A stretch of 64,000 bases of DNA, from positions 120,581-184,580 of the forward strand of contig CAJARJ010000018.1 in the NCBI GenBank assembly GCA_903944345.1, given 5' to 3'. The stretch is from Candidatus Omnitrophota bacterium. GTDB taxonomy: Bacteria > Omnitrophota > Gorgyraeia > Zapsychrales > Fredricksoniimonadaceae. The position numbers were made by a program, and so were the translations under genes. Shown here piece by piece: positions 1 through 64,000 of this stretch; position 1 is the first letter of the stretch, and the number at the start of each line of letters is the position of its first letter. The notes below the pieces were generated by a model. It saw only the letters and a program-made list of their open reading frames with translations. It had not been told where the DNA came from and made no database searches.

Positions 1-1754
1 CCGCGATAACAATCAGAAAACTGTGCGCTTCTCTTCTGAAGGCTGTTAACCGGCAGGCGATCCCAAGGCAGGTTGGCCGGAGCCCCTATAACGTGAAAAG
101 AACCATTTGCAAGCAAGCTCATAACATTGAAAAAGTCGTGATTCAACGGCGTCCGGTAAGCTTTAGCTGTATAGTCTTGCCCTTTTAGAATGTCGCCCCT
201 CAAACAGGCCAGCTCCGCCAAAGATACACTCGATGGAGTCGGATGATCAAAAAAATCTGCCCGCACGGGGAAGAAATCATCATTAAATGACTCCATCCAC
301 ACATCTTCTTTCCTGAAAGCCTTTGTTTTCAAATAGAACTCCGCCATTTCCTCACCCCAAAGGCCAGTTTCTTCGTGAAGATAGGTTAAGAAAAGAAGCA
401 TAGCCGCATAATCCTGGAGGAACTCATCTTTCTGAAGCTGTCCAGCACAGGAACTATGCGCTAATCGTCCATTCTGATAGTGCCGTGCCAAAAGATTTCC
501 AGCCAGATCGCTGGCCTTGGTCAACTCTTCCTGGTAGCCAAGATACCGATGGGCATGAACAAAGCCGATACCCACAAGACAATTCCAGAAAGTAACAAAC
601 TTTTGATCCACAAAAGGCTGTGCCCGTTTCCTGCGTTCTTTCAAAAGAATAGCCTCAATCTCGTCCAATGAAGAATGATCTTTTCTGATCAGATGATTCT
701 TGCCTTCAAAATTTCCTGTAATCGAAATGTCATAAATCCGGCTAAATTGCGCATACTCTTGCTGTGTCAAAACCTGCGCCAGACTCTGCTGTCCCCAGAG
801 ATACGTTGCCCCTTCCTGATGATCCGTATCAGCATCATGTCCCGAATAATAAAGACCCTGACTCTCAAAAGTTTCATCCAGGCAATTCAACAGCTTCCTT
901 ACCACCCGGGAGTAAGTGTCTTTCCTGAAAACAGCGAATGCCAGACTGTAAACCCACACCAGCATAGCCTGGTCGTACAACATTTTCTCGAAATGAGGAA
1001 TTGTCCATTTCCGATCGACGCAATATCGAAAAAAGCCCCCCTGCAGATGATCGTGCAAGCCGCGCAAATACATATTGTCCAGGGTCTTCTCAAGGTCGAG
1101 CTTAACCTTTTCATCTCCGGAAGAAGCAAGGGAATAAAGCAGAAACACAAGCGTCGTATGCGGAGGGAATTTTGTACCCCGGCCAAAACCACCGAACTCG
1201 GGGTCAAAAGAGCCCCTTAGAATATTGACCAGATCCGCCTCTGTTTCGTAACTATCCTCTGCCCAGGTTAACGGCGGATCAAAAGATTTAACCTGTTGCC
1301 CGGAACGGGCATAATAATCTTTTACCTTCATTAAAATTTCGATAAAAGACACCCTGCCGTATTGCGGCTCAACAGGGGCATAGGTCATGGCATACATAGG
1401 ATGAAGATCAGGCGTGAGAAAAGCGTTTAGCGGCCACCCCCCGCCAACACCGGTGGCCGTTATGTAGGCCATCAAGTAATGATCAATATCGGGGCGCTGT
1501 TCCCGGTCAATCTTGATGGAAACAAAATGATCATTCAGGTACTGCGCGGCGCGCGCATCCTGAAAAGATTCCCGGGCCATCACATGACACCAATGACAGG
1601 TCGCATACCCGACAGAGACAAAAATTGGCTTTGAACTTTCCCAGGCATAATCCAGAGTTTCTTGAGTCCACTCCTGCCACCAGACCGGATTGTCCTTGTG
1701 TTGTTGAAGATAAGGCGATGAAGCCGTGTCGAGGTTATTCCTGGAGAAGTTCAT
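1..1754 (-). CDS. Thioredoxin-domain protein of the DUF255/YyaL family; the 3' end runs off the window start
   Basis: The ORF track misses it because the ORF is open-ended. Manual minus-strand translation from the ATG at 1754-1752 gives MNFSRNNLDTASSPYLQQHKDNPVWWQEWTQETLDYAWESSKPIFVSVGYATCHWCHVMARESF..., which contains the diagnostic CHWCH motif of DUF255 thioredoxin-like proteins. The plus-strand ORFs at 480-1220 are antisense shadows. Confidence 0.75.
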   Translation of the reverse strand, partial: MNFSRNNLDTASSPYLQQHKDNPVWWQEWTQETLDYAWESSKPIFVSVGYATCHWCHVMARESFQDARAAQYLNDHFVSIKIDREQRPDIDHYLMAYITATGVGGGWPLNAFLTPDLHPMYAMTYAPVEPQYGRVSFIEILMKVKDYYARSGQQVKSFDPPLTWAEDSYETEADLVNILRGSFDPEFGGFGRGTKFPPHTTLVFLLYSLASSGDEKVKLDLEKTLDNMYLRGLHDHLQGGFFRYCVDRKWTIPHFEKMLYDQAMLVWVYSLAFAVFRKDTYSRVVRKLLNCLDETFESQGLYYSGHDADTDHQEGATYLWGQQSLAQVLTQQEYAQFSRIYDISITGNFEGKNHLIRKDHSSLDEIEAILLKERRKRAQPFVDQKFVTFWNCLVGIGFVHAHRYLGYQEELTKASDLAGNLLARHYQNGRLAHSSCAGQLQKDEFLQDYAAMLLFLTYLHEETGLWGEEMAEFYLKTKAFRKEDVWMESFNDDFFPVRADFFDHPTPSSVSLAELACLRGDILKGQDYTAKAYRTPLNHDFFNVMSLLANGSFHVIGAPANLPWDRLPVNSLQKRSAQFSDCYR

Positions 1755-1800
1755 ACCCACCTGAATTCTGAAAAAAGATATCCCCCTCTAGCCGTACCCC

Positions 1801-2655
1801 CTAGTCATAGTCTATTCCTAATCGATCAATAGTCAATACGGCCAGCATCCGGCAAGACGCGTTTCCGTAAAACGTTCCGGTAACCGGCATTGTCTGTAAC
1901 GGATCAGCCGCGGCGCTCAAAGCAAGGTAATGATGATCACACGCCACCCCCTGGGCCGGATCGAACCCCCGCCATCCGGCTCCGGGCAAGAAAACCTCCA
2001 CCCAGGAATGAAGGTCCGCAGGGCCAGCCGCATCATCATTCAAGTAGTAACCGCTGACATACCGGCTGGCAATCCCCATCCGGCGGCAAAGAGCCATCGC
2101 CAAAACTGCGAAGTCCCGGCAACAGCCCTTGCGTTCCTTTAAAGTGAAAGCTGGTGCCCAGGCGGCACCCTCATTGCGCTGTTCATAAGAAAAGCCGTTG
2201 CAAACAGCCCGGCACAAGTTCGTCAGAAAAGAAAGCGTGTCCTGATTGCTGTCGGCAGCAAGACTAGCCGCAAAATCCGCGAGGGTGGATATTTCTTCCC
2301 GGTCCATATACGGCACAAGCGCAGCGGCCTGTTCCGACGGATAGACCATTGGCAATCGGGCACACGATACCGGATAGAAAATGAAGTGCAACGGATTAAA
2401 AGGTTCCACTCGCACCACCAACTCGCTGCGTATTTCCAAAAGATCGCAAGCCTTCCGAAACCAGGCCAGCATAACACGATCCCCGCCCGCATCCAGAACA
2501 CTGCTTGTCCCCGCCGGCTCCGGAGTAACTTTGAAGTCGTGCGAGTCAACACAACAGGTGCCCAGTCGCGGAAAAAGACGCAAATAATGCGGATCAAGCA
2601 CCACTTTGTCTGTATAGCGATAACTGGTCTGATGAACAATGCGAAAAGAAGTCAT
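1801..2655 (-). CDS. Transglutaminase-like cysteine protease (Bact_transglu_N plus transglutaminase core)
   Basis: MTSFRIVHQTSYRYT matches the Bact_transglu_N start. The GCCRDFA catalytic Cys motif and a HSWVEV His motif are present. The start is set at the internal Met so that it abuts the Anbu stop at 2657; the ORF track extends it to 2724. Confidence 0.85.
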   Translation of the reverse strand: MTSFRIVHQTSYRYTDKVVLDPHYLRLFPRLGTCCVDSHDFKVTPEPAGTSSVLDAGGDRVMLAWFRKACDLLEIRSELVVRVEPFNPLHFIFYPVSCARLPMVYPSEQAAALVPYMDREEISTLADFAASLAADSNQDTLSFLTNLCRAVCNGFSYEQRNEGAAWAPAFTLKERKGCCRDFAVLAMALCRRMGIASRYVSGYYLNDDAAGPADLHSWVEVFLPGAGWRGFDPAQGVACDHHYLALSAAADPLQTMPVTGTFYGNASCRMLAVLTIDRLGIDYD

Positions 2656-2656
2656 C

Positions 2657-3400
2657 TTACTGCTGCTGCCCCTGTTCATAATTTTCAAGCAACTCATTGG
2701 CCCAGTCCTCGGGAAACTCCTCAATACCCTGAGAAATTTTTGCCTGCCACCAGTTCGAATAGCGCATCATCTGCTCGTGGGTCAACTGCTGGGTGGCCAT
2801 GTAAAAACTGTTCTTCCGGCAAAGAATCAGGTCAACCGGGTACCCGACGTCATTCGAACTCACCTGCGTCGCATTGAATGAAAGGAATCCCACTTTCATG
2901 GCAAAATTGAGGCTGGACTCATACCGCAGGGCGCGATCCAGGATCGGCTTACCATGGCTCGTATTGCCGATAATAAAATAAGGATTCGCATCGCCCACCT
3001 CCACCCAGTTGCCCTCGGGGAAAACCATAAAGAGTTTATGCTCCGGGTCGTCCTCAAGCTGTCCGGCAATAAGCGCGTGAATATTGAAATCATAATGCGC
3101 CGCTTCAAGCGCCTTGCGGTCTTCATCGCTTACCCGACGGATCTGTGCTCCGAAAGCATTCACCAACTGGTAGAGCTTGCGATACTCGAAACCGGACTCT
3201 TCCACTATCTCGTTAAAGTAAATCATGGCCTTGTCGCGCAGCGCCCGCAGGCCGGAGGTCATGAAAAAAACGGCATACTTGCCTTTTTTCTGCTGAATAA
3301 TAACCTTTTTGGCTGTCAGCGTCTGATTACCCGTAGTAATCCGCGTATCTGCCAGTCCAATCAACCCCTCTTTTACCTTGATCCCGAGACAATATGACAT
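2657..3400 (-). CDS. Anbu (ancestral beta-subunit) proteasome-type peptidase
   Basis: The N-terminus MSYCLGIKVKEGLIGLADTRITTGN matches the Anbu signature (T/S-YCLGI...D-T/S-R). Its length of 247 aa and its position within the ATP-grasp/Alpha-E operon also fit. Confidence 0.8.
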   Translation of the reverse strand: MSYCLGIKVKEGLIGLADTRITTGNQTLTAKKVIIQQKKGKYAVFFMTSGLRALRDKAMIYFNEIVEESGFEYRKLYQLVNAFGAQIRRVSDEDRKALEAAHYDFNIHALIAGQLEDDPEHKLFMVFPEGNWVEVGDANPYFIIGNTSHGKPILDRALRYESSLNFAMKVGFLSFNATQVSSNDVGYPVDLILCRKNSFYMATQQLTHEQMMRYSNWWQAKISQGIEEFPEDWANELLENYEQGQQQ

Positions 3401-3415
3401 AAAGCTCCGCTTCTG

Positions 3416-4357
3416 TTAATGCACCTGATTAAAAAACGTATGGAATATTTCTTCCCCAAGGCAGTTTAGCCTTACCTGAAAATCATCCAGATACTCGTGT
3501 AACCCGTGATGAACCACATCATCTACATCATTAAAACTGAACCGGGCAATGATCTTGCCCAGCTCTTTCTCGGCCGCATTACCGAACGCTCCCACGGGAG
3601 CGCCGGAAATGGCATGTAACGAACGATCCGCCTCCAGCAGCGAGAAATGGATAGCTCGCGGAAACTCCCGGTCAAAAACTAGCAGTTCCAGGATATTGCG
3701 AAAATCCATCCCCCCGTATTTCTTGCGATACACCTCATAAGCGCTCGTCGACTTGAGCAGCGCCGACCACTGCAACAGGTCAATCGCAGTCCCGACATCC
3801 TCGATTCTGGGCAGCAGATAAAAATACTTCATGTCAATGATCCGGGCCGTCTTGTCTGCCCGCTCGAGCAAGCGCCCGAGATTGGCAAAATGATACGACT
3901 CGTTATGCATAAGCGTTGAATCCATAATACCATTAAACAAGTGCGTCCCGTTCTTGATATCACGATACAGGTCAGACAAGTTCCCGTGCCTCTTCATCGT
4001 CATATCCTTCACAGACAAATAAAGTTCGTTTATCTGACGCCACATCTCGCTGGAAATAATCTCGCGCACCGTCCGTGCATTCTCCCTCGCCTGGGTCAGG
4101 CAACTCAGGATGGAATTGGGATTATTTCTGTTGAACGTCAGAAACTCAACAACCGCCTCGCGGGAATACTCGCCGTACTGGGATTCAAACAGAATGTCAT
4201 CCCCGGTAACACGCACCAGCGGTTGCCACTGTTCCGGCAAATCCCTGGGCAAATCGATACTTAACGAAATATTAACATCCATAAACCGGGCATAATTCTC
4301 CGCCCGTTCGATGCAACGATTCATCCAGTAAATAGAATCCGCCACCCGACTAAGCAT
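3416..4357 (-). CDS. Alpha-E domain protein (COG2307)
   Basis: MLSRVADSIYWMNRCIERAENYARFMDVN is a typical Alpha-E start. The ATG overlaps the upstream stop in the sequence ATGCTTAG, which suggests translational coupling. Confidence 0.8.
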   Translation of the reverse strand: MLSRVADSIYWMNRCIERAENYARFMDVNISLSIDLPRDLPEQWQPLVRVTGDDILFESQYGEYSREAVVEFLTFNRNNPNSILSCLTQARENARTVREIISSEMWRQINELYLSVKDMTMKRHGNLSDLYRDIKNGTHLFNGIMDSTLMHNESYHFANLGRLLERADKTARIIDMKYFYLLPRIEDVGTAIDLLQWSALLKSTSAYEVYRKKYGGMDFRNILELLVFDREFPRAIHFSLLEADRSLHAISGAPVGAFGNAAEKELGKIIARFSFNDVDDVVHHGLHEYLDDFQVRLNCLGEEIFHTFFNQVH

Positions 4358-5807
4358 GATCCACGCTCCCTTCCGCATTGCTCAGAACCCACGTATCTTT
4401 GGAACCGCCGCCCTGGGAAGAATTAACAACAAGCGACCCCTTGCACAAAGCAACACGGGTAAGCCCTCCCGAGAGAACCAGCGGTTCTTTTCCGAACAGG
4501 ATAAACGGCCGCAGATCAACATGCCGGCCTTCCAGCCCGTTGCCAATGAGCGTCGGAACCCGGGAAAGCGCCATGATCGGCTGAGCGATATAATTACGGG
4601 GGTCCTTCCTGATCTTGCCGATAAAATCCTCCTGCTGCGCCCGGGTGGAGGCAGATCCGACCAGCATGCCGTACCCGCCCGATTGACCGGATTCCTTGAC
4701 AACCATTTTCTCTATATTGGCAATAACATGCTCCCGTTCTTGCGGACGCCAGCACAAATACGTCGGGACATTGGGCAGGACAGGATCCTCGTGCAAATAA
4801 TACCTGATCATATCGGGCACAAAAGCGCAAATAACCTTGTCATCCGCCACCCCTGTACCGGGCGCATTGGCAAGCACCACCCGCCCTTTACGATACACAT
4901 CAAACAGTCCGGGCACGCCCAGCAGGGAATCGGAACGAAACACCTGAGGATCCAGCGACTCGTCGTCTACCCGACGATAAATTACATCAACCTGTTTAAG
5001 TCCACGGGTTGTCCGCATACAGCAAACCCCGTTATCCACAACAAGATCCCGCCCTTCGACCAGCTCCACCCCCATTTGCTGGGCCAGGAACGAGTGTTCA
5101 AAATAGGCAGAATTGTAAATACCCGGTGTCAGCACCACCACGTTCGGTTCCGGCACATCAGAGAGATATTCCAGCATCTCCAGAAGGCGCAGCGGGTACG
5201 TATTGACCGGACACACGTGGGTTCGCTCAAAGACTCCCGGGAACACGCGCTTCATGATCTCGCGATTCTCCAGAACATATGACACGCCGGAAGGAACACG
5301 GCAGTTATCTTCCAGCACATAATAGTGCCCGTCAGAATGGCGAATAAGATCAATCCCGCTGATATTGACCCAGCGGTTCCTGGGCGGATGGATTCCTTCG
5401 CAAGCCTTGAGATATCCCGACGAAGATTCAATGATCTCCTGCGGGACAACCTTGTCTTTAATCACGAGTTTCTTGCCATAGACATCATCAAGGAACGCAT
5501 CCAGTGCACGGACGCGCTGGATCAACCCCCGCTCGATCCCGCTCCATTCTTCGGCAGAAACGATCCTGGGCAGAAGGTCAAAGGGCATGGTGCGCTCGAC
5601 CCCTTCTCCCTCGGAATAAACGTTAAACGTAATGCCGCGGGCGATATAAGTTCTTTCGGCCGCGTGCTGTTTGGCCCTCAACTCATCCAGACTTATTGCC
5701 TGCAGATCATTAATAAAGGAACGGTAAGCCGGACGGACATCGCCGGAAGGGAAAAAGACCTCGTCGTAGAAACCGTCGGACTGATAGGACTGCAGTAGAT
5801 CTTTCAT
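4350..5807 (-). CDS. Circularly permuted ATP-grasp amidoligase (COG2308)
   Basis: MKDLLQSYQSDGFYDEVFFPSGDVRPAYRSF is a characteristic start. A GGGAGG ribosome binding site lies 6 nt upstream of the ATG at 5807. The ORF track's 5843 start is a TTG. Confidence 0.85.
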   Translation of the reverse strand: MKDLLQSYQSDGFYDEVFFPSGDVRPAYRSFINDLQAISLDELRAKQHAAERTYIARGITFNVYSEGEGVERTMPFDLLPRIVSAEEWSGIERGLIQRVRALDAFLDDVYGKKLVIKDKVVPQEIIESSSGYLKACEGIHPPRNRWVNISGIDLIRHSDGHYYVLEDNCRVPSGVSYVLENREIMKRVFPGVFERTHVCPVNTYPLRLLEMLEYLSDVPEPNVVVLTPGIYNSAYFEHSFLAQQMGVELVEGRDLVVDNGVCCMRTTRGLKQVDVIYRRVDDESLDPQVFRSDSLLGVPGLFDVYRKGRVVLANAPGTGVADDKVICAFVPDMIRYYLHEDPVLPNVPTYLCWRPQEREHVIANIEKMVVKESGQSGGYGMLVGSASTRAQQEDFIGKIRKDPRNYIAQPIMALSRVPTLIGNGLEGRHVDLRPFILFGKEPLVLSGGLTRVALCKGSLVVNSSQGGGSKDTWVLSNAEGSVDHA

Positions 5808-5962
5808 CCCGGCCTCCCTGATATAATAAAAAAAGCCCGACAAAAGAAAATTCTTTTGCCGGGCTCCATTACCCCTGAAAACAACATCAATATCGTTTCA
5901 ATCGTCACTATATCGGCATATGCGTCCGCTGTCAAGAAAAGTAAAACCTCTGCCGGCCTTTT

Positions 5963-7003
5963 TCATCTGCTGCCGTTTGCTAAACTCATCCCTTTAAGGT
6001 AGCCGAACCCGACCAGGCGGCAATGCTCTTCATCCCACAGGCGAAACGACAACGAACGAAAACTGTCCCGCAACGTAACTGGCGTGATCTTCTGAAAAAC
6101 AGGATTTTCCAGGTAGCACTTTTCCAGTAAATAATTGGGAATCCGGGGGTTCAGATGGTGAATGTGATGAAACCCTATATTGCCAGTAAACCATTGCAAT
6201 ACCCTGGGGAGTTTATAAAATGAGCTCCCCTTAAGCGCTGCGGTAACGTAGCTCCACCTATCGCTACGCTCCCAATAAGCTCCCTCAAACTGATGCTGCA
6301 CATAAAATATCCATACGCCAACAATCGCTGCTACCGTAATTGAGGGTATCTGGATCAAAAGAAATGCCTTCCACCCCACCAAGAATATCAACCCCGCAGC
6401 AACGAGCACAATGCCCAGATTGGTAAGGTGAATCCCCCTGCGGGCGCCCCGGTCCGTACTGCCTGACGGGATCCGGTGCAACACAAGAAAAAGAAACGGA
6501 GGAATGACTGTAAACAGAAATAGCGGATTCCTTAGAAAACGATAGGCCCAGCGCCTGTAACGGGGTGCCTGCAGATACTCGGATACGGTCATAGTCCACA
6601 CACAGCCGAAACCACGGCCATCAAGATTTCCGGATGACATGTGATGTCGATTGTGTTCCTCCCGCCAGGGAGCATAGGCAGTATGAATAATAACCCCGGT
6701 AATAACCCCCAGCAACTGATTCGCCCACAAGGACTTGAAAAATGCCCCGTGTACACAGTCGTGAAATATGATAAAGACCCGAACCAGAAAACCTCCCGCC
6801 AGAATCGCCAGCGCAAGGGTCAGCCAATACGATACCTGCAGACTAACGAACATGAGATACCAAACAATGGCATACGGGACAATCGTATTGACAATCTGCC
6901 AAAGACTCGCTCCCAGCCGGGGTTTTTCATATTTGGTAACCAGCCCAACCAGGAACCGTGCAAATACAGCGTCATTTTCTTTACCAGAGGTATTGTTACC
7001 CAT
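5963..7003 (-). CDS. Membrane fatty-acid desaturase
   Basis: Three histidine boxes are present: HDCVH, HNRHH and HHIHH. The protein is strongly hydrophobic. The likely start is MGNNTSGK. Confidence 0.85.
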   Translation of the reverse strand: MGNNTSGKENDAVFARFLVGLVTKYEKPRLGASLWQIVNTIVPYAIVWYLMFVSLQVSYWLTLALAILAGGFLVRVFIIFHDCVHGAFFKSLWANQLLGVITGVIIHTAYAPWREEHNRHHMSSGNLDGRGFGCVWTMTVSEYLQAPRYRRWAYRFLRNPLFLFTVIPPFLFLVLHRIPSGSTDRGARRGIHLTNLGIVLVAAGLIFLVGWKAFLLIQIPSITVAAIVGVWIFYVQHQFEGAYWERSDRWSYVTAALKGSSFYKLPRVLQWFTGNIGFHHIHHLNPRIPNYLLEKCYLENPVFQKITPVTLRDSFRSLSFRLWDEEHCRLVGFGYLKGMSLANGSR

Positions 7004-7294
7004 AACAACCTTTCTCCAAGGCAATAGCAAATGTCCCTTATAGTTGAGTCGTTCGAAAACAGGAACGGATTACATATTGTTTTGATCTTCTCTGTGCTCA
7101 CTTCCCGCTCAAAACAAATGTAAGGTCTGAAGATCGCAGCTTGACCAACAGGACAGGAAAAAACAACCCCCACCATAAGGAGGATGTATAAGCAACTGTG
7201 ACATCTACGATAAAAGCTGTTCAAGCCCGTCCACGGAATTCTGTAACGGAAGTCCACTGGGAAGCAGCCTTTAGGCAACTGCTAACAAAAGCTC

Positions 7295-7331
7295 GAACCC
7301 TTGCCCTACTCGAGGAGCAAGACAAGGGTTC
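7295..7331 (-). terminator. Putative intrinsic terminator after the 7373-8308 gene
   Basis: Inverted repeat gaacccttg...caagggttc, followed on the minus strand by GAGCTTTTGTT. Confidence 0.35.
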
Positions 7332-7372
7332 ATGATTCAAGTTCGGGACACACAATTGTTTTCTGATGTTTT

Positions 7373-8308
7373 TTAGAGAGCAGACTTCGTTTCCTGGCAC
7401 CGTATCAGCTCGACAAGTTCTTTTAATTTCCCGGAACCAATTCCCCGGCCAAGCTTGAAATGCACAATCCCTGCGCGTAACTGCATCCTGACAGTCTTGC
7501 GGATATTGATAGGAAAAAAACAATGCTTAACCGCACCGCAGTTGAAAAGGCGCGCAAGAACAAACTGACCCGCCTCAAACAACACCTTAAAATCTGACAT
7601 CTTTAGCATCGAGATCTTGTTCTGACGACTGATATAGGCGTAGTGATCGTAACAATTGCACCCGTTCGAACAATAGGTATTGGCTATAACAATAATTTTC
7701 TGCTGACTCTCAAGCGCCAGTTCCTTTAACAACGACTCTCGACGAGAATCCTGAGGGGTAAAAATAACCGCGTCATACTGCCTGCAATCAGCACGATACA
7801 TGGTCATGGTCTCCCGGGGAGTCAATATTCTGTCCGGAGCCACATACTTCGTACACGAACCAAAATAAGCCAACCTGTTGCCAAGGTCATGCCGAAGCCG
7901 GTCTTCAAGAACCCTGTTATTGATAATGACTCCGTTACGAACTCCGTACGTCTCGCCAAGCTCTGCCAATTTTCTTATCGGCTTCAACGCCGAGTCTTGC
8001 AGATCATTCGCTTCTACAAAAAGGTTGGTCAGTACAGCGTGAAAGGGAATACCTTTGGCATTGATCATTCTCACCGTACGAAAAAACTTGTCGGAAACCC
8101 GATCAAGCTGGGGCCTGCCCATTCTGAACAGAAACCTGTCCCACAAAAACTGTCCGTCCAGAGTGTAATTAAACCGCCCGCCGTGCAGCGGTGAATCCGG
8201 AATGCCCCCAAAGACACGTATTGCAACATCCGGCAACCGATTAAAGCGATCCAGCTGATTAAGAGAATACGAATATAGCGGCACTTCTATTGAATACTTT
8301 TTGGACAT
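7373..8308 (-). CDS. Hypothetical protein with Cys-rich motifs (CSNGCNCYDHYAY; FNCGAVKHC)
   Basis: A 311-aa ORF with no recognisable family. It sits downstream of the outer membrane protein gene on the same strand. Confidence 0.5.
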   Translation of the reverse strand: MSKKYSIEVPLYSYSLNQLDRFNRLPDVAIRVFGGIPDSPLHGGRFNYTLDGQFLWDRFLFRMGRPQLDRVSDKFFRTVRMINAKGIPFHAVLTNLFVEANDLQDSALKPIRKLAELGETYGVRNGVIINNRVLEDRLRHDLGNRLAYFGSCTKYVAPDRILTPRETMTMYRADCRQYDAVIFTPQDSRRESLLKELALESQQKIIVIANTYCSNGCNCYDHYAYISRQNKISMLKMSDFKVLFEAGQFVLARLFNCGAVKHCFFPINIRKTVRMQLRAGIVHFKLGRGIGSGKLKELVELIRCQETKSAL

Positions 8309-8368
8309 GATATTATTTAGAAAACCACCAATAAATGTTACCGGAGAAAATCCACCTCCGGTCTGCTG

Positions 8369-9577
8369 TTAAAACTTGTAAGCCAACCCGAGATCGATGG
8401 AATACTGGGACATTTTTGTTTCCGCCGAATTAATAAACTGCTGGGCGAAGTTTTCCGCACGGAATGTTATTCGTGGCGCGTACATTGCCCCGATATTCAG
8501 CGAAAGAGCATCAGTTATGCGCACTCCAGCCCCAAGGGTGAAGTGATGTTCCGCAATCGCCGGGAAAGCCACCCCTTCAAAAAGACGATCCTGGTCGAGC
8601 GGATTCTTCCCATAATTATAACCGGCACGCAGCGTCAGAAGCCTGTTGAGATCATACTCAGCACCGATTTTGTAAACAAACTGGTTCTCCCAGTTCATGT
8701 TCCACGGTGTAGCCCCGCTGCTGTTTTCGGAATAAACAGGCTCCCCCTCACCCGTGCATTGCGGCCAGTTAATCCACGACACATCAAGCGCAACACGAAA
8801 TGTTTTTACAGGTTTGAACGCAACGCCCGCAGTAAGCGTTTGCGGCTGGTCAAAATTCATCTTGTCTGTTCCGCGGTCAGTATTGAATTTGAAATCCTGG
8901 AAATCCTGAAAACTTTCATAAGATAATCCGAGAGAAACCTCCTCGACGAGCTTGTAAATGGCCCCTACCGTATAACCCAACCCCCAGGCCACTCCTCCAT
9001 GATGCTGAACCTGGGAAGGATCTCCGGCTTCAAAGTCCATGGTAGCATAATCGATATTGGGAGCAAACCCCAGAACAAGCTTTTCATTTACATTCCAGGC
9101 CAGCGCAGGTGCGATCTTCAGAAGCGAGTATTGCGTATAGGTCTTGTTATTATAGAGATTACTTTCATACAAAACCCCCATCCCGGAAACACCGTAAGCT
9201 CCAAGACCCAAAGTGATAGTATCGTTCTTGTGCAGAACAAATCCCATGGCTGGTATCCATGAAGCGGCCGCATCCGATTTAATCTTGCGCCCGTTACTGG
9301 TAACCATGCCGGCATCACTGTGCGCAGAATAAGACACATGCGGCTCGAAATATGTCAGCCCTATATCCAGCCGCCGGTCCAAAAGACCTATCCCGGCCGG
9401 GTTGCTGATTGTAACAGAAGCATCCAGCGGCAGAGCTACGCCAGCCCCACCCATAGAACGCTGAACCGGCCCAACCCCAATAACTTTCATCCCGTTTGTG
9501 GCCTGGGCAAAGGAGGAAGAAAATATCAAAAATCCGGCTACAAGCACAATTAAAAAGAATTTTACTGTTACTTTCAT
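8369..9577 (-). CDS. Outer membrane beta-barrel transport protein, FadL/TodX-like
   Basis: Signal peptide MKVTVKFFLIVLVAGFLIFSSSFAQA. Alternating beta-strand pattern with Gly- and aromatic-rich stretches. C-terminal LAYKF ending in Phe, typical of outer membrane proteins. A GGAGAG ribosome binding site lies before the MKVTVK start. Confidence 0.6.
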   Translation of the reverse strand: MKVTVKFFLIVLVAGFLIFSSSFAQATNGMKVIGVGPVQRSMGGAGVALPLDASVTISNPAGIGLLDRRLDIGLTYFEPHVSYSAHSDAGMVTSNGRKIKSDAAASWIPAMGFVLHKNDTITLGLGAYGVSGMGVLYESNLYNNKTYTQYSLLKIAPALAWNVNEKLVLGFAPNIDYATMDFEAGDPSQVQHHGGVAWGLGYTVGAIYKLVEEVSLGLSYESFQDFQDFKFNTDRGTDKMNFDQPQTLTAGVAFKPVKTFRVALDVSWINWPQCTGEGEPVYSENSSGATPWNMNWENQFVYKIGAEYDLNRLLTLRAGYNYGKNPLDQDRLFEGVAFPAIAEHHFTLGAGVRITDALSLNIGAMYAPRITFRAENFAQQFINSAETKMSQYSIDLGLAYKF

Positions 9578-9877
9578 CTTTCTCTCCATTCTTGCAGTGT
9601 TATTAAATAAATTTACAACACTCTATACTGATAGTTTTTGAGACCCAATCCCCGATTGAGGAAAAAATATGTATCAGATTTCGCCTCGCATCAATTGCGA
9701 TTAACTCTATTGAGATAGTCGGAATTTAGCAAATATATATAAATTGTCAAGGCAATATTTCAAGCGCCTTTATTGGCATGGGAATAAACCGGGAGGCCGT
9801 AAGGGGAAAAAAATAATTGCGTGTGCGCTGATTATCACTCGGTAGTGTAAGAATTACCAACACAACAACCTTCTTCC

Positions 9878-11203
9878 TTAACGGATCAATCTATCAATAT
9901 CCTCAAACCCAAGAGCCTGCCATTCAACTTTATACTTTGGATAACTGGCGATCAGGGCCTTTGATTTTGCCTTTAATGCCGCGAGATCAATTCGGTCCTT
10001 GTTCATCTTAACTTCAGCAATAACCAGTTCTTTCTTCATATCGTTCATCGCCACCAGATCGATCTCGTTCTGATGATCCTTCTCCCAGTAAGACCCGATC
10101 TTATTGAATTTCCCAGTCTCCGCGAATAACGCCTGAAAGAACTGCTCAAGGACGCGGCCGGCATACGTCGAATAATCGCGCCTGATCACATCCCGAATAT
10201 ACTCAAAGTTCCCAGTCTCAACTGCGGACCGATTCCGATAAATGAACCGAAACCAGAATGCCAGGAAATTATCCGTGATCCGATACTTTTGGGACTTCGA
10301 ATTAGGCTTGGCATTGATCGGCTTATACTTCTCGATCACGGCATAGTCCCGTTCCAAGCGCTCAAGATACCCGCCGATATCTGACTCAAGAATGGACTGG
10401 ATCTCCGAGCGGCCCGTCTTCCCCACAGAGATCAACTCAAGAATAGAGAAGTATGTCCCATATTCCTTGCCGAACTCTTCGATCAACAGATTTCTGCCCT
10501 CATTGAGAAACGGCGAATTGGCCTCGACTACAAAGTTAAGCATCTCTTCAAATGTAAAGGCCTTATTCTCCACTAACAAATCAATATATTTTGGGCTCCC
10601 ACCGGTGAAAAGGAAATAATTGAACACCGCGGCAGAGTCCTTAACCTTATAATCACGCAGGATACTTGCTGTTGTCTTAACCGAAAAAGGCTTGATCATG
10701 AACATCCGATCCGCTCTATTGAACAACGGCTCTTTGGATCCTTCAAATATCTTGTGCATCAGGGAATAAACTGATCCAACGCAAATGACATTCAACTTGC
10801 TCTTGGCCTTGTTCAGATCCCAGAGTTTCTGCACCTCGGAATAAACTGACGGATTGATGTTGTAGAACTCCTGGAACTCATCAATGATAACAGTGAACGG
10901 CACATCCTTGGCGATCTGCAGCAACAACTGAAAAACATCACGGAAGGAACGGACATCCCCGATTACAGGAGCATCTGGGAACGATCGTTTGATATCTGCA
11001 ACAAACTCCTCACAAAGCAACACCTCAGACTTCTTGGCTACAAAAAGGTAAAGGTACTTCTTATCCTTGGCAAACTCTAAGGACAAAAGAGTCTTCCCCA
11101 CACGCCTGCGGCCGGTAAGAACGGCCATGCGGGAACCGCCTTTTGTCTGCCCCATCAATTTGTTGAGTTCAACCAATTCCTGCTGTCTATCATAGAATCT
11201 CAT
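9878..11203 (-). CDS. AAA+ ATPase of the archaeal-ATPase/DUF234 family
   Basis: Walker A motif LTGRRRVGKT. Walker B-like motif VIIDEFQEF. The C-terminal DUF234-like region (NFLAFWFRFIYRN) is present. A GGAGG ribosome binding site lies 8 nt before the ATG at 11203. The gene is AT-rich relative to its neighbours. Confidence 0.75.
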   Translation of the reverse strand: MRFYDRQQELVELNKLMGQTKGGSRMAVLTGRRRVGKTLLSLEFAKDKKYLYLFVAKKSEVLLCEEFVADIKRSFPDAPVIGDVRSFRDVFQLLLQIAKDVPFTVIIDEFQEFYNINPSVYSEVQKLWDLNKAKSKLNVICVGSVYSLMHKIFEGSKEPLFNRADRMFMIKPFSVKTTASILRDYKVKDSAAVFNYFLFTGGSPKYIDLLVENKAFTFEEMLNFVVEANSPFLNEGRNLLIEEFGKEYGTYFSILELISVGKTGRSEIQSILESDIGGYLERLERDYAVIEKYKPINAKPNSKSQKYRITDNFLAFWFRFIYRNRSAVETGNFEYIRDVIRRDYSTYAGRVLEQFFQALFAETGKFNKIGSYWEKDHQNEIDLVAMNDMKKELVIAEVKMNKDRIDLAALKAKSKALIASYPKYKVEWQALGFEDIDRLIR

Positions 11204-11394
11204 AATTGTAACCTCCGTTACTGTAACCAAGGTTACTATATAAAGCGGTATTTGTCAATGACTGGATAAATAGAAAGCCCCTCGTGATCTTACGATCACA
11301 AGGGGCTAAACTTCCAAATGCACTCCGTTGGGCACATTATGGTCACATATCTAAGATGTTAATTCCCGACAATATGCACTGCAACGATTTATAA

Positions 11395-11415
11395 ATAATG
11401 GCGGAGGTGACGGGA
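11395..11415. repeat. Degenerate copy of the ssrA 3' terminus (attR-like direct repeat)
   Basis: AATGGCGGAGGTGACGGGA at 11395-11415 is compared with TAATGGTGGAGGTGCCGGGA at 12782-12802. Identity is 19 of 21 positions, in the same orientation. The repeat lies 7 nt beyond the toxin gene stop. Confidence 0.5.
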
Positions 11416-11424
11416 GAAAAGGTA

Positions 11425-11793
11425 TTAACGATACAGCCCGACAATCCTTGCCCTGTCCTCATTCTCTTTATCGCCCTTATAGTAAATCTCAATGAACTCA
11501 ACCACATCTCCCGTCGATAAATAGGAGTAGATTACTCTGATACCACTCTGCGCCCCCTTGCCCTTGAGTGACTTGCAGGCAAACTTCTTGGCTTTATAAA
11601 CTTTCGGCTCTTCAATGCCAAGACCAGCAATCCGCACAACACCGCCATTATCCACGCCCAGCTTGTGTGTCAGAACTAACTGCTTATCAATGAATACATC
11701 CAAATCTTCGTCCAGCGACTGAAATTTCTTCAGCAGCTTCTTGAATTCCTTCTCAAACTCCGGCAGTTTCTTAATCTCAGTGAACTTCTTCAC
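11425..11793 (-). CDS. RelE/ParE-superfamily-like toxin (toxin-antitoxin module)
   Basis: 122 aa. A lysine-rich N-terminus is followed by KSLKGKGAQSGIRVIYSYL...IEIYYKGDKEN, which resembles the RelE/ParE core pattern (K.L.G...YRiiY...hRkd). It overlaps the upstream antitoxin gene by 17 nt. Confidence 0.6.
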   Translation of the reverse strand: MKKFTEIKKLPEFEKEFKKLLKKFQSLDEDLDVFIDKQLVLTHKLGVDNGGVVRIAGLGIEEPKVYKAKKFACKSLKGKGAQSGIRVIYSYLSTGDVVEFIEIYYKGDKENEDRARIVGLYR

Positions 11794-12565
11794 TATACGA
11801 CCTCACTGAGTATGGCTGTGTACGATAAAAAACAGATTCATAGTCAATGATGTCGCCTTCCTCCGTTGTCATCCACGGCACATCACGATGCGAGTAGTCG
11901 CTAATTTCAACTGCCTTCATGTGGGACAATTTAGCAATAACGTCGTCGATAACCTCGACTTCCCTTGCGTTTAACTGCTCCAACCTCGGCTCACGCAATG
12001 GCAGGTATTTCTTTTGCGGGTACTGAAAGAACTGGCTTTCAATCTTTTCCAATTCCTGGCTCTGAATCATGTCTTGAACAATCTCTTTGAACTCAACAGG
12101 AGCTGGTCCATGAGGCAGTTTCTGGTAGGTTGCTCCGACAAGCTGCTCCTCGTACTTCTCATAATAATCAAAATCAATGAAGTACAGCAGTTTATACAGC
12201 ACTGTTTCCCCGACATTCGGCTTAGACCCGACCTTATCGAGGACATACAACAGCACTTCCTTGAATTTATCTAGCTTCTTTTGAGGAACGCTGATACGGA
12301 TTTCCTGCTTAACTTGTTTGGGCGTTTTCTCCAAATGGACTTTAACCGCTTTGTTCCAATCCAATAAAGCATCCGTGCCCATCTGAAACAACTTGGCAAA
12401 ACCTGCCAGCTCTTCAGCACTCAGCTTTCTCTCCCCATTCTCCAACTGCGAAAGAGATACCCTGCTAATCCCAAGAGTTTTTGACACCTGCTCCTGAGAT
12501 AAGCCAGCCTTCTCCCTGAGTTCTTTGATGCGGGAACCTATTTTCTGTCCAAAATTACCACTCAT
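11777..12565 (-). CDS. HTH-XRE plus Panacea (DUF4065) domain antitoxin-like protein
   Basis: N-terminal XRE helix-turn-helix (GLSQEQVSKTLGISRVSLSQLENGERKLS). The C-terminal LYKLLYFIDFDYYEKYEEQLVGATYQKLPHGPAPVEF matches the DUF4065/Panacea pattern. Confidence 0.7.
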   Translation of the reverse strand: MSGNFGQKIGSRIKELREKAGLSQEQVSKTLGISRVSLSQLENGERKLSAEELAGFAKLFQMGTDALLDWNKAVKVHLEKTPKQVKQEIRISVPQKKLDKFKEVLLYVLDKVGSKPNVGETVLYKLLYFIDFDYYEKYEEQLVGATYQKLPHGPAPVEFKEIVQDMIQSQELEKIESQFFQYPQKKYLPLREPRLEQLNAREVEVIDDVIAKLSHMKAVEISDYSHRDVPWMTTEEGDIIDYESVFYRTQPYSVRSYSEEVH

Positions 12566-12725
12566 GGGGCACCTTCCTTATCTAAAACTTGCCTGAAATC
12601 TACCCAAGATTACCATGTGTTGGATAATCTGTCAATTAGATGTCATATATTGCTACAATTAAAGGCAATACAAACAACTCTTGCCTCTACCCAATGGGCA
12701 CCTTTGGGGCACAAACATTTCTCCG

Positions 12726-12772
12726 TAAAAACACGAACGCCGCAAGTCGTTCATTGATAACAGCTTGCGGCG
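12726..12772 (-). terminator. Intrinsic terminator of ssrA
   Basis: Stem cgccgcaag/cttgcggcg at 12739-12747 and 12764-12772. On the minus strand it is followed by TTCGTGTTTTTAC. Confidence 0.55.
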
Positions 12773-12781
12773 CAGTGAAAC

Positions 12782-12802
12782 ATAATGGTGGAGGTGCCGG
12801 GA
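12782..12802. repeat. ssrA 3'-terminal att core (partner of the 11395-11415 repeat)
   Basis: See the repeat at 11395-11415. Confidence 0.5.
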
Positions 12803-13175
12803 ATTGAACCCGGGTCCTTGTGTGTCTAAGATTGAGCATCTACATGCGTAGGCCGTCTTTAAATCTTGTTTTACGCGTTTCAACGGTCAAACCCGCGTAA
12901 AACCAGCCCTCTTGATCTTGTCCTTCCGGCGAAGGCATCGGAAAGACCAGCCTGTTTAGTTCCAATAGTAAAGCGACAGACTCCCTTTACTACAGGGCTT
13001 AGTCTTTTATTAGACTAAGGCTGGTGCTTCAGCTCCGGCCAAAATGGCCTCGGCTTCGGCGACGACGTCGTAGTTGTCGTTTGCGTTTGTTTTTTGATGG
13101 ATTTATACGAGGCCAACCATCATCCCCGGCATGCCACCCAGCCCCGGCTCACTCAAGTCGAGACCAGTCACCCCC
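12786..13175 (-). ncRNA. ssrA: tmRNA (SsrA)
   Basis: The 5' end is GGGGGGUGA (reverse complement of tcacccccc at 13168-13176). The 3' T-arm and acceptor end is GGGUUCAAUUCCCGGCACCUCCACCA (reverse complement of 12786-12810). The acceptor stem carries a G3.U wobble. A tag frame reads GCA AAC GAC AAC TAC GAC ... TAA TAA. smpB lies 560 bp away. Confidence 0.85.
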
Positions 13176-13278
13176 CTAAATCTCAATGAACAGATAAAAC
13201 ACTTTACCCGGTAAAAAATTACAGGCTTATTATACCTCAAAGACCCGCAGGAAGCAATGCGCCAACAAAGCCAGGCCC

Positions 13279-13719
13279 TCAGGATCCTTTTAACGGATAC
13301 CCGTTGACCAGATCGAAGTCAATGTCATCCTCCAGAAGCAGAACGCCGTCTCTGTCTTTAACCCTGAGCTTTCCCTGCCCGGACAAAGACTGCATTTTCT
13401 TCTCGTCAAAAAAACACGACCAGGGAGCCGACTCGTGCCTCATGGTCTTGCTGCAGCGTAAAGAGGCTATGGACTGCCCCTGGCTGGCAAGCTCCATCTG
13501 AACAGTATTCGCAAACGCGATCTCGCGGCTGTCAACCTGAATGCCCGTAACCCCCGCCGGAACATGCTCATCCATCAGCCGGTAACGAAACGAATCTTTG
13601 CGTTTCAACGCCGGATCAAACCCGCGGCCTCCCCAGTTGATACCCGCCCCGGCTGCTGTCATCAGAAAGAAAAACGTGACCAGAAACAGAAAGATAGCCC
13701 GAACGGAAAAACTGTTCAT
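13279..13719 (-). CDS. Secreted hypothetical protein
   Basis: Signal peptide MNSFSVRAIFLFLVTFFFLMTAAGAG. No recognisable domain. Confidence 0.5.
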   Translation of the reverse strand: MNSFSVRAIFLFLVTFFFLMTAAGAGINWGGRGFDPALKRKDSFRYRLMDEHVPAGVTGIQVDSREIAFANTVQMELASQGQSIASLRCSKTMRHESAPWSCFFDEKKMQSLSGQGKLRVKDRDGVLLLEDDIDFDLVNGYPLKGS

Positions 13720-13733
13720 CCCCGCATCCTTTC

Positions 13734-14189
13734 TTAACGGGCCCGGCTGCGTACCGCCCGCGCGATCTCGCGCTTGCTGTCGCGCTCCTTGATATCGGCG
13801 CGTTTGTCGTAAAGCTTTTTACCCTGGGCCAAGGCAATCTCAACCTTGACCAGCCCCCGGGAATTCAGATAAAGCTTTGTCGGCACACAGGTCAGGCGCT
13901 TCTGCGTCAGGTTGCCAAAAAGACGCTTGATCTCTTTTTTATGCATCAAAAGACGGCGTTTGCGGTCAGGATCTTCGTTAAGATAACTGGCCTGCGCATA
14001 AGGCGCAATGTGCATGTTATAGAGCCAGACCTCGTTTTCTTCCACCCGCACATGGGCATCGGCAAAATTGACTTCCGCATCACGAACCGACTTGACTTCG
14101 CCGCCCCGCAATTCGATGCCGCATTCCCATTTCTCGGTGAGAAAATAGTTCTGGTACGCTTTTTTATTGGTCGCCAAGGGTTCTGCCAC
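13734..14189 (-). CDS. smpB: SsrA-binding protein SmpB
   Basis: ATNKKAYQNYFLTEKWECGIELRGGEVKS is a canonical SmpB N-terminus. The basic C-terminal tail is present. Confidence 0.9.
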   Translation of the reverse strand: MAEPLATNKKAYQNYFLTEKWECGIELRGGEVKSVRDAEVNFADAHVRVEENEVWLYNMHIAPYAQASYLNEDPDRKRRLLMHKKEIKRLFGNLTQKRLTCVPTKLYLNSRGLVKVEIALAQGKKLYDKRADIKERDSKREIARAVRSRAR

Positions 14190-14225
14190 AAGACCTCTGC
14201 AAATCGTTTGTTTTCAGCCCGCCTG

Positions 14226-14588
14226 TCAGCGGGCGTAGTCGTCTTCAATGCGCTCTATATCGTCTTCGCCAAAATAATCACCGGTCTGAATTTCGATGAA
14301 GACCAGACTCTCGGTACCTATATTTTCAATGCGGTGCGCACACTCGCGCGGAATATCAATATACTGCCCCACAGCCAGCACACGCGCCACACCGTTAATG
14401 GTCACCCGCGCGGTTCCGCGATGAATAAACCAGTGCTCCTCGCGTTTGCGGTGCCGTTGCAGGCTGAGCCGCTGTCCGGCGTGCACTGTAATTTCCTTAA
14501 CTTTGTGGTCAACCCCGTTGAGAAGAACCGTGTACGTTCCCCAGGGACGCTCGCCCACCGAAACCAGATACTCACGCTGATGTTCCAT
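14226..14588 (-). CDS. Cupin-domain protein (mannose-6-phosphate isomerase type II C-terminal-like)
   Basis: Cupin motifs G(X)5HXH-like (QRHRKREEHWFIHRG) and a second motif are present. Confidence 0.7.
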   Translation of the reverse strand: MEHQREYLVSVGERPWGTYTVLLNGVDHKVKEITVHAGQRLSLQRHRKREEHWFIHRGTARVTINGVARVLAVGQYIDIPRECAHRIENIGTESLVFIEIQTGDYFGEDDIERIEDDYAR

Positions 14589-14740
14589 GTTTCCTCCCGC
14601 TATTAGATACGTCGGAGATTATCGCTCATTTCCCTCGTTTGGCAAAGAAAAATCGTAGCTGTTCTGTTATTCGAAAGGCCTTCTATTGACAGACCGGGGG
14701 ACAACGTCTATACTAACGCACGTTTTTCCCCGTCTTCTAC

Positions 14741-14821
14741 GCGGAAGTGGTGAAATGGCAAACACGCAGGTCTCAGAAGCCTGTGCCGCAAGGCTTGAGG
14801 GTTCAAGTCCCTCCTTCCGCA
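14741..14821 (+). tRNA. tRNA-Leu (anticodon CAG)
   Basis: Acceptor stem GCGGAAG/CTTCCGC. Anticodon stem CAGGT/GCCTG with loop CTCAGAA, giving anticodon CAG. Long variable arm GCCGCAAGGC. T-arm GGGTTCAAGTCCC. The structure resembles E. coli tRNA-Leu. Confidence 0.8.
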
Positions 14822-14921
14822 TTAATAAATTTACCAATTTAAAAGGGACTTGAACTGAGCCCCGCTGGACGCGACGAACAGGAGCATCCTCAAGGCGAAA
14901 CACGCCCTGACCTGCTATTTG

Positions 14922-15782
14922 TCAGAATGAATCCGTGCCCGAATAATTCCTGCAACGGCTTTCGGACTTCTGCTGAGCCAAAGGATCGTAAGCATTATTT
15001 AGCCGGTAAGTCACCTTGACGACAAGCGGAAAAAGCACATCATCTTTTTTAATCCAGATCGTGCTCTCTCGATCATCCGGAACAACCACCCCTTCTGGCC
15101 TGCCATCTTTCGCCGGAGATGAAATAGCAAACGCCTCGCCATACGTCCGTTGGATCACCTTGTCGAGAGTTTCCAAAGAAAGCCAAAGCGTCGTTTTATC
15201 GACAACTGGAGAATAATGATTCGAGTTCCCCCAGGCGATCAGTGGATTACTTTGATCGGGAATGGCAAGTTCGACACAACGATTGGGTGGATCAAAATAT
15301 TCATTGGGGGCTACCATAAACTTGCCGTCGAATGCCCTGTGCATTTGCTCGCCTAGAGCATCCACCGGATATTCTTTATGGTCAGGACTGAGAAATGTTG
15401 ATTTCCCTTCAACCCTGGCATTGATTCTGAGATTCCAGCATTCAGCGCACACATCCTCAAAAGGCTTTGTCTGACACTCTCGATCAGATACTATAAAAAC
15501 CGTACTACCACTGCGATTGCGGACAGCAATAGCCGCTGCCGGATCCCGGTCATGGGTCAACGGTTTATACATGTCCGCTTCGCTCAAAGCTTGCCCGTCA
15601 ACCACGACAAGCTCAACCCCGTCCGGCAGGCGGGAAACATCAAATGAAACATGCTCCACAAACCATGGATCAGGGCTCACCCTGCATTCAGCCTGTACTA
15701 CCGTTTGACTGGCCTGAAACAGGAAAGTCGCACAGATAAACATACAAACAAAAACGACAGACATCTTCTTGTTTGACAGCAT
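14922..15782 (-). CDS. Secreted hypothetical protein
   Basis: Signal peptide MSVVFVCMFICATFLFQASQTVVQA. No recognisable domain. Confidence 0.55.
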   Translation of the reverse strand: MLSNKKMSVVFVCMFICATFLFQASQTVVQAECRVSPDPWFVEHVSFDVSRLPDGVELVVVDGQALSEADMYKPLTHDRDPAAAIAVRNRSGSTVFIVSDRECQTKPFEDVCAECWNLRINARVEGKSTFLSPDHKEYPVDALGEQMHRAFDGKFMVAPNEYFDPPNRCVELAIPDQSNPLIAWGNSNHYSPVVDKTTLWLSLETLDKVIQRTYGEAFAISSPAKDGRPEGVVVPDDRESTIWIKKDDVLFPLVVKVTYRLNNAYDPLAQQKSESRCRNYSGTDSF

Positions 15783-15793
15783 CTGTCCTCCGG

Positions 15794-16933
15794 CTAATCT
15801 CTCGGCGGGCGTTCGCCGTAGTACTGATAATAACTGGCTTCGATAGTCCCGTTGAAAAGCTTTCTTATCCGGTCGGGTTTGGCTCTGGTAAAAGCGTCAG
15901 GAAACTTCTTGTCGGCAGTAATCACATACACTGACCAGCCCTTCATGTGCTTGAGCGCCCGGTCAAACGCGGCGTAAAGCGAAGACAAATCTTCCGGGCG
16001 GCCAAGCTTGATACCATAAGGAGGGTTAGTCACCAAAACTCCATAAGGCGATGACAGTTTGAGATCAGTCACATTGCGGCACTCAAAAACAATATCTTCC
16101 TGCACGCCGGCCCGCTTCGCATTGGCCCTGGCCGCCTCGACCATGCGGGGATCCATATCGGAACCTGTTATCTTCAACCCGCCCGAAGGCAACATAGCCG
16201 TACGGGCCGCCGCCCTGGCCTCTGCCCAAAGGGCCGCTTCCATTAGCGGCCAGCGTTCACTGGCAAACGTGCGCGCCAGTCCGGGAGCCATATTGCGGGC
16301 GATCATGGCCGCTTCAACAAGAATGGTCCCCGACCCGCACATAGGATCAAGCAGAACTCGCTCGCGTTCCCAGAACGTCAACTGAACCAGCGCGGCCGCA
16401 AGCGTTTCGCGCAAAGGCGCGTCTCCGCTGTCCATACGGTATCCGCGTTTGTTCAATCCCGGGCCGGTAGTGTCCAGCGTCAGCTGGGCCGTGTCATTAA
16501 GCAAAGAAACAAGCACCGTAAACTCGGCCCCGGTCTCAGGCAGAAGCCCAACGCCCAGACGCTCCTTGAGCCGCTCCACCATCGCTTTCTTGACAATGGA
16601 CTGGCAGGATCGCACACTGGCAAGAATGGAGCGCACCGATTTTCCGTCTACGGTCATTTTGGCGTCCGCCGGAAGCCAGGTTTCCCAGGAAACCGCGGCG
16701 GTGCCGTCGTAGAGCTGGTCAAAATCAATGGCCGGAAACTCAGCCAGCTTGATCAGAACCCTGTCGGCTGACCTGAGCCACAGATTAAGCAGCGGAACAT
16801 CTTTACGCGCGCCTCGGAACTCTACCCTTCCGTCGGAAACCCTGGTTTCCGCAAACCCCAGCGCTTCAAGTTCCTGCCGGACAACAGCCTCAAGCCCGAA
16901 AGCGCAGGTCACCACAAGGTCCAGCCAGTTCAT
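15794..16933 (-). CDS. THUMP-domain class I SAM-dependent RNA methyltransferase (RlmL N-terminal-like, COG0116)
   Basis: N-terminal THUMP-like region. DPMCGSGT SAM-binding motif. NPPYG catalytic motif. Confidence 0.8.
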   Translation of the reverse strand: MNWLDLVVTCAFGLEAVVRQELEALGFAETRVSDGRVEFRGARKDVPLLNLWLRSADRVLIKLAEFPAIDFDQLYDGTAAVSWETWLPADAKMTVDGKSVRSILASVRSCQSIVKKAMVERLKERLGVGLLPETGAEFTVLVSLLNDTAQLTLDTTGPGLNKRGYRMDSGDAPLRETLAAALVQLTFWERERVLLDPMCGSGTILVEAAMIARNMAPGLARTFASERWPLMEAALWAEARAAARTAMLPSGGLKITGSDMDPRMVEAARANAKRAGVQEDIVFECRNVTDLKLSSPYGVLVTNPPYGIKLGRPEDLSSLYAAFDRALKHMKGWSVYVITADKKFPDAFTRAKPDRIRKLFNGTIEASYYQYYGERPPRD

Positions 16934-19900
16934 AAAGCAGCCTCCGCTTTCCGGTCAAGCTTGACTGTAGCATGATGAAGAAAACGCAGCGACAGATCAT
17001 CCAGCACCGCATAAATACAGGGTGTCACCAGCAAAGTCAAAAACGTCGAGGAGACAAGCCCCCAGACCAGCGCCATGGCCATCGGGCGAATGAACGGGTC
17101 ACCACCGCCGAAATTGTAGGCAATGGTTGTCAGTCCGGCCACGGTGGTAATGGACGTCATCAGGATCGGGCGCAAGCGCAGTCGCCCGGCTTCAACCAGC
17201 GACTCCATGCGGCTGAGTCCGCGCTGACGCAGCATATTGATAAACTCGATCATGATAATAGAACTGTTAACCACAACCCCCGCCAGGCCGATCATGCCTA
17301 CAAAAGCAAAGAAACTCAATGGCATCCCGTGCAGAAAAAAGGCAATGATCACCCCCATAAACCCGAAAGGAATGGAAAGCATAATGGTAAACGGCTGAAT
17401 AATCGAACCAAAAGAAGCCGCCAGAATAATGAAGATCAAAAACGCCGCCAGCAGGGCGGAAACCCCGAGGTTCATTAGACTTTCCATATTCTCCTGGTGC
17501 TGTCCTCCGAAATACAGCGAATAGCCGGGATTGTCTTTGGAAAGGCTGGCGAACTTCTGCTGAAGAACACGGTTAACGGTTAACGATGTCGCCTTGTCAT
17601 CGTCCACCTGGGCGCTGACATAAACAACCCGCTTGCCGTTATAATGGCCGATGGAGTTAATCCCTTCCTTGTCGACTATTTGGGCCACTGCTGTCAAAGG
17701 CACCAGGTCTCCACGGGTATTCGCCACCAGAATCCGGGAGAAAGCCTCCCGGCCGCTGCGGACATCTTCCGGAAAACGCACCAGAACATCAATCTCCTTG
17801 TCGGCTTTCTCCGGCTTGATCGTGGTGGCCAGCCGGCCATAGAAAGCAGCCCGCACTGAGGAAGCGATCTGCCCGATAGTCAGATAAGCCTGGCGTGCGG
17901 CCTCCTCGTTGATCTGCACTTCAATCTGCTGTTTGCCAAAGTCGAAATCATCGCGCACATCTGAAACTCCCGGCATGACAATCAGTTCAGCTTTCAGCTG
18001 AGCGGCGATACGGTTAATGCCCTCGTACTTCTCACCGCGAACCCCGACCTGCACCGGTTTTCCGGTGGGCGGCCCCATCTGGGGAACATCAATGTAAAGC
18101 TTCTCTAGTTCCGGAATTGTCTGGCGAAGTTTTTCCAGTTCCGGCCGCAGCCGCTCGGCAATCTGTTTTGCGGTGGCCTTACGCTGCTGGAAGGGAGTAA
18201 GAAAAACTTTGATCTGGGCCAGATGCGTTCCGGTACGGGACGAGGAACTTCTGCGCTCACCCTCGACTTCGCCAACCGAGGTAGTAAAATCCTTTATCTC
18301 CTCGCGTGCGTCGCGCAGAAGCAGATCCTCCACCTGTCCGGTCAACGCAAAAATCTTGTCCAGCGAAATCCCTCGCCGAGCCTCGGCCATAACCGTCAGT
18401 TCTTCAACCCCGTCGCTTACAAAAAAGACCACCTTGATAAACCGGGTCACCAGAACACCGGTCAAAATCGTCAACCCGATCAAAGAAAGCATGACCCAAT
18501 ACCGTGCCTCAAGCAGACGGCGAACAACACGGGTATAGTGATCCTGCAGTCCGACAAACCAGCGGCGTTCGGGCCTGACCGCAGCGCCACTTTTCATAAA
18601 CACCGCCAGATGCGCCGGCAGGATAATGAAAGCCTCGAACATTGAGGCAGCAAGGGCAATAATTACAATAATCGGAATGCTAACCACAAATTTTCCGGTC
18701 AAGTCAGTCATTAAAAGCAGCGGGATAAAAGAGGCCCAGGTTGTAACAATACTGGCCACAACTCCCAGGCTGACCTCGCTCGCCCCTTCTCTGACTGCCT
18801 GCAAAATAGGAATCCCCCGCTGGACATAACGATAAACGTTTTCGGTGATCACAATACCGTCGTCCACCAGCATTCCCAGAACAATAATAAAACCGATCAT
18901 GGAAACAACATTGACCGTAATCCCCAAGAGATTCATGGCCGCAAAAGTTATAAAGAGCGCTGTGGGAATCCCCAGCGCGGTCATAACAGCCGGCACCGGC
19001 TCCAAAAAGATAAAAAGCGCTATCAGAACCAGGATGAAACCCATATAAGCATTGCTGGTTAGAACACCCAAACGGCGTTTGACATAGAACGACATATCGT
19101 CCACCAGCTGAACCTGGACATCCTGCCGCAAAAGCTTCTGAAAATCTGACACTGTCTGCTTGATCTCCCCCACAGTTCGCAGAACATCCCTTTTTTCTTT
19201 CTTGAAGATCCTCAGTCCCAGTGCTTCTTTGCCATTAAGCCGAGAACGCGTGACGCGATCCTCAAATGCCGCACGCACCCGCGCGACATCCCTGACCCGA
19301 ACCCAGTTACCGGCATCGTTGGCACGCACAATAACGTCCAGGACTTCCTGGGGTGTATAAAACTCGCCGGTCACACGCACATTGAATTCGTCCTCGGCAT
19401 TACGAACAATACCACCGGGCAAAGTAATATTGCGACTCTGCAGGGCCGCGGCCACCTCATCAAAGGAAACATGCCATTCCTGCATTTTCTGCGGATCAAC
19501 CTCAACCCAAACCTCGCGGTCTCTCCAGCCGATATGTCCGACCCGGGCCACACCGTCAAGATCCAGAAGCAGGTCTTCAAGCTGTTCCGCGTACTCGCGC
19601 AGAACTTCCTCGGGCACATCGCCACCGATATAAATATCCAGAACCGGCATGATCTTGGTTTCCAACTCGGTGACTTGCGGGTCTTCGGCTTCATCCGGCA
19701 GGTTATCGACCCGGTCCACAGCGTTGCGCAAATCGTCCACCACCCGTTTCTTGTCACTGGCCTTGGGATCAATGGTCACCGAAATGGAAGAAACGCTCTC
19801 CACCGAGGAAGAATCGATACGTTTCACACCGGAAACGCCGCGCAGTTCTTCTTCAATAGGAATCGTCAGCAGTTTCTCGACGTCATCTGCGGGAGCTCCG

Positions 19901-20055
19901 GGCATGAGGGTCACGACCGAAACCTCGTCAAACTTGACGTCCGGGAAGACCTCGCGCTGAAGCCGCCACAAAGCAAACACCCCGCCGAGCAGGATAAACA
20001 CCGACAACAGATTCACAAACAATGTGTTCTTGACCGAAAAATCAATCAGATTCAT
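16930..20055 (-). CDS. RND efflux transporter permease (AcrB/HAE family)
   Basis: 1041 aa. Has the twelve-transmembrane-segment pattern with two large periplasmic loops, and a typical N-terminus MNLIDFSVKNTLFVNLLSVFILLGG. Confidence 0.9.
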   Translation of the reverse strand: MNLIDFSVKNTLFVNLLSVFILLGGVFALWRLQREVFPDVKFDEVSVVTLMPGAPADDVEKLLTIPIEEELRGVSGVKRIDSSSVESVSSISVTIDPKASDKKRVVDDLRNAVDRVDNLPDEAEDPQVTELETKIMPVLDIYIGGDVPEEVLREYAEQLEDLLLDLDGVARVGHIGWRDREVWVEVDPQKMQEWHVSFDEVAAALQSRNITLPGGIVRNAEDEFNVRVTGEFYTPQEVLDVIVRANDAGNWVRVRDVARVRAAFEDRVTRSRLNGKEALGLRIFKKEKRDVLRTVGEIKQTVSDFQKLLRQDVQVQLVDDMSFYVKRRLGVLTSNAYMGFILVLIALFIFLEPVPAVMTALGIPTALFITFAAMNLLGITVNVVSMIGFIIVLGMLVDDGIVITENVYRYVQRGIPILQAVREGASEVSLGVVASIVTTWASFIPLLLMTDLTGKFVVSIPIIVIIALAASMFEAFIILPAHLAVFMKSGAAVRPERRWFVGLQDHYTRVVRRLLEARYWVMLSLIGLTILTGVLVTRFIKVVFFVSDGVEELTVMAEARRGISLDKIFALTGQVEDLLLRDAREEIKDFTTSVGEVEGERRSSSSRTGTHLAQIKVFLTPFQQRKATAKQIAERLRPELEKLRQTIPELEKLYIDVPQMGPPTGKPVQVGVRGEKYEGINRIAAQLKAELIVMPGVSDVRDDFDFGKQQIEVQINEEAARQAYLTIGQIASSVRAAFYGRLATTIKPEKADKEIDVLVRFPEDVRSGREAFSRILVANTRGDLVPLTAVAQIVDKEGINSIGHYNGKRVVYVSAQVDDDKATSLTVNRVLQQKFASLSKDNPGYSLYFGGQHQENMESLMNLGVSALLAAFLIFIILAASFGSIIQPFTIMLSIPFGFMGVIIAFFLHGMPLSFFAFVGMIGLAGVVVNSSIIMIEFINMLRQRGLSRMESLVEAGRLRLRPILMTSITTVAGLTTIAYNFGGGDPFIRPMAMALVWGLVSSTFLTLLVTPCIYAVLDDLSLRFLHHATVKLDRKAEAAL

Positions 20056-21503
20056 AACTTCTCCCCGGTGACACCCTGCCAGTATGCGGGCAGGATCGCG
20101 CCTTCTCTCAATTCCAGTTCAACCTGGGCCAGACGAAACCGCAGGGCCGACTGTGCCATTTTAAGCCGGGCCGCCAGAAGATCCTGCTGGTAACGGATAA
20201 TCGTATCAATCGAAGACCGTCCCCGGGCAAATTTCTTTTCTTCCTCGGCCAGCTTCTGGGCCTGCAAATCCGCAGCCTCGGCTTCTGCCCGCGCGGCCTC
20301 AAAATACACCCGGCAGGCGCGAATCTGGTCATGAACTTCCAGGATAATCCGGCGTTCAGCCTGTTTAAGCTGCAACAAAGCCGTTGCTTTTTCCAGACGA
20401 GCGCGCTCCGCCCGGGAACGGGCGGCTGAATTCTGCAAAGGCACCTTCACAGAGAACCCGACAAAAAAATCGTCATTGCTGTTGGCCGCCCCGTCGTCGG
20501 CAGCTTCCGGGAAATCTTCCCCCAGGCCATTGCGCAGCAACGAAGCCTTCAGGTTGACCACCGGCAACATTCCATCCCGGGCCACCACCAAAGACAAATC
20601 CCTGGCTTGCACCGCACGCAAAGCGGATAAATAATCCCGGCGTTCACGGAAAGCCTTCTTAAGCAACTGTGCTTCGGACACCTCAAATTTCTCGGGGAAC
20701 AGCGTATCGGCAGGGCTCATGGCCGGAGCATTATGATCCAGATTCAGGAGAAACTTCAGCACCTGTTCATTGGACTCGGACGCATGCCGGGCCAGAGCCA
20801 GATCGCTGGTCCGCGAGACAAGATGCGCCCGTGCGGCAGCGACATCTCCCGTTTCGGCAAGGCCGGTCCGCAATTTTTCTTTCTGCACCGCATGCAGCCT
20901 GGCGGCCTGGACTTCCAGCGCCCCCTCGATCGATCGCTGTTCCAGGCTAAAGACCCATTGCCAGTACGCCGCGATCACCTCGGCAATTTTCAACTCCACC
21001 TGTCTTGACGCGCCAAGTTCGGCCAGCCCGGTCTCGACTTGCGCCAGAGCAATGCCAGCCCGGTCAGCCCGCCCGAAAAAATTTCGTCCCAGATCCTGAA
21101 CAACCGTCAGGCCGTAAACCTGCTCATGATTCAGCCCGTTAAGGTCGCTCCACAAACGGTTGGACGATACGCCCATATCCAGGCTGGTTCCGCTGGAGAG
21201 TTTCTTTTGCGCCTCCAGGGAATATTCGTGATCACGATTATCCAGTGCCGAGGATGAAGACAACTTGCGGCTGTCATTCGAGCGATAGCCGGCGTCCGCC
21301 GTAAGATAGGCATCCAGTACCGAACGCGCCTGCCCCTCGCCGGTGGCGGCAATGCGCTGTGAATAGAGCGCCAGCTGCACATCCAGGCTGTTGCGCGCGG
21401 CAAGGCGGCCGATATCGGCTGCTGTCAGTACAACCGGATCTGCCCCGGCCCGGCCACATACCAGCAACACAAGCAATCCCGACAAGAATAATCCGCGTTT
21501 CAT
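20052..21503 (-). CDS. TolC-family outer membrane efflux protein
   Basis: Signal peptide. Two OEP-type repeats with long coiled-coil segments. A 4 bp overlap with the RND gene. Confidence 0.85.
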   Translation of the reverse strand: MKRGLFLSGLLVLLVCGRAGADPVVLTAADIGRLAARNSLDVQLALYSQRIAATGEGQARSVLDAYLTADAGYRSNDSRKLSSSSALDNRDHEYSLEAQKKLSSGTSLDMGVSSNRLWSDLNGLNHEQVYGLTVVQDLGRNFFGRADRAGIALAQVETGLAELGASRQVELKIAEVIAAYWQWVFSLEQRSIEGALEVQAARLHAVQKEKLRTGLAETGDVAAARAHLVSRTSDLALARHASESNEQVLKFLLNLDHNAPAMSPADTLFPEKFEVSEAQLLKKAFRERRDYLSALRAVQARDLSLVVARDGMLPVVNLKASLLRNGLGEDFPEAADDGAANSNDDFFVGFSVKVPLQNSAARSRAERARLEKATALLQLKQAERRIILEVHDQIRACRVYFEAARAEAEAADLQAQKLAEEEKKFARGRSSIDTIIRYQQDLLAARLKMAQSALRFRLAQVELELREGAILPAYWQGVTGEKL

Positions 21504-21614
21504 AACACCTCTTGACTGTTAGACCCTGACCCACAAAGAATGATGGAATGAATAGATATTCTAATCCCGGAACCCTGCTTAGACAAAGCATTTCCTGACC
21601 AAAGGAATTGCGCC

Positions 21615-21663
21615 AATAAAAAAAACGAGAGCTGCGAATGTCAGTCAGACATCGGCAGCTCTC
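21615..21663 (-). terminator. Intrinsic terminator after the 21685-22527 gene
   Basis: Perfect 9 bp stem gagagctgc/gcagctctc, followed on the minus strand by GTTTTTTTTAT. Confidence 0.6.
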
Positions 21664-21684
21664 GACAAATAAAACCAACAATTC

Positions 21685-22527
21685 TTACTTGACCGGGCAC
21701 ATCTCCGATCCGGCAGGAAGATTCTTGATAACCTGCTGGAGAATTTTTCCGCCCTGGACGCCCTTGTCGGTCTTGACCAGAGTGTCGTAATAGAATATCC
21801 CGTTATAGAAAGAGAAATCAAAACCGCTCCAGGCCACCGGCTTTTGCCAGACGGTTGTTCCATCTCTTTTGAAGAAATAGAGAATGCCGTCGCTGGAATC
21901 AGGATTCGAACCGCGGCCGGAATGCCAGGCGAAATAACCGCCCTTGGTCGACCGAATGCTGACATTGGTACCGACTCCCGGAGCCTGGAAGGACTTGACG
22001 AATGTACCACTGCGGGTCAATTCATAAACAGTGTTGTTCCCGTTGTAAACGGTGACCAGAAGATGATTCGTACAGCCGTCGTAATCAATGTGCACCGGAG
22101 AAGAAATAACCTGTCCGTTGGCATCTCTTAAAAGCCAGGACTGAACCACTTCCCCGCTCTGGATGTTGATCTCATAAACGGTGTTGTCCCAGTAACCGGT
22201 AGTCCAGACACTTTTGTTGTCGCTGGCGGCACCCATTCCCCAGAAGGTGTACTGATAATCATAAGGCGACCACACGCCGCGAACATAACGCTCCAGAGTT
22301 CCGTCATAAGAACGAATGATCAGGGATTTGTTGGCACCCATCGCTGCAATAAAATAGTTTTTGGTAAAAGCCAGCCCGCGATACAGAGTATCATCATAGC
22401 CGACGGTGCTTGTTTTGAAATTGGTCTTGAAAATAGCCGGGGCCGTCTGTGCCGCTGCCGGTCTGGGCAGGAACGATGCCAGAAGCACCCCCGTTACAAG
22501 AGCCGATACAAACAATTTTCTAACCAT
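21685..22527 (-). CDS. Secreted hypothetical protein (beta-rich, propeller-like composition)
   Basis: Signal peptide MVRKLFVSALVTGVLLASFLPRPAAAQT. Rich in Gly, Tyr, Trp, Thr, Ser and Asn. No recognisable family. Confidence 0.55.
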   Translation of the reverse strand: MVRKLFVSALVTGVLLASFLPRPAAAQTAPAIFKTNFKTSTVGYDDTLYRGLAFTKNYFIAAMGANKSLIIRSYDGTLERYVRGVWSPYDYQYTFWGMGAASDNKSVWTTGYWDNTVYEINIQSGEVVQSWLLRDANGQVISSPVHIDYDGCTNHLLVTVYNGNNTVYELTRSGTFVKSFQAPGVGTNVSIRSTKGGYFAWHSGRGSNPDSSDGILYFFKRDGTTVWQKPVAWSGFDFSFYNGIFYYDTLVKTDKGVQGGKILQQVIKNLPAGSEMCPVK

Positions 22528-22632
22528 ACTTTCTCCTTGATTGTTGTTTTTATTCCTTATCCATTGCGCCATCTTAGCATTCGGAGCAAAACTGTCAATC
22601 TGCCTGTTATACCATGAAAAGATTCGGCAGAA

Positions 22633-23013
22633 TCAGGAGTGAGCTTTGACCTTAAAGCCCTGGCTGGCCAGAAATTGCGCTGCTTTCTGCAGATGAGATC
22701 CCTGGATCTCGATCGTTCCCAGACCATCCTCGATATAAATGGTTCCTCCGCTTCCGAGAGAACTTTTAAGCTGACGAGCCAGTTCTTCAAGTTGCCCGGA
22801 TTCAGAGGGAAGGCCGGAAACCAGAGTAACAACCTTGCCCTGACGACCTTTTTTGTCCAGACGAACGCGCACAAAGAAATAAGTATGCGCGGTCGCAGAG
22901 GTCGGTTTTTCAATAGCCGGACAATCACAGGCAGCTGTCGTCTTGCGGCAACGGGGGCAAAGCAAAGCCCCCTGATCGTCACGGGGAAAGAATGAATCGG
23001 GAATATGAATCAC
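22633..23013 (-). CDS. yciH: SUI1/YciH-family translation initiation factor
   Basis: The C-terminal region KVVTLVSGLP...GGTIYIEDGLGTIEIQG matches SUI1. Confidence 0.8.
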   Translation of the reverse strand: MIHIPDSFFPRDDQGALLCPRCRKTTAACDCPAIEKPTSATAHTYFFVRVRLDKKGRQGKVVTLVSGLPSESGQLEELARQLKSSLGSGGTIYIEDGLGTIEIQGSHLQKAAQFLASQGFKVKAHS

Positions 23014-23918
23014 GCCTGCGTTCCTTTATGAAGAGGGTTTGCACGCGCTGGCTCAATATGCACAATCACATCCGTCACTTCCGTAATCTGCAGCCTGATA
23101 GCACGCTCGATCTCATGCCCGATCTGATGCGCCTTGTCCAGACTCAGATCCGCAGACATTTGCACATGCAAGTCCAGATGGATATCGTCGCCGCGCCCGC
23201 GGGAACGGATCTTGTGGCAGGAACAAACCCCTGGCACCGCCAGCACGATCTTTTCGATCCGGCTGATATCCTTGATAACAGCCTCATCACACAACACCCG
23301 GGCACTGTCAAAAATAATCTCGTAAGCAGCATGGCCGATAAAAAGTGAAATCAGGAGCGTTGTCAATGCATCCAGAACAGGCCAACCCAGACGAACAGCG
23401 AACAAGGAGACAATAACCGACAGCGACGTAAAAATATCCGCGCGGGTATGCATGGCGTCCGAAAGCAATAAATCACTGTGCAAAGCCAGCCCTTTGCGGC
23501 GTTCGTACCACATCACCGCCACGTTGACCAGAAGCGTGCCAATCATGACCGCGAAACTCAGCCAGGAAACCGTGGGGACAACCGGATGGAAAAGGCGCTC
23601 AACGCCTTCCTGAATCAGCTCCACACATACCAGCCCCAGCAAAAAAGCAATCCCGAGAGAAAAGAACGTTTCAAATTTCTTATGCCCGTAAGGATGCCCC
23701 TCGTCTTTGGGGCGGGAGGCAAAGAAAATCCCCGCCAGGCCAATAATATTCGAAACACCGTCGGAAAAAGAATGCAACCCGTCCGCCGTCATACTGGCCG
23801 AACGGCTGATGATCCCCAACGCAACCTTGGCCAGGGCCACCAGCCAGTTCAGAAACAAAACCAGTAAAAGCACGCGGCGCACTTCTGCGTAACGATCAGA
23901 GACTTGCTTACTGCAATC
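23010..23918 (-). CDS. Cation diffusion facilitator family transporter
   Basis: Cation diffusion facilitator signature SFSDGVSNIIGL. Six transmembrane helices. A C-terminal cytoplasmic domain. The likely start is MADCSKQ; the ORF track extends it to 23996. Confidence 0.85.
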   Translation of the reverse strand, partial: DCSKQVSDRYAEVRRVLLLVLFLNWLVALAKVALGIISRSASMTADGLHSFSDGVSNIIGLAGIFFASRPKDEGHPYGHKKFETFFSLGIAFLLGLVCVELIQEGVERLFHPVVPTVSWLSFAVMIGTLLVNVAVMWYERRKGLALHSDLLLSDAMHTRADIFTSLSVIVSLFAVRLGWPVLDALTTLLISLFIGHAAYEIIFDSARVLCDEAVIKDISRIEKIVLAVPGVCSCHKIRSRGRGDDIHLDLHVQMSADLSLDKAHQIGHEIERAIRLQITEVTDVIVHIEPARANPLHKGTQA

Positions 23919-23925
23919 TGCCATG

Positions 23926-24495
23926 CTACCTCCACAAGGAGAACATCTGCTTGCCCTGGGTTGAAGGGAAGACCCCTTCATTGACATGCCGGACATTCTC
24001 TATTGTATAAAAGACCCGCGGCGAAACTTCCTCGACCAGCCGCACCACATCCCGGACATTGCTTCTGGCCACAACCGTATAAAGAATGTTGACCGGCCCC
24101 TTGGCTCCCTGCGCCGGATGAGCCGTTACTCCGTAACCCTTGTCCTTGAGGACTTTCATCAGGTCGCTACCGTCAAGAGGAGTTATAATTCTGATCATCA
24201 GCGCCCCTATCCCGACACGCTCTTCTATCCAGACGCCTGCATAATTCCCGCAGGCGAAACCGGCGGCGTAAGCAACAAAACACAACGGATTGGGCAAATT
24301 AACGATCACCTGGCGCGCAACCGCCAGCCAAATAACAACTTCGAAAAAACCAATCACCGCCGCAAACAGACGCCGCCCCTGCCCGATCATGATAATGCGC
24401 ATGGTATCCAGCGACATATCACAAATACGGGCCAGGAAAATGACTAACGGCAGAACGCCCCACAAATACAAGGACGACTCAAAGAATGACTGCAT
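23926..24495 (-). CDS. YitT/DUF2179-family membrane protein
   Basis: Hydrophobic N-terminus followed by a C-terminal DUF2179-like region (ITPLDGSDLMKVLKDKGYGVTAHPAQG...VFYTIENV). Confidence 0.55.
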   Translation of the reverse strand: MQSFFESSLYLWGVLPLVIFLARICDMSLDTMRIIMIGQGRRLFAAVIGFFEVVIWLAVARQVIVNLPNPLCFVAYAAGFACGNYAGVWIEERVGIGALMIRIITPLDGSDLMKVLKDKGYGVTAHPAQGAKGPVNILYTVVARSNVRDVVRLVEEVSPRVFYTIENVRHVNEGVFPSTQGKQMFSLWR

Positions 24496-24508
24496 ACCTG
24501 ACTCCGGA

Positions 24509-24985
24509 TTATTTCGCTGTCCCGAAAGAGCCAAGCAGATTTTTTACCCCGGTGGCCGTCTGCTGGACATCCGCCCCCACCTTGGAAACCTGCGCAGCCT
24601 GGTCGGCCTTGTCCTTGGCCATTTTGAGCAAGGCGGCTTTGGCATCCGCAACGATTTTCTTGGCATCGACGGACTTGGAATTCAAAGTCGCGATCACGTA
24701 ACTGCCAAGATCAATCGCCGGCTGATAATTCCCCGCAGCCAGATATTCTTTGGCTTTGGTGACAAGAAAATTTTCCTGTTTGGCCGGAGTGCCCAAAGCC
24801 TTGGCCTGCTCGACCGCCTGCTGGGCCTGTGGCGTCAGCGACTGTACGGCAACCTGGGCTGCCGAATTAAGCACCGAACCCCAGGAGGACTGTCCGGCGG
24901 CTGAAATCCCGGCGAACCCCGCCGTCATCCCTGCGGCCAAAATAAATGCAACACCAACTTTTCTTGAACCTGACTGCATAAACAA
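24509..24985 (-). CDS. Secreted Ala/Lys-rich hypothetical protein
   Basis: Signal peptide. Low-complexity Ala-rich sequence. Confidence 0.5.
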   Translation of the reverse strand: MFMQSGSRKVGVAFILAAGMTAGFAGISAAGQSSWGSVLNSAAQVAVQSLTPQAQQAVEQAKALGTPAKQENFLVTKAKEYLAAGNYQPAIDLGSYVIATLNSKSVDAKKIVADAKAALLKMAKDKADQAAQVSKVGADVQQTATGVKNLLGSFGTAK

Positions 24986-25012
24986 CCTCCCTGATATTAA
25001 ATTAACCTTGTT

Positions 25013-25588
25013 TTACGCGTGAAGCTTCTTTAGCAACCAGGCCATGTTCTCGCCCAGCACTTTCATGGTGCGCAACCCTTCCTCGTCTTTAAGCACATCG
25101 CCGGGTTCGCGGCCCATCGCAAAATTCCAGTAGGAAGAACTGGCCACCACCATCTCGCTGATCATAAAAAAATGATTCATGGTGTCGAACGCATGAATAG
25201 CCCCACCCCGGCGCACCGCCATGACCGCGGCCCCGACCTTGCGGCGGAACAGCCCGCCGTTGGCCCGGCCGACCAGACAGGCGCGATCCATCAAGGCCTT
25301 CATCTCCGAGGAAACATCAGCGACATACACCGGAGACCCCAGAATTATCCCGTCAGCCTGAACCATTTTATCGATACACTCCTGCGCAGGATCGCCCTCA
25401 ATAATACAACGCCCGTTCTTGTTACGACTGCAGGCGTAACAGGCCTGGCAACCGCGCACCGGACGACCAGACAGCTGGATCATTTCGCATTCAATCTTTT
25501 CCCGGCGCAACTCATCAAAGACTTTTTCAATCAATAGCGCCGTATTGCCGTCCTTGCGCGCACTGCCGTTAATGCCGATCACTTTCAT
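25013..25588 (-). CDS. Flavodoxin-like NAD(P)H-dependent FMN reductase (iron-sulfur flavoprotein-like)
   Basis: MKVIGINGSARKDGNT FMN-binding start. A Cys cluster CQACYACSRNKNGRC. Confidence 0.75.
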   Translation of the reverse strand: MKVIGINGSARKDGNTALLIEKVFDELRREKIECEMIQLSGRPVRGCQACYACSRNKNGRCIIEGDPAQECIDKMVQADGIILGSPVYVADVSSEMKALMDRACLVGRANGGLFRRKVGAAVMAVRRGGAIHAFDTMNHFFMISEMVVASSSYWNFAMGREPGDVLKDEEGLRTMKVLGENMAWLLKKLHA

Positions 25589-25618
25589 AAGCCCCCCTAT
25601 TATACACCTCCACCCCCG

Positions 25619-26290
25619 CTAACAGCGGTCGGAAGTCAACAAATGCCCCGGAAGAAGCGAGCGCAGTTTTAAAAGCCTTTCGATATTCTCCTGTATCCGC
25701 CCGGAAGGAACCGGATGGAAGAACAGCAGCGCCAATGTATTGCGGTCGATCTCAATATGCAGATCACGATTCTGCATCAACCATTCGATCAACGGAAAAG
25801 AACACATATCAAAAGCAAAAATCTTGTTCTTGGAGCGTACACAAAAAGCATCCGAGAACTCTTTTGACGGAAAATCGATATCGTCATACCCCAGCGTCTG
25901 TGCAACCTTGGACAAGACCCCTTCAGGCGCGATCACCAGCTCGGGAAGGTTGACCGGCAAGGCAAGCGACAAAACCGTCAAATGATAATGCTGCGTCCGG
26001 GAGCGCCTGCTATAAGAACGAATCTGGTAATGATAATCAAAAAGGGTCAATTCGTGTCCGTGGTAATCCCCGCTGATCACATTGTAAGCATAACGGTTCT
26101 CGCCCTTGTTCAGCGGATTCAGGCAGGCGAAACGCCCGCCGGTAATGTGATCTCTGTCCGGAGAAAACCTGAGTCCGAGAGATCCGGCCAGCCCGGCCAG
26201 CTCGGCCCGGCGCTTTTCTTCCATCTTGTAATTGTATATCATCAGCCCGATACCCAGAACCAGAACCAGAAAGAAAAGAAAGAATGCCAT
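25619..26290 (-). CDS. Membrane-anchored hypothetical protein
   Basis: One N-terminal transmembrane segment. No recognisable domain. Confidence 0.5.
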   Translation of the reverse strand: MAFFLFFLVLVLGIGLMIYNYKMEEKRRAELAGLAGSLGLRFSPDRDHITGGRFACLNPLNKGENRYAYNVISGDYHGHELTLFDYHYQIRSYSRRSRTQHYHLTVLSLALPVNLPELVIAPEGVLSKVAQTLGYDDIDFPSKEFSDAFCVRSKNKIFAFDMCSFPLIEWLMQNRDLHIEIDRNTLALLFFHPVPSGRIQENIERLLKLRSLLPGHLLTSDRC

Positions 26291-26314
26291 CGCCCCCTCC
26301 TTGTCCGATAACAG

Positions 26315-27058
26315 TTAACCGATTTGACGCGCCTGCAAATAGTCAGCAATCACCCGGTTATGATCAAAAGCAAAAGACATCCCCGGCAACTGGCCAAACG
26401 GCACAATCTTCAGCCCCTTGGCGTCATCCCCCGCCCGGGGCTCTCCCCGTCCTTTGGCCGTAAACACGGTTGTCACTGTATGAAACCGCGGATCGCGGGC
26501 AGGATCCGAATAAGTATGAAATTGTTTGAGATCTTCCAGCTCGAGATTGGTCTCTTCTTTGGCTTCCCGGCGAGCCGCTGTTTCCAGAGCTTCACCGTTA
26601 TCCACAAAACCACCGGGCAATGCCCAGCCAAAAGGCGGATTGGTCCGTTCGATCAGGACAATGCCGTCGCCGATTTCGATAATAATATCGGTCGTAATAT
26701 ACGGCCCCCAGGCCATGTCCTCAGTCACATGGCGCAGATACCCGAAAACCTGTTTCTCGAAAATCCGGAAATACTCGTCGTTATCCAGACAGACAAGAAT
26801 CTGCTGCAACGAGCCGCGCCCTTCGCGGGCAGCCCGGAGAATCTCCTGCGAAACAATCTTGGCACTGCCCACAACCGGAAACCCTCCCGCACAGCCGACA
26901 GCGGGCACACTCACCGAACTTTCGCCCCGGCTGGACGCTTCGCTGATAATCTCTGCGCACGCCCGGCGGACGGTATGCTCGTTGACCTCTCCTGAAAGCG
27001 CCGGCAGACCAGCGCAGTCGCCGCGAAGAACACTAACAGCAATATTTCTGATTTTCAT
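26315..27058 (-). CDS. NUDIX hydrolase with an N-terminal macro-domain-like segment
   Basis: NUDIX box GWALPGGFVDNGEALETAARREAKEETNL. The N-terminal ~110 aa resemble the C-terminal half of a macro domain (VPAVGCAGGFPVVGSAKIVSQEI). Confidence 0.7.
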   Translation of the reverse strand: MKIRNIAVSVLRGDCAGLPALSGEVNEHTVRRACAEIISEASSRGESSVSVPAVGCAGGFPVVGSAKIVSQEILRAAREGRGSLQQILVCLDNDEYFRIFEKQVFGYLRHVTEDMAWGPYITTDIIIEIGDGIVLIERTNPPFGWALPGGFVDNGEALETAARREAKEETNLELEDLKQFHTYSDPARDPRFHTVTTVFTAKGRGEPRAGDDAKGLKIVPFGQLPGMSFAFDHNRVIADYLQARQIG

Positions 27059-28512
27059 GATTCCCCACTGACTTTCACGGTCTTTTCCGCCAGAAGAAGT
27101 GCCTCTTCTTTTGTTGTTATTTTACCCAGATGCTGGGCCTCGGCAACCTCCCGGAGTATCCTGGCAAAATCCGGACCGGGCTTGAGTTGCAAATCTTTAA
27201 TCAAGTCATGCCCGTTTAACAAACAGATAAACGGCTTTTCCCGCTGGTCCGTGAAGTAGCGGTGCACCAGCGGGAAAAGGATACTTTCCAGATGTGCCAC
27301 CCGTTCCGGCGTCGTCAATGGCCCGCGCGTAGCACGCTGATCGGCTATCGCCAGAAGAAGAATCGAAACCGCTTCTTTTCTGGCATCGCGCATAAAACGA
27401 AACACCATACGTTCTGACGCCTGGCTGAAATTGGCCAGATACCCCGGCCGTAAATGCAAGGCCACCATATCTTCGAGAGCGTACCGCTCGCGGTCTGAAA
27501 TCCGCAAATTGCGGGCAATCGCACGCACAATTCTTTGCCCGACGCGCTCATGCCCGTGATAACTGACGCGTCCGCCAGGCTCTTCTTTTCTTGTGTCCGG
27601 CTTGCCGACATCATGCAACAGGCAAGCCAGCTTGAGCAAAGCCCGGCGGCTATGCCCCCCGGCTACTGTTTCTGAAAGATACCCGTTTAATTCAAAATCC
27701 GCCGCAGCCGTCGCGGCTATCAATTCTTCCAGCTCCGTCAATACGCACAAAGAATGCTCAAGCACGTTCAGATGATGATAACCGCCCTTGCCAACGCCTC
27801 GCATCCCCGCCATCTGCGGAAAAATGGCCAGGAGAAGACCCGACTGAGACATGGCTTTAAAAGACGCCCCTGCACGCGGCGTATCCAGAATGCGAAACAG
27901 CTCTTCGCGCACACGTTCAGCCGCGACCGTATTGATCCGGGCACAGTCTTGTTTGATCCGGACGAGCGTAGCCCGCTCAATCGAGAAACCATACTGTGCC
28001 TTGAGCACATACGCACGTAAAAGGCGTAAAGGATCGTCAAGAAAAGCCCCCGGAGCCACCATGCGGACACGTTTGCGTCGGATATCTTCCCGCGCACCGC
28101 ACAAGTCCCTGACCTGAGGCAAGAGGGGCTTGCGTCCGTCAAAAGTCAACAGATCCAGCGCCAGGGCATTGACCGTAAAATCACGACGGCGGATATCGGC
28201 AGGCAATGTCTTGCCGCGCAGGTCAGAAAAATCAAAAACTTTAACTTCACCCTCGGCCTGCCTGACAACACGGGCACACCCCATCTCTTCGTCGAGAACC
28301 ACAAAGGCGCCATGAATTGCCCGCGCAAACGCCCGGGCGAGGCCAATAGCTCCCGAGGAAACGGCAAAATCCAGGTCTTTGGCCGGAGAGTCTTCTTTTG
28401 CGGCCACCGCCATATCGCGCAGAAAGCCCCCCACGCCATAAAGCCTGAGCGAGCGTTTGGCCGCCAGCTTGCGCAAGACAACAACTTCAGGATGATTATC
28501 CAGGAATGGCAT
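27055..28512 (-). CDS. cca: CCA-adding enzyme / poly(A) polymerase-family nucleotidyltransferase with HD domain
   Basis: GGFLRD nucleotidyltransferase motif, RRDFTVNA motif, and a C-terminal HD motif (LHDVGK). Confidence 0.8.
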   Translation of the reverse strand: MPFLDNHPEVVVLRKLAAKRSLRLYGVGGFLRDMAVAAKEDSPAKDLDFAVSSGAIGLARAFARAIHGAFVVLDEEMGCARVVRQAEGEVKVFDFSDLRGKTLPADIRRRDFTVNALALDLLTFDGRKPLLPQVRDLCGAREDIRRKRVRMVAPGAFLDDPLRLLRAYVLKAQYGFSIERATLVRIKQDCARINTVAAERVREELFRILDTPRAGASFKAMSQSGLLLAIFPQMAGMRGVGKGGYHHLNVLEHSLCVLTELEELIAATAAADFELNGYLSETVAGGHSRRALLKLACLLHDVGKPDTRKEEPGGRVSYHGHERVGQRIVRAIARNLRISDRERYALEDMVALHLRPGYLANFSQASERMVFRFMRDARKEAVSILLLAIADQRATRGPLTTPERVAHLESILFPLVHRYFTDQREKPFICLLNGHDLIKDLQLKPGPDFARILREVAEAQHLGKITTKEEALLLAEKTVKVSGES

Positions 28513-28545
28513 TAAGCTTCTCCGGGAAGAGCGCCGGGCCGCGGA

Positions 28546-28953
28546 CTAATCCCCGGCTCCGGAAATCTTGACAAAAACAGCCTCACGGACAAATATCGGG
28601 ACATTCAGCCGGACAGCCAGCGCCACCCCGTCCGACGGACGGCAGTCTACATCCACAAAAGCCCCCTGTGCATTCTTGACCCGCAGGGAGGCATAAAATG
28701 TCCCGTCCACAACATCCGTGATCGATAACGCCGCAACTTCCCCTCCGAGTGTCTTGATCATGTCCGCAAAAAAGTCATGCGTCATGGGCCGGGGCAGCTT
28801 CGTGCCAACAATAAACATCTGAATGCTTGTGGCCTCGGTGAAGCCGATCAGGATAGGAATCTGGCGACAACCGTCCTGTTCGCGTAACAAAATGACCTGT
28901 TCGCGGTCTTTTTCGTTAATAATGATCTTGGAAAGAGTTACCGGAATCATCAT
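28546..28953 (-). CDS. Bifunctional nuclease family protein (DUF151)
   Basis: 135 aa matching the BFN/DUF151 pattern (PILIG...RPMTHD...). Confidence 0.7.
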   Translation of the reverse strand: MMIPVTLSKIIINEKDREQVILLREQDGCRQIPILIGFTEATSIQMFIVGTKLPRPMTHDFFADMIKTLGGEVAALSITDVVDGTFYASLRVKNAQGAFVDVDCRPSDGVALAVRLNVPIFVREAVFVKISGAGD

Positions 28954-29429
28954 ACGAGCGGGAGTGTCTTGACCTTGTCCTTCTCCAGAATCCCCTTGAT
29001 CTCGTTCATAAAATGATTCACATCACGAAACTGCCGGTAAACAGAAGCAAACCGTACATAAGCTATTTCGTCGATAGCGTAAAGTTTCTCCATCACCAGT
29101 TCGCCGATCTGAGTGGACGAAACCTCTCGGTCGTTCGTCTGCTGGATCTCGCGCTCGATTTCAATCGCGGTTTCTTCGATACGCCCCATGCTCACCGGAC
29201 GTTTCTCGCAAGCCTTGGTGATCCCGTTGATCAAACGTGAACGGTCATACGGCTGACGACGACCGTCTTTCTTGACCACCATAAGCGAAACCTGCTCGAC
29301 ATACTCATGCGTCGTGAATCTGCGGGAACATTTCAGGCACTCCCGGCGGCGGCGTATGGCTGTTGCTTCCGCGGTTTCGCGCGAATCAACAACCTTGGTG
29401 TCTTTATAGCCGCAAGCCGGACATTTCAT
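28950..29429 (-). CDS. nrdR: Transcriptional repressor NrdR
   Basis: MKCPACGYKDTKVVDSRE zinc ribbon followed by an ATP-cone. Confidence 0.9.
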   Translation of the reverse strand: MKCPACGYKDTKVVDSRETAEATAIRRRRECLKCSRRFTTHEYVEQVSLMVVKKDGRRQPYDRSRLINGITKACEKRPVSMGRIEETAIEIEREIQQTNDREVSSTQIGELVMEKLYAIDEIAYVRFASVYRQFRDVNHFMNEIKGILEKDKVKTLPLV

Positions 29430-29444
29430 GGCAGCATACCCTGA

Positions 29445-30692
29445 TTAACCGGCGAGGCCGGCATAGATAGGAAACTTCCCGGTCAAAGCGGCAACATCCC
29501 CGGCGACCTCGGCAAGTACTCTGGCATCCGAACGATGCACCACCGCACGGTCGATCAGATCGGCAATTGTCTTCATCTGTGTTTCTGTCATGCCGCGCGT
29601 CGTCACCGCCGGAGTTCCGATACGGATACCGCTAGTGACAGCCGGTGGCTGCGTATCGAAAGGCACCAGGTTCTTGTTGACCGTAATCTTGACGGAATCA
29701 AGCAAGGTGGCCGCATCTTTACCGGTAATATTCTTGGGCGCCAGGTCAACCATAAACAGATGATTGTCTGTCCCTCCTGAAACAATGCGAAAGCCCCGGG
29801 CAGCCAGCGCTTCGGAAAACGCCCGGGCGTTACGGATAACCTGCTGCTGATAAAGCTTGAACTCGGGCTTGAGCGCTTCGCCAAACGCCACCGCTTTGGC
29901 GGCAATCACATGCATCAGCGGCCCGCCCTGGATCCCGGGAAAAATATTCATGTCCACCTTGCGGGCGTAAGCACTCTTGCACAAAACGATACCGCCGCGC
30001 GGACCGCGCAGGGTTTTATGCGTCGTCGAGGTCACAAAGTCGGCAAAAGGAACCGGATTGGGGTGCAGGCCTGCGGCCACCAGACCGGCGAAATGGGCCA
30101 TGTCAACAAAAAGCACGGCCCCGATCTTGTCACAGATCGCACGAAAACGCGCAAAATCCAGTTCACGGGAATAAGCGGAATAGCCGGCAATGATCATTCT
30201 GGGTTTATGCTCCAGCGCTGCGCGTTCCACCTCGTCCATATTGATCCGCTCGGTTTTCGGATCAACTTTATATGACACCATATTATAAAGCTTGCCGGAG
30301 AAATTGATCTTCAGTCCATGCGTCAGATGACCGCCGCAAGCCAGATCAAGGCCCATAACGGTGTCACCCGGATTAACAGCCGAAAGATAAACCGCCATAT
30401 TCGCCTGTGATCCTGAATGCGCCTGGACATTGGCATGCTCGGCTCCGAAAAGCTGTTTCAGCCGGTCGATGGCCAACTGTTCAACCTCGTCAACATATTC
30501 ACAGCCGTTATACCAGCGAGCCTTGGGGTAACCTTCGGCGTATTTGTTGGTCATGACCGATCCCATGGCCTCCATGACGGCGGGGGAAACAATGTTCTCC
30601 GACGCGATCAGCTCCAGGTTCTCCTGCTGACGGAGAAGTTCGTGTTTGATCGTAGCGTAAACCTGCGGATCCGTATTCTGCAAAGCACTCAT
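29445..30692 (-). CDS. glyA: Serine hydroxymethyltransferase
   Basis: Canonical GlyA motifs ([30 protein letters not shown]). Confidence 0.95.
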
Positions 30693-30731
30693 AATAACCT
30701 CGTTGGTTGACTGCCGGCCAGACAGGCGCGG

Positions 30732-31199
30732 TCAGGATTCTTTCATGAATTTTTTTTCGATCTCCCGGATCTGCTCGAAACGGCGTAAATGACGACCGCC
30801 CTCGAAATCCGCCTGCAGCCAGGCCTCGATGATCCCCAGAAGTTCGTCGCTACCGACAAACTTTGACCCGAGCACCAGAACATTGGCATTATTATGCTGA
30901 CGGGAGAGCACCGCGGCTTCCTTGTTATAACACAAGGCCGCATAAACCCCTGGCACCTTGTTAGCCGCTATGGAATGCCCTATACCGGTCATGCAAATCA
31001 GAATACCGCGCGACTCCGGTGCGGCCGCCACCTGTTCACCCAGAAGCAGAGAATACCCCGGATAATCGCAGGCAGCATTTTCATCGTGACTTCCCAGATC
31101 CACAGGATCGTGCCCCTGCCGGGCCAGCCAACGCGCAATCTCGCTTTTAAGCTGTACTCCGCGATGATCCGCGGCAAGAAAAACCCTGAATTTCATATT
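30732..31199 (-). CDS. rpiB: Ribose-5-phosphate isomerase B
   Basis: MKFRVFLAADHRGVQLK and the LacAB_rpiB family pattern. The ORF track's 31310 start is unlikely because it would overlap the upstream gene. Confidence 0.85.
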   Translation of the reverse strand, partial: NMKFRVFLAADHRGVQLKSEIARWLARQGHDPVDLGSHDENAACDYPGYSLLLGEQVAAAPESRGILICMTGIGHSIAANKVPGVYAALCYNKEAAVLSRQHNNANVLVLGSKFVGSDELLGIIEAWLQADFEGGRHLRRFEQIREIEKKFMKES

Positions 31200-31204
31200 T
31201 ACCC

Positions 31205-32278
31205 CTAGACCAGATGTAAAATCTTGCGCAAACACTCCGCGATCATATCCCGACAATGTTGATACTCCGCGTGGGAATGCCCGATTGGATCGGGTATATC
31301 CAGATCGCAATCCTGATGCAAGACCGAATTCTTGAACTCACCCAGCAGATAAACCCTCTTCTCGATTGAAGGCACCCGTTCCAGCAACTGACTGCGATGC
31401 CCCCGGGTCATGACAAAAACCAGATCCGAACGTTTGAGCAGCATATTGCTGACCGGACGCGAAACATGCGCTCGCGCATCAATACCATTCTCCCGCAAAA
31501 CAGAAAGAGCTTCCCGGCTGGCTTGCGTCGGATAAAGGACACCCGTGCCGGCAGAAGAAACTGCGATATCACTGCGCCCGCCCAAAAGATACCGAAACTG
31601 ATATTCAGCCATGACCGAACGACAACTGTTGCCGGTACACACAAACAGGATATGCTTCTTTCCGGTTACGGCGTCCACGTCCTGCCGGGAAATAACCCCC
31701 GTGCGGACAACCTCCGGTTTCCCGGAAACAAAATCAACAATAGTTGATGAAGTGCCTATATCTACACGCCCGCTGTCGATGGCCAGATCAACCAGACCGT
31801 CAAGATCCCGCAAGGCTTCCTGAATCGTCGCCGGCGGAGGGTTGCCTTCGAAATTGGCTGAAGGCGCAGCCACCGTACAATGAACATTCTCGATCAGCCT
31901 CAAGGCAACCGGATGATCCGGGATACGTATCCCGGTCGAATCGCGGCCATTACCGGAAGGGACAATAACAGTCAGCGGCCCCGGCCAGTAACGATCTATC
32001 AACTTGTAAAGAGCAGGCGCATCCAGAGAAGTATAATTACGGATCAGTTCCTTCTGTGGAATCATGATCGCAAAAGGCTTGCCTTCCTGTCGACGCTTGA
32101 CCTCTCGCAGCCGCTTCATGGCCAGCGGATTGGCGGAATCGGCGGCAATCCCGTAAACAGTCTCGGTGGGAAAGATCACCAGTCCGCCGCTGTGTATTGT
32201 ACGTGCCGCTTCCAGGACCAGATCCATCTGGGGAGAGGCGGGATCAATTGCAAGAATTCTGGTCTTCACGGCCTTCAA
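31205..32278 (-). CDS. L-threonylcarbamoyladenylate synthase (YrdC/Sua5 domain) fused to a low-molecular-weight protein tyrosine/arginine phosphatase
   Basis: N-terminal YrdC domain (VIFPTETVYGIAAD). The C-terminal low-molecular-weight phosphatase P-loop is ILFVCTGNSCRSVMAE. Confidence 0.8.
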   Translation of the reverse strand: MKAVKTRILAIDPASPQMDLVLEAARTIHSGGLVIFPTETVYGIAADSANPLAMKRLREVKRRQEGKPFAIMIPQKELIRNYTSLDAPALYKLIDRYWPGPLTVIVPSGNGRDSTGIRIPDHPVALRLIENVHCTVAAPSANFEGNPPPATIQEALRDLDGLVDLAIDSGRVDIGTSSTIVDFVSGKPEVVRTGVISRQDVDAVTGKKHILFVCTGNSCRSVMAEYQFRYLLGGRSDIAVSSAGTGVLYPTQASREALSVLRENGIDARAHVSRPVSNMLLKRSDLVFVMTRGHRSQLLERVPSIEKRVYLLGEFKNSVLHQDCDLDIPDPIGHSHAEYQHCRDMIAECLRKILHLV

Positions 32279-32751
32279 CCTTTAAGAATCTGTTCCGCCT
32301 GCTCCCTGGAAAAATCTTCGAGCTTGCGGACAAGAGTATCGTCAGACAAAGCCAACATGCGTACCGCCAGCAAGGCGGCATTCTTGGCCCCGGGTTTGCC
32401 TATGCCAACAGCCGCCACCGGCACTCCCGGAGGCATCTGAACCGTGGACAACAGCGCGTCAAGCCCCTGAAAACCCATGGAGTCCAGAGGAATACCAATC
32501 ACCGGCAAGGACGTATGTGCTGCCACAACCCCCGCCAGCGCGGCAGCCCCACCCGCCGCGCAGATAACAACCTTGACCCCACGGCCAGCCAACGCCTCGG
32601 CATATTCGGCAGTCTGACGCGGAGTCCGGTGGGCAGACAAAACCCGAACCTCGGAAGATACTCCGAAAGATTCCAGCATACGCACCGCTTGCTCAACCAC
32701 AGGCATATCATTACGGCTGCCCATCATCAAAGCGACCTGAATCTTGTCCAT
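32275..32751 (-). CDS. purE: N5-carboxyaminoimidazole ribonucleotide mutase
   Basis: VALMMGSRND...RVLSAHRTP matches the PurE signature. Confidence 0.9.
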   Translation of the reverse strand: MDKIQVALMMGSRNDMPVVEQAVRMLESFGVSSEVRVLSAHRTPRQTAEYAEALAGRGVKVVICAAGGAAALAGVVAAHTSLPVIGIPLDSMGFQGLDALLSTVQMPPGVPVAAVGIGKPGAKNAALLAVRMLALSDDTLVRKLEDFSREQAEQILKG

Positions 32752-32775
32752 AGGATCTCCTTACGCACCGCAACT

Positions 32776-34044
32776 TTAACTGCGGGTCAAAGCTTTCTGT
32801 CCAATATCCCGACGATAATGCATCTTCTCAAAATGTATGGCCGCAACACCGGCATAAGCCCTGGTTATGGCCCGGGCAATCCCATCCCCCATGGCCGTAA
32901 CGCCCAGCACCCGCCCGCCTGCAGTCACTACCTGTCCACCGGACAGTTTTGTCCCGGCATGAAAAACCACCACATCTTCGGGAACATCAGCCAGCCCGCC
33001 AATCTTCTGTCCGGTTGCATAGTCCTGAGGGTAACCGCCCGCAGCCAGGACAACACACACACACGCACGCGCATCCCACTCCAGCCGATGCTGCGCCAGA
33101 CGCCCTTCGACAGCCGCCAACACCAACTCCAGAAGATCGCTCTTAAGGCGGGGCAGAACAGCCTGGGTTTCGGGATCGCCAAAACGGGTGTTAAATTCAA
33201 GCACTTTCGGGCCGCTGGCCGTAACCATAATTCCGGCGTAAAGAATCCCCTTGAATAAAACGCCTTCCGCACGCATCCCCTCGACCACCGGACGGATCAC
33301 TTGCCCGGCAATTTGCGTCATCAACTGCGGAGTGACCAGCGGAGCCGGAGAATAGGCTCCCATGCCGCCGGTATTCGCACCGCGATCCTGATCAAAAATG
33401 CGCTTATGATCTTGAGAAGAATCCAACAGCAGAAAATCTTTACCGTCGCAGACAGCCAGAATAGAGGCCTCTTCCCCGGACAGGAACTCCTCGATGACCA
33501 CCCGGCTTCCCGCTTCCTTGAACACCCGGTCGGTCATGATCTGACGTAAGGCATCTTCTGCGGCCGAGCGGTTTTCGCAAATAACCACACCCTTGCCTGC
33601 GGCCAGTCCGTCCGCCTTGACAACAACCGGCAGAACAAACGCGTCGAGGCCGCTCACGGCCGCTTCATAGCTGTCAAAAGAGGCGTACCTGGCCGTAGGA
33701 ATGTTGTGCCTGGCCATGAAATCTTTGGCAAAAACCTTGCTGCCCTCAAGACGGGCCGCGGCTTTTGACGGGCCGAAAATCCGAATACCAGCTTTTTCGA
33801 ACACATCCACAATCCCTAGCACAAGAGGAACTTCGGGACCCACCACAACACAATCAATATCGGTCTTGCAGGCAAACGCCAACAGGCCGTCAATATCATC
33901 TGCTTTGATATCCACGCACTCGGCCAATGCGGCAATACCGCCGTTGCCAGGCGCGCAATAGATCGCCGACACCTTCGGGCTCTGGCACAACTTCCAAACC
34001 AGAGTATGCTCCCTGCCACCTGAACCAACAACCAGAACTTTCAT
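32776..34044 (-). CDS. purD: Phosphoribosylamine--glycine ligase
   Basis: MKVLVVGSGGREH and the ATP-grasp region. Confidence 0.9.
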   Translation of the reverse strand: MKVLVVGSGGREHTLVWKLCQSPKVSAIYCAPGNGGIAALAECVDIKADDIDGLLAFACKTDIDCVVVGPEVPLVLGIVDVFEKAGIRIFGPSKAAARLEGSKVFAKDFMARHNIPTARYASFDSYEAAVSGLDAFVLPVVVKADGLAAGKGVVICENRSAAEDALRQIMTDRVFKEAGSRVVIEEFLSGEEASILAVCDGKDFLLLDSSQDHKRIFDQDRGANTGGMGAYSPAPLVTPQLMTQIAGQVIRPVVEGMRAEGVLFKGILYAGIMVTASGPKVLEFNTRFGDPETQAVLPRLKSDLLELVLAAVEGRLAQHRLEWDARACVCVVLAAGGYPQDYATGQKIGGLADVPEDVVVFHAGTKLSGGQVVTAGGRVLGVTAMGDGIARAITRAYAGVAAIHFEKMHYRRDIGQKALTRS

Positions 34045-34081
34045 AGAATCCTGCCGGTGTTAAGACTTGAAAAAACCGGGA

Positions 34082-35077
34082 TCAGACCAGCTCCAGCTTT
34101 TCTTTCGTACGACGGATAGCCTCTCCGACCACAAAAGAAGGCATGCCAGTCTTTTCCAGAAGCGCGCGCACACGCACCACATCCGCCGGACGCACCACCA
34201 CAATAAACCCGATACCCATGTTAAAGGTGCGATACAACTCTTTCTCGGCAATATCCGCCTTGGCTGTAATAAGCTGAAAAATTTCCGGCAGCGGCCAGCT
34301 GCCCTTTTTGATCTGTAATGAGCACTGATCCGGCAGGCATTTGGTCAGTTTTTCATAAAAAGCCCCGCCGGTGTTATGGGCCATACCATGAATATCAAAT
34401 TTCTTGACCAGCGGCAGGATGTTGCGGACATAAATTCTGGTCGGCTCCATAACAAGGGCGGCATACTTCTTAAGCTCGGCGGCAGAAAAAATCTTGCGCA
34501 CCAGAGAGTACCCGTTGGAATGAATTCCGCTGGAAGGCAGGCCGATGATGACATCTCCGGGCCGCATCTTACTGCCATCAATAACCCGGTTTTTCTCCAC
34601 CACGCCCACTGTAAATCCGGCCAGATCATAATCTTCCCCGCGGTACATTCCAGGCATCTCGGCGGTCTCACCGCCAATAAGCGCACAACCCGCCTGTCGG
34701 CAGCCTTCTGTAATGCCCTTCATAACCTCGACCATCAGCTTGCGGTCGAGCTTGCCGCAGGCCAGATAGTCCAGGAAAAACAGCGGCTCGGCTCCGACAC
34801 AAAGCACATCGTTAACGTTCATCGCCACAAGGTCAATACCCACTGTGGAGTGCCGGCCGGTCAGATTGGCCACCAGAAGTTTGGTGCCGACGCCGTCGGT
34901 TGAAGACACAAGCACCGGATTTTTATACTTACCCAGAGCAAACAACGAGCCAAAGGCCTTTGTCCGGTCCATCACGCCAGGACGACGGGTTGAGGCGGTC
35001 ATCCCCTTGATGGCTCCAACAAAACGGTCGGCTTCGACAATATCTACTCCGCTGTCTTTATACGTCAATCTGGCCAT
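34082..35077 (-). CDS. purM: Phosphoribosylformylglycinamidine cyclo-ligase (AIR synthetase)
   Basis: YKDSGVDI and GGETAEMPG motifs. The start is taken as MARLTYK. Confidence 0.9.
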   Translation of the reverse strand: MARLTYKDSGVDIVEADRFVGAIKGMTASTRRPGVMDRTKAFGSLFALGKYKNPVLVSSTDGVGTKLLVANLTGRHSTVGIDLVAMNVNDVLCVGAEPLFFLDYLACGKLDRKLMVEVMKGITEGCRQAGCALIGGETAEMPGMYRGEDYDLAGFTVGVVEKNRVIDGSKMRPGDVIIGLPSSGIHSNGYSLVRKIFSAAELKKYAALVMEPTRIYVRNILPLVKKFDIHGMAHNTGGAFYEKLTKCLPDQCSLQIKKGSWPLPEIFQLITAKADIAEKELYRTFNMGIGFIVVVRPADVVRVRALLEKTGMPSFVVGEAIRRTKEKLELV

Positions 35078-35091
35078 AGGACTCCGTAAGT

Positions 35092-35892
35092 TCATGCACA
35101 AAAAGTTCGCGTCGCATAATCGACACCGTTCTGAAAAATCCGCGCACCGTCTCCCGGCTGATCAGGATGGCCGAAGCGTGTCCAGTACGGATGCTGTGTA
35201 TGCGTAAAATGCCGCTCGGGATGAGGCATAAGCCCCAGCACCCGGCCAGTCGGATCCGTAATGCCGGCAATCGCCTCCAACGAACCATTTGGATTCTGCG
35301 GATACAAAGCGTCCGCTCCGTTCTCGTCGACATAGCGGAAGGCTACCTGGCCACTGTGTCCAAGTGCCTGCAATGTTTTTTTATCTGCGGGAATAAACTT
35401 TCCTTCGCCGTGAGCCACCGGAAAATAAACAATATCCTTGAGTCCTTCCGTCCAGACCGAACGTCCTTCGACTTTCAAATGCACCCAGCGGGCTTCAAAC
35501 TTGCCCGAATCATTATGCGTCAGGGTTACGGACTGTCGATGGGTGGCCGGCTTGAACGGGCCGGGAAGAATACCGGCCTTGACCAGAATCTGAAACCCGT
35601 TGCAAATGCCTATGACCAGCTTGCCATCATCAATAAACCGCCGCACATCCTGTCCAAGCCGAAGACGCAACTCGTTGGCAAACAACCGACCTGAAGCGAT
35701 ATCATCTCCGTAACTAAACCCGCCCGGCAGCGCCATAATATGATAATCCGCCAGATGGACCTTGCCGGAAAACAACCGCTCCAGATGCACCTCTTCGACC
35801 ACGGCACCACAGCGGGCAAACGCAAATGCCGTTTCAGAATTGCAATTTGTTCCGGCCGTCCTTAAAACTATAACTTTAGCCTGTGTGGACAT
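35092..35892 (-). CDS. purQ: Phosphoribosylformylglycinamidine synthase I (glutaminase subunit)
   Basis: GICNGFQ catalytic Cys motif and HPE motif. Confidence 0.85.
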   Translation of the reverse strand: MSTQAKVIVLRTAGTNCNSETAFAFARCGAVVEEVHLERLFSGKVHLADYHIMALPGGFSYGDDIASGRLFANELRLRLGQDVRRFIDDGKLVIGICNGFQILVKAGILPGPFKPATHRQSVTLTHNDSGKFEARWVHLKVEGRSVWTEGLKDIVYFPVAHGEGKFIPADKKTLQALGHSGQVAFRYVDENGADALYPQNPNGSLEAIAGITDPTGRVLGLMPHPERHFTHTQHPYWTRFGHPDQPGDGARIFQNGVDYATRTFCA

Positions 35893-36560
35893 TACTCCAC
35901 CTTCTTGCCTTTATAAAAATTCTTGATAATTTTAAGAACATCCTCGGCCGAATCAACAATCTTGAATATGTACATATCATTCTCGCTGATGCACTTTTCA
36001 CCCAGCAATTTGTCCTTGAGCCAACCCTCCAGGTCTTTCCAAAAATAACTCCCGACCATGATAATTGGAACCTGGGGCATGCGCCCGGTCTGCACAAGCG
36101 TAAGGCTTTCAAAAAGCTCGTCCAGCGTACCAAAGCCGCCCGGGAAAACCACCACCGCCTTGGCATACTTGACGAACATGACCTTGCGGCAAAAGAAATA
36201 ATGAAAATTGATCAGCGTCTTGATAAAAGGATTGGGCTTCTGTTCAAAAGGCAGCTCAATATTAAGCCCGATCGAGTCGCCATCCGCCAGAAAAGCTCCG
36301 CGGTTTCCGGCTTCCATAATGCCGGGGCCTCCGCCCGTAATGACCCCATAGCCATTTTTAACCAGCAATTTTCCGGTTTCTTCGGCCAGACGATACATTT
36401 TGTGCTCCGGTTTCAGACGCGCAGAACCGAATATGGTAACCGCTTTCTTGAGCTTGTGCAAACGGTGAAAACCTTCGACAAACTCCGCCATGATACGGAA
36501 AATCCGCCATTGATCCATTTCGTAAAAATTGTCCTCGGACTTCGCTTGTTTTTTGGTCAT
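35892..36560 (-). CDS. LOG-family nucleotide 5'-monophosphate nucleosidase (TIGR00730)
   Basis: VFGSARL...GGGPGIMEA...PGGFGTLDELFE are LOG signature motifs. Confidence 0.8.
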   Translation of the reverse strand: MTKKQAKSEDNFYEMDQWRIFRIMAEFVEGFHRLHKLKKAVTIFGSARLKPEHKMYRLAEETGKLLVKNGYGVITGGGPGIMEAGNRGAFLADGDSIGLNIELPFEQKPNPFIKTLINFHYFFCRKVMFVKYAKAVVVFPGGFGTLDELFESLTLVQTGRMPQVPIIMVGSYFWKDLEGWLKDKLLGEKCISENDMYIFKIVDSAEDVLKIIKNFYKGKKVE

Positions 36561-36573
36561 AACAGTTTCCTTC

Positions 36574-39534
36574 TCAGAATTGCAGTGGTGTTTTCCAGAC
36601 AGCCTTCAGTTCATGAATATCAGCCTTTAAACACAGATTCTCTTTAATCCCGTAAGCAAACACATCCGGGGCTTCCTGGACACGGCCAAACATTCCCATC
36701 GGCACCCCAGCCATGATACGCTCGAACGCGACGCGATCCGCAGGATCAACTTCTACAATAAGCCTGGAATTTGATTCCGAGAAAGCCACAACATCGTCAC
36801 GCCGCCGCTCCCCTTTGAACGGGACAGCATTCAGAATTGCCGTCGCACCACAACCTCCGGCAAAAGCCATCTCGACCAGAGCAGTCAGAAGCCCGCCCTC
36901 CGAGCAATCGTGCGCAGCCCGGATCAAGCCCTTGGCCGAAGCCTGGCTTAACGCGGTATACGCTTTAAGTGCGGCTTTGGCAGATACGACAGGAATATTA
37001 TTTCCGATCAGATCATATGTCGCCAGATAAGCTGAACCGCCCAGCTCGTCGTAAGTCGTGCCGATAACATAAATCAGGTCACCAGGTTTTTTGAGGTCCA
37101 TAGTCACCGCTTTATTAACATCAGCCATGATACCAATAGCCGAAATGAGAAGCGTCCCGGGAATCGCGATAGAACGTCCCTTGTCGGTATATTCATTATA
37201 AAAACTGTCTTTCCCCGATATGAAGGGTGTGCCGAAAGCCACCGCATAGTCATGACAGCCCAGTGCCGCCCGGACCAGTCCACCCAGGCGATCTGGCTTG
37301 TCGGGATTACCCCAACAGAAATTATCCAGCAGGGCCACCTCGTCCAGGCTGCCGCCAACCGAAATAATCTGACGAATCGACTCGTCAATGCAGGACGCCG
37401 CCATCCAGTAGGGATCAATCTTGCCAAAGCGCGGATTGATGCCATTGGAAAGAACAATCCCCTTTTTACTGTCGAGCTTGACACGCAGAACACTGGCGTC
37501 AGAAGGTCCATCGCAAGCCGGTCCGGCCAAAGGCTTGACCACCGCAGCTCCCTGCACCTCGTGGTCATACCGGCGGATAATGGCTTCTTTGGAACACACA
37601 TTGTAATCGGAAAGAATCTGGCGCAGCTTTTCATTAAAAGTAGCCGGACACGGGAATGCCGACTCCTTGTGCCTGGGCTGGGCCCAAAGCGCTTCTTTGG
37701 TGATACGCGGAGTTCCGTCATGAAGAAAAGCCATGTCCAGACAGCAAACCTGGGTGCCTTGATAAAACAATTCAAGCTTGCCCGTTCCCGGGAACGTACC
37801 AATCACCGCCAGTTCCACATTCTCACTGTCAAAGATCTCCTTAAGCCGCGGGAAATTGCGCGGGGAAACGGCAAACACCATCCGTTCCTGCGACTCCGAA
37901 ATCCATATCTCCGTATAGCTTAGCCCCTGATACTTGAGCGGGACCTTGTCGAGATCGACTCTGGCTCCGAGTTCAGCCCCCATCTCCCCGACAGCACTCG
38001 ACAATCCGCCGGCTCCGCAATCGGTAACCGCCGAATACAGGTTTTCGTCGCGCCCCTGCAAAAGAACATCCAGGACTTTCTTTTCCTCAATAGGATTCCC
38101 GATCTGAACCGCGCCGGAAGAAACCACTTCGGATTCGTGCGTCAGCTCACCGGAAGAAAAAGTTGCACCATGAATGCCGTCACGACCGGTACGGCCTCCG
38201 GCGACAACAATATAATCACCTTTACGAGCCGCTTTTTTTTCACGCCCGGCAGGAATAACCCCCACATCTCCACAAAACACAAGAGGATTCCCCACATACA
38301 AACGATCAAAACAAATAGCCCCGTTAACTGTCGGGATACCCATCTTGTTGCCATAGTCGCGCACTCCGCTGACAACGCCCTTCATTACCCGTTTGGGATG
38401 CAAGGCTCCGGCAGGTAGCTCCCCGGCCGGAAAATCCGGCGGAGCAAAACAGAAAACGTCAGTATTCGCAATTGGTTTAGCACCAAGACCAGTCCCGAGA
38501 ATATCACGAATAACTCCGCCGACTCCCGTATTGGATCCGCCAAACGGCTCCAACGCCGAAGGATGATTGTGCGTCTCAACCTTGAAACAGACATTATGCC
38601 TGGAATCAAATTTGATAACCCCGGCATTGTCGTGAAAAACAGAAACACACCAGGACTTATCGAGCGTCCGGGTGGCTTTCATGATCGTGGACTTGAAAAG
38701 ATTGTCGATCAGACGAGTGCGGGTTTTTCCTTTTTCACGAATCGAATATTTAATACGACCCCGAAAAGTTTTATGATTGCAATGCTCACTCCAGGTCTGG
38801 GCGATTGTTTCCAGTTCGACATCGACCGGCTCCCGGTCAAGTTTGTCGAAATAGGACTGTATCGTTTTCATTTCGTTAACGTTAAGATAAAGCTGTCCCT
38901 TGTGGGCGAGAGTCATTAACGCCTTGTCGCCGAGACCCCGTAGCGGAACATTGACCGCTTGCGGTGCTACCCCGCTAACTGTCTTGAACGTCAAAGGTTT
39001 GAACGCATCAGCGGGCGATTTACGCGCGTGCTGGATAATCTTGTTAAGCAGAATCTTGTCCGCAATAAGATCGGCGTCTTTAGCCGTCAAAGATCCTTCC
39101 AGAACAAACTGACGGGCCGTGCGAACCGCTGCAACTGTCTTGATTCCAAGATCCCGAATGCCTTTGAGCACCGAAAACTCGACCGGATCCATGACGCCGG
39201 AATTATACGCCACCTCGACCACCCGGTATTTTGAAACAGCCGAAGCCGCAAAGTGATCTTTGAACGGTGTATCACTGTAGCGAAAGTCCTGAACCACCGG
39301 ATCGATTAAAAGATCCTGGCAAATCCGCTCGACATCCGCAGCAACGATATCGCCGTCCAGCAGGTAAACCTGCACAACACGGACGGACTTGACACAGCCA
39401 AGCCCAAGGTCCTGAATATCACGGTGCACTCCACTGCCGAAAGAATCAAACTGCCCTTCTTTATCTTTTATCTCGATGCGCCAGATCACTGCGTCCCTTC
39501 CTCTTCGGCCCCTTGTATTGCACACCTGCTGCAC
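36574..39534 (-). CDS. purL: Phosphoribosylformylglycinamidine synthase, PurS-PurL fusion
   Basis: Two N-terminal PurS-like modules are followed by a PurL (AIRS-type) core (TWSEHCNHKTF, GGG...DCGAGGL). The start is ambiguous; an internal GTG near 39489 is possible. Confidence 0.85.
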   Translation of the reverse strand: MQQVCNTRGRRGRDAVIWRIEIKDKEGQFDSFGSGVHRDIQDLGLGCVKSVRVVQVYLLDGDIVAADVERICQDLLIDPVVQDFRYSDTPFKDHFAASAVSKYRVVEVAYNSGVMDPVEFSVLKGIRDLGIKTVAAVRTARQFVLEGSLTAKDADLIADKILLNKIIQHARKSPADAFKPLTFKTVSGVAPQAVNVPLRGLGDKALMTLAHKGQLYLNVNEMKTIQSYFDKLDREPVDVELETIAQTWSEHCNHKTFRGRIKYSIREKGKTRTRLIDNLFKSTIMKATRTLDKSWCVSVFHDNAGVIKFDSRHNVCFKVETHNHPSALEPFGGSNTGVGGVIRDILGTGLGAKPIANTDVFCFAPPDFPAGELPAGALHPKRVMKGVVSGVRDYGNKMGIPTVNGAICFDRLYVGNPLVFCGDVGVIPAGREKKAARKGDYIVVAGGRTGRDGIHGATFSSGELTHESEVVSSGAVQIGNPIEEKKVLDVLLQGRDENLYSAVTDCGAGGLSSAVGEMGAELGARVDLDKVPLKYQGLSYTEIWISESQERMVFAVSPRNFPRLKEIFDSENVELAVIGTFPGTGKLELFYQGTQVCCLDMAFLHDGTPRITKEALWAQPRHKESAFPCPATFNEKLRQILSDYNVCSKEAIIRRYDHEVQGAAVVKPLAGPACDGPSDASVLRVKLDSKKGIVLSNGINPRFGKIDPYWMAASCIDESIRQIISVGGSLDEVALLDNFCWGNPDKPDRLGGLVRAALGCHDYAVAFGTPFISGKDSFYNEYTDKGRSIAIPGTLLISAIGIMADVNKAVTMDLKKPGDLIYVIGTTYDELGGSAYLATYDLIGNNIPVVSAKAALKAYTALSQASAKGLIRAAHDCSEGGLLTALVEMAFAGGCGATAILNAVPFKGERRRDDVVAFSESNSRLIVEVDPADRVAFERIMAGVPMGMFGRVQEAPDVFAYGIKENLCLKADIHELKAVWKTPLQF

Positions 39535-39542
39535 TTTTCGGG

Positions 39543-40250
39543 TTATTGACCGGTTACTCTTTTAAGAACTTCCTGATACCCTTCCTTGATGTTTCCCAGA
39601 TCATTGCGAAAACGATCCTTGTCAAGGCGAACCCCTGTGCCCTGCTCCCAAAGGCGGCAGGTGTCGGGTGATATCTCGTCGGCAAGAATGATTCCATCCT
39701 TGCAGCGGCCGAACTCAAGCTTGAAATCAATCAGCTCAATCTTGAGCGCCAGAAAAAACTTCTTCATCAGGTCGTTGACCTGCATGGTCATGCGCCTGAT
39801 CGTTTTGACTTCATCTTCCGTGGCCAAGGCAAGCGCGACAACATGATCATCATTCATCAAAGGGTCGTTGTAGGCGTCATTTTTGTAGCAGAATTCGAAG
39901 ATCGGCCGCGTCAGCACCTGCCCTTCGACAGCTCCGTAGTTACGGCACAAAGAACCCGCCACCCGATTGCGCACAATAACTTCCACTGGAACAATCTGAA
40001 CCTTTCTGACCAGCATTTCCCGATCCGACAAAAGACGGACAAAGTGATTGGGTACGCCATTGGCACCCAAAAACTCGAAGATTTTGGCGGAAATGCTGTT
40101 ATTCATCACGCCCTTCTGATCCACCGACCCCTTCTTCTTGGCATTGAAAGCCGTAGCGTCATCTTTGAAATACTGGATGACCAATTCCGGATTGTCGGTG
40201 GCATAAAGAATTTTTGCCTTGCCTTCGTACAACTTTTCTTTCTTTTCCAT
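39543..40250 (-). CDS. purC: SAICAR synthetase
   Basis: KLYEGKAKILY start and the LIDFKLEFG motif. Confidence 0.9.
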   Translation of the reverse strand: MEKKEKLYEGKAKILYATDNPELVIQYFKDDATAFNAKKKGSVDQKGVMNNSISAKIFEFLGANGVPNHFVRLLSDREMLVRKVQIVPVEVIVRNRVAGSLCRNYGAVEGQVLTRPIFEFCYKNDAYNDPLMNDDHVVALALATEDEVKTIRRMTMQVNDLMKKFFLALKIELIDFKLEFGRCKDGIILADEISPDTCRLWEQGTGVRLDKDRFRNDLGNIKEGYQEVLKRVTGQ

Positions 40251-40298
40251 AAAATCCTCATATTTCGCGGACCAAACACAAAGCCCGCTCTATTGGTC

Positions 40299-41594
40299 TT
40301 ACTTGATCCCGACTCTCTTGAGAATATAATCGCGATGCTTGATGTAATACTTGATATCGAAACAAGCCTCAATCTCGTTCTTGGACATATACTTGCGAAC
40401 CCGACGATCACGGGAAAGCACATCGCGAAAATCTGTTGTTTCCTGCCAGACCTGCATGGCACAGCTCTGGATAATCTCGTAAGCTGTCGCACGCGGCAAC
40501 CCCTTCTTCATTAATTCAAGAAGACAGCGCTGGGAATAAATAAGACCGCGGGTTCTTTGCAGAGACTCAATCATGTTTTTGGGATAAACCAGCAAGCCAT
40601 CAATGATCGGAATAAACTTGTTGAGCATATAATCAAGCGCAATGGTGCTATCGGGAATAATAACTCTTTCCGCCGCGCTATGACTGATATCGCGCTCATG
40701 CCACAGAGCAATATTGTCCATACCGATCTGGGCATTGGCCTTGAGAATACGCGACAAACCGCAAATACGCTCACAAGTTACGGGATTACGCTTGTGCGGC
40801 ATGGCGGAAGATCCGATCTGCCCCTTGAAAAACGGCTCTTCAACCTCGAGAACCTCGGTTTTCTGCAACAAACGGACTTCAGTGGCAAATTTATTGAGTG
40901 AAGCTCCCACCAAAGCCAGCGTATTAAGATAATTGGCATGATGGTCGCGCTGGATAACCTGTGTGGCGATATTGGCTGGTTTAAGATTGAGCTTCTGACA
41001 AACATACTCTTCGACCGCCGGATCAATGTTGGCATAAGTTCCAACCGCACCGGAAAGCTTGCCAATGCGCAAATCCTCGGCTGCGGCTTCAAGGCGCGCC
41101 AGATTGCGCAGAGTCTCGTCGTACCAGAGAGCCATCTTTAACCCGAACGTCATCGGCTCGGCATGCACACCATGAGTACGCGCGATGCAAACTGTATCCT
41201 TGTATTTCTTGGCTTTGTCCCGGAGCACGGTGATCAATTTTTTCATGTCCGCAATCAAAAGCTCGGAAGCCTGCCAACACTGCACGGAAAGGGCGGTATC
41301 CAGAAGATCAGAGGAAGTCATGCCCATATGCAAATATTGAGCTTCAGGTCCGAGATTTTCACCGACATTCTGAATAAAGGCTACGATATCATGCTTGGTT
41401 CGCTCTTCAATGCGTTTAACTTCGTCGAGATCAAACTTGGCGTTCTTCTTGATCTTTTCCAGAGCCGGCTTGGGAATCTTTCCCATATTACACATCGCTT
41501 CACACGCTAAGACCTCAATCTGCAACATAATCTCGAGTTTGTGCTGCTCTGACCAAATGCGTCCCATCTTGGAAAGCGTGTACCTGTCGATCAT
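40299..41594 (-). CDS. purB: Adenylosuccinate lyase
   Basis: Fumarate lyase signature GSSAMPHKRNP. An AAGGAGA ribosome binding site lies before the ATG. Confidence 0.9.
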   Translation of the reverse strand: MIDRYTLSKMGRIWSEQHKLEIMLQIEVLACEAMCNMGKIPKPALEKIKKNAKFDLDEVKRIEERTKHDIVAFIQNVGENLGPEAQYLHMGMTSSDLLDTALSVQCWQASELLIADMKKLITVLRDKAKKYKDTVCIARTHGVHAEPMTFGLKMALWYDETLRNLARLEAAAEDLRIGKLSGAVGTYANIDPAVEEYVCQKLNLKPANIATQVIQRDHHANYLNTLALVGASLNKFATEVRLLQKTEVLEVEEPFFKGQIGSSAMPHKRNPVTCERICGLSRILKANAQIGMDNIALWHERDISHSAAERVIIPDSTIALDYMLNKFIPIIDGLLVYPKNMIESLQRTRGLIYSQRCLLELMKKGLPRATAYEIIQSCAMQVWQETTDFRDVLSRDRRVRKYMSKNEIEACFDIKYYIKHRDYILKRVGIK

Positions 41595-41799
41595 ACTGAA
41601 TTCTCCTTATGAGTTTAAACCCTCTGCGACACCGATGATACCGCACCCACACCCGGCCTCAAGAAACCGGAAAAAGACAAAATGCACAAAATAGGTGCCT
41701 AAATATATCAAATAAGTATTTCAAAATCAAACAAATTCATGGCGCGCAGCTATAAATGCTTGCGAAACAACTGTTTGGAGAAAATTGCGGCGAGGTTGA

Positions 41800-42420
41800 T
41801 TATTCCTGAACAGGATCTGTAGCGCCCCGCAAATTCTGGGGCATATTTTCTTCGAAATATTTGGAACTGACCGCCACGCTTTCCTGCATGATGCCGGGAA
41901 TGCTGCTGACCAGTTTTCGACCGCTTGGTGAAGAGTAAAATTCGATATACGCCTGCAAATCTTCAACCGAGAAATACTTTTCATAAAGCGGAACCAGAAG
42001 CTCAATAATTTCGCCAACCGAAAAGGCCTTGCGAAAAGATTCTGCCTGATCCGGCGGCAAAGAAGCAATCATCTGCTCCAGATTCTGGGTCATGGCGGCC
42101 TTGGTGCCAAAAAGCTCGACAAATTTAAGCACCAGAGCAGATTTGTCGTCGGATAAAGCAGGAACCGCCCTTTTTGTCACAGCAGGAATAGCCGGAGAAA
42201 CAGGTTCCGCAGCCACCACCTCATCACCCTGAAAACTGGCGATCTCGTCGTTGTAATACGTCAGGACAACACCGCCGACATCCATTCTGATCCGGTCTTC
42301 CGTGCGCTCGATAACCCTTCCATTGACAACCGAACCGTTATTAAGCTGAAGTACAGCGGCATGGAGCGGCAGTGTGCAAACAACAAGAGCAATGGCGGCC
42401 AGGTATAAATTTTTCATGAA
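41800..42420 (-). CDS. Secreted DUF2059-like protein
   Basis: Signal peptide MKNLYLAAIALVVCTLPLHA. The C-terminal region resembles DUF2059. Confidence 0.5.
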   Translation of the reverse strand, partial: FMKNLYLAAIALVVCTLPLHAAVLQLNNGSVVNGRVIERTEDRIRMDVGGVVLTYYNDEIASFQGDEVVAAEPVSPAIPAVTKRAVPALSDDKSALVLKFVELFGTKAAMTQNLEQMIASLPPDQAESFRKAFSVGEIIELLVPLYEKYFSVEDLQAYIEFYSSPSGRKLVSSIPGIMQESVAVSSKYFEENMPQNLRGATDPVQE

Positions 42421-42503
42421 CATCTCCGGAAATTTGTCTTTGCACCACCGGAAAGTCTGCCCGGCGAGAGCAAAAGGGCCTAAAGCATATAAGAAAAGGT
42501 AAC

Positions 42504-43637
42504 ATGATAAAGGCGCAATTGTCAAACAAAGACTTGTATGTTAGGATAACCCCTATGCTTGATAAACTTCGTCAGGAAATTAATATAAGTATCGGCGAAT
42601 TTCTTTCCCTGATCCGTAAAGAATACCGCCTGGATCTGGTCAACCCCATCCTCTACGAGAGCATTCGCGAATTTTCTCTTCGTCCGGGGAAACGGATACG
42701 ACCGCTGCTGCTTCTGCTGAGCTATCTGGGCTACTCAAAAGCGGGCAAAAAAATTTCCCGCTCGGTTTATAATGCCTCAACCTGCATCGAATTCCTGCAC
42801 AATTTCATGCTGATTCATGACGACATTATAGACCATTCCGAACTGCGGCGCGGCCAGCCCACCATGCACCGAGTCCTGCGTAATACCATCAACTGCCCCG
42901 ACCCCGATCTATTGGGCATTAATCTCGGCATCATAGCCGGAGACATTGTTTATGCTTTGGCGATCGATGCCTTCTTGTCAATTAAAGAAGACCCCGCTCG
43001 CAAGGAACGCGCCCTGAAATATTTCATCCAGACAGCGGCTTTTACTGCCATGGGCGAATTTGTAGACACTGTCCACGGTGTTGACTGCATTGGCAACGTT
43101 CAGGAAAAGGATGTTTACCTGAACTATTCACTCAAAACCGCCCGCTATACTTTTGATTGTCCGCTGGTCACTGGCGCTATCCTGGCCGGAGCTGCAAAAA
43201 AGGAAACCGACCGCCTAGCCAAGTTTGGACTGCTGATCGGACAGGCTTTTCAGATTCAAGATGATGTGATTGGAATTTTCGAGTCCGAAGAAACCATCGG
43301 AAAATCTATCCTCAGCGATCTGGAAGAACAAAAGAAGACTCTGCTGGTTGCTCACGCCTACAGGACATTATCACCACAGAAACGCAAAGCCTTTTTACAG
43401 ATTTTCTCCAAAACCCCAAAAACAATCGCCGATCTTGAAGAAGTCCGTGCGATATTCCTTTCTTCAGGAAGCCTGGCTTACTGCCTTGAAGCCCTCGGCT
43501 CACGCACCCTGCAGGCCAAAAAAATCCTTGATTCCTTGACCATGCTGCCCCGTTATCGCCAGCTGGTCAGCGATTCCTTATTCCAGTTATTCCGGCAATC
43601 CGAAGACGTGGCCCGACGCTACGGAATAAAAACCTGA
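42504..43637 (+). CDS. Polyprenyl (geranylgeranyl/farnesyl) diphosphate synthase
   Basis: First DDxxD motif LIHDDIID and second motif FQIQDDVIG. An alternative start is the ATG at 42555. Confidence 0.85.
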   Translation: MIKAQLSNKDLYVRITPMLDKLRQEINISIGEFLSLIRKEYRLDLVNPILYESIREFSLRPGKRIRPLLLLLSYLGYSKAGKKISRSVYNASTCIEFLHNFMLIHDDIIDHSELRRGQPTMHRVLRNTINCPDPDLLGINLGIIAGDIVYALAIDAFLSIKEDPARKERALKYFIQTAAFTAMGEFVDTVHGVDCIGNVQEKDVYLNYSLKTARYTFDCPLVTGAILAGAAKKETDRLAKFGLLIGQAFQIQDDVIGIFESEETIGKSILSDLEEQKKTLLVAHAYRTLSPQKRKAFLQIFSKTPKTIADLEEVRAIFLSSGSLAYCLEALGSRTLQAKKILDSLTMLPRYRQLVSDSLFQLFRQSEDVARRYGIKT

Positions 43638-43674
43638 GCAAATTCGGCAGGAAGTCGTTGTCCTTTTACGCCGG

Positions 43675-44073
43675 TTACTTAATAACCCACTCGCCGGACT
43701 GGCTCTGAATACGGTCACCCGCAGATGCTTTCTGACGCTGCACCTCGGCGAACACTCCCTCGACAGTTGCCAAAGCCCCTTTACCGAGATTATTCTGCAC
43801 GACAATAGCCTCGTAGATAGCCTTGCGGTCGCGGTTTTCATCGTCTGCCAGGGCTCGGGCATCAGCCGCTGCCCCCAGAACCTCGACGTAACCACGATTA
43901 TTCTCTCCAAGAACTCCCTGGGCCTTGAGGCTCTTGAGCTGCGCAAAGCGTTGTTTACGGCCATCGAGGGCCGACTGCACCTGGGGCGTCATCTGTTTAA
44001 TGTCATAAGCTCCTGCGGCCAAAACCGTGCCAGCCATAATCACCAAAAAAAACAAAGCTGCTATATATCTCAT
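43675..44073 (-). CDS. ydbL: YdbL-family (DUF1318) periplasmic protein
   Basis: Signal peptide. The pattern RKAIYEAIVVQNNL...GEWVIK is typical of DUF1318. Confidence 0.65.
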   Translation of the reverse strand: MRYIAALFFLVIMAGTVLAAGAYDIKQMTPQVQSALDGRKQRFAQLKSLKAQGVLGENNRGYVEVLGAAADARALADDENRDRKAIYEAIVVQNNLGKGALATVEGVFAEVQRQKASAGDRIQSQSGEWVIK

Positions 44074-44094
44074 AAACCCTCCATTATTCAATCT

Positions 44095-44286
44095 TTATTG
44101 TCCGCTCACCATGTCTTCTATGCTGGATGCGGTCTGCTGAAGCCCTTTGATGTCAATTGTAATATGTGCATTAATCGTGATCGGACGGTTAGGGTCGCCA
44201 ACGGCCTTCACCGTACAGCCACAAATCCCGCTCCCAAAAAACATACAGCATAAAATACTGCCAAAGATTTTCCGTCGCTGATCCAT
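44095..44286 (-). CDS. ynbE: YnbE-family lipoprotein
   Basis: MDQRRKIFGSILCCMFFGSGICGC lipobox followed by a ~40-aa mature peptide. Confidence 0.6.
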   Translation of the reverse strand: MDQRRKIFGSILCCMFFGSGICGCTVKAVGDPNRPITINAHITIDIKGLQQTASSIEDMVSGQ

Positions 44287-44317
44287 ACAACCTCCGGAAC
44301 CACGGTTTCTGATATTC

Positions 44318-45364
44318 CTATTTCTGTAACTGCTCCGACAAGGACTGCCAGTAAGTAAGCAGATTTTGCCACGCCCCATCGGTACGAATATCATAACCCA
44401 GATTCAGCGCAGTATTGACGGCCTTGCTCGTCAAATGCAATTCTCCGGCCAGAAGCCCGTAACCGACATTAGCTATTCTAACGGAAAAAAGCTCAACTGC
44501 AAGCTTTCCCCCGGCCTTGACCAGCCGCTCAACCAGTTTCTTCTCGCGGGATTGGGGCAGATAAGACAAAAGACTGCCCAGCAAAGCCGCATTCACCGCC
44601 CCTCCCGAAGACAAATGCAACCCGGCCTGAAGAGCGTCCATGCGCTCGGCAGTGCCCTCGACCTTTAGCTGCCCTGATACCATCCCGTCAATCTGCTGCG
44701 GAACACTGGCATCAATATCCCCCATGAGCAGTGTGCTCAGCTGGTCCAACGCAAGGTCCAGCGTGTACCCGGCCGAAGCAAACTGAACTCCTAACGCCCC
44801 TGCAATATGACCGCCATAAGCTTCTGCCTTCATTTCCTCAAGGCGCAAAAAAGAGGCATCTCCGGAAAGTTTCCCTCGGGCGCTGGTCAGGCGAAGCTTG
44901 TCCCAGGTCAAAGACTGTAGCTGCCACTGGCCGTCAAAAACAGGCTGACCCGCAGGCCAGCTCAGGCGCAAAGCAACAGTTCCACCCGCCAGATGTCCGG
45001 GTTCCCAGCGCAGATCTGCCCCCTCAAGCACAAATTTCCAGACCCGCCCGGGACCAAAAACACTCCGCCAGCCGCGCCACTCCAACTGCTCCAGACGGAA
45101 TTCCAACGGTTTTCCCCGCAGGATCCCGGACAAAGAAAGGTTTTTCCAGACACACACACCTTCCAGGCGGCAGCGCTGCTCTCCGACGGTAAAACGCTCG
45201 AGAGAGAACTCCCTGAGCACCCGCCCGCAAACAGGCCCCGCCAACTGCCGCACCAGCCATGTCGAATTAGATAACCAGACAACAGCCGCACCGAGTGCCA
45301 GAACAAACAAAGCCAGCACCAGAACTACAGCCAGTCGTCTAGACCAGCCTGGCAGAAATTTCAT
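44318..45364 (-). CDS. YdbH-like (AsmA/TamB-related) protein, short form
   Basis: N-terminal membrane anchor. It is in the conserved neighbourhood ydbH-ynbE-ydbL. At 348 aa it is far shorter than E. coli YdbH (~880 aa). Confidence 0.5.
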   Translation of the reverse strand: MKFLPGWSRRLAVVLVLALFVLALGAAVVWLSNSTWLVRQLAGPVCGRVLREFSLERFTVGEQRCRLEGVCVWKNLSLSGILRGKPLEFRLEQLEWRGWRSVFGPGRVWKFVLEGADLRWEPGHLAGGTVALRLSWPAGQPVFDGQWQLQSLTWDKLRLTSARGKLSGDASFLRLEEMKAEAYGGHIAGALGVQFASAGYTLDLALDQLSTLLMGDIDASVPQQIDGMVSGQLKVEGTAERMDALQAGLHLSSGGAVNAALLGSLLSYLPQSREKKLVERLVKAGGKLAVELFSVRIANVGYGLLAGELHLTSKAVNTALNLGYDIRTDGAWQNLLTYWQSLSEQLQK

Positions 45365-46442
45365 CCAGCACCATCCTTCCCCGGGAAGTCGCCTTGATCC
45401 GCCCGTCTTCGTCGGTCAAAAGGCCATCCCGGACAAAAGAACCAAGAATTGCCCGACGGTCATCAGAAATCCGGACTCCAAAACGCTGTTCCAGCAAAAG
45501 AATATCCACACCTTCATTAAGCCTGAGTCCGAACAAAAAAGCTTCCATCAGCTTCCCCTGCGAAGAAAGCTGCTCGCTGCCAGTCTCTGCGCTGCCTGAA
45601 GCGGCCATCATGGAAAGATAACCCGGCAGCGTATCCGCATTCCAGAACCTGCGCCCGTCGATATGCGAATGCGCCGACATACCCAAACCCCAATATTCGC
45701 CCGCCCGCCAGGTATTAAGATTATAACGGGATTCGAAACCCGGAAACGAAAAATTACTGACTTCATACTGCCTCGCGCCCGCAGACTCAATCCGGGCGCG
45801 CACCAGTTCATAAGCCTCTGCCTGATCATCCGGGTCAACTTTCAGAGCACGGGCATAAAAAAGACTGCGCGGCTCGATCTCCAGCATGTACAAAGAAACA
45901 TGCTCACTGCCCAGGGCAAGAATCCGGTCGACATCGCGGGCAAGCTCGTCGACAGACTGTCCGGGAAAACCAAAAATAAGATCCACGTTAATGTTTTTGA
46001 AACCCGCCTGCCGCAGAATCCCGAATGCCTCGGCGGCACCAGCAGCCGTATGCCCGCGGCCCAGCCAGCGTAAACGTGAATCATCAAACGACTGAACGCC
46101 CAGACTGACCCGATTGGCCCCGGCAGCCCGCCAGGCCAGGGCCCGGGCAATATCGACACTCTCGGGATTGGCTTCAAAAGTAAACTCCGCCTGTTTATCG
46201 ACGGAGAAATTATCCGCAATCAGACGACCAAGACGCTCCACCCCTTGCCGGGAAAGAAGCGAGGGCGTTCCGCCTCCGACATACACCGGCCCGCACTCCT
46301 GCAGGGTCCGGTGCCCTGCTTCACGTTCCAGTGCGGCAAGATATTCTTCTTCTTTTCGAATAAACCCGGCCGAAACGGGAAAGGAACAGTACAGACATTT
46401 GCCCGCACAAAAAGGAATATGCACATACAAACTGCGCGCCAT
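45339..46442 (-). CDS. hemW: Radical SAM heme chaperone HemW (HemN-like)
   Basis: LYVHIPFCAGKCLYCSF radical SAM CxxxCxxC motif and a HemN C-terminal domain. Confidence 0.85.
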   Translation of the reverse strand: MARSLYVHIPFCAGKCLYCSFPVSAGFIRKEEEYLAALEREAGHRTLQECGPVYVGGGTPSLLSRQGVERLGRLIADNFSVDKQAEFTFEANPESVDIARALAWRAAGANRVSLGVQSFDDSRLRWLGRGHTAAGAAEAFGILRQAGFKNINVDLIFGFPGQSVDELARDVDRILALGSEHVSLYMLEIEPRSLFYARALKVDPDDQAEAYELVRARIESAGARQYEVSNFSFPGFESRYNLNTWRAGEYWGLGMSAHSHIDGRRFWNADTLPGYLSMMAASGSAETGSEQLSSQGKLMEAFLFGLRLNEGVDILLLEQRFGVRISDDRRAILGSFVRDGLLTDEDGRIKATSRGRMVLDEISARLV

Positions 46443-46570
46443 AAAATTATTTCTTATTTTTCGGAATATTGCTTACGGAAATAAAAACCACATCAGAACG
46501 AATTACAAATCACCGTCGAGAAATGAAACATTTTTTTTCACATCACATAATAAAAAATGTCAAAATTTTT

Positions 46571-46600
46571 TTGAATCTTTATCATCGGATGTTATTATAA
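46571..46600 (+). promoter_or_regulatory. Sigma-70-like promoter for the mini-ORF pair
   Basis: TTGAAT at 46571-76, a 17 nt spacer, then TATTAT at 46594-99. It lies in a very AT-rich intergenic region about 40 nt upstream of the first ATG. Confidence 0.4.
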
Positions 46601-46640
46601 ATCAAGAGCATACAAATACCCAGAGGAAAGGAGAAATCAT

Positions 46641-46718
46641 ATGCCCTGTTGCTGCAAAAAAACATCAAGCAAAGAAACAAAGAAGGCCCCTGCAAAGAAA
46701 GCGGCCAAAAAGAAATAG
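46641..46718 (+). CDS. Mini-ORF 1: 25-aa basic peptide MPCCCKKTSSKETKKAPAKKAAKKK
   Basis: ATG preceded by GGAAAGGAGAAA with a 5 nt spacer. Read directly from the sequence. Confidence 0.4.
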   Translation: MPCCCKKTSSKETKKAPAKKAAKKK

Positions 46719-46777
46719 ATTTCAGGTTTAGAATTCAAACACATCAACCCGTTCCAACCTCAGGAAAGGAGAAAACC

Positions 46778-46852
46778 ATGGCCGTTAAGAAAGCCGCTGC
46801 AGCCAAAAAGCCTGCAAAGAAGCCTGTCAAGAAGACCGCAAAAAAGAAGTAA
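46778..46852 (+). CDS. Mini-ORF 2: 24-aa basic peptide MAVKKAAAAKKPAKKPVKKTAKKK
   Basis: ATG preceded by an identical GGAAAGGAGAAA ribosome binding site with a 4 nt spacer. Followed 20 nt later by an intrinsic terminator. Confidence 0.5.
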   Translation: MAVKKAAAAKKPAKKPVKKTAKKK

Positions 46853-46873
46853 CAACTTCTTTTCTCTTTTGAA

Positions 46874-46910
46874 AAACCCTCTGCCTGAAACGGAGGGTTT
46901 TTCTTTTATT
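46874..46910 (+). terminator. Intrinsic terminator after the mini-ORFs
   Basis: Stem aaccctc/gagggtt followed by TTTTTCTTTTATTT. Confidence 0.6.
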
Positions 46911-46925
46911 TCAGATTTAAAGCAT

Positions 46926-46960
46926 AAAAAGGCGGCCCCGAAACGGACCGCCTTTATATT
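46926..46960 (-). terminator. Intrinsic terminator of pgi
   Basis: On the minus strand: aaaggcggtccgtttcggggccgccttttt followed by a T-run. Confidence 0.5.
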
Positions 46961-46987
46961 GTTCCCGACGCTGCTATCTGTCCTGCT

Positions 46988-48262
46988 TCAATCTTTACCA
47001 AGCAAAGCAAACATCTTTTTCTTGTACGCCTCCACACCAGGCTGATCAAACGGATTGACGCCCAGCAGATAACCCGAAATGCCAATAGCCTTCTCGAAGA
47101 AATAATACAGCTGACCCAGATGAAAAGCATCCCCCCGCTCCAGCATCAGCATCAGGTTGGGAACCCCGCCCTCGTGATGCGCCGCCGCTGTAGCCAGATA
47201 CGCCTGCTTATTGACCCAGTCAAGACTCTTTCCGGCCACACAATTAAACTTGTCCAGATCAGCTTCCTGACGGGGAATCAGCAAAGGCTCCTCCACCTGC
47301 TCAAGCATGAGAAAAGTCTCAAAAATATTACGCATCCCGTCCTGCATAAGCTGTCCCATGGAATGCAGATCGGCGGAAAGCACGGTCGAGGCAGGGAAAA
47401 TGCCCTTGCCGTTCTTGCCTTCGCTCTCGCCATAAAGCTGCTTCCACCACTCCATCGCATACTGAAAATTGGGATAGAAAGACGCCATCATCTCGATATG
47501 CTTGCCTCCGGCATAAAGCAGATTGCGCACAGCCGCGTACTGATACGCAGGGTTCTGCATAAGATCTTCCAGTGCGTATGCTTTCTCGCCAGCACGAAAA
47601 CCGTCGACAAACGCCCCGATGTTCACGCCGGCAAGCGCCAGCGGCACCAGTCCGACAGGAGTCAGCACCGAAAAACGTCCGCCCACATCATCCGGTATCA
47701 CCCAGGAACGATAACCTTCCTGATCAGCAATCCGGCGCAATGCCCCCTTCTTCTCGTCGGTAACACAAAAAATGCGCTTCTTGAGTTCGCCGGAGGCATA
47801 TTTCCGGCGCATGGCGCCGTCGATCAGACGAAAAGCCAGTGCAGGCTCAGTCGTCGTGCCCGATTTGGAGATAACCACAACGCTGACATCTGTTGTCTCG
47901 ATCAACCGCAAGACCTTGCGCATGTCGGCATTGGACATGTTGTGTCCGGCATAATACACCGGAAGACCTCCCTGCACGTCCAGAAAGTCCAACGTAGCCC
48001 TGATACCAAGATAAGAGCCGCCAATCCCGATCGAGATAACCGCCCTGGAATGCTGGCGCACCTCGCCTGCCAATGCTGTCAATTCGTGCACCAGGGCATC
48101 TGGCGTCCTCGACGGCAGATCCACCCAACCCAGAAAATCATTACCCGCACCGGTCTTCTGGTGCAAATCCCGATGCGCCTTGGCGACGGCTGGCGCCAAA
48201 GACTGAATCTGCTGATCGGAAACAAAACCCTTAAGATATTCCTTGTTTAGAACGATACCCAT
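46988..48262 (-). CDS. pgi: Glucose-6-phosphate isomerase
   Basis: GIGGSYLG and the phosphoglucose isomerase family pattern. The start is taken as MGIVLNKEY; the ORF track's longer N-terminus is Arg-rich and likely spurious. Confidence 0.85.
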   Translation of the reverse strand: MGIVLNKEYLKGFVSDQQIQSLAPAVAKAHRDLHQKTGAGNDFLGWVDLPSRTPDALVHELTALAGEVRQHSRAVISIGIGGSYLGIRATLDFLDVQGGLPVYYAGHNMSNADMRKVLRLIETTDVSVVVISKSGTTTEPALAFRLIDGAMRRKYASGELKKRIFCVTDEKKGALRRIADQEGYRSWVIPDDVGGRFSVLTPVGLVPLALAGVNIGAFVDGFRAGEKAYALEDLMQNPAYQYAAVRNLLYAGGKHIEMMASFYPNFQYAMEWWKQLYGESEGKNGKGIFPASTVLSADLHSMGQLMQDGMRNIFETFLMLEQVEEPLLIPRQEADLDKFNCVAGKSLDWVNKQAYLATAAAHHEGGVPNLMLMLERGDAFHLGQLYYFFEKAIGISGYLLGVNPFDQPGVEAYKKKMFALLGKD

Positions 48263-48296
48263 AACACACCTTTCAAAATAAACATTGTGTCCAATA

Positions 48297-48926
48297 CTAC
48301 CGTTTTCTCTTCTTCGACAGCTCCGCTGCCGCTGCCTCCACCTCTGCCTTGGTCTTTGAAACAAGATCCTTGTCCTGTCCCATCTTCAGCTTCTCAACAA
48401 GAATTCCATCCTTGTAGACTTCCTGGGCAATAACCTCGCCAGTCTCGGAAAATTCGGTCAGAATGCCGTTAAGAAACGCTTTCTTGTATGTCATTTGCTT
48501 GTGAATAAGCCCGCTGGGATAATAAAATCTGGCTTCACCGCTTAATATCCCTTTTTCGTACGTTTCCTCTTTCTCCGGAAGGCCTTTTTCGTCATAAGTA
48601 CGAAAAGCCCCCTGCAATTCGTTATCTTTATAAACACCCTGTGTCTTGAGCATCCCGGTGGCCCAATATGTCCCGGCCTCGCCCTCGCGCAGCCCTTTGA
48701 CATACGTGGTCACCGATTTGCGGCTTCCGTTCTCATAATATTCCGTCACCTGACCATCAAGCAGGTCAAACTTGTAGTTCTCGGATTTCTGCAATGCCCC
48801 CGAGGGATAGAACTGTTTAAACTCGCCGTCGGAGACCGGAGTCTTTTTTCTGGCTGCATACACTTCGCCTCCGGCAAAAGCCAGCGTCAGAACAGAAAGA
48901 CAGATTACCGCAGTCAATCGCTTCAT
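48297..48926 (-). CDS. MORN-repeat (YwqK-like) secreted protein
   Basis: Signal peptide MKRLTAVICLSVLTLAFAG. Repeated YxNGxxKxxxxYxxGxxxG units. Confidence 0.6.
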   Translation of the reverse strand: MKRLTAVICLSVLTLAFAGGEVYAARKKTPVSDGEFKQFYPSGALQKSENYKFDLLDGQVTEYYENGSRKSVTTYVKGLREGEAGTYWATGMLKTQGVYKDNELQGAFRTYDEKGLPEKEETYEKGILSGEARFYYPSGLIHKQMTYKKAFLNGILTEFSETGEVIAQEVYKDGILVEKLKMGQDKDLVSKTKAEVEAAAAELSKKRKR

Positions 48927-50029
48927 ATTTCCCCCTTGGCAGGCATTAAACAAAAATCATCCGGCAAAACACCCGTTATAAGAGCGCCCCCGAGCACAAC
49001 ATCTCCATCATAAAAAACCACCGATTGTCCGGGAGTGACCCCGTGCTGCGGCGTATGAAAAACCGCTCTGAGAGTTGCCTCTTTCCCCAAATACACAGAC
49101 GCCGGGATATCAATGCGATTATATCGTATCTTGAGGCCGGCATCGAACTTTTCTTGAGAAAAGTCCATGCCGGTCAGCCGCAGGCCTTCTGCCTCAAGTC
49201 CGCAGCACAAAAGCTTTTCCCGCGGGCCCACCCTGACCGTATTGGAAGAACTGTCCAACTGGTAGACGTACGCCGGATAACCGAGAGCAATCCCGAGGCC
49301 TTCACGCTGCCCGATGGTATAACGCGACAAGCCCGCATGCCGAGAGACCACCCTGCCGTTGTGATCAAGCATGTCACCCGGACGATCGCCTCCCGGAGAA
49401 CGAGCGGCCACTACATCGTAATATTTACCATCCGTTACAAAACAGATATCCTGGCTGTCCGGCCGTTCAGCAACCGGGAGCGCGCGTTCACGCGCCATCG
49501 CCCTAACCTGGCTTTTGGTATACGCCCCGAGTGGAAAAAGAACAAACGGCAGAGATTCCCGGCGAATACCGTAAAGAAAATAGGACTGATCCTTGCTTTC
49601 ATCCACTCCTTTGCGCAAAACCCAGCCGCGCGAAGAAGCCTCGACACGGGCATAATGCCCCGTGGCCAGGTGAGTGCCGCCTAATCCCCGAATATCCCGG
49701 AACAAACGATCAAATTTAAGAAAGGTATTACAGCGCACACAAGGATTGGGCGTGCGTCCGCGGACATATTCCTCGGCAAAATCCCTGATGACCAGCTCTT
49801 CCAGGACATCGCCGTAATTAAGCACATGATGCTCGATGCCCAGATGTCGGCAAACACTTCTGGCGGCGTCAATCGCCTCACGCCCGCAACAACTGGCCGT
49901 TCCCGGGCGAGCCGCAGAAGGCAATTCAAAACACATGGTCACGCCCGCCACCGCATACCCCTGTTCCAGCAGCAGTGCGGCTGTTAAGGAAGAATCAACC
50001 CCTCCGGACATCGCGGCAAAGACTTTCAT
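48923..50029 (-). CDS. mnmA: tRNA-specific 2-thiouridylase
   Basis: AMSGGVDSS PP-loop motif and the MnmA family pattern. Confidence 0.9.
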   Translation of the reverse strand: MKVFAAMSGGVDSSLTAALLLEQGYAVAGVTMCFELPSAARPGTASCCGREAIDAARSVCRHLGIEHHVLNYGDVLEELVIRDFAEEYVRGRTPNPCVRCNTFLKFDRLFRDIRGLGGTHLATGHYARVEASSRGWVLRKGVDESKDQSYFLYGIRRESLPFVLFPLGAYTKSQVRAMARERALPVAERPDSQDICFVTDGKYYDVVAARSPGGDRPGDMLDHNGRVVSRHAGLSRYTIGQREGLGIALGYPAYVYQLDSSSNTVRVGPREKLLCCGLEAEGLRLTGMDFSQEKFDAGLKIRYNRIDIPASVYLGKEATLRAVFHTPQHGVTPGQSVVFYDGDVVLGGALITGVLPDDFCLMPAKGEI

Positions 50030-50030
50030 A

Positions 50031-52076
50031 TCAGCACCCGCACCAGGGACGGGTCATGTCCCCGCGGACATCCTCAAGCGCACGCTCGAGCGCGCTGACC
50101 AGATGATCCAGTTCGGCCTCGGAAATTGACAACGGAGGCATGAGCACAATCACATTGCCCAAAGGACGCAGGATGACTCCGTAACGTCTGGCCTGCTCGC
50201 AAACCCTGACCCCGACCCGTTTCTGCCAGGCAAAAGGTTTCTTTGTCGCACGATCCTCGACCAGCTCAATACCGACCATAAACCCGCGCTGACGAATGTC
50301 CCCGACAAAGGGTTCATTCCGGCGCAAACGATCCAGCCGTCGCGCCAGAAACCCGATCTTGGGCCGCAGTTTTTCCAGCGTGCGTTCTTTTCGAAACAAA
50401 TCCAGGCTGGCCAATGCCGCGGCACAGGCAATGGGGTTCCCGGTAAAGGTGTGCCCGTGAAAAAAGGTTTTCATATCCTCATAAGGCCGCACAAAAGCAT
50501 CAAAAATTTTCTGTGTTGTCAGGGTTGCCGCCAGAGGCAAAACGCCTCCGGTCAGCCCCTTGGCCACACACATGAGGTCCGGACGAACATCTTCCTGCTG
50601 GCAGGCGAACATGGTCCCAGTCCGGCCAAAGCCAGTGGCCACCTCGTCACAAATCAGCAAAACATCATACTTGCGGCATAGCGCCTCAAAACGTTTCAGA
50701 ATCCCGGCAGGCCACATGATCATTCCGGCTGCTCCCTGCACAATCGGCTCCAGCACCAAAGCCGCCGTGGAAACATGGTTCTTTTTCAGAAAAGACTCAA
50801 AAACAGCCACTGCCCGCAGCGCATCCTGCGGATATTCCCCGCGGTAACAATCCGGAAAGTCCACCTGATGCGTCCGAAACGTCAGTCCGCGGTAAACCTT
50901 GTGAAATAGATCAATCCCCCCGATACTCACGCCGCCCAGAGTGTCCCCATGATACGAATTGGCCAGATGGCATATGCCGGTTTTTTTCTTCTGTCCCATA
51001 TTCTGCCAATACTGATAACTCATCTTGACCGCGACCTCGACAGCAGTAGAACCGTTATCAGAATAAAACACCTTGCTCAGCCCCTCGGGGGCAATGCCCA
51101 CAAGCTTTCCGGCCAGTTCGGCCGCCGGCGCGTTTGCCAGTCCAAGCATGGTGGAATGATCCAGCCGGGCAGCCTGCCGGGCGACCGCCTGTGTGATGGC
51201 CGGATGCCCGTGACCGTGCACCGTCACCCATAGGCTCGAAACACCATCAATATATCTGCATCCGGAAGCATCCTCCAGGTACGAACCACGCGCGCGAGAG
51301 ATAACCAGCGGAGTCCCGGAGAGCCAGTCTTTCATCTGGGTGAAAGGATGCCAGACAAAATCCTTGTCCAGCTTCTCCTGGCGGACAGCCGTGTCGGCTT
51401 TCCGGATAAATAACGGCCGCGAATCCAGATTCTTTCGACACGCCGCCAGCACGGAAAGAGGGTCTTTCTTCCTTATATAAGGGATCTCTCCCAGCAAAGG
51501 AGCCGTACCAAATTTTCTTATATCCTGCGGATTATTTTTCTCCGCCAGTCCCTTTTTCCCGGAAGCAGCATGACAAATGACCACTCCGGCGACTTCAAGT
51601 CCCCGGTTACGTGCCTCGCTAAGTGTCAGCAACGTATGATTGATGGTACCCAGCCCAGGACGCGCCACCACAATCAGCGGACAATCAAGCCTGGCAGCCA
51701 AATCAGCCATCAAAAAATTCTCCGCAAGCGGAACCAGAAGGCCTCCCGCTCCCTCCACCAGCACAATATCGTAGCGCCCAAGCAGCACATCCAGCGCCGA
51801 GATAACCCGGCCCGGATCAAAAGATATCTTCGCACGCCGAAGCGCCAGATGCGGCGATACCGGCTCCGCAGCACAAAACGGATTAAGCTCATGCAGCGAA
51901 TCCTTGAGGCCAAGCCTCCTGCGCAGAAAACCGGCATCATCTCCACCGGACTGAACCGGTTTAAGAATACCGACCGAAAGCCCCTCTTCCCGCAAAAGCA
52001 AGGCCAGCGCGTAAACCGTCATGGTTTTCCCCACCCCGGTATCCGTCGCCGTCACGAAAAACACCCTGTTATCCAT
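50031..52076 (-). CDS. bioDA: Bifunctional dethiobiotin synthetase / adenosylmethionine-8-amino-7-oxononanoate aminotransferase (BioD-BioA fusion)
   Basis: N-terminal BioD P-loop TDTGVGKT. C-terminal class III aminotransferase (BioA) with a VWHPFTQM start and a pyridoxal phosphate lysine region. Confidence 0.85.
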   Translation of the reverse strand: MDNRVFFVTATDTGVGKTMTVYALALLLREEGLSVGILKPVQSGGDDAGFLRRRLGLKDSLHELNPFCAAEPVSPHLALRRAKISFDPGRVISALDVLLGRYDIVLVEGAGGLLVPLAENFLMADLAARLDCPLIVVARPGLGTINHTLLTLSEARNRGLEVAGVVICHAASGKKGLAEKNNPQDIRKFGTAPLLGEIPYIRKKDPLSVLAACRKNLDSRPLFIRKADTAVRQEKLDKDFVWHPFTQMKDWLSGTPLVISRARGSYLEDASGCRYIDGVSSLWVTVHGHGHPAITQAVARQAARLDHSTMLGLANAPAAELAGKLVGIAPEGLSKVFYSDNGSTAVEVAVKMSYQYWQNMGQKKKTGICHLANSYHGDTLGGVSIGGIDLFHKVYRGLTFRTHQVDFPDCYRGEYPQDALRAVAVFESFLKKNHVSTAALVLEPIVQGAAGMIMWPAGILKRFEALCRKYDVLLICDEVATGFGRTGTMFACQQEDVRPDLMCVAKGLTGGVLPLAATLTTQKIFDAFVRPYEDMKTFFHGHTFTGNPIACAAALASLDLFRKERTLEKLRPKIGFLARRLDRLRRNEPFVGDIRQRGFMVGIELVEDRATKKPFAWQKRVGVRVCEQARRYGVILRPLGNVIVLMPPLSISEAELDHLVSALERALEDVRGDMTRPWCGC

Positions 52077-52914
52077 CCCACTCCTCCGTCGCTTTCTGCG
52101 CCGTAATCCATATAATCTCAAAAGTTGCAACCAGGCCATTACGCTGGGGAAACTTCTCGCGATAATACATCTCGGCCCGGCGCAAAAGCTGCGGCCCCAG
52201 AAAAAAATTACTCCTTAAAGAATTCCCGCCGACAGAACGCAGCCACCTCAATATCCCCCGCAAATCCGAAAATACAACTGTCCGCTGCTGCGCCCGGGTT
52301 TGCCAGCTGTCAAAACGGGCCTGCGAAAGAGCACTTTCGACCGTGCCCGAGGTCGGCAACCGGCCCAGTTCAAAGACATCTTTTCTGGATCCCAGCAGGG
52401 CAGCGAATTCAAGCGCTGCAAAAAACTCGCGCAAGGTGTCGTGTCCAAAGAAAGCCGCCTGAAAGACACCGCCAGGCTTGAGCACCTTGCGAACACTCCT
52501 GAAAGCCGCCGGCAAATCTTCAACCCATTGGTAAGAAGAGGCCGACACAACAGCATCAAACACATTGCGCCTGAAGGGAAGCGCTCCGGCATCAGCCTGC
52601 ACCCAGCGCAAACCCCGTGCGTCCCGGCGCCCTTGCTCGATCATACCCGAAGCCACGTCCAGCGCCACCGGGCACTGCTGGGGCCAGCGGCGATTAATGT
52701 CGGCAAGTAACGCGCCCGTCCCGGCGCCCACATCCAGAAGAAGTCCTCCGGCTGCAAGCTCCAGCCGGGAGGCAAGTTCGCGGGCAATCTCTCTCTGAAT
52801 CATGGCGGCAGCATCATAGGAGGTCGCAGCACGCGAGAAATTTCTTCGTACAATCCCTGGACGATCATCCCGATGGGGCGACTCCGGAAAACGACACCGG
52901 ACAGACTCAGACAT
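52069..52914 (-). CDS. bioC: Malonyl-ACP O-methyltransferase BioC-like
   Basis: SAM-binding motif LLDVGAGTG. Position within the bio cluster. Confidence 0.7.
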   Translation of the reverse strand: MSESVRCRFPESPHRDDRPGIVRRNFSRAATSYDAAAMIQREIARELASRLELAAGGLLLDVGAGTGALLADINRRWPQQCPVALDVASGMIEQGRRDARGLRWVQADAGALPFRRNVFDAVVSASSYQWVEDLPAAFRSVRKVLKPGGVFQAAFFGHDTLREFFAALEFAALLGSRKDVFELGRLPTSGTVESALSQARFDSWQTRAQQRTVVFSDLRGILRWLRSVGGNSLRSNFFLGPQLLRRAEMYYREKFPQRNGLVATFEIIWITAQKATEEWDG

Positions 52915-53737
52915 AACCACTCCCATTCGCAAAACCGGAAAGCACTTCTTCAAGCACCGCGTTGACCTCCCCGGAACGTGTCAAAAAAGGAAAATGTCCG
53001 CAATCCGGATAAATCCGAAACTGCGCGCCGGGCACAAGTTCCCGCAAAGCCGAATGAACGGCCAGCGGACAAAGCGGGTCACTCTCTCCCAGAAGAAAAT
53101 GCACCGGACAAAAACAGCTGCGCAGCGAATCACGCAAGTCCATGACTTCAAGAAGATCAAGAAAAGCCAGAAGAGCCTCTTTTCGCGGCAACGGTTCAGC
53201 ACGTAAAATATCACGGATACAATCATAACCGCAAGCCGAACGTTCCTGCAAAGTAAAAAGAGAACGGAAAAACATGGCCAGCACACCGCCGACATCCCGA
53301 TCAAATTGTCCGGCCAGTTTGCGAATCTTCCGTGAATCAAGCCCGGCCGGAAAATCCGGGCAAAAGGTAAATCGCGGCAAACCGCCCGCCAGAACCAGAG
53401 CCTGTGCACATTCTGGAAACAATTCCTGCAGCCTCAACGCCACCAACGCCCCCATAGAACTGGCCACAATAACTGCCCGGGAAACCCCGCACGCCCGCAT
53501 AAGTTCAGCCGTGTCCTGAGCCAGATCATCAAGCGTCGAAGGAATCCAGGCACTTGCGCCGTGTCCGGGCCAGTCAGGAGCAAGCATCCGCGCTTTGGAC
53601 GCCAACGCGGACAACTGCAAGTCCCATACTCCGGAATGTCCCGCAAAACCGTGCAGAAAGACAACCGCCCCCGGAGCCTGTCCGATATCTTGGTAACTCA
53701 TGGTTGCTCCGCGAGCAGTCCGAAAAAAGAAGCTCAT
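52907..53737 (-). CDS. bioH: Pimeloyl-ACP methyl ester esterase (BioH-like alpha/beta hydrolase)
   Basis: Alpha/beta hydrolase with nucleophile elbow SSMGA. Position within the bio cluster. Confidence 0.7.
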   Translation of the reverse strand: MSFFFRTARGATMSYQDIGQAPGAVVFLHGFAGHSGVWDLQLSALASKARMLAPDWPGHGASAWIPSTLDDLAQDTAELMRACGVSRAVIVASSMGALVALRLQELFPECAQALVLAGGLPRFTFCPDFPAGLDSRKIRKLAGQFDRDVGGVLAMFFRSLFTLQERSACGYDCIRDILRAEPLPRKEALLAFLDLLEVMDLRDSLRSCFCPVHFLLGESDPLCPLAVHSALRELVPGAQFRIYPDCGHFPFLTRSGEVNAVLEEVLSGFANGSGYV

Positions 53738-54897
53738 GCCAATTGATCCCGTACGTTGACCAGTGCTGCAACCAAGCGCACAATATCTTCCTCGAGATGC
53801 AGAGCCGTAACCGTAATGCGCAACCGCGCTGTACCTGAAGGCACTGTCGGCGGACGAATAGCCGAAATCAGAATATCCTGTTCCATCAACTTCTCGGAGA
53901 AAATTCTGGCCTTGAAAGTATCTCCGATCAACACCGGAATGACCGGAGTTACGCTCTCCATCGTGTTAAACCCTGCCCGCCGCAACTCCGTCCGCAGCCG
54001 TCCTGCCAAAAACAAAACACGAGCCCTGCGCTCAGGCTCCGCACGCATGATCCCCAACCCGGCGCGTATAGCCGCGGCAACTGCCGGAGGCAGCGCAGTA
54101 GAATAAATAAAGCTTCTGGCCCGATTAACCAGATAATCGATGAGTTCACGAGAACCCGCTACATACCCGCCACAGGCTCCGACCGCTTTGGACAAAGTCC
54201 CCATCTGGACATCCACGCGCTCGGCCACTCCGGCTTCCTGCACCATTCCCGCCCCGCCAGGCCCGAACAGTCCAAAAGCATGTGCCTCATCGACCATAAC
54301 CCAGGCACCATAACGACGGGCCAACCGCGTCAGCTCCCCGAGGGGAGCCACATCGCCATCCATGCTGAACACCGTGTCTGTCACCACCAGTTTACGGCCG
54401 TGTTTGCCGGAATTCTGCAGGCAGCGCTCCAAATCCTGCATATCCAGATGCCGATACCGCCGCATGTGCGCGCGGCTCAAGATAATACCGTCAACGATAG
54501 AGGCATGGTTAAGCCGGTCGGAAAAAACAGTATCCTCGCGGCCGCAAAGCGCGGGAATAATGCCGACATTGGCCATATAACCTGTCGAAAAAACAAGCGC
54601 GGCCTCGGTGCCCTTAAAACGAGCCAGTTCATGTTCCAGCAAAAGATGCTCTTCACTATTACCGCAAACCAGCCGCGAAGCTCCCCCGCCAAAACCGTAA
54701 CGGGCAGAAGACTCGACTGCGGCAGCGGACAGGCGCTCATCACCCGCCAGCCCCAGATAATCATTCGAACAGAAATTAAGAACCCTGCGCCCCTCCAAAA
54801 GAACTTCCCTGCCCTGACGGGAAAAAAGTGAACGCATCGAACGGTACAGTCCACCGGCCCGGGCAGCCCCCAGCTCCTGACTTAAAGTATTCTTCAT
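53734..54897 (-). CDS. bioF: 8-amino-7-oxononanoate synthase
   Basis: Pyridoxal phosphate-dependent alpha-oxoamine synthase motifs (FCSNDYLGL, pyridoxal phosphate Lys TLSKA). Confidence 0.85.
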   Translation of the reverse strand: MKNTLSQELGAARAGGLYRSMRSLFSRQGREVLLEGRRVLNFCSNDYLGLAGDERLSAAAVESSARYGFGGGASRLVCGNSEEHLLLEHELARFKGTEAALVFSTGYMANVGIIPALCGREDTVFSDRLNHASIVDGIILSRAHMRRYRHLDMQDLERCLQNSGKHGRKLVVTDTVFSMDGDVAPLGELTRLARRYGAWVMVDEAHAFGLFGPGGAGMVQEAGVAERVDVQMGTLSKAVGACGGYVAGSRELIDYLVNRARSFIYSTALPPAVAAAIRAGLGIMRAEPERRARVLFLAGRLRTELRRAGFNTMESVTPVIPVLIGDTFKARIFSEKLMEQDILISAIRPPTVPSGTARLRITVTALHLEEDIVRLVAALVNVRDQLA

Positions 54898-55790
54898 AAA
54901 TAAATTTCCCCTGCCACCCTTTTTATGACACGGCCGTCATCCAGAGCCAGCATAAGGCCGCCATCATCTGCAAGCCCCAATGCCGTTGCTGTCAGCCTTT
55001 TGCCTCCAGAGTCGAAACTTACCCGACAACCGGCAACCGCGGAGCGACGCTCCCATTCGCGTAAAACAACACTCCACCCGCAGTCTGATACAGAGAAATA
55101 TCTGCGCTCAAAAACACGCAAGAATGCCTGCAGAAGGACACTCCTGCCGCAATTGCCAACAGCCACCTCGCTTAACCCTATTGCTGTCGAGGACAGCTCT
55201 CCGGAAAGCGGGGCTATATTGAGCCCGATGCCAAGAATTACAAACTCAACACATTCTTTAGCCACTCGGGATTCCAGCAGAATACCTGCCAGTTTGCGCC
55301 CGTTGACCAGAATATCGTTAGGCCATTTGATGCGACAGTCGATACCTGCCGCGTCCTGCAAAGTTTCAGCCAACGCGACCGCAGAAAGCAAAGTCAGCAG
55401 CGGCGTCACAGTCGCCGGCCACGCGGGACGAAGAAGTAATGAAAAGTACATTCCGTTTCCGACAGGAGACACCCACGCACGCCCCAGGCGTCCACGCCCT
55501 TTGGTCTGGGCTTCAGCCGTAACCAGCGTCCCCTCGGGAGAACCAGACTCTGCCAGACGAAGCGCCTCATCCATAGTGGAAGAAAGGACGGGATGACAAT
55601 ACACCTGCCGGCCCATAATCCGGGTGTTAAGGCCGCAAATAATCCCTTCAGCCGAAAGGTTCGGGGCAACCGTGTTTGTACCCGGAGAGTCCGATGTCTG
55701 CCTGTTTATCATCCTGTCATAGTAAAGAGAGATAATTGGCTTGTCAACGGGGATCAAAGCCGAGGAAACCCAAAAGATCTTCCTGTGCAT
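54894..55790 (-). CDS. birA: Biotin--protein ligase (group I BirA, no N-terminal HTH)
   Basis: GRGRLGRAW and KWPNDIL motifs. The ATG at 55790 overlaps the upstream giant ORF by 47 nt. An alternative start is MINRQ at 55712. Confidence 0.8.
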   Translation of the reverse strand: MHRKIFWVSSALIPVDKPIISLYYDRMINRQTSDSPGTNTVAPNLSAEGIICGLNTRIMGRQVYCHPVLSSTMDEALRLAESGSPEGTLVTAEAQTKGRGRLGRAWVSPVGNGMYFSLLLRPAWPATVTPLLTLLSAVALAETLQDAAGIDCRIKWPNDILVNGRKLAGILLESRVAKECVEFVILGIGLNIAPLSGELSSTAIGLSEVAVGNCGRSVLLQAFLRVFERRYFSVSDCGWSVVLREWERRSAVAGCRVSFDSGGKRLTATALGLADDGGLMLALDDGRVIKRVAGEIYL

Positions 55791-58700
55791 GAACCGCGAT
55801 AATCACCGGCGAGAGGCCGGGCGTGTCACGTAGCGCCTTGAGCTGGGCTGAATCGATGTGAAACCGCAGAGCTCTGCCGGAGAACCCGACCTCCAGCCTG
55901 TCTGCCACAAGCCCGAGATCGACACCGCCAACAGGAGTGTCCGTTTCTGCGGCTTCGTTCGTAATCTGCACCGGGACAAAAAGATTCTCAACTATCCCGT
56001 CTTTCAAGAAAACACCATCCGGGACATTCTGCGCTGCAGCCTGGTAATTCATTTTTATCGGCTCATGCAAATGCAACGTCAGCTGCGGTTGGCGGTAAAG
56101 ACCCGCGCTTACCTTGACCAGAACCGGCGCGCCATTTTCATCCTGCATAGGCAAAGCACCGTAAGCATCAGAATACATAAAAGAAGAACGCCCGGGGAAA
56201 AGACTCAGATTAAAAGAACGCAAATCATTAAAACTGCGCATGATCTCCTGCGCCGGTCGATGCGAGGTGGTCACAAGCACGGGCAGTCCGGTCCGGAAAG
56301 AAAGGGCCTCAAACAGTCGATAAAGCCTGAGAATATCCCTTGTCCCAAACTGTTCGCTCTCCTCGATGACAATCGCCGGAAACTTTCTGCTTTCTTCCTG
56401 CACAATCATAAGCCTGACCATCCTCCGGGGCGGACTAACCTGCCCGTTCTCGTCAAGGAATGTCGCCGCCTTTACCGTTCCGTTAGAAATATACCCCGTT
56501 AGGCCGCGGTTGAGATCATTGGAATACGTGACACTCTGGCAAGCCGTTGACCCGGGATAATTGCCGATGTTCAGCAAAGCATAATAATCATCCGTAAAAG
56601 ACGCCCGCAAGCCTTCCCCCAGATCTATCTCAAGCGTTTCTTCCCAGGAACGTATCTTTTTAACCCTGGACTTAAGTTCATCGAATCCCTCGACTGCCAT
56701 CAGTTTCCTGTAAAAGCCCGCCTCGGATGTTACCCCGAAAGCCGCCTCCAGTCTGCCTTGATCTTCCGGAGCAAGCTCCCCCATAAAAATGGCCACGGCC
56801 TCGTCCAGAACCTTGAGATAATCCGGACTGGCATACTTCCATTGCCGGAACTCCCCGCGCGCTTCCGCCAGCAAGGCATCAAACATGTTGACGTAAATCT
56901 CCTCATCCTGGACACGTGACAAATACGTGCTGAGCAAATCCTTTATGCTGCGCTTCTCATGATCCAGCCATGAACTACGAGGATTATCAGGAGAAAAGTA
57001 CTCCCTTAACTCGGAAAATTCCTCCCCGCTAACCGGACGCAAGCGGCCGACCCGTTCTGCAAGAATGATCAAGTCTTTATCGGCATACATTTTTAGAAAA
57101 TCGCCGATGGCCCTGCGGTCGATCTGACCGGATCCGGCCTGCGCCAGGATATCAGCAGCCCGGGCGAACAGACCTTCACCGGAAGGATCATCAAGAGCCC
57201 GGAAAACCTTGTCAAACGCGCTTAACAATCCGGATAATTCTTCCGCCCAGGACGCCAGATTTGTTCTTGCCGGAAATCCAATTTCCGAATGCAGGAATTG
57301 CATCATCGCCGTAAAAACAGCCGTTTTTTCAGGATTCTTCTCAACGGACAATCGCGCTAGTGATTCATAAAGCCTGTTCTTGATCAACGACGATCCCGGT
57401 GCATTGTAAGCCGCCCTCATAAGAACCGCGAACAGCTGCATATCCTCCCGGGACTTTGCAAGCCGCAACAAAGGCTCAAAAAACACATGCGGTATCTGCG
57501 TCTGAACCGAAACAAGCACTCCCCCATCCTGATCAACAACTCCGGATTTGAGCTCTTCCAGCCCGGCCAGAAGTTTCGGGTCTCTTTTGGTTGCGGCCGC
57601 AAGGCTGCCGGTGACCTGTTCTTGCACGGCAACAGGCAACTGGCGCAAGAATGCAAAGCCATATTCCCGCAGGCTGTCTGCGGCTGAGAAAGAGTCCTCA
57701 TGATCTGCAGACGAGAGATCCCGGAATTTCTGAAGTCTGAGGGCCATGTCAGGATTCCCGGCATTGGCCAGGACTGTGCCAATAAACTTGCCTTTACCGT
57801 CAACCTTCGACAATGTATTCAGTTTAAATTCAATAATGGGTAATAACCCGATCTGTGCCAGACGCTCCTGCGGCAAATACCTTTCGACAGCTCTGACAAG
57901 ATTGGGCAAAGTCGCAGACTGTTTGACCCCTTCAAGGAAGCCCGGAACATCTACTGGAGCCGCAGTCCCTGCCGCCAGAAGAATGTCCCCCAGAAATACA
58001 ATCTGATCGCTGAGGACAAACAGGTTGGAAACAATAAACTCAAACTCGCGCATCAGCTGATCAATATCAAGATCTTCCCTTGCCTTAAACCTGGCCCTTA
58101 AATCTGTTCTTAATTCTTCCAGGGACTGTTTGGGATCATCCCGAATAAACGCCAGAATCCGGGACAACTCCTCAACCGATACCCAGCCCAACAAACGCTG
58201 GATGTCCTCCAGCTTGACGGCATACTGTTGCGAATCGTTATAAAAGAACTCTTCGAAAACCTTCCTGTCGGCCCCGACATCCCTTCCCTCCGAAAAAAGA
58301 AGATCAAACAGCTCGTTCTTCTGGTCTTCTCCCAGCCTTCTGATCGCAGGATGTTCCACCTTCTCACGGTTGAGTTCCCTTGCGACCCAGTTAATCTGGC
58401 CACGGAACTCCGGATCGTAGACCCGGCGGACATCCCCGCGCTCCTTAAGATAGCGGGCGACCTTGATGTTAACACCAAACAACCGCGCAATCTGGACATC
58501 CGGCAGAGCACGAATCACGCCTAAAAGCACAACCGCCGTTTCAGGATCATTGCGCACAAGAGCTTCGATAGCCTTGCCCGTCACCCCGGGGAAATGGCCC
58601 GCCAGAAACTGCAACCGGGCAAGAATTAACCCGTATGTTCTGGATGCTGATTCTGTTCCTGCAACAGATCTGGCGAGAAACTCCGTATGGAAGATATCCA

Positions 58701-61700
58701 GCAAACTTTTAACAACCAGTCGGGATTGACGATCTCCGTTATAGGATAATTTTCTTAAGATTTCTATCTCCCACTCTCCCGCTGTCTGCTGTGAGGACAA
58801 ATCATTCTCTGTGCGCTCCTGTGCGAGGGCCCGCGCCAGACGCTGAACCATGACCTGACGTAAACCATCGGCAACGCTATCCTCAAGCGCTCCGGCCTGA
58901 GTGAGAATACCACTCGCCTCGCGGAGAAGAACTTCATTTGCCCCGCCGTTGAGAACAATATCCAGAAGAACATTCCCGGGCCGGGCCGCGACTCTGGCTC
59001 TTATTAAGCGCCAGGACTCCAGTGTCATCTCATCCCCTGCATTCACCGCAAGCTGGTATGCTTGTTGAATCTCCGCCTCATATGACCCCAGGTCAAAAGC
59101 CTCCGGCAACTCATCCCACTTCTGCAGAATCTGTTGCGGATCATAAGCCAGAAGAAACATCAAGATCCTGCGTAAATCATCCGGATTCTTTCTCTCGATC
59201 CTGTCCAAAAGGCCTTTCCAGACTTCAGCCTGGCGATCTGGCTCTGTTCCGGAAACAATAACCGGAGCTAACAACATTAAACTATCGTATGCCCATCGGT
59301 TTTGACTGCACAAACGCTCGATATCCGCCCAGGAATCAGCGAGCAAATCCGGCCCCAGAGACTCACCCAGAACAGAAAGAAATCTGGCCGGTGAGCTGTC
59401 ATCCTGCCGCAAACCGTACAAATAATGAAAATAATCCTCGGCATCCGCGATTAATTCTTCTGCCCGGTGCCCGAATGCCTCCATAAAAACAACCACAAAT
59501 TCAAAAAGCGTAACTCTGTCTATCCCGGACACCTCTTGCCCGGTCATCTGCCCAACCACGGGGACGACTAGCTCCTGATGTGCCAGATACCATTCCCCCG
59601 CACCACCGGACATAAACCGCAACAGAAGCGGCCTGACACCCGTACGCTCGCTCATAGGCAGCAGGCTCTCAAATATCCCCGCCCGGCTGACGATCAGCGG
59701 AAGCCAGGTTCGCCATCGAACAAGCCGATATTCCGCACTCTTAAGAGCCTCGGACATAAGAGCAACCACAAGATTTCTGTCATAACTTCCCGTCGGTGGA
59801 AATCTCCCTGCGATCTGCGCCACAGCAGGGTTAATCTCTTGCAAAAACGTCTCCAGTTCCATATCAGAAGCGAGCAAGGCGACAAGATCATAGGTATACT
59901 CCTCAACATAACCCAAAGAGTCTCCCCATTGATTGAGTCCCGAAACAATCTGCTCTCCCAGCAAACGTGCATCAACACGAAAAACATCTTTCCCATAAAC
60001 TGAAACCAGTGCTCTGATAAAACCCAGAACGGCGGGTCTGTGCAGGTGCTGGATTGTATTTAACGGCCCGCAGAGCGAATCAATCCAGTCGTTGAACTTC
60101 CGCCCGGAGATGCCGATATCGTTCCCTGTTCTCTCAAGCACTGTCAAAAAAACCGTTTCAAGAAAACCTCTGTCCGCGCCAGCCTTCTCCGGAAGAAAGA
60201 AACCAAAGATATCTTCATCCGATTCTCCCCAAAAATTCTGCAGTCCGCGAGACTCCTTCCAGGCCAGAATACTGGCGACACGTCGCAGCTGAACATCAAT
60301 CCAGGCATCTAATCCGACCGTTTTTTCGACCAGGGCAAGGAACCCCCCCGTAAAATATGCCCAGTGCTTGCGGATTTTCTCCCTTCCCATATATTCAACG
60401 GCCACGCCCAGTAAATAAATCCTTCTTTCCGCATCTTTCTGCCCCAGCCATGGCGGAAGATGCGTTTCAAAGTCTTCCCATGCGTCAGCACCTTCCGGCT
60501 GAGCACGCAATCCGATAAGATTCTTCACGGCTGACTCAAGGCTCCAATCGGACACCTCAGGCGAAGCGGCTGCGGCCAGCTGATGCGTAAAGTTCAGAAT
60601 GGAAGAAGCGTGGGCAATAAAGCGTGCTCCTCCGATTCTCCCTTTCATTCCCTTTAGAACACCATTAAGAACCCCAACAAATTTTTTTCTTGATTGCGAC
60701 GGTAATGTGGCAAACGTTTCCGCCCATTGGCCGCTTAGTTCCGGCCAGAATGCTATGAAATTCCGTTCCCCTTCAAGGACATCCGCAACGCTCCGGATCA
60801 CCGAAACATAATCTTCTCCCAATCCGGGATATTTTCCGTCATCATCAACTTTTCTGACAATAGCTGCCACCCCCTCGATAAATCCTTCCTGTTTCAGCCA
60901 GTCCCGGGGGTATTTCGCATGAACTTCTTTCCACACCGCAGCAATTCTTGCGCCATCATCTCCCGTTTCAAGAACAAGCGCAAGCATATCCGACAAACGC
61001 TCCAGAGTCTCTGCCTCTTGACCGGAAGAACTCTCTTCCAGCATCAACTCCAGCATATTGCGCAAAGCATAACTTTTGACCTGATCGGCATGCACAGCAA
61101 ACAGTTTTCTGGCAGCTTCAAACAGGGTTGCCCCATTATTACGCCACCCCTCCATGCCTGCTTTCTGTGCCAGGGAAACAACTGCCCCGGGCAAGGCACT
61201 GTAAAGCATGCCGGAGAGCTGTCTGGGCGGAGTTCCTGCAAAAAATGACCAGACGCTGTCAAATAGTTCCGGATTTTCCTGTAACGGGAAATAAACCTCT
61301 TCCACAAGACGCTTTGCGAGAAACACTCCCACTCCGTTCCTGAGCAAGCCAAAAATACGCCGCCAGATCTCGGGAGGAATCCGTTCAGGATTCTCCTGCC
61401 ATTCTGCCGGATGCCATAACAGCTGCAGCCCGGAACGTATATCCTCAGCCTCGCTCAACAAGCCATTATCACGCCAGAATTCTACCTGACTGCGAAAAAA
61501 GGCAAGATCAGCCATTGAAGGAGAACCGAACATCCCGGCCTGATAAACAATGGCTTTATTCAGCCTCCGGGCAAGTGAACGTGCGCGCGAACCAACCTTG
61601 GGCTCCTCTGCACTCTGACCGTGCACTCCTGCTACCGCTGTCTGCAAGGTGCGAACGGATTGACGCAAGGAAGGTTTTAACATGACCCGCAGCCCATAAT

Positions 61701-62868
61701 ATGTACCCTTTATCGCCCCGCCCATCCGGCTTAAAAAACCGGAACGATCTGCTGTGGTAATCTGCATTGCTTTATCCATCTCACCGGCAAAAGAAAATCC
61801 ACCGGCAAAATATTTGCGCGGGATAAGCTCTCCCGAATACACATCCTGCTCGTCTCTGATTATGTCGTAAGCCCCCTGTTTGAATGACTGGATATAACGC
61901 TGCCAGATCTTTTCACTTTCATCGGGATCCGCCATGTCAACCCCCGCCACTCTGCCGCGATCTACGTACACCCGGGACAACAAACTCTCCTTGATCTTGC
62001 GCTTGTACCACGCCGAGAGGACGAGCGAATAGTACGCCTGCCGCAAGCGGGCAAACCCGGCGCCATAATTAACCTCGTGCTCAAGAACCGGGAGTACCAC
62101 TTCACGAAACACCGGCCTGACCAACTCCTGCATAGAACCTTCAGAAGGAACACTCTCTTCTTGCGATTGAAACGAATTATTTTTCGTAACCGCCAGATAA
62201 TCTGTTTCCAGAAGCACTTTAAGCCTGGTCTCGGTCACATAAGCTGCCACCTCGGTCTGTCCATCCTCTCCATCTGATTGCCTCTCAAAAATAGCTGCCC
62301 GATCAGGCATGATCCAGACTTTATTAAACGTATCAACCGGAATATCTGTCGTACCGTAGCGTGCAAATGCCCGCGCGTAAACCTTCTGCCAGAACGCTTT
62401 CCCTGCCTCCTCTTGCGGATAAAGTAAAGAAGAGGCCAGCTGCTTGAGCAAATAATCTTGCGCCAGCAAATCCCGCCCCATCTCGGTCTGTCCAAACTCG
62501 TTGACTATAATGCGGCTTTTTTCATAAGGCGAAAGGTTGACCCACAGATCTTTCTCCGGTATGGTCAAGCCCGCCAAAAAGTACCGAATCAGGCGTGGGG
62601 CTTCTGTCTGCAAAATCTCATCTGAAGTCTTTCCGGAGGGAGGAGCATCACTGGCAGCCAAAATAAAATCCAGCCGAAGAGGATCGGCTTCCTGCACCCT
62701 GACTCCTTTAAGAACTGGCGGAGAATAATCGACACTCAAGGCCACCCTGGTTCCTGGCACCGGCAGCAGGGACGCCGACTGCCCGTAGACAGGAGGCATG
62801 CTACTGGTCGTAAACAAAGCCGCAAGCACAGTCAGACAGACTATTCTTTTGACTCCGTTAGACATCAT
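55744..62868 (-). CDS. Giant (2374 aa) secreted protein of unknown family, predicted mainly alpha-helical
   Basis: A single uninterrupted ORF. Signal peptide MMSNGVKRIVCLTVLAALFTTSSMPPVYGQSA. An AAGGAGAGA ribosome binding site directly precedes the ATG. The composition is dominated by L, A, E, R and is low in G and P. No recognisable catalytic or repeat motifs were found. The C-terminal ~330 aa have a different composition. Confidence 0.7.
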   Translation of the reverse strand: MMSNGVKRIVCLTVLAALFTTSSMPPVYGQSASLLPVPGTRVALSVDYSPPVLKGVRVQEADPLRLDFILAASDAPPSGKTSDEILQTEAPRLIRYFLAGLTIPEKDLWVNLSPYEKSRIIVNEFGQTEMGRDLLAQDYLLKQLASSLLYPQEEAGKAFWQKVYARAFARYGTTDIPVDTFNKVWIMPDRAAIFERQSDGEDGQTEVAAYVTETRLKVLLETDYLAVTKNNSFQSQEESVPSEGSMQELVRPVFREVVLPVLEHEVNYGAGFARLRQAYYSLVLSAWYKRKIKESLLSRVYVDRGRVAGVDMADPDESEKIWQRYIQSFKQGAYDIIRDEQDVYSGELIPRKYFAGGFSFAGEMDKAMQITTADRSGFLSRMGGAIKGTYYGLRVMLKPSLRQSVRTLQTAVAGVHGQSAEEPKVGSRARSLARRLNKAIVYQAGMFGSPSMADLAFFRSQVEFWRDNGLLSEAEDIRSGLQLLWHPAEWQENPERIPPEIWRRIFGLLRNGVGVFLAKRLVEEVYFPLQENPELFDSVWSFFAGTPPRQLSGMLYSALPGAVVSLAQKAGMEGWRNNGATLFEAARKLFAVHADQVKSYALRNMLELMLEESSSGQEAETLERLSDMLALVLETGDDGARIAAVWKEVHAKYPRDWLKQEGFIEGVAAIVRKVDDDGKYPGLGEDYVSVIRSVADVLEGERNFIAFWPELSGQWAETFATLPSQSRKKFVGVLNGVLKGMKGRIGGARFIAHASSILNFTHQLAAAASPEVSDWSLESAVKNLIGLRAQPEGADAWEDFETHLPPWLGQKDAERRIYLLGVAVEYMGREKIRKHWAYFTGGFLALVEKTVGLDAWIDVQLRRVASILAWKESRGLQNFWGESDEDIFGFFLPEKAGADRGFLETVFLTVLERTGNDIGISGRKFNDWIDSLCGPLNTIQHLHRPAVLGFIRALVSVYGKDVFRVDARLLGEQIVSGLNQWGDSLGYVEEYTYDLVALLASDMELETFLQEINPAVAQIAGRFPPTGSYDRNLVVALMSEALKSAEYRLVRWRTWLPLIVSRAGIFESLLPMSERTGVRPLLLRFMSGGAGEWYLAHQELVVPVVGQMTGQEVSGIDRVTLFEFVVVFMEAFGHRAEELIADAEDYFHYLYGLRQDDSSPARFLSVLGESLGPDLLADSWADIERLCSQNRWAYDSLMLLAPVIVSGTEPDRQAEVWKGLLDRIERKNPDDLRRILMFLLAYDPQQILQKWDELPEAFDLGSYEAEIQQAYQLAVNAGDEMTLESWRLIRARVAARPGNVLLDIVLNGGANEVLLREASGILTQAGALEDSVADGLRQVMVQRLARALAQERTENDLSSQQTAGEWEIEILRKLSYNGDRQSRLVVKSLLDIFHTEFLARSVAGTESASRTYGLILARLQFLAGHFPGVTGKAIEALVRNDPETAVVLLGVIRALPDVQIARLFGVNIKVARYLKERGDVRRVYDPEFRGQINWVARELNREKVEHPAIRRLGEDQKNELFDLLFSEGRDVGADRKVFEEFFYNDSQQYAVKLEDIQRLLGWVSVEELSRILAFIRDDPKQSLEELRTDLRARFKAREDLDIDQLMREFEFIVSNLFVLSDQIVFLGDILLAAGTAAPVDVPGFLEGVKQSATLPNLVRAVERYLPQERLAQIGLLPIIEFKLNTLSKVDGKGKFIGTVLANAGNPDMALRLQKFRDLSSADHEDSFSAADSLREYGFAFLRQLPVAVQEQVTGSLAAATKRDPKLLAGLEELKSGVVDQDGGVLVSVQTQIPHVFFEPLLRLAKSREDMQLFAVLMRAAYNAPGSSLIKNRLYESLARLSVEKNPEKTAVFTAMMQFLHSEIGFPARTNLASWAEELSGLLSAFDKVFRALDDPSGEGLFARAADILAQAGSGQIDRRAIGDFLKMYADKDLIILAERVGRLRPVSGEEFSELREYFSPDNPRSSWLDHEKRSIKDLLSTYLSRVQDEEIYVNMFDALLAEARGEFRQWKYASPDYLKVLDEAVAIFMGELAPEDQGRLEAAFGVTSEAGFYRKLMAVEGFDELKSRVKKIRSWEETLEIDLGEGLRASFTDDYYALLNIGNYPGSTACQSVTYSNDLNRGLTGYISNGTVKAATFLDENGQVSPPRRMVRLMIVQEESRKFPAIVIEESEQFGTRDILRLYRLFEALSFRTGLPVLVTTSHRPAQEIMRSFNDLRSFNLSLFPGRSSFMYSDAYGALPMQDENGAPVLVKVSAGLYRQPQLTLHLHEPIKMNYQAAAQNVPDGVFLKDGIVENLFVPVQITNEAAETDTPVGGVDLGLVADRLEVGFSGRALRFHIDSAQLKALRDTPGLSPVIIAVHAQEDLLGFLGFDPR

Positions 62869-62873
62869 TCTCT

Positions 62874-62901
62874 CCTTCAGGCTTCAGACTCCACCTGAAG
62901 G
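62874..62901 (-). promoter_or_regulatory. Stem-loop overlapping the ribosome binding site of the giant gene
   Basis: Perfect 8 bp inverted repeat ccttcagg/cctgaagg. The arm proximal to the start codon contains the AAGGAG ribosome binding site. Confidence 0.3.
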
Positions 62902-62957
62902 AAAGAATGACACATTATTAATAGGGAAACAAGGCGAGGCTTGGACGGCTTCCTGAA

Positions 62958-63245
62958 TCAGCGCCCGGCCAGAGAGTAAAGCACCCGGACAAGGAATGTC
63001 TGCAAGAACGCAACCGCCAGCAGCAGGATGATCGGAGAGATATCAATCGGAAGACGAGGAAGCCTGCGGCGGATCGGCCCCAGCAATGGTTCGGTGCTGC
63101 GTTCCAGAAACTGAACTATCGGATTAAAAGGATCAGGATTAACCCAACTGATCAGAGCCCGAAAGACAATCACCCAGGTATAAAGCCCACAAACCATATC
63201 CACAACCCGTGCCAGAGCCACAAACAAACTGGAAAAAATAAACAT
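62958..63245 (-). CDS. YggT-family membrane protein
   Basis: The start is taken as MFIFSSLFVALARVVD. The ~95 aa protein has two transmembrane segments and the YggT pattern (VLYSL ending). Confidence 0.6.
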   Translation of the reverse strand: MFIFSSLFVALARVVDMVCGLYTWVIVFRALISWVNPDPFNPIVQFLERSTEPLLGPIRRRLPRLPIDISPIILLLAVAFLQTFLVRVLYSLAGR

Positions 63246-63246
63246 T

Positions 63247-63987
63247 TTAACCCTCCTGGGATTCTTTGACAAACGTCCTTGTCGGAAAAGGAATAATAAT
63301 TCCTTCTGCAGCATAAACTTTCAGGACTTCCTTGATAAAATCGTGTTTGACCAAATGCGACGAAGGCCAATCTTTCGCCCGCATGATCACATTAAGCCCG
63401 ATACTGTACTCTCCAAAAGTGTGATAACGGATAAAAGGATCAAAAGAAGGCACCCCTCCGGAGGACTCCTTCATAATCTTGCGGGCGACAGCCACGGTCA
63501 CCTGCTCCACTTTGTCCAGATCCGAGGCATAATGCACCCCAATGCCGACCAAAACCACCAGTTCCTGGCTGGGATAAAAATAATTCGTTACCCGCGTATT
63601 AACCAGGGTTTTGTTAGGAATGACCACCGTATTGTTATTCGACATGGTGATCCAGGTCGAGCGCCATCCGATACAGGCAACCGTTCCCTCTTCCCCCGAC
63701 TCCAGCTTAACAAACTGCCCGATCTGGATCGGCTTGTCCGCGATGAGCTGAACCCCCGAAAAGAAATTCTCCAGCGTCGGCTGCAAAGCCAGGGCCACCG
63801 CCAAAGAACCAATACCCAAAGAAGCTATCAGGGGAGTGATCGAAACCCCAAAGGTGTCCAGCAGAACCAGTCCGCCCATCACCACAACCACAACCCGGAC
63901 AAAGCCCTGTACGACTGGCCCCGAGGTGTGCAGTATTTCCACCCGGGCCGATGCATGCGAAATAAGTCCACGCAAAAACTTATCCAC
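63247..63987 (-). CDS. MscS-family mechanosensitive channel (N-terminus probably beyond the window end)
   Basis: MscS beta-domain and C-terminal region (IGWRSTWITMSNNNTVVIPNKTLVN...). Only one or two transmembrane helices fall inside the window, so the true start is likely past 64000. Confidence 0.75.
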   Translation of the reverse strand: MDKFLRGLISHASARVEILHTSGPVVQGFVRVVVVVMGGLVLLDTFGVSITPLIASLGIGSLAVALALQPTLENFFSGVQLIADKPIQIGQFVKLESGEEGTVACIGWRSTWITMSNNNTVVIPNKTLVNTRVTNYFYPSQELVVLVGIGVHYASDLDKVEQVTVAVARKIMKESSGGVPSFDPFIRYHTFGEYSIGLNVIMRAKDWPSSHLVKHDFIKEVLKVYAAEGIIIPFPTRTFVKESQEG

Positions 63988-64000
63988 GAACAGAACTACA

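Follow-up and report, generated by a model that had tools for sequence, protein, structure and literature searches.

What does an Anbu operon do for its host, and how is it controlled? Anbu operons have been known as gene clusters since 2008-2009, and the published descriptions of this neighbourhood, drawn from comparative genomics, assign it neither a substrate nor a role, as the earlier note had said of the locus studied here. We analyzed such a cluster in a 64,000-nucleotide stretch of DNA from Candidatus Omnitrophota, hereafter called the window. The four-gene cluster itself is of a known kind, and what is new is the RNA leader in front of it, which appears to be of the ANTAR type. We consider it probable, as a compromise between parts of unequal strength, that the locus as a whole is an Anbu-2 operon governed by ANTAR attenuation, with ligase and hydrolase chemistry linked to nitrogen. 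An RNA switch of the kind found before nitrogen genes would provide a handle for testing the function of the operon.

Gene content, gene order and Anbu subtype

All four ORFs previously placed at 5807..1801 were present there. They lie on the minus strand, together with one downstream neighbor:

5807..4350, minus strand: circularly permuted ATP-grasp protein (cpATP-grasp, COG2308 type), 485 aa, assigned by Pfam and PDB matches
4357..3416, minus strand: Alpha-E protein, 313 aa, matching PF04168 over its full length (E=1.1e-96)
3400..2657, minus strand: Anbu, a proteasome beta-like Ntn hydrolase, 247 aa, assigned by matches to solved Anbu structures
2655..1801, minus strand: transglutaminase-like cysteine enzyme, 284 aa, matching Bact_transglu_N (E=1.3e-14) and Transglut_core PF01841 (E=1.2e-21)
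1754..<1, minus strand: DUF255/Thioredox_DsbH gene (E=7.8e-62), 593 aa in full, cut at the window edge

The families proposed for the four proteins were borne out by Pfam or PDB matches in every case, and the profile searches on which the placement of Anbu and cpATP-grasp had been made to depend succeeded. The cpATP-grasp protein matched Pfam CP_ATPgrasp_2 over the whole profile (374/374 positions, E=1.9e-161), CP_ATPgrasp_1 (E=3.2e-137) and, with residues 14-476, PDB entry 3n6x (E=2.9e-157). Catalytic or motif residues are intact in all four proteins. In Alpha-E, the ER motifs E17-R18, R91-E92 and E165-R166 are invariant across 53 homologues; its fold is all-helical in the AlphaFold model (pLDDT 90.4), and no solved relative was found by sequence or by Foldseek. 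The triad of the transglutaminase-like enzyme is complete, with Cys179 in GCCRDFA, His216 in HSWVEV and Asp232 in GFDP.

The Anbu protein matched the Pfam Proteasome profile marginally (22.9 bits). Its PDB matches at E<=0.01 were solely the five Anbu entries 5loy, 5nyj, 5nyf, 5nyw and 5lox (E=2e-31 to 3e-19), with none from HslV or 20S beta. The alignment to these solved proteins, whose family assembles as a dodecameric open split ring with a C-terminal helix H5, reaches residue 230 of 247. The protein begins MSYC and has no propeptide, so that the predicted nucleophile directly follows Met1; this residue is Ser1 where the canonical one is Thr1, and serine occurs in 5 of about 115 relatives. 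The predicted catalytic residues D17 and K30/K31 are invariant in 47 homologues, K30/K31 being the equivalents of the lysines in the family criterion that we used (Asp17 and Lys32/33). The S1-pocket equivalents are I20, A29, T47, R51 and R54, of which R51 and R54 are invariant in our Anbu alignment (A1), and the signature SGLRxxRDK is shared with a Cytophagales Anbu. By this signature and by the features defined in PMC5666114, with two arginines in a predicted basic S1 pocket, the window protein is classified as Anbu-2. Its identity is about 50% to relatives from Bacteroidota, Nitrospirota, Nitrospinota and Scalindua, compared with about 30% to Anbu-1. Four points had been passed over in the earlier note: the minus-strand orientation of the genes, the regulatory leader, the assignment to Anbu-2 and the Ser1 nucleophile.

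The genes are packed as tightly as had been proposed, with spacings of -8, 15 and 1 nt. The reading frames of cpATP-grasp and Alpha-E overlap by 8 nt (ATGCTTAG), although the Alpha-E ATG and the cpATP-grasp TAG, described before as overlapping, have no bases in common. Alpha-E is separated from Anbu by the 15-nt gap, and the junction between Anbu and the transglutaminase gene reads TAA-G-ATG. Such spacing is translationally coupled and operon-like. Among 98 loci coding for relatives of the window Anbu, 41 had Alpha-E directly upstream and the transglutaminase gene directly downstream of Anbu, so the arrangement is not due to chance. All 10 further close relatives, fetched by protein identity, kept ATP-grasp, Alpha-E and Anbu in the window order, and 8 of them also kept the transglutaminase gene. 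The order is nevertheless not fixed, as had been claimed. In the published canonical (Anbu-1) operon it is ATP-grasp, Alpha-E, transglutaminase, Anbu, and we found this whole order in Klebsiella (L096) as well as in loci L005, L067 and L072. The window thus has the co-oriented cpATP-grasp, Alpha-E, transglutaminase-like and Anbu genes of an Anbu operon with the last two swapped, an order that is typical only inside its own Anbu-2 clade. Judged from its sequence, the cluster in this Candidatus Omnitrophota genome is almost certainly a true Anbu operon, and its subtype is Anbu-2.

Predicted chemistry of the operon products

We tentatively propose that the operon combines ligase and hydrolase chemistry with a nitrogen-linked role. 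The cpATP-grasp enzyme, probably together with its constant partner Alpha-E, would spend ATP on activating a carboxylate to the acyl-phosphate, which it would then join to an amine through a peptide or isopeptide bond; ATP hydrolysis has been reported for the cpATP-grasp protein of an Anbu operon. The next step would fall to the transglutaminase-like enzyme and Anbu, which would cleave or transfer amide bonds in this product or in tagged substrates. An acidic P1 residue is suggested by the pair of invariant arginines in the S1 pocket of Anbu-2. We infer these steps from family knowledge, because the published biochemistry of Anbu proteins has recorded neither peptidase activity nor stable complexes with operon partners.

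A different reading, put forward by Iyer et al. 2009 as summarised in PMC5666114, is that the operon produces a small peptide or amide metabolite, processes it to maturity and takes no part in protein tagging or degradation, the ATP-grasp acting as synthetase and the transglutaminase-like protein and Anbu as processing peptidases. The window operon has no AAA+ unfoldase gene, the trio of cpATP-grasp, Alpha-E and transglutaminase is widespread without Anbu, and Anbu is inactive on standard proteasome substrates, all of which suit this reading. However, Anbu-1 binds proteasome inhibitors at Thr1, its multi-site ring architecture argues for processive proteolysis, and the window operon shows no sign of a precursor-peptide gene. 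We therefore regard metabolite synthesis as rather doubtful, though worth serious consideration.

The leader, the transcript and the physiological role

Upstream of the cpATP-grasp gene, a compact leader was predicted:

5907..5935, minus strand: sigma-70-type promoter, TTGACA-17 nt-TATAGT, 11/12 consensus positions
5861..5896, minus strand: ANTAR-type dual hairpin, candidate antiterminator, predicted by folding, covariance model and loop motif
5896-5892 pairing with 5885-5881, minus strand: hairpin P1, hexaloop AUUGAU at 5891-5886
5880-5875, minus strand: 6-nt linker between P1 and P2
5874-5871 pairing with 5864-5861, minus strand: hairpin P2, hexaloop AAUGGA at 5870-5865
5825..5867, minus strand: intrinsic terminator, 16-bp stem and U-run, dG about -24 kcal/mol

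Only two promoter matches of 11/12 occur in the 64-kb window, and the second one drives a tRNA gene. The leader as a whole folds with z = -5. Between the terminator end and the cpATP-grasp ATG lie about 17-20 nt, with room only for the Shine-Dalgarno sequence GGGAGG. The first bases of the terminator stem, GCCC, are also the 3' strand of P2 and make up the first four stem pairs; in computed foldings, forcing P1 and P2 left only a 9-bp AU-rich hairpin, 4 nt from the U-run.

ANTAR RNA targets are described in PMC3369931 as two tandem small hairpins with hexaloops bearing A at position 1 (A1) and G at position 4 (G4), separated by a linker of about 5-12 nt, and followed by an intrinsic terminator whose 5' part P2 overlaps. 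Both window hexaloops carry A1 and G4. Across 11 leaders G4 is invariant in both loops, and A1 is present in 8 of the first and 9 of the second loops, with G instead at position 1 of loop 1 in the other 3. In an alignment whose register was set by hand (A4), 91.9% of the hairpin cells were paired, and none of 500 shuffles reached the observed score. P1 was recovered unaided by RNAalifold, and 4 of its 5 pairs change on both sides; P2, merely 4 bp including one U-G pair, is conserved without covariation. The covariance model R1 had one significant match in the window, at this dual hairpin (37.5 bits, E=7e-7). In four loci on which it had not been trained (L013, L010, L009 and L089), it matched only just upstream of cpATP-grasp genes, and 8/8 loops had A1 and G4.

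The motif precedes orthologous operons in about 12 lineages. The window species has the series promoter, P1, P2, terminator and start codon in common with L001, L004/L100, L011, L089, L090, L093, L094 and L098/L099, where the upstream genes differ, and TTGACA-17-TATAxT stands at the same place in these ten loci. The leader is absent from the close relatives L002/L097. Searches of the window, of about 1 Mb of flanking loci and of Pfam tables for 12 loci, with an approximate consensus as one of the probes, turned up no gene with an ANTAR domain (PF03861). The Anbu operon does not appear in the text or supplements of the survey that defined the ANTAR motif (PMC3369931).

Taken together, the leader probably acts by ANTAR-type transcription attenuation. 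Transcription would begin at the strong promoter and by default stop at the terminator before the ATP-grasp start codon. Read-through would need an ANTAR-domain RNA-binding regulator that clamps the hairpins with loops AUUGAU and AAUGGA, so that P2 would sequester the base of the terminator stem.

It could be argued that the hairpin and U-run at 5867..5825 terminate the desaturase gene upstream or act as a constitutive dampener, and that the small hairpins arose by chance, with no regulated antitermination. The terminator does lie on the same strand, 129 nt past the desaturase stop codon, small AU-rich hairpins are common, and the search of the window and locus flanks gave no nearby ANTAR gene. 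However, the promoter is located between the desaturase stop and the terminator, and nothing promoter-like fits into the 20 nt beyond it. The leader unit also survives in L007/L008, whose desaturase has decayed to a pseudogene, and downstream of unrelated genes, the A1/G4 hexaloops recur across independent lineages as well as in the untrained loci, and the layout of promoter, terminator and start codon was found in none of 101 other called genes from 7 loci. This origin of the leader is accordingly quite unlikely.

Slightly less credible still is the idea that the 80-95-nt unit from promoter to terminator encodes an independent small RNA or works as a small-molecule riboswitch. The -10 element and the terminator end are a constant 81-96 nt apart in 10 of 11 leaders, and the unit bears both a strong promoter and a strong terminator, but the leader matched no Rfam family even at E<=10. 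Beyond the two hexaloops and their closing pairs there is no conserved core able to form a ligand pocket, and what is conserved coincides exactly with the features of ANTAR substrates.

Under ANTAR attenuation, the physiological role would most likely be amide or peptide turnover tied to nitrogen supply, that is, the recycling of protein or peptide, because ANTAR regulons mostly concern nitrogen metabolism (PMC3369931) and Anbu-type or cpATP-grasp clusters of Pseudomonas and Burkholderia depend on nitrogen starvation and NtrC.

The DUF255 gene begins 46 nt past the transglutaminase stop codon, and no terminator was predicted in the gap. Its presence on the operon transcript in the window species, suggested in the earlier note, is plausible. 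Among 55 loci with enough downstream DNA, however, it adjoins the operon in three (L006-L008), all of the same species as the window. A pyruvate-kinase-like gene takes its place in the sister species (L001), and a different gene stands downstream in each of nine more close relatives. Because the adjacency is confined to strains of one species, DUF255 does not belong to the conserved parts of the Anbu system. The suggestion that it is a functional fifth component supplying redox chemistry can be set aside as highly improbable: although the gap is just 6 nt in L007/L008 and the leader of L098/L099 has thioredoxin and peroxiredoxin genes upstream of it, these redox genes fall outside the promoter and leader unit, and in L007/L008 DUF255 is coupled equally tightly to another block, overlapping a DUF134 gene with a small ORF and an ArsP permease gene next in line, an arrangement suggestive of a separate module.

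Comparison with known systems

Among the closest known counterparts of the window protein is the Anbu-2 subtype, exemplified by C. hutchinsonii (CHU_3460; Fuchs et al. 2017), with which it shares I20, A29 and the basic S1 pocket. It differs in that the arginines are quoted at 46 and 50 in C. hutchinsonii and lie at the equivalents of 50 and 53 in the window protein, and in having Ser1, unlike the Anbu-2 described by Fuchs et al. 2017. These authors reported Anbu-2 from Planctomycetes, Bacteroidetes, Verrucomicrobia and Deltaproteobacteria, a list in which Omnitrophota is absent. In the Anbu-2 locus of Cytophagales (L005), the transglutaminase gene precedes Anbu, as in the classic order.

Canonical Anbu-1 operons, such as the P. 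aeruginosa PA1733 locus and those of Y. bercovieri and Klebsiella (L096), likewise encode the four families in tightly linked, co-oriented genes without an AAA+ partner. In contrast to the window, the Anbu-1 operons of Proteobacteria and Cyanobacteria follow the canonical order, and their Anbu has the nucleophile Thr1, a hydrophobic or amphiphilic S1 pocket and TAGNLATTQ in place of SGLRALRDK. They are regulated by NtrC and sigma-54 and have no ANTAR leader; in Klebsiella L096 a sigma-54-like TGGCAT-N5-ATGCT was seen by pattern only.

The Pup-proteasome system of Actinobacteria (PafA, Dop and 20S) is important under nitrogen starvation. It resembles the window operon by analogy only, in that an ATP-dependent amide ligase, an amidase and a proteasome-family hydrolase are encoded together. 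PafA and Dop are folded like glutamine synthetase and not like ATP-grasp or transglutaminase, whereas the window locus lacks a Pup-like tag gene and an AAA+ ATPase, and the Anbu family forms an open split ring instead of a closed barrel.

Clusters without an Anbu gene, such as the M. tuberculosis Rv2411c region, B. cenocepacia I35_5080-5083 and a second cluster in L090, share the ligase module and a transglutaminase-like partner, although the latter is often a large protein carrying DUF2126. The B. cenocepacia cluster is NtrC-dependent.

[quoted passage not shown] It differs from them in that the motif, predicted from sequence, precedes an Anbu operon and occurs in Omnitrophota.

The four-gene operon and its Anbu subtype

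Profile and structure matches confirmed the operon of circularly permuted ATP-grasp (cpATP-grasp), Alpha-E, Anbu, and transglutaminase-like genes that the earlier note had described, all four lying on the minus strand as follows.

5807..4350, minus strand: cpATP-grasp gene, 485 aa; CP_ATPgrasp_2 matched over the whole profile (E=1.9e-161)
4357..3416, minus strand: Alpha-E gene, 313 aa; full-length Alpha-E match (E=1.1e-96)
3400..2657, minus strand: Anbu gene, 247 aa; Pfam Proteasome threshold barely passed (22.9 bits)
2655..1801, minus strand: transglutaminase-like gene, 284 aa; Bact_transglu_N and Transglut_core

The 485-aa protein also matched Pfam CP_ATPgrasp_1 (E=3.2e-137) and the solved structure 3n6x (E=2.9e-157), and among solved structures the 247-aa protein matched only five Anbu entries (E=2e-31 to 3e-19). 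The triad Cys179-His216-Asp232 is intact in the transglutaminase-like protein, and NCBIfam holds no model for any of the four. Because the Alpha-E N-terminus reads MLS in all 53 aligned homologues, its start codon was taken to be the one at 4357 and not the ATG further upstream at 4378. The genes are closely packed: the first two overlap by 8 nt (ATGCTTAG), and the following junctions leave gaps of 15 nt and 1 nt. No convincing terminator was present within the operon.

In the literature Anbu operons go back to Valas and Bourne (2008) and Iyer et al. (2009), and the one in the window is real, correctly named, and already described, with nothing new in kind. Anbu itself is a widespread proteasome relative that has been without an assigned function since 2008. 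Structural work on it, in three studies, yielded neither a substrate nor an activity, and a 2021 survey still gave no known function for the operon; in the recent functional literature we found only the use of the mycobacterial homologues Rv2411c and Rv2567 as negative controls (2026 preprint).

Fuchs et al. 2017 (PMC5666114) divided Anbu into Anbu-1 and Anbu-2, the latter being taxonomically more restricted and differing in its S1 pocket, which is basic (I20, A29, and arginines). The window Anbu carries I20 and A29, and where Anbu-1 has the pocket residues T48, L52, and S55 it aligns T47, R51, and R54, with R51 and R54 invariant across 47 of its relatives. It also has in common with a Cytophagales Anbu the signature SGLRxxRDK, at which Anbu-1 reads TAGNLATTQ. 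Based on these residues and this signature, we assign the window protein to the Anbu-2 subtype. Because the S1 pocket of Anbu-2 is basic, the assignment suggests a preference for an acidic P1 residue. After Met1 the window protein has Ser (MSYC...; codon 2 at 3395-3397) instead of the canonical Thr1, and Ser occupied the nucleophile position in 5 of about 115 relatives, the sister species among them.

Gene order and neighbouring genes

The identical Anbu protein was present on 29 contigs, and the closest genome records to the locus were MAGs of Candidatus Omnitrophota. Synteny was assessed in 98 assembled loci encoding relatives of the window Anbu. Alpha-E lay directly upstream and the transglutaminase gene directly downstream of Anbu, as in the window, in 41 of them; 18 had Alpha-E upstream of Anbu without a transglutaminase gene within the next 400 nt, and in 5 the transglutaminase gene was upstream of Anbu. 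This last order is canonical in the literature and also appears in the Klebsiella annotation, so the arrangement previously taken to be fixed is one clade's habit and not that of the whole system.

Klebsiella pneumoniae (L096, CP125156.1, 2426-8163) carries an Anbu-1 operon in the classic gene order, with a sigma-54-like TGGCAT-N5-ATGCT 51 nt ahead of the ATP-grasp start codon. In the related locus L090 (7781-14744), two small ORFs of unknown kind replace the transglutaminase gene after Anbu, and a second cluster 2 kb downstream comprises cpATP-grasp, Alpha-E, and a ~1100-aa protein that combines transglutaminase and DUF2126 domains.

A Thioredox_DsbH (DUF255) gene, which the earlier note had raised as a possible redox component of the system, begins 46 nt past the transglutaminase stop codon. 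Among the 55 loci whose downstream DNA extends for 2.5 kb or more, it adjoins the operon only in the three from the window's own species (L006-L008), which encode an Anbu identical to that of the window. The sister species has a pyruvate-kinase-like gene in this position, and in other close relatives the downstream gene encodes a heme oxygenase, an acyltransferase, YjbQ, BrnT, a methyltransferase, a LysM/YkuD protein, or a 2OG oxygenase. With adjacency in 3 of 55 loci, a conserved functional link is unsupported, and DUF255 is dropped as a candidate component; its co-transcription with the operon within the window species is plausible. The gap to the transglutaminase gene is just 6 nt in L007 and L008 (L007 11537-11542) and longer in the window (1755-1800), a difference due to a 40-nt insertion (GGGGTACGGCTAGAGGGGGATATCTTTTTTCAGAATTCA) between the two genes in the window strain. 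In L007 and L008, the DUF255 gene overlaps a DUF134 gene, downstream of which lie a small ORF and an ArsP permease gene. An anti-phage defence system was rejected, none of the five proteins having a PADLOC match.

On the other side of the operon, a DesA-like fatty-acid desaturase gene (5963-7030, minus strand) lies directly upstream of the leader. The window and L006 carry it intact, but it is reduced to frame-shifted fragments in the conspecific L007 (6833-7373) and L008 (498-1038), where the promoter and leader are unaltered despite the broken desaturase. A functional link to the operon was rejected, since the gene is a pseudogene in these two loci and absent from all other related loci. The desaturase encoded directly downstream of Anbu in Klebsiella is only 23% identical to that of the window and looks unrelated, and we judged the proximity of the desaturase gene to the Anbu operon to be a coincidence. 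Elsewhere, the window holds a tmRNA gene (12786-13175, minus strand, 181 bits) and a very large ORF (55744-62868, minus strand, 2374 aa).

A candidate ANTAR-type leader

The region ahead of the ATP-grasp gene contains two signals that the earlier note had missed.

5935..5907, minus strand: sigma-70-type promoter TTGACA-17-TATAGT upstream of the ATP-grasp gene, 11/12 match
5867..5825, minus strand: intrinsic terminator, a 16-bp hairpin with a U-run ending about 17 nt before the ATG

The order promoter, terminator, start codon runs counter to the usual one. It occurred at none of 101 other called genes in a control covering seven related loci, and it recurred before the orthologous ATP-grasp gene in the sister species (L001) and in the loci L004/L100, L011, L089, L090, L093, L094, and L098/L099, being kept although the upstream genes differ between loci. 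From the -10 element to the terminator end, 10 of 11 leaders measured 81-96 nt. The window contains only two 11/12 promoter matches, one of them being the leader promoter; the other (14686-14714) precedes a tRNA gene (14741-14821, plus strand). In two related Omnitrophota loci, genes for thioredoxin, an HtrA-like protease, and a peroxiredoxin lie directly upstream of the leader and outside the promoter-leader unit (L098 534-2699, L099 524-2692).

RNAalifold, run on full leaders, predicted a small hairpin with a 6-nt loop (P1) and the terminator. The conserved GGGUAAUGAAGCCC between them folds as a second hairpin (P2) of 4 bp with a hexaloop, whose 3' strand GCCC makes up the first base pairs of the terminator stem. 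With P1 and P2 forced, the remaining stem is 9 bp, AU-rich, and 4 nt from the U-run. The loops in the window read AUUGAU and AAUGGA. Across 11 of 11 leaders, both loops had an invariant G at position 4 (G4), and A at position 1 (A1) was present in most. In the 11-sequence alignment, whose register was set by hand, P1 showed covariation in 4 of 5 pairs, with the observed covariation score reached by none of 500 shuffles, and the short P2 was conserved rather than covarying.

A covariance model (R1) was derived from the dual hairpin, and it recovered the leader as its only site in the window (37.5 bits). Across 1.05 Mb of loci, every match with E<1 lay just upstream of a cpATP-grasp gene except the weakest (L021, 17 bits). 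These matches included four loci not used for training (L013, L010, L009, and L089), in which A1 and G4 were present in 8 of 8 loops. In L089 the called gene start is too far upstream, and the motif is followed by a terminator and then the true start.

Substrates of ANTAR, an RNA-binding regulator domain (PF03861), consist of two small hairpins with A1/G4 hexaloops and a 5-12-nt linker, P2 overlying the 5' part of a terminator (PMC3369931); the P2 consensus at the eut locus is AGC-AANGRR-GCU (PMC3369931). The window leader shares the defining dual-hairpin, A1/G4-loop, linker (6 nt), and P2-terminator features. Positions 5808-5935 (minus strand), directly before the ATP-grasp start codon, are thus probably an ANTAR-type antiterminator leader, and about a dozen lineages conserve such a leader ahead of their orthologous operons. 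Leader-peptide attenuation was rejected: an ATG-led frame does cross the terminator, but comparison of the window with the sister species shows a 2-nt indel that shifts this frame, and no Shine-Dalgarno sequence is present. A sigma-54 promoter was rejected on inspection of the window leader, which has no GG-N10-GC in register, and a promoter downstream of the terminator was ruled out for want of room. Rfam searches of the whole window at gathering thresholds and of the leader at E<=10 returned only tmRNA, tRNA, and terminator-like noise, and searches and Pfam tables revealed no ANTAR-domain gene in the window or the locus flanks.

Two loci have two successive hairpin-terminator modules ahead of the ATP-grasp gene (L009 3989-4104 and L013 2165-2253), which may represent a tandem ANTAR site like that of the eut locus. 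One contig, labelled Sedimentisphaerales (Planctomycetota; L002/L097), encodes an Anbu 80% identical to that of the window without an ANTAR-type leader, and its operon could reflect horizontal transfer or a binning error.

Possible role and relation to known regulation

Judging from the protein families, the ATP-grasp ligase would form an amide bond via an acyl-phosphate intermediate, with Alpha-E as its constant partner, and the transglutaminase-like enzyme and Anbu would next hydrolyse or transfer amide bonds. In vitro, an ATP-grasp protein from an Anbu operon has been reported to liberate phosphate from ATP. The ligase may either tag proteins for Anbu or build a small peptide. An active ANTAR regulator would bring about antitermination and so switch on expression of the operon.

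ANTAR regulons are overwhelmingly nitrogen-related (PMC3369931). The Anbu operon was the most strongly induced locus in P. putida under nitrogen limitation, and in B. cenocepacia the cpATP-grasp/Alpha-E/transglutaminase cluster is NtrC- and sigma-54-dependent. Taken together, these observations lead us to favour a role in nitrogen-linked peptide or protein amide turnover. A fuller scheme, speculative and as a whole rather unlikely, is that the Omnitrophota Anbu-2 operon belongs to an ANTAR-controlled nitrogen regulon and forms an ATP-dependent ligate-then-cleave system with acidic-P1 specificity, recycling protein or peptide nitrogen in an unfoldase-free, proteasome-like manner. If this were true, the inducing signal, and with it the long-sought physiological context of Anbu, would be revealed by the sensor domain of the cognate ANTAR regulator. 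The leader opens the function of Anbu to test, both through the regulator with its sensor domain and through other sites matched by the covariance model, which would define the regulon.

The ANTAR motif itself is of a known kind; what is new is its placement before an Anbu operon, which is absent from the text and supplements of the survey that defined the motif (PMC3369931). The leader would provide a second, mechanistically independent regulatory tie between Anbu operons and nitrogen metabolism, in a phylum distant from the Proteobacteria, where NtrC control was seen.

Follow-up and report, generated by a model that had tools for sequence, protein, structure and literature searches.

A two-gene toxin-antitoxin islet bounded by copies of the ssrA 3' end in a Candidatus Omnitrophota genome

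Gene content and layout of the islet

The 64-kb stretch of Candidatus Omnitrophota DNA analysed here (hereafter, the window) carries a small islet behind the tmRNA gene ssrA (12786..13175; this and all features located below lie on the minus strand). ssrA was detected by ARAGORN and by Rfam (RF00023, 181.4 bits, model positions 1-374) and is intact, full length with respect to RF00023, with its CCA encoded. The 1.37 kb between the end of ssrA and a distal copy of that end contain the ssrA trailer and terminator, a candidate promoter, a gene encoding an antitoxin with fused HTH and Panacea domains, and an overlapping gene encoding a 122-aa toxin. As a sequence-only reading of this DNA had described, just two genes lie between the repeats, coding for proteins of 262 aa (11777..12565) and 122 aa (11425..11793, GTG start) and overlapping by 17 nt. 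That reading had also reported the lack of an integrase, which our results bear out: neither a tyrosine nor a serine recombinase is encoded between the repeats, and searches of the 64-kb window with tblastn and phmmer revealed no relative of the integrase that accompanies a related cassette (locus L172, described below). The GC content of the islet is 0.448, compared with a mean of 0.519 for the window.

A hairpin followed by a T-run, found in a terminator scan directly 3' of ssrA and inside the islet (12733..12772; inverted repeat I8, 12738-12751 / 12759-12772), is the working ssrA terminator. A TTGACA-17 nt-TAATCT element read from the sequence at 12607..12635 is likely the promoter of the two-gene operon. 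A consensus promoter scan did not flag it; a TTGACAGAT(A/T)ATC block is kept upstream of homologous gene pairs in L008, L014, L092, L093 and L094. This predicted promoter would presumably also be the target of the antitoxin HTH domain. Furthermore, a motif scan of the window revealed a tandem 7-mer motif in the left arm of the cassette (GTGCCCC-AAAG-GTGCCCA, 12695..12712) and a second one just outside the islet (GTGACCA-TAAT-GTGCCCA, 11329..11346), that is, two observed against 0.025 expected in a post hoc comparison. A near-identical tandem motif occurs in two copies in the cassette of L175, and the motif at 12695..12712 is possibly an accessory or arm-type recombination site.

Beyond the distal repeat lies a strong terminator hairpin (11276..11307, terminator scan; 14-bp stem with 8 G-C pairs, inverted repeat I3), which was probably the ssrA terminator before the insertion. 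The next gene (9878..11203), located outside the repeat-bounded islet, encodes an ATPase_2/DUF234 protein (Pfam) matching the candidate phage-defence family PDC-S27 (PADLOC, E = 2.4e-43). Its GC content, low like that of the islet, is 0.456 against the window mean of 0.519, and the gene may have arrived earlier as cargo of this ssrA array.

A direct repeat of the ssrA 3' end bounds the islet

The proximal copy of the repeat (attL, 12782..12802) consists of the last 17 nt of ssrA (TCCCGGCACCTCCACCA) followed by TTAT, and the distal copy (attR, 11395..11415) of TCCCGTCACCTCCGCCA followed by TTAT, starting 9 nt past the stop codon of the toxin gene. When we searched the window for the 21-mer ATAATGGTGGAGGTGCCGGGA at up to 3 mismatches, the only other match to 12782-12802 was 11395-11415, on the same strand with 2 mismatches. 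No second match arose in 100 dinucleotide shuffles, and the pair was also recovered by repeat finding (family D4). The repeat is thus identical at 19 of 21 positions and in the same orientation as ssrA, as had been noted from the sequence; the part belonging to ssrA is 17 nt rather than the 20 or so first given, and the downstream part is 4 nt. The duplication of the ssrA 3' end is not due to chance, which supports the proposal that it signals site-specific integration into ssrA.

The two positions at which attL and attR differ correspond to the last T-stem pair and the discriminator base. Similarity stops at 21 bp, as local alignments of the 160-nt flanks were no better than those of shuffled sequences (225/1000 shuffles downstream, 598/1000 upstream). 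The same attL/attR structure, with the identical two mismatches, is found in all independent assemblies of the strain that were retrieved (L001, L002, L006 and L009-L011). A search farther downstream for degenerate att copies that could delimit a larger island, allowing up to 5 mismatches, yielded none on the ssrA strand. One match with 3 mismatches on the other strand, at 51744, lies within a long ORF at chance level and was rejected.

The sequence-only reading had called for a search for the empty site, and none was found. A scan of a genome collection with SmpB returned no relative at genus level; the best had 77% SmpB identity and, like the others, shares no downstream genes with the window. 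Look-ups of the flanking 146-aa and 441-aa genes by exact protein match gave occupied sites only, and every assembly of the strain retrieved carries the islet. The junction predicted for the empty site after excision, ...GGGTTCAATTCCCGGCACCTCCACCATTATTTATAAATCG..., had no exact match in JGI metagenomes. The corresponding junction predicted for the circle of the excised cassette is ...CGTTAATACCTTTTCTCCCG(T/G)CACCTCC(G/A)CCATTATGTTTCACTGCG....

An HTH-Panacea antitoxin paired with a HigB2-like toxin

The 262-aa antitoxin, PanA, joins an XRE-type HTH at residues 9-68 to a SocA/Panacea domain at residues 123-231. Pfam searches gave scores well above threshold for both PF13274 (SocA_Panacea, 75.2 bits for a cut-off of 25.7) and PF01381 (HTH_3, 54.6 bits), in agreement with the HTH-DUF4065 fusion proposed earlier; NCBIfam SocA_antitoxin matched weakly. 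In metagenomes, a PanA homologue lies directly upstream of the toxin gene at 77 of 80 loci, the remaining three being cut by contig ends. PanA would most likely act through its C-terminal Panacea domain to bind and neutralise the toxin, and through its N-terminal HTH as the repressor of the operon.

Searches with the single toxin sequence against Pfam, NCBIfam, PHROGs, PADLOC and PDB sequences returned nothing usable. The toxin family is large: at 90% identity it forms more than 2,500 clusters, and at 50% it is covered by 519 representatives. A profile built from 69 of its sequences gave a single significant sequence-level match, to HigB2 in the PDB (E = 1.7e-4, residues 69-117). The AlphaFold model of the toxin (pLDDT 96.7) shows two N-terminal helices (H11-23 and H27-44) followed by strands, namely the two helices on an antiparallel beta-sheet that characterise the RelE/ParE fold. 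When this model was compared to the PDB using Foldseek, the leading matches were almost all RelE, HigB, YoeB and YafQ proteins, with TM-scores of 0.5-0.67 on target length; exceptions among the top 50 include PfiAT toxin chains, Cami1 and the ParE-type PrpT (rank 50). Therefore, the RelE/ParE-like assignment made from the sequence stands, by way of the family profile and fold rather than a direct Pfam match: the toxin belongs to the RelE/ParE superfamily and is closest to HigB2 of V. cholerae. D30, R86 and K106 are invariant in the family, K67, E102, Y104 and R116 nearly so, and these conserved residues are predicted to be catalytic.

HigB2 is an mRNase that depends on the ribosome and whose gene lies in the chromosomal superintegron of V. 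cholerae. Once freed from PanA, the islet toxin would most likely cleave mRNA in a ribosome-dependent manner, like HigB2 and RelE, and arrest growth. The outcome would be either addiction, which stabilises the cassette together with its neighbours, or abortion of phage infection. We consider it rather unlikely that the cassette, with the same mobility, encodes a ParE-like gyrase poison or a toxin of some other activity. The RelE/ParE fold is common to mRNases and gyrase poisons, ParE-type toxins occur among the partners of Panacea antitoxins (PMC8832971), and one member of the family weakly matches PF05016 (ParE_toxin, E = 0.0025). However, another match of a family member is to PF06296 (RelE), the only significant sequence-level match of the family profile is to an mRNase, and all but a few of the 50 best fold matches are mRNases.

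Related cassettes in other Omnitrophota

The gene pair recurs in further Omnitrophota contigs. At the nucleotide level, the window is homologous to the pairs of L008, L014/L174, L092, L093 and L172 only from 12580 to 11421 (from 12644 with L094), so that homology ends 4 nt past the toxin stop codon and 5 nt before attR. In L172, where the toxin is 96% identical, the order is HTH_17, tyrosine integrase, a perfect att, PanA, toxin, AATGCCCATTT with a second perfect att, a terminator, and housekeeping genes. In L092 (toxin 94% identical) the right junction is the same as in the window, TTAATGCCCATTT|TCCCGGCACCTCCACC, and is followed by a segment of about 130 nt and a further att copy. This segment sits between ssrA and the cassette in L014, indicating that module order varies among genomes. 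In both L092 and L014 the cassette lies within tandem arrays of att-bounded segments. At L014 and L098 the pair directly follows ssrA, and no distal repeat was found in the sequence available.

L172, L092, L175 and L178 have the identical 17-mer of the ssrA end as their repeat unit. Homologues of the L172 integrase with 62% (L175-177) and 53% (L178) identity each have a perfect 17-mer about 55 nt past their stop codon, so that three integrase lineages each carry an ssrA-type att about 55 nt after the gene. L172 and L173 are arranged as Int-att-cassette-att and L175 to L178 as Int-att; in L175, two att copies enclose another small cassette, distinct and TA-like, with NTP_transf_8 fragments.

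The Panacea-plus-toxin part of the window is 87-97% identical at the nucleotide level to that of L007/L008, whereas SmpB of the hosts shares only 73% amino-acid identity with that of the window, and their tmRNAs align with the window tmRNA only partly, at 79-84%. This contrast supports a putative horizontal transfer of the cassette, and the identity values suggest that the phylogeny of the TA pair conflicts with that of the host (SmpB or a ribosomal protein). Conversely, the left arm of the window cassette (trailer, terminator, promoter and HTH) is non-homologous or only 60-77% identical to other cassettes, indicating that the cassette is a mosaic and not a faithfully copied element. The window cassette also lacks a 3' region of about 165 nt present in L172, apparently lost between two AATGCCCA repeats, which shows that deletions do occur at the cassette. 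Near-identical cassettes are found away from ssrA in L008, beside an IS66 fragment and RhuM, and in L092, beside a HEPN gene. A left-edge att candidate in L092/L093/L094, matching the ssrA end at 16 of 25 positions, was within background and was dropped. Searches of viral contigs revealed no relatives of the toxin or integrase and thus lent no support to a phage origin.

Origin of the islet

The islet combines a same-orientation direct repeat of the ssrA 3' end at its far boundary with cargo and junctions that recur in other contexts (both sides in L172, the right side in L092, a non-ssrA site in L008). ssrA is the integration target; the recombination event itself is inferred. The explanation that we favour, and regard as probable for mobility and TA function taken together, is that the 1.37-kb segment is a recombinase-free TA cassette that was recombined site-specifically into the ssrA 3' end and is now flanked by attL and attR. 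Upon entry, attL would have become the working end of ssrA and attR the displaced copy with 19 of 21 matches, the cassette supplying its own ssrA trailer, terminator and promoter. The comparative arrangements suggest that the cassette family circulates in Omnitrophota as att-bounded modules in tandem arrays behind ssrA, that its mover would be a dedicated tyrosine integrase lineage on companion elements with the same att site, and that it would spread by accretion and cis- or trans-mobilisation, as is known from cis-mobilizable elements (CIMEs). With no such integrase nearby and two mismatches in attR, the present copy is probably stranded and immobile.

The sequence-only reading had left two options, a decayed element or a TA-only cargo. 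Decay in situ, in which a larger ssrA-integrated island with its own integrase lost all but the addiction module and attR through deletions, would account for the missing integrase and for the drift of attR at two positions; it also draws on the integrase element that directly adjoins the cassette in L172 and on the loss of the 165-nt region. In L172, however, a full att copy stands between the integrase element and the cassette, making the TA unit att-bounded in its own right, and the same unit occupies differing positions in arrays. Furthermore, in the window the foreign segment begins on its left exactly where ssrA ends, and a deletion would have had to stop at precisely that point. We therefore favour the TA-only cargo, which in L172 is bounded by att on both sides beside an integrase element and in L092 has the same right junction, and judge decay to be an improbable, less favoured origin.

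It is very unlikely that the pair is ancestral and vertically inherited, coupled to trans-translation, with the repeat as a relic unrelated to it. Ribosomes that stall on RelE-cut mRNAs are rescued by tmRNA-SmpB, and RelE-type cleavage yields tmRNA substrates. The pair follows ssrA in the same orientation at 170-290 nt in three Omnitrophota lineages (the window, L014/L174 and L098). In contrast, no pair lies behind ssrA in L015, L018 or L021-L024, near-identical cassettes lie away from ssrA in L008 and L092, relatives of the pair also occur beside ordinary tRNA genes, a terminator separates ssrA from the operon, and conservation of the cassette far exceeds that of the host genes. Finally, that the 21-bp match is a chance similarity beside an ordinary chromosomal TA pair, for which the two mismatches and nothing else would speak, is refuted by the shuffles and by the identical 17-mer bordering the homologous cassettes of L172 and L092.

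Significance

The cassette reduces a mobile unit for addiction or defence modules to a minimum: nothing more than a TA pair with a promoter and a terminator between two att half-sites, 1.4 kb in all. It also brings to light that Omnitrophota, a candidate phylum represented by metagenome-assembled genomes, have a system of integrases and cassettes targeted to ssrA; to our knowledge, little has been reported on mobile elements in this phylum. The HigB2-like toxin family, which has no Pfam model and is nearly always paired with an HTH-Panacea antitoxin, is a candidate for a new family model. Furthermore, short repeats of the ssrA end can mark islands that integrase-based island finders overlook.

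More tentatively, the ssrA 3' end in Omnitrophota might be the attachment site of an integron-like platform, in which one ssrA-specific tyrosine integrase lineage, acting in trans, takes up small cassettes that bear promoters but no recombinase, changes their order and swaps them between att copies. We view this broader reading as a possibility with the odds somewhat against it. Its examples may include the PanA/HigB2-like pair, the AbiE-like pair of L175 and possibly candidate defence genes that stand alone, among them the PDC-S27-like ATPase next door. If so, TA cassettes would favour the slot beside the att of the integrase, and a RelE-type toxin near the tmRNA-SmpB rescue genes could also be functionally exploited.

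Comparison with known systems

The islet is of a known general type, a small mobile cassette that lacks an integrase, and does not represent a novel system. CIMEs, and the accretion-mobilisation of ICESt1-type elements, are known from streptococci, where att-flanked elements without recombination or transfer genes lie in tandem with an integrase-bearing element. Their definition rests on experiments with elements at the fda 3' end in Streptococcus thermophilus. Our islet likewise is att-flanked and carries neither recombination nor transfer genes, and in other genomes its att is shared with integrase-bearing elements and tandem arrays (L172, L173, L175-L178, L092 and L014); unlike CIMEs, its mobilisation is deduced solely from comparative arrangements. 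The concept is cited in PMC3146451 and PMC5704250.

The ssrA-GIs of Dehalococcoides are tandem modules downstream of the single-copy ssrA, bounded by ssrA or by a direct repeat of about 20 bp of its 3' end (McMurdie et al. 2011, PMC3146451). For some modules without integration genes, mobilisation in cis by accretion was proposed, and a CcrB-like pair of serine recombinases, DsiB/DsiA, lies beside attL (PMC3146451). Tandem modules bounded by ssrA ends, some of them free of integration genes, are thus common to both systems. Here, however, a tyrosine integrase is the enzyme concerned, its gene being read towards the att that lies 3' of it; the TA cargo fits in a 1.4-kb module, and the host is a member of Omnitrophota.

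CP4-57 of E. coli and VPI of V. cholerae are also integrated at ssrA; they span tens of kb and encode their own integrase. Classical prophages and islands of this type are reportedly the subject of 'Traffic at the tmRNA gene' by Williams in 2003. The islet resembles them in its integration at the ssrA 3' end, with the gene end regenerated and the displaced copy at the far boundary, and differs in being small and integrase-less.

As to its cargo, PanAT systems consist of a DUF4065/Panacea antitoxin in a two-gene operon with a toxin; 343 PanAs have an N-terminal HTH, and the known partners include RelE-fold (MqsR-like) and ParE-type toxins (Kurata et al. 2022, PMC8832971). The islet shares the Panacea domain, the N-terminal HTH and the two-gene operon. 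Its toxin differs in lying outside the Pfam models, nearest to HigB2, and its neutralisation by PanA is predicted.

HigB2 of Vibrio cholerae (PDB 5ja8, 5ja9, 8a0x) is both the best profile match and the best fold match of the toxin and shares the motif KGKG..G.R.IY....IY.K, although identity is only about 20% and the TM-score about 0.5, and its antitoxin is HigA2 rather than a Panacea protein. HigB2 belongs to a TA cassette within an array of site-specific recombination units. Integron cassettes, however, rely on attC sites and IntI, whereas the islet is delimited by ssrA-derived repeats. By its boundaries and att, the islet does not match an integron gene cassette, which would have attC and an IntI-type integrase with attI and Pc: the boundaries are direct repeats of the ssrA end and not attC-like imperfect palindromes, and the associated integrase adjoins an ssrA-type att.

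A direct repeat of the ssrA 3' end bounds a 1.37-kb cassette

An intact tmRNA gene (ssrA, 12786..13175, reverse strand) was detected in the window with ARAGORN and Rfam. The 21-mer at 12782-12802 recurs in the same orientation at 11395-11415, with 19 of 21 positions identical. The sequence-only reading had described this repeat as about 20 nt of ssrA; the duplication itself was confirmed, but it comprises the last 17 nt of ssrA plus 4 downstream bases. On the ssrA strand, the proximal copy (attL) reads TCCCGGCACCTCCACCA-TTAT and the distal copy (attR) reads TCCCGTCACCTCCGCCA-TTAT. The distal copy is the sole other match in the 64-kb window, a second match arose in 0 of 100 dinucleotide-preserving shuffles, and comparison of the flanks revealed no similarity around the two copies beyond 21 bp. 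The two mismatches of the distal copy, which would disrupt the last T-stem pair and alter the discriminator base, make it unfit for a working tmRNA. The repeat and the structure of the islet are identical in every independent assembly of the strain that was retrieved.

The arrangement of tRNA-Leu(CAG) (14741-14821), cupin (14226-14588), SmpB (13734-14189) and ssrA (12786-13175) seen in the window is kept, with cupin present only sometimes, in many of the retrieved Omnitrophota loci (L012, L014, L015, L018, L021-L024). L098 contains two tRNA-Leu(CAG) copies located 3.4 kb apart. CCA is encoded at the end of ssrA in the window, L014, L018, L022 and L023, and is not encoded at L015:10906-10925 and L177:18012-18030, where ...CACCTCCA is followed by TTT.

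The cassette encodes a PanA-type toxin-antitoxin pair

In the direction of ssrA, the islet contains a hairpin terminator (12772-12733), a promoter-like site recognized by sequence reading and conserved across homologous cassettes (TTGACA-17-TAATCT, 12635-12607), a 262-aa ORF (PanA, 11777..12565, reverse strand) and a 122-aa ORF (toxin, 11425..11793, reverse strand). Its GC content is 0.448 compared to 0.519 for the window. The XRE-HTH and Panacea domains proposed for the first gene were recovered by Pfam (HTH_3, 54.6 bits; SocA_Panacea, 75.2 bits for a cut-off of 25.7), and the 17-nt overlap between the genes was found as claimed, with the 122-aa ORF initiated at a GTG codon 17 nt ahead of the end of the 262-aa ORF.

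The 122-aa protein alone yielded no match in Pfam, NCBIfam, PADLOC or PDB sequences. Its family is large, exceeding 2,500 clusters at 90% identity (519 representatives at 50%), and a 69-member family profile matched V. cholerae HigB2 (E = 1.7e-4) across the motif KGKG..SG.R.IY...IY.K. In a PDB search, the AlphaFold model of the toxin (pLDDT 96.7) matched RelE, HigB, YoeB and YafQ structures almost exclusively. The profile and fold matches thus uphold the RelE/ParE-like assignment. Furthermore, of 80 metagenome loci, 77 have an HTH-Panacea homologue directly upstream of the toxin homologue, and the remaining 3 are truncated by contig ends. Domain, profile, fold and neighbourhood evidence identify the pair as a PanA-type system with a HigB2-like toxin of the RelE/ParE superfamily, a combination in line with known Panacea systems (PMC8832971). 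The pair adds a new member to both the PanAT and the RelE/ParE families. It is doubtful that the toxin is ParE-like instead of an mRNase, a question separate from that of mobility.

In 7 of the 80 metagenome loci, other members of this family have a tRNA or tmRNA gene at most about 400 nt away: tmRNA (L098), tRNA-Pro, tRNA-Asp, tRNA-Ala and, in three loci that appear orthologous (L120, L127, L143), tRNA-Ser. At L117:1912-2384 (reverse strand), a tRNA-like 3' end, GTTCGATCCCGTTCAGCTCCACCA, occurs three times 3' of another PanA-toxin pair, a pattern resembling an att array, here at some other tRNA or tmRNA gene of another lineage. Several independent assemblies break within or at the edges of the cassette (contigs behind L003-L006; ERZ1426763 and ERZ1426747 records), consistent with other members of the same communities carrying near-identical copies of the Panacea-toxin module. 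Toxin variants sharing 92-97% identity (P0002-P0026) are mostly found on short contigs.

The ATPase_2/DUF234 gene adjoining the islet (9878-11203, reverse strand) shows a match to PDC-S27, a candidate defence family in PADLOC (E = 2.4e-43), and its GC content (0.456) is low like that of the islet. Behind ssrA there may be a small defence/TA island whose outer boundary has eroded. A tandem 7-mer motif defined post hoc (GTGNCCA-N4-GTGCCCA) has just two occurrences in the window (12695-12712 and 11329-11346, reverse strand), both 70-90 nt to the 3' side of an att copy, and is near-identical at both ends of an unrelated cassette in L175 (L175:11552 and 12696). This motif may be an accessory or arm-type binding site. 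Elsewhere in the window, 55747-62883 (reverse strand) is occupied by a very long ORF of ~2,379 aa.

Homologous cassettes are associated with att copies and an integrase lineage

L172, an NCBI MAG contig, encodes a toxin 96% identical to that of the window. Upstream lie genes for an HTH_3 protein, an excisionase-like HTH_17 protein and a 372-aa tyrosine integrase, the last followed ~60 nt past its stop codon by a perfect TCCCGGCACCTCCACCA and then by the PanA-toxin pair. The right end reads '...AATGCCCATTT' and is followed by a second perfect att copy, a terminator and glycosyltransferase genes. L092 shares this right junction ('TTAATGCCCATTT|TCCCGGCACCTCCACC'), which in the window reads 'TTAATACCTTTTC|TCCCGTCACCTCCGCC'. 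In L092, it precedes a ~130-nt segment bearing a terminator and then a further att copy, while in L014 and L174 the same segment separates ssrA from the cassette and terminates in a truncated att (CCCGGCACTT). Modules bounded by ssrA-end copies are therefore ordered differently between genomes, the outcome expected if site-specific integration repeatedly used whichever att copy was available.

The L172 integrase has few homologues. Every inspected one (L175 to L177, 62% identity; L178, 53%) has a perfect 17-mer ~55 nt past its stop codon, with two short direct repeats ahead of it. In L175, two att copies also flank a different small cassette of split NTP_transf_8 genes. Judging from these sequences, this integrase lineage is tied to the ssrA-end att. 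The islet itself, as claimed from the sequence, carries two genes only and no integrase, and no relatives of the L172 integrase were found in the whole 64-kb window or in viral contigs. L176 and L177, on a single contig (JGI1357J11328_10000051), are two copies of a >17-kb segment ~26 kb apart (DUF4011 helicase, TIR and AAA_15, all defence-like, integrase, att, cassette, att, polysaccharide genes), with an ssrA-like 3' end between them (L177:18012); this doubling may be real, arising by tandem duplication or accretion, or may be an assembly artefact. In L015, whose tmRNA tag peptide is closest to that of the window, a small serine recombinase (Resolvase and HTH, 11540-12139) lies ~600 nt behind ssrA, indicating that a second kind of mobile element uses this neighbourhood.

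BLASTN comparison with homologous pairs on other contigs returned a single block, from window position 12580 (12644 with L094) to 11421, that starts at the ribosome-binding site or promoter and ends 4 nt past the toxin stop codon, 5 nt short of the distal repeat. Outside this block the surroundings are unrelated: L008 has an IS66 fragment and RhuM/SNF2 genes, L092 a HEPN gene and a restriction-enzyme fragment, and L014 Band_7. Compared to L007/L008, the promoter, HTH and linker (12261-12650) share only 60-77% identity, whereas the Panacea and toxin part (11461-12260) shares 87-97% nucleotide identity. The cassette is thus mosaic, which suggests that the DNA-binding/operator module was exchanged separately from the neutralisation/toxin module. 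The hosts are far less alike than the Panacea and toxin part, with SmpB proteins only 73% identical and tmRNAs alignable only in part. This difference indicates horizontal transfer, with the cassette as a discrete, transferable unit.

Proposed mechanism and alternatives

No empty site was found in the genome collection, which holds no close relative and none with shared downstream genes, and the predicted empty junction had no exact match in JGI metagenomes. All assemblies of the strain carry the islet, none being unoccupied. The case for the integration event therefore combines the repeat with the boundaries of the cassette, its composition (GC 0.448 vs 0.519) and the parallel arrangements elsewhere.

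We consider it probable that an integrase-less TA cassette was integrated using the integrase of a companion. A tyrosine integrase from the companion element would have joined a circular or accreted form to the ssrA 3' end by recombination, restoring a functional ssrA end, bringing a new trailer and terminator, and leaving an imperfect copy at the far side. As the companion would have been lost or never resident and attR bears two mismatches, this copy is probably fixed. The HTH of PanA would repress its own promoter and the Panacea domain would neutralise the toxin, which, once PanA is depleted, would cut ribosome-bound mRNA and halt growth; such arrest would serve to stabilise the locus or to abort phage infection.

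Decay in situ of a larger ssrA island, reduced from an element with its own integrase to the TA module, seems unlikely. Still less probable is ancestral coupling, in which a vertically inherited pair would be tied to trans-translation: Omnitrophota ssrA loci without the pair exist (L015, L018, L021-L024), and the Panacea and toxin part is far closer between the window and L007/L008 than are the host genes. A chance 21-bp match likewise has little probability.

This cassette is a tidy, unusually small example that is conceptually unsurprising. It points to an uncharacterised system of integrases and cassettes and to a toxin family without a model. The closest described system is that of Dehalococcoides, whose tandem ssrA islands have a 20-bp ssrA repeat at their boundaries; some of these islands, devoid of integration modules, were proposed to be cis-mobilizable (PMC3146451). 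Both systems consist of modules bounded by ssrA repeats, some of them free of integration genes; however, they differ in recombinase class, module size, cargo and phylum.

Follow-up and report, generated by a model that had tools for sequence, protein, structure and literature searches.

Lysine-, alanine- and proline-rich tails that bind DNA, such as those of histone H1, Hc2 and AlgP, are the closest described parallel in composition to the peptides reported here. An AKKPAKKPVKK-type composition is found in chlamydial Hc1 and Hc2, AlgP of Pseudomonas, Hq1 of Coxiella and the C-terminal domain of mycobacterial HupB. These H1-like proteins are about 60 to more than 200 aa long and often include a folded domain. 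Protamines and ScvA are instead short, extremely cationic and thought to condense DNA; they are Arg-rich or Arg/Gln-rich, and in mammalian protamine P1 cysteines form cross-links. ScvA and Hq1 are small basic DNA-binding proteins of the condensed-nucleoid, small-cell form of Coxiella (PMC4766238). Tiny basic proteins are also known from the ribosome, where bS22, bL37 and eL41 have 24–33 aa, with Bbu bS22 reaching 61% K/R (PMC10618245). The genome annotation of Borrelia missed bS22 and bL38, Msm bL37 lies outside any operon, the bS22 transcript is highly abundant, and more tiny ribosomal proteins are predicted to await discovery (PMC10618245). Here we describe lysine-rich mini-peptides of Candidatus Omnitrophota that, at 12–33 aa, correspond to an H1-like tail alone.

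The window, by which we mean the whole 64-kb stretch of Omnitrophota DNA that was analysed (64,000 nt), holds two such genes on the plus strand of the 545-nt gap between hemW and pgi. The divergent neighbor, hemW (45339–46442, minus strand), encodes a radical SAM heme chaperone that scores as a TIGR00539 equivalog (275.7 bits, cut-off 205.4), and the convergent neighbor, pgi, extends from 46988 to ~48262 on the minus strand. Both ORFs named in a preliminary description of this DNA were recovered with the same positions and translations. ORF1 (46641–46718) encodes a 25-aa micro-protein of a three-cysteine type, MPCCCKKTSSKETKKAPAKKAAKKK, and ORF2 (46778–46852) encodes a 24-aa micro-protein of a Cys-free type, MAVKKAAAAKKPAKKPVKKTAKKK; when a lysine-rich filter was applied to the ORFs of the whole window, these two alone passed. 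Each follows the same Shine-Dalgarno (SD) region, GGAAAGGAGAAA, located on the plus strand at 46625–46636 for ORF1 (GGAG 7 nt upstream of the ATG) and at 46763–46774 for ORF2 (GGAG 6 nt upstream). The shared ribosome binding site had been pointed out before, and this 12-mer occurs nowhere else in the 64-kb window (2 occurrences against 0.02 expected).

Signals for transcription flank the pair. The sigma-70-type promoter proposed in the preliminary description is present at 46571–46598 on the plus strand with both of its hexamers, TTGAAT (46571–46576) and TATTAT (46593–46598); the spacer between them, however, is 16 nt rather than the 17 nt first given, and a TG at 46590–46591 makes this an extended −10 promoter. 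The −35 hexamer is preceded by an A/T-rich tract (46540–46570, plus strand) that may be a UP element, and 14 related loci have kept equivalent A/T tracts. The clean terminator that had been noted was found as a 13-bp stem (46871–46903) with a CCCUC...GAGGG core and a T run, together spanning 46871–46911 on the plus strand. The two ORFs form one bicistronic operon with a common promoter and a common terminator. In the MFE fold, the last codons and stop (AAAAGAAGU) form a small hairpin at 46842–46863 (plus strand) with the first nucleotides of the 3′ UTR (ACUUCUUUU), and a second terminator, serving pgi, lies at 46955–46928 on the minus strand. A search of the window locus against Rfam 15 returned no family at gathering score; the best match, L20_leader (34.5 bits against 58.7), spans the two back-to-back terminators.

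To follow these genes across the phylum, we compared 80 loci from Candidatus Omnitrophota genomes carrying the best Pgi relatives of the window (57–77% identity), and gathered further loci through HemW homologues, using hemW as the positional anchor. A flanking hemW was present in 21 of the 80 Pgi-derived loci, and all 21 contained a poly-lysine ORF of 12–33 aa, divergent from hemW and 100–250 nt upstream of it, with a strong SD (mostly AAGAAAGGAG) and a CCCTCTG...CAGAGGG terminator. Altogether, one or more adjacent divergent mini-genes of 12–33 aa, with their own terminator and a convergent gene downstream, were found at 29 of 30 Omnitrophota hemW loci, the sole exception being L135 (GCA_030688425.1, HemW 52% identical to that of the window). 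The reading frames are thus kept in related genomes, a point that the preliminary description had singled out for checking. The nearest relative, L128 (HemW 89% identical), carries both peptides, the same as in the window, and L129 (80%) carries MPCCCKKSSSKETKKAP..., truncated by the contig end. At 56% HemW identity, L136 retains the bicistronic layout of the window together with a convergent pgi and encodes MACCSSKKCTKKVTKKAPAKKAVKKTAKKK and MAVKKAAKKVAKKAVKKAVKKVAKKKK, while L130 and L131 have a single Cys-free gene. At 53%, L132 and L134 each encode both types in two separate promoter–terminator units, and L133 has a single Cys-free gene. A further mini-gene, MNCCCTKKKPSKKKAAKKK, was found at a contig end in L029.

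The mini-genes are positionally locked to hemW, and this adjacency persists where the other flank is rearranged. Synteny is broadly kept in Omnitrophota, as in the arrangements mnmA-orf218-pgi and hemW-348aa-63aa-DUF1318. A link to mnmA, considered because mnmA modifies tRNA-Lys, was dropped, as no mnmA linkage is seen once the flank is rearranged (L130, L132, L133). A search for K/R-rich ORFs preceded by an SD, run over 747 kb of Omnitrophota DNA, recovered almost nothing beyond these genes. A lookup of the exact window HemW returned the same strain in several samples, where the intergenic region is 100% identical and hence offers no variation; three short contigs that diverge inside the locus are read as assembly chimeras at low-complexity sequence.

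As the preliminary description expected for genes of this size, annotation passes them over. Among the inspected assemblies that list called genes, none has a call on the mini-ORFs, none of ten exact peptides looked up was present in a collection of 15 billion proteins, and a literature search found no earlier description of these Omnitrophota peptides. One record of the strain that the window comes from does have a call in the gap, but for an antisense ORF of 35 aa. The micro-protein family is real, previously unrecorded and phylogenetically broad.

Members of the family are 40–69% Lys/Arg, with the remainder almost entirely Ala, Thr, Val, Pro, Ser and Cys, and they fall into two types. The Cys-free type starts with MA(T/V/A)KK, and MA[TV]KK... 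counterparts of ORF2 are present in at least 25 loci. The Cys type starts with MxCC[CS] and keeps three cysteines as CCC or CCxxxxC; it was found in the window and in L128, L129, L132, L134, L136, L017, L027 and L029, and L024 encodes a two-Cys variant. Using a test that scores similarity against composition-preserving shuffles, we observed order-specific mutual similarity among the Cys-type peptides of the window (ORF1), L136 and L027 (z = 4–6), and a value of z = 2.55 for ORF1 against ORF2. Both types occur together in five genomes whose HemW is 53–100% identical to that of the window. The comparisons therefore indicate that the pair is old, as are both the Cys-free and the three-cysteine type, and they do not bear out the initial impression of a local duplication: two old paralogue types co-occur in lineages of 53–56% HemW identity, sometimes as separate transcription units. 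The identical ribosome binding sites of ORF1 and ORF2 likewise reflect an (A/G)GAAAGGAG motif kept throughout the phylum, not recent copying.

The constancy of the hemW neighborhood and the cysteine motif together raise the question of whether the peptides function together with HemW or in the handling of metal or heme, either as a RiPP-like substrate or partner or as a three-cysteine metal or Fe-S carrier. The divergent position beside hemW at 29 of 30 loci, which outlasts rearrangement of the other flank, and the retention of three cysteines (CCC or CCxxxxC) in the Cys type would fit such a role. However, the neighbor is the housekeeping HemW equivalog and not a specialised maturase, most members contain no cysteine, and no leader/core architecture is apparent. 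Moreover, 42 hemW loci from a metagenome scan with HemW, which returned almost exclusively such distant loci and no close relatives (HemW 30–49% identical, 232 kb, taxa not given), contained no comparable ORF, and with synteny so broadly conserved in the phylum the adjacency may be historical. We regard a functional tie to HemW as quite unlikely.

We next consider the evidence that the mini-ORFs are coding. Every one of the 35 family ORFs examined begins with ATG and has a GGAG 6–9 nt upstream, and length differences among members amount to whole codons. In 22 pairwise comparisons of equal-length ORFs, differences at codon positions 1, 2 and 3 numbered 7, 4 and 68, and codon changes in the same pairs were 59 synonymous and 11 non-synonymous. 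For identical peptides such as MATKKKAKKKTAKKK and MATKKKTAKKKTAKKK, the coding DNA differs between lineages whose HemW is only 53–77% identical. Between the window and L128, ORF1 differs by 6 nt, all at third positions and silent, including a TAG to TAA change of the stop, and ORF2 differs by a single synonymous third-position change, so that all seven differences across the two ORFs are silent. In the same pair of loci, nucleotide identity is 87.6% across hemW and divergence is 25.8% in the hemW-proximal spacer, and the promoter and 5′ UTR (46540–46640) differ at one position in 101 nt.

Judged by these patterns, the mini-ORFs are real genes under purifying selection at the peptide level. 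The preliminary description was right to see genuine mini-genes here: relatives throughout the phylum keep the frame, the ATG, the SD and the stop, and nearly every substitution is synonymous. It had also asked whether a longer, TTG-initiated frame of 67 aa (46649–46852) is used instead. This frame is not the gene, because the six L128 substitutions that are silent in ORF1 cause 8 amino-acid changes in it; it is not conserved, and L132 and L134, where the two ORFs are separate transcription units, contradict it as well. Codon choice within the family is also patterned. The order of AAA and AAG codons in the family ORFs keeps runs of A to a mean of 6.4, compared with 8.1 when the order is shuffled, with a maximum of 9. 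Ribosomes slide on poly(A), and the short runs would fit selection against such sliding in the mini-ORFs.

Nucleotide conservation at the locus goes beyond what the peptides account for. Equal-length ORF pairs from lineages at 53–77% HemW identity show 0–6 differences in 48–51 nt. The promoter layout TTG(A/C)AT-16-TGnTA(T/A)TAT, preceded by A/T tracts, recurs in relatives, and the promoter and 5′ UTR are conserved both across the MATKKK clade and within the window's own family, which would point to strong, probably constitutive expression. Consensus folding (alifold) of 14 units recovered the terminator, in which 4 pairs show compensatory changes, together with a 5-bp stem in contact with the SD; no other conserved structure emerged from this alignment. 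Across 30 units, the start of the 3′ UTR is complementary to the end of the CDS, at −8.6 kcal/mol for native sequences against −5.6 kcal/mol for shuffled UTRs (0 of 200 shuffles reach the native value). With UTRs exchanged between units the value was −7.7 kcal/mol, and 2 of 200 exchanges reached the native one. Since conservation of the CDS and UTRs exceeds the needs of the peptide, constraints at the RNA level also act.

These observations bear on a reading in which the locus is a regulatory or functional RNA, an sRNA or a dual-function transcript, with the ORFs incidental or secondary. Conservation of promoter, 5′ UTR, CDS and 3′ UTR above the peptide's need, the small conserved hairpin at the SD and the conserved complementarity between CDS end and 3′ UTR all speak for it. 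Against this, variation is synonymous and confined largely to third positions, lengths change by whole codons with ATG, SD spacing and stop always kept, alifold gives no conserved structure besides the terminator and the 5-bp stem, no Rfam family matches, and between clades the CDS sequence is wholly different while peptide composition is kept. The preliminary description had held out an sRNA, with nucleotide structure conserved in place of reading frames, as the alternative to mini-genes, and the third-position, synonymous changes do not support it. Given the synonymous pattern and a consensus fold limited to the terminator and the 5-bp stem, we take the ORFs to be translated genes and find the RNA reading very unlikely.

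Short ORFs packed with AAA and AAG codons and followed by a terminator hairpin could also be lysine-codon-rich leader or sensor ORFs, which would regulate a neighbor through attenuation or through ribosome stalling or sliding. However, no same-strand gene follows in any locus examined: the gene 3′ of the unit is convergent in every case, being pgi in the window and L136 and tatC in L023, L028 and L134. The unit is therefore a stand-alone one and not a leader or attenuator. In addition, the terminator is conserved as a plain one with no alternative antiterminator structure found, the A runs are short and not slippery, and conservation extends to the Cys motif and to residues other than lysine. 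Of the explanations weighed here, the leader is the one we find extremely unlikely.

We searched for relatives of the translated peptides among known families. Sequence searches of Pfam, NCBIfam and the PDB gave no match for any mini-peptide tested, and in a Pfam scan at E ≤ 10 ORF1, ORF2 and relatives did not hit Hc1, HC2 or any other family. The likeness to histone H1-like, Hc2 and AlgP proteins put forward in the preliminary description therefore holds for composition and does not extend to membership of the Hc1, Hc2 or H1 families, for which there is no profile match. Similarly, no homology to protamines or ScvA is detectable. Similar poly-K tails were found on other Omnitrophota proteins.

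Particular attention was given to ribosomal proteins. The main rival explanation is that the peptides are lineage-specific ribosomal mini-proteins lodged in an rRNA pocket, much as bL37 is in the 50S subunit and bS22 and eL41 are where the subunits meet. Having a Cys and a Cys-free form would then be comparable to the paralogue pairs known for small ribosomal proteins, in which one copy binds zinc and the other does not. The mini-peptides resemble bS22, bL37 and eL41 in size and in their content of about 60% K/R (PMC10618245), and their genes carry very strong, conserved expression signals. Seven mini-peptides gave no match at E ≤ 10 to the bS22 profiles NF047430 and PF08213 (COX24_C), where the positive control, Msm bS22, scored 54 and 40 bits; these profiles miss Fjo and Bbu bS22 too, which limits how far the test reaches. 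No mini-peptide matched the bL37 profiles NF047428 (mycobacterial) and NF047429 (planctomycetal) or the eL41 profile PF05162, against positive controls of 51.8 bits for bL37 and 46.3 bits for eL41.

Direct comparison with the Bacteroidota/Spirochaete type of bS22, MP(S/C)G...THK(K/R)KKR...NRHKKK, gave z = 2.5 (p = 0.02, uncorrected for 30 comparisons) for ORF1 against Bbu bS22, driven by the MPC N-terminus common to ORF1 and the Borrelia protein, and z = 2.0, likewise uncorrected for 30 comparisons, against Fjo bS22. All Cys-free peptides gave z < 1 against bS22. No order-specific similarity of the mini-peptides to bS22, bL37 or eL41 is significant after multiple testing, in a test of low power in which the true orthologues Bbu and Msm bS22 themselves reach only z = 0.1. 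In composition, Lys far exceeds Arg, aromatic and His contacts are missing, and the prolines of ORF2 argue against a helix; compared with bS22/mS38/eL41 and bL37, the mini-peptides are variable in length and Lys-dominated, and some contain prolines. On this evidence we rank a ribosomal role well below the polycation reading set out below, but as a serious alternative to it.

The peptides could, by contrast, be directed to membranes. Oligolysines are membrane-active, and an MGCCC or MPCCC start with a polybasic stretch behind it is reminiscent of eukaryotic anchors that combine acylation with polybasic residues. The peptides might be exported effectors that kill microbes or penetrate cells in the service of predation or parasitism, or polybasic membrane anchors that use the Cys cluster. 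However, they have no signal peptide, hydrophobic face or adjacent transporter, and we know of no bacterial enzyme for cytoplasmic S-acylation. We hold a membrane-directed or exported role to be highly unlikely.

The reading we favor, to which we give about even weight, is that the mini-peptides are abundant polycations that bind DNA or RNA, an Omnitrophota-wide family of which the window encodes two members in a bicistronic operon that would be strongly expressed. Small polycationic nucleic-acid-binding peptides are a kind already known, and such a function would be plausible. The peptides would be made in large amounts and would act by charge rather than by fold, the oligocations binding and neutralising or condensing nucleic acid in the manner of the H1 C-terminal tail, Hc2, protamine or ScvA. 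Like H1-like tails, ORF2 lacks acidic residues and is predicted to be disordered, and for both, binding to nucleic acid is presumed to be driven by charge. Omnitrophota and Chlamydia also have the context of the PVC superphylum in common. Protamines and ScvA are likewise short and extremely cationic, although their Arg-rich or Arg/Gln-rich composition differs from that of the Lys-rich mini-peptides, and ORF1-type peptides have cysteines reminiscent of those that cross-link protamine P1 in mammals. Speculatively, these three cysteines may add metal bridging or disulfide cross-linking.

As to the target of such polycations, DNA or the nucleoid would be somewhat more likely than rRNA, since length (12–33 aa) and sequence drift freely while the K/A/T/P composition is held. 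A nucleoid or polyanion role is also favored over a fixed ribosomal site because Arg, His and the aromatics typical of proteins in rRNA pockets are missing, and because of the helix-breaking prolines in ORF2 and the poly-K tails on other Omnitrophota proteins. Several points count against the polycation reading: neither a profile nor a sequence link to the H1, Hc1 or Hc2 families was found, CDS and UTRs are more conserved at the nucleotide level than the peptide requires, the strict linkage to hemW is not accounted for, members of 12–16 aa would bind DNA weakly at physiological salt unless very abundant, and the known tiny basic unannotated proteins have so far proved ribosomal (bS22, bL37, eL41; PMC10618245). 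In a more specific form, which we put forward tentatively and think possible but doubtful, a universally retained and very highly expressed poly-lysine family might serve as an encoded counter-ion or condensing agent for DNA and/or rRNA, a substitute for protamine or polyamines, with the three-cysteine variant cross-linkable through metal or disulfides.

These genes form a phylum-wide set unseen by current annotation. On the reading as encoded counter-ions, they would form a new class of nucleoid or ribosome component and would rank with the shortest protein-coding genes known to be conserved, down to a member of 12 codons. Strong purifying selection acting on peptides down to 12 residues makes them a clean test case for micro-protein discovery. 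The pairing of three-cysteine and Cys-free forms suggests a metal- or redox-responsive switch. Omnitrophota are described as largely ultra-small cells, and should the peptides be abundant polycations, they would bear on how DNA and ribosomes are packed in very small cells. For a phylum on which hardly any experimental work exists, they may reveal a new component of the nucleoid or the ribosome.

On the side of hemW away from the mini-genes, the gene order is itself conserved. A cluster on the minus strand, occupying positions 44318-45364 and continuing downstream in the window, was also found at loci L123, L128-L134 and L136, and is common to several families. After hemW it comprises a gene for a protein of ~340 aa with weak AsmA/GspN-like signals, an ORF of 55-63 aa and a gene for a DUF1318 protein, followed by a convergent polyprenyl synthetase gene. 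Amongst the 30 Omnitrophota hemW loci examined, only one, L135 (1-1500), lacked a mini-gene; its upstream region is GC-rich, carries a repeated motif (cttacgga…) and holds a different divergent gene, and the mini-gene may have been relocated elsewhere in that genome.

Three short metagenome contigs from the window's own strain depart from the locus (L124:1-134, L126:1-160 and L127:1-62), breaking off exactly at the polypurine ribosome binding site or at a T run and continuing into unrelated AT-rich sequence, which in L126 and L127 resembles, by eye, a fragment of a ribosome-recycling-factor gene. We interpret all three as chimeras created during assembly where the sequence is of low complexity.

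At three comparison loci, we also observed plus-strand genes (L030:6038-6343, L035:7610-7909 and L048:8273-8713) whose products join a conserved domain of ~65 aa (consensus …LRELLKNK.V..EI.KHLWIESQKAG.SIGIERATDEWLRL.A..W.KYHMP…) to a poly-lysine tail, 30-70 residues long; the tail of the L030 protein also contains clustered cysteines. This gene is directly convergent with the mini-gene in both L030 and L035. The sole Pfam signal for the domain protein was a sub-threshold match to DUF4032 (~15 bits, relative to a cut-off of 23.8).

The second mini-gene's final codons, together with its stop codon, are complementary to the initial ~24 nt of the 3′ UTR and can pair with them as a stop-codon hairpin (46842-46863); such complementarity is seen at the corresponding position of 30 related units. 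The energy of this duplex was −8.6 kcal/mol for native sequences, compared with −5.6 for shuffled and −7.7 for swapped UTRs. An Rfam L20_leader match at 46835-46965 spans two terminators lying back to back, one belonging to the mini-operon and the other to pgi; it scored 34.5 bits, below the gathering score of 58.7, and we consider it a structural coincidence.

In the clade with Cys-free MATKKK-type peptides, the Shine-Dalgarno AAGGA can form 5 bp with a UCCUU just upstream (columns 93-106 of alignment A1, comprising 14 related loci; for example, L028 at about 8151-8166, minus strand), a pairing not seen in the ribosome binding site regions of the window. C/U variation within the stem preserves G-C or G-U pairs, and the stem may modulate translation in this clade.
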